Part shown: positions 1 to 11,483 of the stretch, piece after piece
How the letters are laid out: the number at the start of each line of letters is the position of its first letter
Position numbering within the stretch: position 1 is the stretch's first letter
From: Armatimonadota bacterium
Lineage (GTDB): Bacteria; Armatimonadota; Armatimonadia; Armatimonadales; Armatimonadaceae
Reading direction: 5' to 3'
DNA length: 11,483 nt
Assembly: GCA_043754515.1 (NCBI GenBank)
Contig: JAYUUO010000162.1
Coordinates: 1 to 11,483 of the forward strand
Notes under the pieces: generated by a model
What the model saw: only the letters and a program-made list of their open reading frames with translations
Told to the model about the DNA's origin: nothing
Database searches by the model: none
Program-made: the position numbers and the translations under genes

Positions 1-192
1 ACAGGATTGTTCACGAACGGCGTGATAAGCCGCGTGATGGCGGTCGGAAGCACGAAAGGTTCTGGTGTCCCAGGCGACGCCCGACAGATGGTTGGAGGCT
101 TTGTTGAAGCGTTCCATCGTGTCGGCAAGTGCCGGCTCTGTCTCGGTTGTCGTACGCAACTTGCGAGTGACGATTTTCACGATCGTACTCAT
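1..192 (-). CDS. tnpB: TnpB-like RNA-guided endonuclease, N-terminal 64 codons (partial, runs off window)
   Basis: Manual translation from ATG at 192: MSTIVKIVTRKLRTTTETEPALADTMERFNKASNHLSGVAWDTRTFRASDRHHAAYHAVREQSC. This matches the TnpB N-terminal pattern (KL..T......L..TMERFN.A.N..S..AW....F.....H...YH.VRE). RuvC and zinc-finger regions are outside the window. Confidence 0.8.
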   Translation of the reverse strand, partial: MSTIVKIVTRKLRTTTETEPALADTMERFNKASNHLSGVAWDTRTFRASDRHHAAYHAVREQSC

Positions 193-201
193 GTCGCCCG
201 T

Positions 202-230
202 ATTGTATCACAGAAGGAGGCTTACTACAA
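202..230 (-). promoter_or_regulatory. Putative sigma70-type promoter of tnpB
   Basis: TTGTAG (230-225), 17-nt spacer, TACAAT (207-202) with extended TG (210-209), 9 nt before the ATG. The -35 lies inside the imperfect hairpin AGGAGG-CTT...AAG-T-CCTCCT (215-238). Confidence 0.6.
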
Positions 231-274
231 GTCCTCCTCGGCGTTTTCGCGGCGAAAATCGCGAGAAGGAGAAC

Positions 275-349
275 GCGCCGTTTCCTCCCCCGCCTGGACC
301 ACAAAACGCTCGCGTTTGTGTGAAGGCATGGAGGGGGTTTCCACGGCGC
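275..349 (-). repeat. Composite subterminal hairpin of the IS left end
   Basis: Nested stems (+ strand coordinates): GCGCCGT 275-281/ACGGCGC 343-349; CCCCC 287-291/GGGGG 333-337; GCCT 292-295/AGGC 324-327; CACAAAACGC 300-309/GCGTTTGTG 312-320 (one bulge). Confidence 0.75.
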
Positions 350-356
350 AATTTTT

Positions 357-2594
357 ATGAAACGTTACCTACTCTCATTCTGCCTCGCCACGCTCGGTGC
401 CGCCGCGCACGCGCAGGACGTGCCGCGCCTTTCCGGGGTCTTCCCCGCCGGTGCCCAGGCCGGACAGTCGGTCGAGGTGACCGTACACGGCTCCGCCCTG
501 CTCGGGGCAAGGTCGGTCTGGTTTAGCGGGCCGGGCGGCGCGATGGAGAACGGCATGACGGGCGAGATCGCGGGGGGGATTGTTTCCGTTGATGCCGCCG
601 CGAAGCCGCTCCATCAGGCGAAGTGCGCCAACTGCCACGAACTGCGCTCCCCCGCGAACCGCTCGCTTTCGCCGGAGCAGTGGGCACAGATCGTGGAGCG
701 TATGGTGAAACAGCATGCCGCGCCGCTGTCCGCCGACGAGGCCGCGAAAGTCACTGGCTACCTGCAAGCATTGACCCGCGCGGGCGAGTTGCACGTCAAA
801 ATCACCGTCCCGAAAGGCGCGCTACCGGGGAAGCGCGAACTGCGGATCGTTACCGCGAACGGCGTCACGACGGCGGCAAGTTTCTTGGTCGGCGCACTCC
901 CCGAACGACTCAGCGAGGGCGCGAAAACGACGCGAGACGCGCCGCAACCGCTGGCGTTTCCGTCCGTTGTTAACGGCATTCTGCGGGAAAGCGGGCAGCG
1001 CGACTGGTTCCGGTTCGCCGCGAAGAAGGGGGAGCGGATCACGCTCAACCTCGAATCGTTCCGGCTGAACGAGGTCGCGACGTCCTATTTCAACCCCGCG
1101 ATGTACGTCTACGACGCGAGCGGCGCGCAGGTCGCGAAATCAATCGGCGGCGACAGCATCCTGTACGGCACCGACCCGGTGATCGTCTGGGCCGCGCCCG
1201 CCGACGGGACGTACACGCTACTCGTGCGCGACCTGCTGTTCCACGGGAACCCGCTCTCGATCTATCGCTTGACGGCGGGCGTCGGCCTACCGGTGGACGC
1301 GCGGTTCACGACCGGCGTTATCGCGCGCCCCGGTGACACCATCACCCCGAGCCTCTGGGCATCCCTGCCGCTCCCGGCTGGCGTGACGGAGGCGACCATC
1401 ACGATCCCGGCGGGTCAGCCCGCCGGATCATTTATCGCGCGAACCCCGCTCGGCGACGTGCCGATCGTGGTCGGCGACGCGAAAGACGGGGGCGCAGCGA
1501 TCACCGGCGACCCCAAAACGGCTCCCGCGACCACGCTCCCCGCGACGTTCCACGGCGTGATTGCGCGCCCCGGCTCGCGCACCGACGTCGGGGCGCGGTG
1601 CGTATTCAAAGTAAAGACGACGCGACCGAACGTGGCGATCTACTTCACCGCGCTCGGTCTCGGCTCACGCTTGCAGCCCTGGGTGCATATATTCAAGCCC
1701 GACGGTACCTACGTGAGCGGCCATTATGAGGGACAACCGGCGGACTTCCGCTTCGGCGACGCGTTCAAGGAACCCGGCGAGTACGTGGTTCATGTCATGG
1801 ACGGGGAGAGCAAGAGCGGGGCTGACTACGGGTTCGCGTGGGAGGCGTATGACACAACGCCAGAGTTCTCTCTGACCGCCACGCCGGACGCGGTGAGTCT
1901 GCTACCCGGCGGCTCCGCCGTGATAACCGTTGTCGCGACGCGGCGCGAGAATATCGCCGGCGCGATCACGGTCACCGCGCGGGATCTGCCCATCGGCGTC
2001 ACCGCGCTCCCCTGTGTGATCCCGCCCGACTCCGACCGCGCGACGCTGGTGCTACAAGCTAGCAGGTATGCGGCGATGGGAGCCAGCCCGGTCGGCATTG
2101 AGGGCACTTACGCCCCTACGGGTGGCACGTCCGTCACGCGCCGCGCCGCGCCGCTGGAGATTTACCACTTCACAAACACCGGGGACCGGCAGATCCGGCG
2201 CGGGTTGCAGGCGGTCGCGGTCGCGAGTAGCGAGCCGTCGCCTGCCGTTTCGGTCGCCGTCGAAGGCGCGGAGAATGGGGTCGCGCTGGCGATAGACAAA
2301 GAGACCGAAATCAAAGTCAAGATCACGCGCCGCGAGGGGTTCAAAGGCGACTTGTTCGTGGTGCCGCTTAATTTCCCGCCCGGCGTCAGCTTGCGCGGTA
2401 ACACCTACGTCGCGGGGGACAAAAGCGAGGTGTCGCTCTCCCTCTACGCGGACGGCAACGCGCGGTTCTTGAAAGGCGAGCGACCCGCGAAGAACCTGCC
2501 GCCGATGACGATTGTGTTCGCCATCCGCCCGAACGGCGCGGAGGAGCGCGACTACATCGCCTGCACCGCGCCGATCCCGATCACGGCGAAGTAG
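357..2594 (+). CDS. Secreted PPC (pre-peptidase C-terminal)/Ig-like domain protein, planctomycete type, with an inserted monoheme cytochrome c domain
   Basis: 745 aa with a signal peptide (MKRYLLSFCLATLGAAAHA). N-terminal Ig-like motif VFPAGAQAGQSVEVTVHG...PGKRELRIVTANG...FLVGALPE. PPC motif VNGIL...RDWFRFAAKKGERITL...DPVIVWAAPADGTYTLLVRD...YRL, plus a second degenerate PPC and C-terminal beta-sandwich repeats. CANCH at residues 90-94 (nt 624-638). Confidence 0.9.
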   Translation: MKRYLLSFCLATLGAAAHAQDVPRLSGVFPAGAQAGQSVEVTVHGSALLGARSVWFSGPGGAMENGMTGEIAGGIVSVDAAAKPLHQAKCANCHELRSPANRSLSPEQWAQIVERMVKQHAAPLSADEAAKVTGYLQALTRAGELHVKITVPKGALPGKRELRIVTANGVTTAASFLVGALPERLSEGAKTTRDAPQPLAFPSVVNGILRESGQRDWFRFAAKKGERITLNLESFRLNEVATSYFNPAMYVYDASGAQVAKSIGGDSILYGTDPVIVWAAPADGTYTLLVRDLLFHGNPLSIYRLTAGVGLPVDARFTTGVIARPGDTITPSLWASLPLPAGVTEATITIPAGQPAGSFIARTPLGDVPIVVGDAKDGGAAITGDPKTAPATTLPATFHGVIARPGSRTDVGARCVFKVKTTRPNVAIYFTALGLGSRLQPWVHIFKPDGTYVSGHYEGQPADFRFGDAFKEPGEYVVHVMDGESKSGADYGFAWEAYDTTPEFSLTATPDAVSLLPGGSAVITVVATRRENIAGAITVTARDLPIGVTALPCVIPPDSDRATLVLQASRYAAMGASPVGIEGTYAPTGGTSVTRRAAPLEIYHFTNTGDRQIRRGLQAVAVASSEPSPAVSVAVEGAENGVALAIDKETEIKVKITRREGFKGDLFVVPLNFPPGVSLRGNTYVAGDKSEVSLSLYADGNARFLKGERPAKNLPPMTIVFAIRPNGAEERDYIACTAPIPITAK

Positions 2595-2677
2595 GTTAGT
2601 TGTCCGCGCGGTACCTCTCTCCGGGACGGAGAGAGGGTTGGGGGAGTGAGGTACCGCGCGGACAACTAACCTACTTC
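2588..2677. repeat. 30-bp perfect inverted repeat enclosing a BoxC-like hairpin (REPIN/MITE-like; may also act as a bidirectional transcript-end structure)
   Basis: GAAGTAGGTTAGTTGTCCGCGCGGTACCTC (2588-2617) is the exact reverse complement of 2648-2677. Internal stem CCTCTCTCCG-GGA-CGGAGAGAGG (2614-2636) is followed by GTTGGGGGAGTGAGG. Confidence 0.92.
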
Positions 2678-3936
2678 CCGAAATGAATCATCCCGAGCAG
2701 ACCGCGCCCGACTATGAACACGACGAGTGCTCCGATCAGCGCGAAGCCGACCATGAACACGATGTTGGTTTGATCCACGGAAAGCTTGCGCCCGCGCACT
2801 GCCTCAACGCCCATCAGTGCCAGGTGCCCGCCGTCTAGAATCGGGATCGGGATCAGGTTGAACAAGCCGAGGGAAAGCGATAGTTGCGCCATCAGGAAGA
2901 CGACGGACACCGGGCCCTCCTGGGACGCCTTGTTGGAAGCCTTGAGAATCTCGATGGGACCCCCGACGCTCCGCCCCAGATCCTTCGGGCGGGCGAACAG
3001 TGCGCGCATGGTATTGAACCAGACGCCGGTGATGTGGTTGCCGAACGCGAACGATTCAGGCAGACTCACCCGCTTAGCCAGCTCTACTTCCTCTCCAGGG
3101 ACGATTCCGATCAGCCCAATTGACGGACGCTTGCCTTCGGGATCTGGCGCGGACACGGGGGTGACGGACACGGAGCGCGCCACTCCCTTCGCGTCGCGCA
3201 CGGACAGCACCAGCGGTTTACCCGCTGAGTTGTGCAAGGTCGCGACCATCGCCTCGCCGTTCGTGACCGGCTCCGCGTTGATTGCGAGTATCCGGTCTCC
3301 TTTCGCGAGTCCGGCGCGGGCAGCAGGTTGGCCTTTGGCCACCTCGGCGATCACGTTGGTGGGTCTCTTATTTGGCAGTCCGAGGGTCGCCCCGATCAGG
3401 CAGAACACGAGCCAGCCGAGTAAAAACGAGAACAGGGGGCCGCCCAGAATCACCCAGAACCGCTGGTAGATCGGCCGGCTGTTAAACCCGTCGGGATCCT
3501 TGCCCGAAACTTCGGCGGTCTCCTGCGCCAGAGACGAAAGGTTGGTGGTCTCGAAGCCGGACGGCTCGTGAGCAGGCGCGACGGCGTCCGGCGCGGGTAC
3601 TACCGGGCTCGGCTCCGTGTTCTGCGAGAGCACCGCGCCGGTGGGCACCGGTTCAGGGGCCGGGATTTTGGGGTGACTCGCGCCGGTCATGCGGCTCTCC
3701 ACGGCATCCTCGATCTCCATTCCTTTAATGCGGACGAAACCGCCGAACGGCAGGGCGCGCAGGTTATACTCCGTCTGGCCGTCGTAGAAGAGCCGTAGTT
3801 TGGGGTTCCCTATGCCGATGGAGAACTCCTCGACCTTCATGCGGAAAAGTTTCGCGAACAGGAAGTGCCCGAGTTCGTGGAAGAACACGAGCACGATCAG
3901 AATCATTAAGTAGGTGAGTACGCCGATGACGCTCAT
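2671..3936 (-). CDS. rseP: RIP metalloprotease RseP (peptidase M50, one PDZ domain)
   Basis: 421 aa; HELGH zinc motif, EFSIGIG, LPFGGFVRI, GGPLFS, PDZ (PAARAGLAKGDRILAIN), NLIPIPILDGGH. Lies 21 bp downstream of dxr, the usual synteny. Confidence 0.95.
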   Translation of the reverse strand: MSVIGVLTYLMILIVLVFFHELGHFLFAKLFRMKVEEFSIGIGNPKLRLFYDGQTEYNLRALPFGGFVRIKGMEIEDAVESRMTGASHPKIPAPEPVPTGAVLSQNTEPSPVVPAPDAVAPAHEPSGFETTNLSSLAQETAEVSGKDPDGFNSRPIYQRFWVILGGPLFSFLLGWLVFCLIGATLGLPNKRPTNVIAEVAKGQPAARAGLAKGDRILAINAEPVTNGEAMVATLHNSAGKPLVLSVRDAKGVARSVSVTPVSAPDPEGKRPSIGLIGIVPGEEVELAKRVSLPESFAFGNHITGVWFNTMRALFARPKDLGRSVGGPIEILKASNKASQEGPVSVVFLMAQLSLSLGLFNLIPIPILDGGHLALMGVEAVRGRKLSVDQTNIVFMVGFALIGALVVFIVGRGLLGMIHFGK

Positions 3937-3957
3937 AAATTAGCCGTTAAATACCTT

Positions 3958-5136
3958 TTACTTGTTTTCGCGGACGTTTCCCCGTCCGATGATCTCCGCG
4001 ATCGTCGCGCGCGCCGCGCGGTCCGCGCCCAACACCGCTTCCAGCGTGTCCGCCGGGACGGATAAGTGACTCTCACACACCCGCGCGACCAGCGGACAGA
4101 TGTCGGCGAAGCGAATCGCGCCCGCCAGGAACGCGGCGACCACCGCCTCGTTCGCCGCGTTCAGCGTCGCCGGGGCAGTGCCGCCCCGCGCGAACGCCGC
4201 GCGGGCTAGTCCGATCGCCGGGAACCGCTCGTTGTCCGGCTCCTCGAACGTCAGCGCGCTCATCATCGCCGGGCGAAGTCGCGGCAGGTCGGTGTCGGGT
4301 TTGTCCGGGTACGTCAGCGCGATCTGAATCGGTAGACGCATGTCGGGCGGCCCGAGTTGCGCGAGCAGGGCACCGTCCGTCATCTCCACGAACGAGTGAA
4401 CCACGCTTTGCGGGTGTACGACCACGGACACCGTGTCCAGCGGCACGCCGAACAGGTGACACGCCTCGATGATCTCCAGCCCCTTGTTCATCAGGGTCGC
4501 CGAGTCAATCGTGATCTTCCCGCCCATGCGCCAGGTCGGGTGCTTCAACGCGTCCTCGATAGTCGCGCCTTCGATCTGCTCCCGCGTCCAGGTTCGGAAC
4601 GGGCCGCCAGACGCCGTGATGTAAAGATGCGCGATGTCATCAGGGACATGGTAGCCGCGCGTACATTGGAACAACGCGGAGTGTTCGGAGTCCACGGGCA
4701 GAATCTCCGCGCCGCTCTCCCGCGCCGTGCGCATCACCAGTTCGCCCGCCGCGACCAGCACCTCCTTGGTAGCAATGCAGAGGCGTTTCCCGGCGCGTGC
4801 CGCCGCGAGCGTCGCCGCCAGGCCCGCCGCGCCCGCGACCGCGATCACCACCGTGTCCGCCTCGGGGAGCGTCGCGAGCGCGGTCAGCGCGTGGTCGCCG
4901 CCGTGCGCGGAAACGCCCGGCGGGAGCGCGCGTCGGAGCGCGGGCAACTCGGAATCGTCCGTGACCGCGACGTGCGACGCCCCGGTCGCCCGCGCCTGCT
5001 CCGCGAGCAGTGATACGTTGCGGCGCGCCGCTAAAGCGATGATCCGTGCCCGATGCCCGCCAAGGCGGCGTACGACGTCCACGGTCTGTGTCCCGATGGA
5101 GCCGGTCGCCCCCAGCACGACGATATTTCTGGTCAC
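3958..5136 (-). CDS. dxr: 1-deoxy-D-xylulose 5-phosphate reductoisomerase
   Basis: 392 aa, GTG start; VLGATGSIG, PVDSEHSA, TASGGPF, HPTWRMGGKITIDSATLMNKGLEIIEA, HPQSVVHS, DMRLPI, NAANE. Confidence 0.97.
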   Translation of the reverse strand: MTRNIVVLGATGSIGTQTVDVVRRLGGHRARIIALAARRNVSLLAEQARATGASHVAVTDDSELPALRRALPPGVSAHGGDHALTALATLPEADTVVIAVAGAAGLAATLAAARAGKRLCIATKEVLVAAGELVMRTARESGAEILPVDSEHSALFQCTRGYHVPDDIAHLYITASGGPFRTWTREQIEGATIEDALKHPTWRMGGKITIDSATLMNKGLEIIEACHLFGVPLDTVSVVVHPQSVVHSFVEMTDGALLAQLGPPDMRLPIQIALTYPDKPDTDLPRLRPAMMSALTFEEPDNERFPAIGLARAAFARGGTAPATLNAANEAVVAAFLAGAIRFADICPLVARVCESHLSVPADTLEAVLGADRAARATIAEIIGRGNVRENK

Positions 5137-5141
5137 TTCCT

Positions 5142-5184
5142 ATTGTACCGCTTACACGCCCGTCGGTGTTTCCTATGCCACAAT
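5142..5184. promoter_or_regulatory. Back-to-back -10 elements for dxr and the Uma2 gene
   Basis: - strand TACAAT (5147-5142) is 5 nt before the dxr GTG. + strand TGcCACAAT (5176-5184) is 7 nt before ATG 5192. Confidence 0.45.
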
Positions 5185-5191
5185 AAGCTCC

Positions 5192-5842
5192 ATGGACACC
5201 GACACGCCGCAACCCGTCGCTCATTTTCCGGGAACGAAGGAGCAGATCGCCATGCCGTTCCCGAAGTTCTACCTGCGAGATGACCGGGCATTCTTCGCGT
5301 TCTGCAACGACAATTCCGATAGCCCGCTCTTTTTCGAGCGAGAACCCGATGGAGAAGTCCGCCTCATGCCCCCGTCCGGCACCGACACCGGCAGAGCCAA
5401 TGCCACTGCTTTAGGATTGTTGTTTGTGTGGAACGCGCAGAACGGCGAACCCGGCTACGTGTTCGACGCGTCCACCGGGTTCACGTTCCCGAACGGCGCG
5501 ATTCGCGCCCCCGACATCTCTTTTACCGAGAAAGCACGATACGATTCCCTCACCGAAGACCAACAGGAACACCACGCGCCCATCGCGCCCGACTTCGTGA
5601 TCGAGATCATGTCGCAGTCTGACCGCGTGCCGAAGCAACAGGCAAAACTACGCGGGTACATAGCGAACGGCGTGCGCCTCGGCTGGCTCGTGGATCGGCG
5701 AACGCATATGGTGTATGTGTTCCGACCGGGGCGGGCGATGGAGACATTAGCGAACGCAACGTCGGTGTCTGCCGCCCCCGAACTTCCCGGCCTTGTGCTT
5801 CCGACCGACCGGATCTTCCAGGGCGATTGCGTCATAGTTTAG
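5192..5842 (+). CDS. Uma2 (DUF820) family PD-(D/E)xK endonuclease
   Basis: C-terminal 216 aa of track ORF 4727..5842; FEREPDGEVRLMPP, FDASTGFTFPNGAIRAPDISF, APDFVIEIMSQSD, KLRGYIANGVRLGWLVD, PELPGLVL. Start is ATG 5192, or ATG 5252 (AAGGAG 9 nt upstream). Confidence 0.9.
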   Translation: MDTDTPQPVAHFPGTKEQIAMPFPKFYLRDDRAFFAFCNDNSDSPLFFEREPDGEVRLMPPSGTDTGRANATALGLLFVWNAQNGEPGYVFDASTGFTFPNGAIRAPDISFTEKARYDSLTEDQQEHHAPIAPDFVIEIMSQSDRVPKQQAKLRGYIANGVRLGWLVDRRTHMVYVFRPGRAMETLANATSVSAAPELPGLVLPTDRIFQGDCVIV

Positions 5843-6218
5843 TTGCTCGCGGGGCTGTCGCTCCGCCGTCTCGGATCGCGGGCCGTTCCCGGCTCGGGAC
5901 TGTACGGGTGGCGGACCTTCCCAGCGGCGCGGACGGTGAACGATCCTGGCGGGCGCGGCGACAAGTGAGCCGTCCGTGTCCGGGAACATACACTGAGTTG
6001 CGACGTGTTTTATAGTGCAATCGCTCTGGCCGGGTCTTCCCCCCCGCGGCGGCAAAATAACCCGCCGTACCAACCGTCGCCGCGCCTCGGGAGGGTCAGT
6101 GCCCGTGATACCTCGAGCCGTGGTCGCGCCGACCGGTGCCGTCGCTACCACGGCGCGGATGTTGAGGCGAAACCCGAGGCACTCTTACGGGCTGGCGCGG
6201 GTGCATCACCGCCCCTCT

Positions 6219-7111
6219 TTACGGTCGCGACGGCCCCGGATCAACCGGCTTAGGGTCGCCGCTTGGCTTAGTGCCGTCGCCTGGCTTGGGCGCATCCCCT
6301 GGTTTCGGCGCGCCGGTGGTGGTGGCCGATTGCCGCAACTGCGTGATACGGTCGCGAACCGCGGCGTCGTCGTCGGCTTTCGGTAACAGTTCGAGATACT
6401 TCTCGAAATCGCTCGCCGAGTTCGTGTTGTCGTTTAATAGCGCGTAAGCGTTGCCGCGTTTGTAAAAACTCTCGGCATAACTCGGGTCGAGCTAGATCGC
6501 GGACGTATAGTCGGGGATGGCTTTATCATACTGCTTCAACTGGACGTAGGTAAAACCCCGGTTGAGAAACCCACCCCGGTTCTTGGGATAATCACGTACC
6601 GCCTTCGTGTAATCCGCGATCGCGTTGTCATACTGCTTCAGGTTCGAAGTAGGCGATCCCCCGGTCGTAGAACGCGTCCTCGAACACCGGATCAATCCCG
6701 ATCACAGCCGTTAAATCGGAGAGCGCCTTGTCGTTCTCGATTCAGCGTGAGGTACGTATTTCCCCGGTTGAAGAAGGGAGACGCACTTTTGGCGTCGAGT
6801 GCCAACGCCTTGTTGTAATCCGCAATCGCCTTGCTATACTGTTTGAGTCCGTCATAGCAGATGCCACGGCGGTTATACGCCTCTGCGTAACCGGGACGCA
6901 GACGGATGGCGGTCGTATACCGGGCGGTGGCCTTCTTGTATTGCCTAATACTTTCGAGGTCTTCCCCCTTGCTAAACGCCGCGTCGGAGGCCGATTTATT
7001 AGAAACGGCTGGCTTCGTTTTCTTGACGACTGGCTTCGAGGCGATAGCAGGAACCGATGCCAGCGCGCCGACGACGAGGAGCAGAACGGCGGAGCGGGAA
7101 AGGTGCCCCAT
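6219..7111 (-). pseudogene. Secreted tetratricopeptide-repeat protein (6 TPRs plus Pro/Lys/Gly tail), disrupted by two +1 frameshifts and an in-frame TAG
   Basis: Signal-like start MGHLSRSAVLLLVVGALASVPAIA at 7111 (alternative ATG 7162). Removing one base near 6739 and one near 6645 and reading through TAG 6494-6492 gives consecutive 34-aa TPRs, ending at TAA 6221-6219. Confidence 0.85.
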
Positions 7112-7331
7112 GATCCGGTTCGGCGTGGAATGGGGACTGAGTGAATTTTTGTTTGGACGCATGTTGTGACGCTTTCAGGGGTCACGCGAAGGGGAGCGGC
7201 GAATAACTCGCGGGATGATCTCGCCTTCCCGATGCCCATAGCTCATCGTACCGTGACGGCACTCTCTCCAAACCAGATTTATCAGGCCCACGTGGAAGTT
7301 CGTGGCGACGCGCCATATCGCCTAAACCGGA

Positions 7332-7347
7332 TACAATAGGCTGGAGG
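7332..7347 (+). promoter_or_regulatory. Putative -10 box and ribosome-binding site
   Basis: TACAAT at 7332-7337; GGAGG at 7343-7347, 7 nt before ATG 7355. Confidence 0.5.
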
Positions 7348-7354
7348 ATAGCAA

Positions 7355-7753
7355 ATGAGTTTTGAACTGGGTGCGTTCTACACACGCGACGAAATTAACG
7401 CGGTGATCGGTAGCAAGGAAACAATGCCGTTCCTCGCGGTGAGCGAAGGTAAAATCGTGGGGGCCTTCCTGACCGACGAGTTGAACCGCAAGGCACCGAG
7501 GCTGATCTACGTCGGCACGGGACCGAACCGCGCCCGCCGCGCCGAGCAGCTCGCGACGCAGGAAGAGGCGATCCCGGTTTTCCGCAAAGGGAATAAGGGC
7601 GGCGCGTATGCGACCCGATTCGAGTACGTCGGCAACTGGGTCTGCGAGAAGTATGACACCGACGAGCAAATGATCCTGACCGCGCAGGAAGACAGCCCGA
7701 AGGCCATCGCCGGGGTGCTATGTATGCGCGAGGTGAAGCAGAGCAAGGTGTAA
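7355..7753 (+). CDS. Small hypothetical protein, SRA-like/DUF6697-like domain
   Basis: 132 aa with a good RBS. FELGAFYTRDEINAVIG, LN.KAP.LIYVG.GP and IPVFRK...FEYVGNW recall SRA/PUA-like modules. The CDS is well supported; the family call is tentative. Confidence 0.75.
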   Translation: MSFELGAFYTRDEINAVIGSKETMPFLAVSEGKIVGAFLTDELNRKAPRLIYVGTGPNRARRAEQLATQEEAIPVFRKGNKGGAYATRFEYVGNWVCEKYDTDEQMILTAQEDSPKAIAGVLCMREVKQSKV

Positions 7754-7771
7754 AAGGTAACCCACGCGTTC

Positions 7772-9373
7772 ATGGCTCCTTTCTCTTTCTCGACCGAGCC
7801 GGACGCGGTCGGTGTGTGGGGTCAGATCACGCTAACCGCGACCGCGACCGATCCTCATCCCGCCGATGTAAACCCGTTCACCGACCTGGTGCTTTACGGC
7901 ATCTTTACCGACCCTTCCGGCGATAGCACCACCGTGAGCGGCTTCTGCGACGATCGGGACGGCGGGACGTTCCGCGTCCGCTTCATGGCGCGAATAGCCG
8001 GGGTGCATGAATACCGGCTCACCCTCTCGGCGCGGGGCGAGGTTGCGGCGACGGCGCGGGGCGCGTTCACAGTGAATCCGAATCCCGCCGCTTTCGCGCC
8101 GGTCGTGCCCGACCCCGAACATCCGTGGCATTTCGTTCATCGCGGCACGAACCAGCACTTCTTCCAGAACGGCGTCACGGCGTACGCCATCCTCGGACTG
8201 CGCGAGGACCTGATGATCCGCGCCCTGGACCGGCTCGCGGGGCACGGCGTGAACCGCATCCGCTTCGCGCTTTCGATGGCGCGGGTGCCGAGCGCGCGGG
8301 AGTGGTTCGAGCCGGTGGACGCGTCGGACGACTTCACGTTCCTGCTCAACCCCTGGGTCGCCGCCGCCCCCGAAGCCGTGGCCGTGCCCGGCTTCGACAC
8401 CACCCGCTTCAACATCGCGTTCTGGCGAAAGGTGGAGCGGCTTCTGACGGCGTGCCGGGAGCGCGGCATCGTGGCGTCCATCATCTTCTACGTTGACGGC
8501 GTGCGCCCCGGCGTTGATCCGTTCAGCAAGGAGCACGCGGGCGGGGACGACGAGAAGCGGTTCTACGCCTACGCCGCCGCGCGCCTGTCGTCGTTCTCGA
8601 ATATCCAGTGGGACGTCACGAACGAGTACCGCCTGTTTCGGGACGAGGCGTGGGTGCGCGAGATGGCACCGTTCCTGAAAGCCTGTGACCCGTATAATCA
8701 CACAATGTCTGTACACGGGCACGGCGACTTCCGCTTCTACGGCGAGCCGTGGTGCGACTACGCCTGCTACCAGTCGTGGGACGAGTACGGCGGCTATGAC
8801 TTCATGATCAAGAACCGCGCCCTGCAAATCGCGTCGGGGGCGATCGTGCCGCAGGTGAACGAGGAGTACGGCTACGAGGATCACTACCCGCAGGGCTGGG
8901 GCGAGTCGCGCGTCGCGCCGTCTCGGGACGCGGAATCCCGGCGGCGGATCGCGTGGGAGATTTACATGGCGGGCGGCTACCAGACGACCGGCGAGACGGC
9001 TCCCCCGCTCGGCGGCTGGCTGAACGGCCTCGCGCCGGACGACCACGCCGCGATGCTGGACGGCAACCACCGGGCACGCCGGTTCTTCGAGTCGTTCGAC
9101 TGGTGGCGGTGCGACCCGTCCCCAGACGTGATCGCGGAAGGCTCGGCGAAGGCGTACTGCCTCGCCGAACCGGGCAAGGTGTACGCGCTCTGGCTCCCGA
9201 ACGGCGGATCGGTGACGCTGAACCTGCCCGAGGGCGCGTCGCTTTCGGCGCGGTGGTACGACCCGCGCTCGAACGCTGGATTCGGGGAGGCGATGCCGAT
9301 GAATGGCGGGGCCGCGCCGCTCACGTCGCCGAATAGCGATGGCGACTGGGCGGTTCTGGTTCGCGCGGTTTAG
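7772..9373 (+). CDS. DUF5060 + DUF4038 (apiosidase-like, GH140-related) glycoside hydrolase with C-terminal beta domain
   Basis: 533 aa. N-terminal NPFTD...FTDPSG....VSGFCD..DGGTFRVRFM (DUF5060-like). TIM-barrel motifs GVNRIRF, FNIAFWRKVE, WDVTNEY and VNEEYGYE. C-terminal YCLAEPGKVYALW...ARWYDPR...DWAVLV. Confidence 0.88.
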   Translation: MAPFSFSTEPDAVGVWGQITLTATATDPHPADVNPFTDLVLYGIFTDPSGDSTTVSGFCDDRDGGTFRVRFMARIAGVHEYRLTLSARGEVAATARGAFTVNPNPAAFAPVVPDPEHPWHFVHRGTNQHFFQNGVTAYAILGLREDLMIRALDRLAGHGVNRIRFALSMARVPSAREWFEPVDASDDFTFLLNPWVAAAPEAVAVPGFDTTRFNIAFWRKVERLLTACRERGIVASIIFYVDGVRPGVDPFSKEHAGGDDEKRFYAYAAARLSSFSNIQWDVTNEYRLFRDEAWVREMAPFLKACDPYNHTMSVHGHGDFRFYGEPWCDYACYQSWDEYGGYDFMIKNRALQIASGAIVPQVNEEYGYEDHYPQGWGESRVAPSRDAESRRRIAWEIYMAGGYQTTGETAPPLGGWLNGLAPDDHAAMLDGNHRARRFFESFDWWRCDPSPDVIAEGSAKAYCLAEPGKVYALWLPNGGSVTLNLPEGASLSARWYDPRSNAGFGEAMPMNGGAAPLTSPNSDGDWAVLVRAV

Positions 9374-9387
9374 CCCTGTGAAGACAA

Positions 9388-9456
9388 TGTGCCGGGTCAT
9401 AACCCGGCGCACACATGAAATGGGTGCCGGGGCGTTTCCGCCCCGGCACCCATTTT
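9388..9456. terminator. Twin hairpins between convergent genes; probable bidirectional terminator
   Basis: Perfect 17-bp stem AAATGGGTGCCGGGGCG (9418-9434)/CGCCCCGGCACCCATTT (9439-9455), loop TTTC (GAAA on - strand), with short T runs on both strands. Smaller stem TGTGCCGGGT/ACCCGGCGCA at 9388-9411. Confidence 0.75.
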
Positions 9457-9493
9457 GATCTTACCTTCTCTCCCCGCAACCGATTTCAAGCCA

Positions 9494-10726
9494 CTACGCG
9501 GCCTTCACGAAGCGGCGTCGGCTTACCATCCCTAGTACGCCGAGCATCCCGAAGCCGACGCCGACCAGCGAACCCGCGCCGCTTTCGGGAACGGTGACGG
9601 CACCACGGGATAGGCTCATCGTTCCGGCGTAGATGCCGTGGTTGTCGCCGTTGAACGTGTCGTTGACCGCGAGGTACAGGCTCCCGCCGCCCGCCGGTGC
9701 CGTGATAGTGGTGTCGGTGCCGACGTAGAACCAGTCGGCACTGTTCGCGGCGGGGTTCGGGTTGAACGTCCCAACTATCGCCCCGGCGCGGATGGTCGCG
9801 AGGTCGAGCGTGTCCGTAGTCGCCTTACCCGCGAACTCGAAGGCGGATGAGTTGACGTCGTAGTTCGTGCCGCCGCCGACATAGTGGTTGATGCCGTCGC
9901 CTTTGCCGCTCACGACTGGGTACACCGCGCCGTTGTTAGCGTAAGCGAACACGCCGGTCGCGGGCGCGGTTAACGAGCCGTCCGCGCGGACTTGATAGCG
10001 GCTGTCCACCAGGTCGCCGTTGCCGCCGAACTGCAAGCGGATCTGCTCGCCGCCCGCGAACGTGCCGACCTTTTGCTTGTTATCCGCGCCCGCCGTGAGG
10101 CCGAGCGACTGCGACAGCGTCTGCACTCCTGTTAGCTCATTCACCGATACGTTGTCGAGACCGATATATTGGGCTCCCGCCGTGCCCGTCAGGGTGAGCG
10201 CGGTCGTCGCGTCGGTCGCGGTGAAGGTCATCACCCTTTTTGACCATGACTGACCGGCTTGCGGCGCGTCGAGGTTGAACGTGCTGGAAACGCCGCCCAC
10301 GCTCGCCTGAATGCCCACCGATGATCCGTATGCCGTGTTCACCCCGAAGTCGAACGCAAGGCTGTACCGATGACCCGCGACTGTGGCGAGCGTCTGCGTC
10401 ACGCCGCCGAACGGCGCGGCGTCGTGGTAGCCAGTCAGGTCGAGCGAGAACTTGCCGTCGGTCGCGGAAACACCGTTGTAGTTGTTAGGCGTGTTGATCC
10501 AGGCTAACTCGGCGTTCGTGGTCGTCCAGCCGGGGATCGTGGTCGAGCCGAGGGGGACGGACTCGCCGCCGTTGCTGCCGGTGTTGTCAACCCAGGTGTT
10601 ATTGAGGTTCTCGAACGAACCGTTAGTGACCAGGTCGGCGGCGAATGCGGACGGGGCGGCGAGTGCGGCGACGGCGAGCGCGGCGGCGAATAGGCGCGGC
10701 GACAGGGTTGTGAATGATGAGCGCAT
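9494..10726 (-). CDS. PEP-CTERM sorting-signal surface protein with DUF642-like domain and a possible PA-IL/LecA-like domain
   Basis: 410 aa; signal peptide ending APSAFA; LVTNGSFE...SLDLTG...VTQTLATVAGHRYSLAF...FTAT...LDNVSV (DUF642-like); second domain GAIVG...WFYVG...GSLYLAVNDTFNGDNHG; C-terminus VPESG + hydrophobic helix + RRR. RBS GAAAGG upstream. Confidence 0.9.
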   Translation of the reverse strand: MRSSFTTLSPRLFAAALAVAALAAPSAFAADLVTNGSFENLNNTWVDNTGSNGGESVPLGSTTIPGWTTTNAELAWINTPNNYNGVSATDGKFSLDLTGYHDAAPFGGVTQTLATVAGHRYSLAFDFGVNTAYGSSVGIQASVGGVSSTFNLDAPQAGQSWSKRVMTFTATDATTALTLTGTAGAQYIGLDNVSVNELTGVQTLSQSLGLTAGADNKQKVGTFAGGEQIRLQFGGNGDLVDSRYQVRADGSLTAPATGVFAYANNGAVYPVVSGKGDGINHYVGGGTNYDVNSSAFEFAGKATTDTLDLATIRAGAIVGTFNPNPAANSADWFYVGTDTTITAPAGGGSLYLAVNDTFNGDNHGIYAGTMSLSRGAVTVPESGAGSLVGVGFGMLGVLGMVSRRRFVKAA

Positions 10727-10795
10727 TAGGAAACCTTTCTCGAACGGTCAGTGGCGTGCACTTTTCGGTAGCGCGCCGGGAGTGATCACACTTAT

Positions 10796-11155
10796 TTAAG
10801 CGGTTTTGCGGGCGCGGCGCACCACAAGACCGCCAAGCAAAGCGACACAGGGGAGCGCTAGGGCGAACGTTCCGCTTTCTGGCACGGCGGTGGCAACCCG
10901 CGACACGGTGCCGGAAACCGCTGTTACGTCGCTATTGCTGTCGCCGAAACGGTTGACGACGAAATCGAGCGATTCGCCCGCCAGCAGACCAGTGGACGTG
11001 TTGGCGGTGAATGTGTCGGGGTTCGACGACCCGTGCCCGCCTCCGCCCAGCACCGCGCCCGAAAGTGCCGTGGCGATGCCGGTTTTGTACAAGCGCACAT
11101 CCACGCCGTTGCTGTTGGCGAAGAACGCGCACAGTTGCCACGTCGCGCTGACTGT
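10796..11155 (-). pseudogene. 5'-truncated PEP-CTERM protein gene remnant
   Basis: The last ~119 aa of track ORF 10796..11413 look genuine (TVSATWQL...NGVDVRLY...LLAGESLDFVVN...VPESGTFALALPCVALLGGLVVRRARKTA). The first ~85 aa lack a signal peptide and run through the regulatory repeats. The 5' boundary is approximate. Confidence 0.65.
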
Positions 11156-11239
11156 GTGTCGCTTCGCCCGGCGCGACCGGGGCGATTGTGCTGTCGGCGG
11201 TTGGCGGGGGAAGCGCCCGATTGCGATCCCCTGGACGCC

Positions 11240-11375
11240 ATTATAGCGGGGAGGTCTTAGCAAAGTCTTAGCAGAATCGCACTGTTGCGCGGCTATTTTT
11301 TGCAAACGGTTTGCGGGATAGGCGTCAAAAGCGAGCGAAGTCTTAGCAGACGTGATTTTTCGGGACTTTTTTGCA
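11240..11375. promoter_or_regulatory. Direct-repeat operator-like region with a - strand -10 box
   Basis: GTCTTAGCA at 11254-11262, 11265-11273 and 11340-11348; TATAAT on the - strand at 11245-11240; TTTTTTGCA at 11296-11304 and 11367-11375. Confidence 0.55.
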
Positions 11376-11483
11376 GCCGTGGTAGCGTACTGCCTCATCA
11401 AGAAATCCAACATTGGGGCATCGTTGCCTCACGAACAGAATCTTACCCTATCGTGTTTCCCCCGCCGACTTTGACAAGGGAAA

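Follow-up and report, generated by a model that had tools for sequence, protein, structure and literature searches.

A probably decayed tnpB-only IS200/IS605 element inserted 3' of TCAT in an Armatimonadota genome, with short hairpin insertions in its ends

Introduction

In IS608 of Helicobacter pylori, four-base guides located 5' of subterminal hairpins select the tetranucleotides at which the element is cleaved; the third target base is described as unpaired, and insertion as leaving no target duplication (PMC3201880, PMC5934647). The element analyzed here is alike in these respects, with the guide/target pairs GAAA/TCAT and CAAG/TGAC where IS608 has AAAG/TTAC and GAAT/TCAA, but unlike IS608 it has no tnpA, and the spacing between guide and target varies across its clade. 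The ISGst1-5 elements of Geobacillus stearothermophilus, as described in PMC10055086, are likewise tnpB- or iscB-only, with guides that covary with the TAM/TEM and a TAM that equals the flanking target; gene-less derivatives also exist. The ISGst elements are active, whereas the copy described here looks decayed. Within that set, the TAM of ISGst5 is TTCAT and belongs to an IscB, and that of TnpB2 is TTTAT. The TnpB of ISDra2, an RNA-guided RuvC nuclease distant in sequence from the present clade, has a TAM that matches the TnpA target (PMC8612924), as is also reported for ISGst2/5 (PMC10055086). AmaTnpB has the TAM TCAC (PMC10278001), which differs from TCAT by the very base that switches in the present clade.

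We found no TnpB with a TCAT TAM in the open-access literature searched, nor TCAT in the text of three supplementary files of PMC10278001. Guide/target covariation, the identity of TAM and target, and the prediction of a TAM from the ends of an element are already published, and comparative prediction of this kind is routine. The element itself therefore adds little beyond the published guide rule and the link between TAM and target.

We read this locus as, very probably, a decayed tnpB-only IS200/IS605 (IS1341-type) element, non-autonomous and inserted 3' of TCAT with a Y1 transposase acting in trans.

The tnpB fragment and its relatives

The window, the whole 11,483-nt stretch of DNA analyzed here, opens contig C162 of a 5.13-Mb genome bin in 313 contigs. 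Two of its features concern tnpB:

Positions 1 to 192, minus strand: the first 64 codons of tnpB; the gene continues past the contig edge into a two-copy repeat that is unassembled.
Positions 202 to 210, minus strand: extended -10-like box (TGn plus TACAAT), 9 nt before the tnpB ATG and missed by a consensus scan.

An earlier note, made from the sequence alone, had recognized a TnpB-like N terminus on the minus strand, running from position 192 to the window edge, and full-length homologues bear out that identity. The reading frame (192..1) encodes 64 amino acids, is open at the contig edge, and contains no stop in its visible part. The profile search that the earlier note had proposed did not identify TnpB from the fragment alone: the sole Pfam match was PilJ (E 0.086), and the NCBIfam match to TIGR01765 (E 0.15) reached no curated TnpB cut-off. 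Homologue searches do identify it. The fragment is 75% identical over 60 amino acids to a complete TnpB of the same genome (contig C123, 6530-7669; 379 amino acids; NF040570 match, E 9e-51) and 75-82% identical to four full-length proteins out of 32 candidates. The full-length homologues retain the RuvC D-E-D residues and the zinc finger, both complete in the C123 protein and in P0001, while P0002 is truncated; the best PDB matches of P0001 are Cas12f/TnpB structures (E 1e-28 or weaker). Nearly all named relatives of the window TnpB come from Armatimonadota.

The promoter that the earlier note had claimed survives as the extended -10-like box, although a consensus promoter scan of positions 150-420 returned 0 sites. 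With a permissive pattern, a -10-like hexamer is found 4-12 nt before the start codon in 17 of 26 related loci, and the spacing suggests that the tnpB transcript may be leaderless or nearly so. The left end of the element lies 164 nt from the tnpB ATG and its right end closely follows the tnpB stop; neither side contains a tnpA.

Left end, target, and empty site

The left end, with its target and the adjacent host gene, comprises the following features:

Positions 275 to 349, minus strand: left-end structure, a subterminal hairpin (337-287) within an outer stem (349-341 with 280-275), from folding; the C123 copy has a like layout.
Positions 338 to 341, minus strand: left guide GAAA, at +16..+19 from the left end, from the sequence and from position-4 covariation in relatives.
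Position 356, minus strand: first base of the element (left end), from the empty site in genomes G001 and G002; the C123 copy likewise starts after TTTCAT.
Positions 357 to 360, minus strand: target and left cleavage site TCAT (ATGA on the plus strand), being the start codon of the window gene and the former stop of a WD40-PA14 gene.
Positions 357 to 2594, plus strand: host gene of 745 amino acids with PPC and haem-binding-like domains, now cut off from the gene that preceded it in the operon.

Shuffled versions of the region 360-275 fold far less well than the native sequence (z -4.1; 0/200). Guide, hairpin, and TCAT all lie where the earlier note had placed them, and its left end and target are confirmed independently by two genomes of the same genus, G001 and G002, in which the element is absent and the WD40-PA14 gene stands directly upstream of the homologue of the 745-aa gene. 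In G002 the two genes overlap at the same ATGA. The 745-aa gene is conserved: 14 of the 18 other family genomes contain a relative, and positions 357-370 are its first codons, nearly identical in the element-free G001. On the other side, the flank on contig C276 carries a 598-codon WD40-PA14 frame without a stop of its own, for which the ATGA of the window supplies the stop; the gene now terminates a few codons inside the right end of the element. From this frame and the gene order in G001 and G002, we conclude that the element was inserted 3' of TCAT, where a stop and a start codon overlap, and that no target duplication arose. Position 356 is also spanned by contigs from two other studies, so the insertion is common to related populations.

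The locus has each defining feature of a tnpB-only IS200/IS605 element that was tested: a tnpB-family gene between the ends; subterminal hairpins with 5' guide tetranucleotides, seen at the left end and on contigs C281 and C123, and partly deleted on C276; insertion 3' of a conserved 4-5-nt target without duplication, as seen in the empty site and in reconstruction; and no tnpA within. Of the features of an active element, an intact right-end scaffold and a cognate Y1 TnpA appear to be lacking.

The likely course of events would begin with a Y1 HUH transposase, supplied in trans, binding the hairpins of both ends, and with base pairing of the guides, GAAA to TCAT at the left and CAAG to TGAC at the right. 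The single-stranded element would then be pasted 3' of TCAT without duplication, entering a two-gene operon in antisense at its ATGA, where stop and start overlap, and leaving both frames essentially whole. An intact TnpB with an omegaRNA from the right end could cut the empty site (TCAT plus the right flank), which would favor retention, and the copy would decay afterwards.

Guide and target covariation in relatives

The inference from guide GAAA to target TCAT, as drawn in the earlier note, gave the correct target, but the guide fixes only TC-N-T, the third base being described as unpaired in IS608 (PMC3201880). To see this rule in relatives, we examined left ends in 52 distinct loci, all at least 38% identical and with DNA available upstream, of which 28 gave a left-end match and 24 none that was usable; 26 had TCAT or TCAC 11-32 nt upstream. 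Among these 26 loci, guide position 4 and target position 4 combine as A-T in 14, G-C in 11, G-T in one, and A-C in none, so that one tracks the other in 25 of 26. Right ends, parsed in 52 of 66 cases, pair CAAG with TGAC (43), AAAG with TTAC (8), and CAAG with TGAT (1). These counts come from the search patterns GA-N-R / TCAY and NAAG / T[GT]A[CT], which leave a single position free per end and under which a TCAA end is unparsable.

On a tree of 25 of the scored proteins and three outgroups, the TCAT/TCAC label needs two changes, and the covariation therefore counts as two events, not 25. The IS608-type guide rule invoked in the earlier note is upheld, and the element draws attention to a clade of Armatimonadota TnpBs that has switched naturally between TCAT and TCAC. 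Two further points of that note fare less well. The +16..+19 spacing is exact in the window, yet its agreement with IS608 is incidental: of 26 loci, 23 have 12-16 nt between guide and target, only two of them exactly 15 nt, and three have 28-30 nt. The extended motif TTCAT is not a clade rule, as T stands at -5 in 8 of 15 TCAT loci.

Given the published match between TnpB TAMs and TnpA targets, TCAT would be the expected TAM of the intact nuclease, and by the same analogy an intact TCAT-type relative is likely to accept TCAT as its TAM. We found no measured TAM for the window TnpB clade in the open-access literature. Its intact members (C123, P0001, and P0003) could show whether the TAM read by the protein follows the switch of the DNA guide or is read as TCAY, and could add a compact editor with a TCAT TAM.

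Copies and right ends

Contig C304 starts where the window does and follows its sequence apart from a 148-bp deletion (155-302) that takes out the promoter, the start codon, and half of the hairpin; over 154 positions, only two differences separate the copies. Two runs, the likely source run and one from a different study, contain the 154/303 joint. Depth in the likely source run is 52 over the shared unitig and 26 on the flank (runs with small shares were left aside). The middle of tnpB is absent from the bin, and in the assembly a two-copy unitig of 334 nt extends beyond the window edge. Contigs C276 and C281 both begin with a tnpB 3' end. The shared start of C162 and C304, the paired 3' ends, and the doubled depth together show two near-identical copies of the element, with a middle that was collapsed in assembly and lost from the bin. 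As to the catalytic residues and zinc finger that the earlier note had hoped to reach by extending the contig leftward, C276 and C281 show the third Asp and one Cys pair, and full sets are seen in C123 and P0001.

The right ends on C281, C276, and C123 all end in CACTGAC, with the guide CAAG in C281 and C123. The right end forecast earlier, TCAA or TCAN, is thus replaced by TGAC, found on another contig. The hairpin is kept in C281, whereas a 41-nt deletion in C276 has removed the right guide and the 5' hairpin arm (fold z -0.05). By the empty site, the C276 right end appears to pair with the window flank, although recombination between copies could have swapped flanks.

Decay and the case for activity

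Several observations suggest that the window copy is a relic. The fragment has nine changes in 64 amino acids at positions where the four homologues agree, against one to five per homologue in the same test, and these private changes cluster at residues 49-64. The right end that matches the window flank by the empty site is the one on C276, whose loss of 41 nt, including guide and hairpin arm, would leave the copy no intact omegaRNA scaffold. No cognate TnpA was found in the bin, which is 92.7% complete: four TnpA queries matched only a 37-aa remnant on C244. This remnant is one of four Y1 matches in all, the others coming from a divergent gene and a split gene. A TnpA gene may lie in the part of the genome that the bin lacks. 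Finally, the assembly no longer contains TCAT followed by 10 nt that match one of the three guides. Taken together, the private changes, the deleted right end, the lack of an intact TnpA, and the lack of a guide-matched TCAT site make the window copy look like a decayed relic. A search for the omegaRNA gave no Rfam match, only one chance-level match.

We consider it unlikely that the window copy is instead a still active nuclease, joined to the intact right end on C281 and cutting next to TCAT. Its start codon and -10 box are intact, its visible frame is free of stops, C281 retains both the guide and the hairpin, and the two differences in 154 positions imply that both copies are young or homogenized. 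The nine changes at invariant positions speak against activity, as do the coupling of the window flank to the deleted end by the empty site, the two insertions that C281 bears in its presumed omegaRNA region, and the missing guide-matched sites.

Insertion at start codons and the shared flank

A further reading has TCAT-type elements actively seeking out start codons and providing the displaced gene with translation signals. Of 15 TCAT loci, three lacked a parsed right end and one lay at a contig edge; among the 11 informative reconstructed sites, five were start-like, versus 12.1% in a sample of 3000 ATGA sites (binomial P 0.006). However, ATGA junctions fall outside long ORFs in only 16% of cases (3776/23305), so that survival bias is sufficient to produce such an excess, and loss of intragenic insertions alone would predict about 40-50% start-like survivors. 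Of 26 loci, one has a Shine-Dalgarno-like motif before the host ATG, nor does the reverse frame stay open. Active targeting of start codons and an element-supplied ribosome site are thus unsupported, and we regard this explanation as improbable.

The C304 copy shares a short piece of the window flank:

Positions 357 to 370, plus strand: 14 nt of flank also present beside the C304 copy; this 14-mer occurs twice in the genome.

The earlier note had held that copies whose homology ended elsewhere would count against its left end; C304 does match to position 370, yet the empty site still sets the end at 356. The simplest reading is that C304 may derive from the window copy by a noncanonical event that carried flank along. 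Extended guide-target pairing as a cause of the shared 14 nt was set aside, no complementary stretch being apparent by the guide or hairpin on inspection. An empty site for C304/C281 was not found, the region not being conserved in G001-G003, and a 99-codon ORF in the C304 flank had no convincing Pfam match. That the true left end lies at 370, with TCAT internal, is very improbable and largely refuted by the empty site: the match of C304 to 370 is real at its junction in the likely source run, and flexible boundary choice is reported by Meers et al. (PMC10055086), but positions 357-370 are host codons, C162 and C304 have no tetranucleotide in common 5' of 370, and the C123 copy and relatives begin directly after TCAT.

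Hairpin insertions in the element and elsewhere in the genome

The left end of the window element contains two short insertions, which were not noticed in the earlier note:

Positions 242 to 265, unstranded: 24-nt bulged-hairpin insertion, seen as a 24-nt gap against the C123 paralogue, with related copies elsewhere in the genome.
Positions 297 to 322, unstranded: insertion of a 26-nt hairpin within the left-end hairpin loop, with related copies in C141, C143, C54, and C138; the deletion in C304 ends inside it.

At the right side, C281 carries a 27-nt insertion relative to C123, and a 24-nt insertion is common to the right regions of C281, C276, and C123. The latter also interrupts sequences in C125, C149, C217, and C256, which, from a sequence motif, we take to be IS630-like. 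In alignments of paralogues such insertions appear as clean gaps of 24-30 nt; they are bulged hairpins of 22-30 nt, present in the window element and in prophage DNA, and their sequence is species-specific. A strict descriptor, requiring a 4-bp stem, a 1-nt bulge, an A/T tract, and a GC core, finds 68 copies in the genome versus 10 in a codon-block shuffle, which is the valid control, a reversed genome being symmetric with the descriptor and uninformative. Nine contigs totaling 177 kb hold 39 of the 68 copies, and the three of these contigs that were checked carry phage genes (terminase, portal, integrase, endolysin, and replication initiator). In one family, 10 of 22 copies are flanked by a 2-nt repeat, against a permutation mean of 3.4, and in a second family 9 of 18 are, against a mean of 2.6 (0/20,000); four of these nine are tandem copies and not independent.

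Small dispersed repeats of Nostocaceae, said to have been described by Elhai et al. in 2008, are reportedly imperfect palindromes of 20-30 nt that are species-specific, lie in frame in genes, and are nested. Together with REPs, they are the nearest known things to the hairpin insertions. REPs, as described in PMC3733652 and PMC8266576, are likewise imperfect palindromes of 20-30 nt, species-specific, located in frame inside genes, and nested in hairpins. The insertions differ from REPs in having no evident fixed GTAG/CGTC tag and no flanked RAYT gene: no common tag of this type was evident among the 68 copies or present beside the Y1 genes on C279 and C71, and no RAYT gene flanked by hairpin repeats was found in the genome. 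A REPtron at C225 was considered and rejected, as the tandem arrays there flank a phage-like gene. The insertions also differ from REPs and from the Nostocaceae repeats in that their flanking 2-nt repeats vary, their copies number in the tens and not the hundreds, and they are concentrated in prophage and IS DNA.

A speculative reading, which we hold to be doubtful, is that these 22-30-nt hairpins form an undescribed class of ultra-small mobile DNA that inserts by a 2-nt stagger and acts as a parasite of, or brake on, the mobilome of the family. Their preferred sites would then be hairpin-rich or single-stranded mobile DNA, such as IS605 ends, omegaRNA regions, and prophages, and the hairpins could seed deletions and so disable resident TnpB elements; the deletions in C304 and C276 each have one breakpoint inside such an insertion. 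This analysis identified no mobilizing enzyme, and the insertions would matter more with one in hand.

Three insertion patterns give 14, 7, and 11 matches in this genome and 1, 0, and 0 across 70 further genomes belonging to the class. The descriptor picked out two of 69 tnpB loci from other genomes, both from this family. G002 has its own insertion variant in five copies, with single matches in four other genomes.

Other IS605-type elements and Y1 transposase-like genes in the genome

The same genome (G000) carries a whole tnpB element on contig C123 (6426-7719; L002, L009), encoding a protein of 379 aa in which the D-E-D residues and the zinc finger are present. It is inserted immediately 5' of the start codon of a gene that we take, from a sequence motif, to be cytidylate-kinase-like, and it represents the best candidate within G000 for an assay of the TAM, the motif read by the TnpB nuclease.

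Contig C141 harbors a remnant of approximately 85 nt without a gene (9222-9305; L003), with target TCAC and guide GATG. Its single hybrid hairpin combines a 5' arm from the left end with a 3' arm from the right end, terminating in TGAC; its loop carries a 26-nt insertion whose position corresponds to that seen in the window. The tnpA-tnpB element on C244 (6900-8320; L004; right end AAAG/TTAC) is broken, with TnpA reduced to a 37-aa remnant and tnpB frameshifted and interrupted by stops. More IS605-type ends of other families, some without a gene, were observed on C54 (16240-16439), C259 (1-100), C258, and C237, displaying left contexts of TTAC and TTAT/TGAA type and right ends in TCAC.

In addition, we observe a split Y1 transposase-like gene on C279 (5123-5460; L005) and a divergent Y1-domain gene 3' of a trpB-like gene on C71 (14139-14624; L006), with no micro-hairpins beside either gene.

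Hairpin insertions near phage-like genes and in other genomes

Contig C138 contains 11 strict hairpin insertions, i.e., matches to the structural descriptor. At 661-9707, a putative Type I-E-like CRISPR-Cas gene set, its genes named by sequence appearance, has a prophage-like region immediately after it. On C225, a 25-nt hairpin forms inverted tandem arrays (7183-7250 and 7955-8035; L133) on either side of one phage-like gene with collagen-like repeats.

Hairpin insertions are also found in IS605 elements of other genomes, located in tnpA, the tnpA-tnpB gap, or end-hairpin loops (L016, contig C171 of the same-genus genome G002; L024, G010 contig C130; L014, L017, L082, and L092).

Other genes of the window

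2671-5136, - strand: peptidase M50/PDZ (rseP-like) and DXP reductoisomerase genes, an ordinary housekeeping pair
6300-7240, - strand: tetratricopeptide-like sequence broken into several short frames
10796-11413: ORF with a PEP-CTERM-like tail at its end, its 5' part apparently noncoding or out of frame

The tetratricopeptide-like stretch is a possible pseudogene, and the last ORF may be a paralogue, now broken, of the DUF642 gene that lies at 9494-10726.
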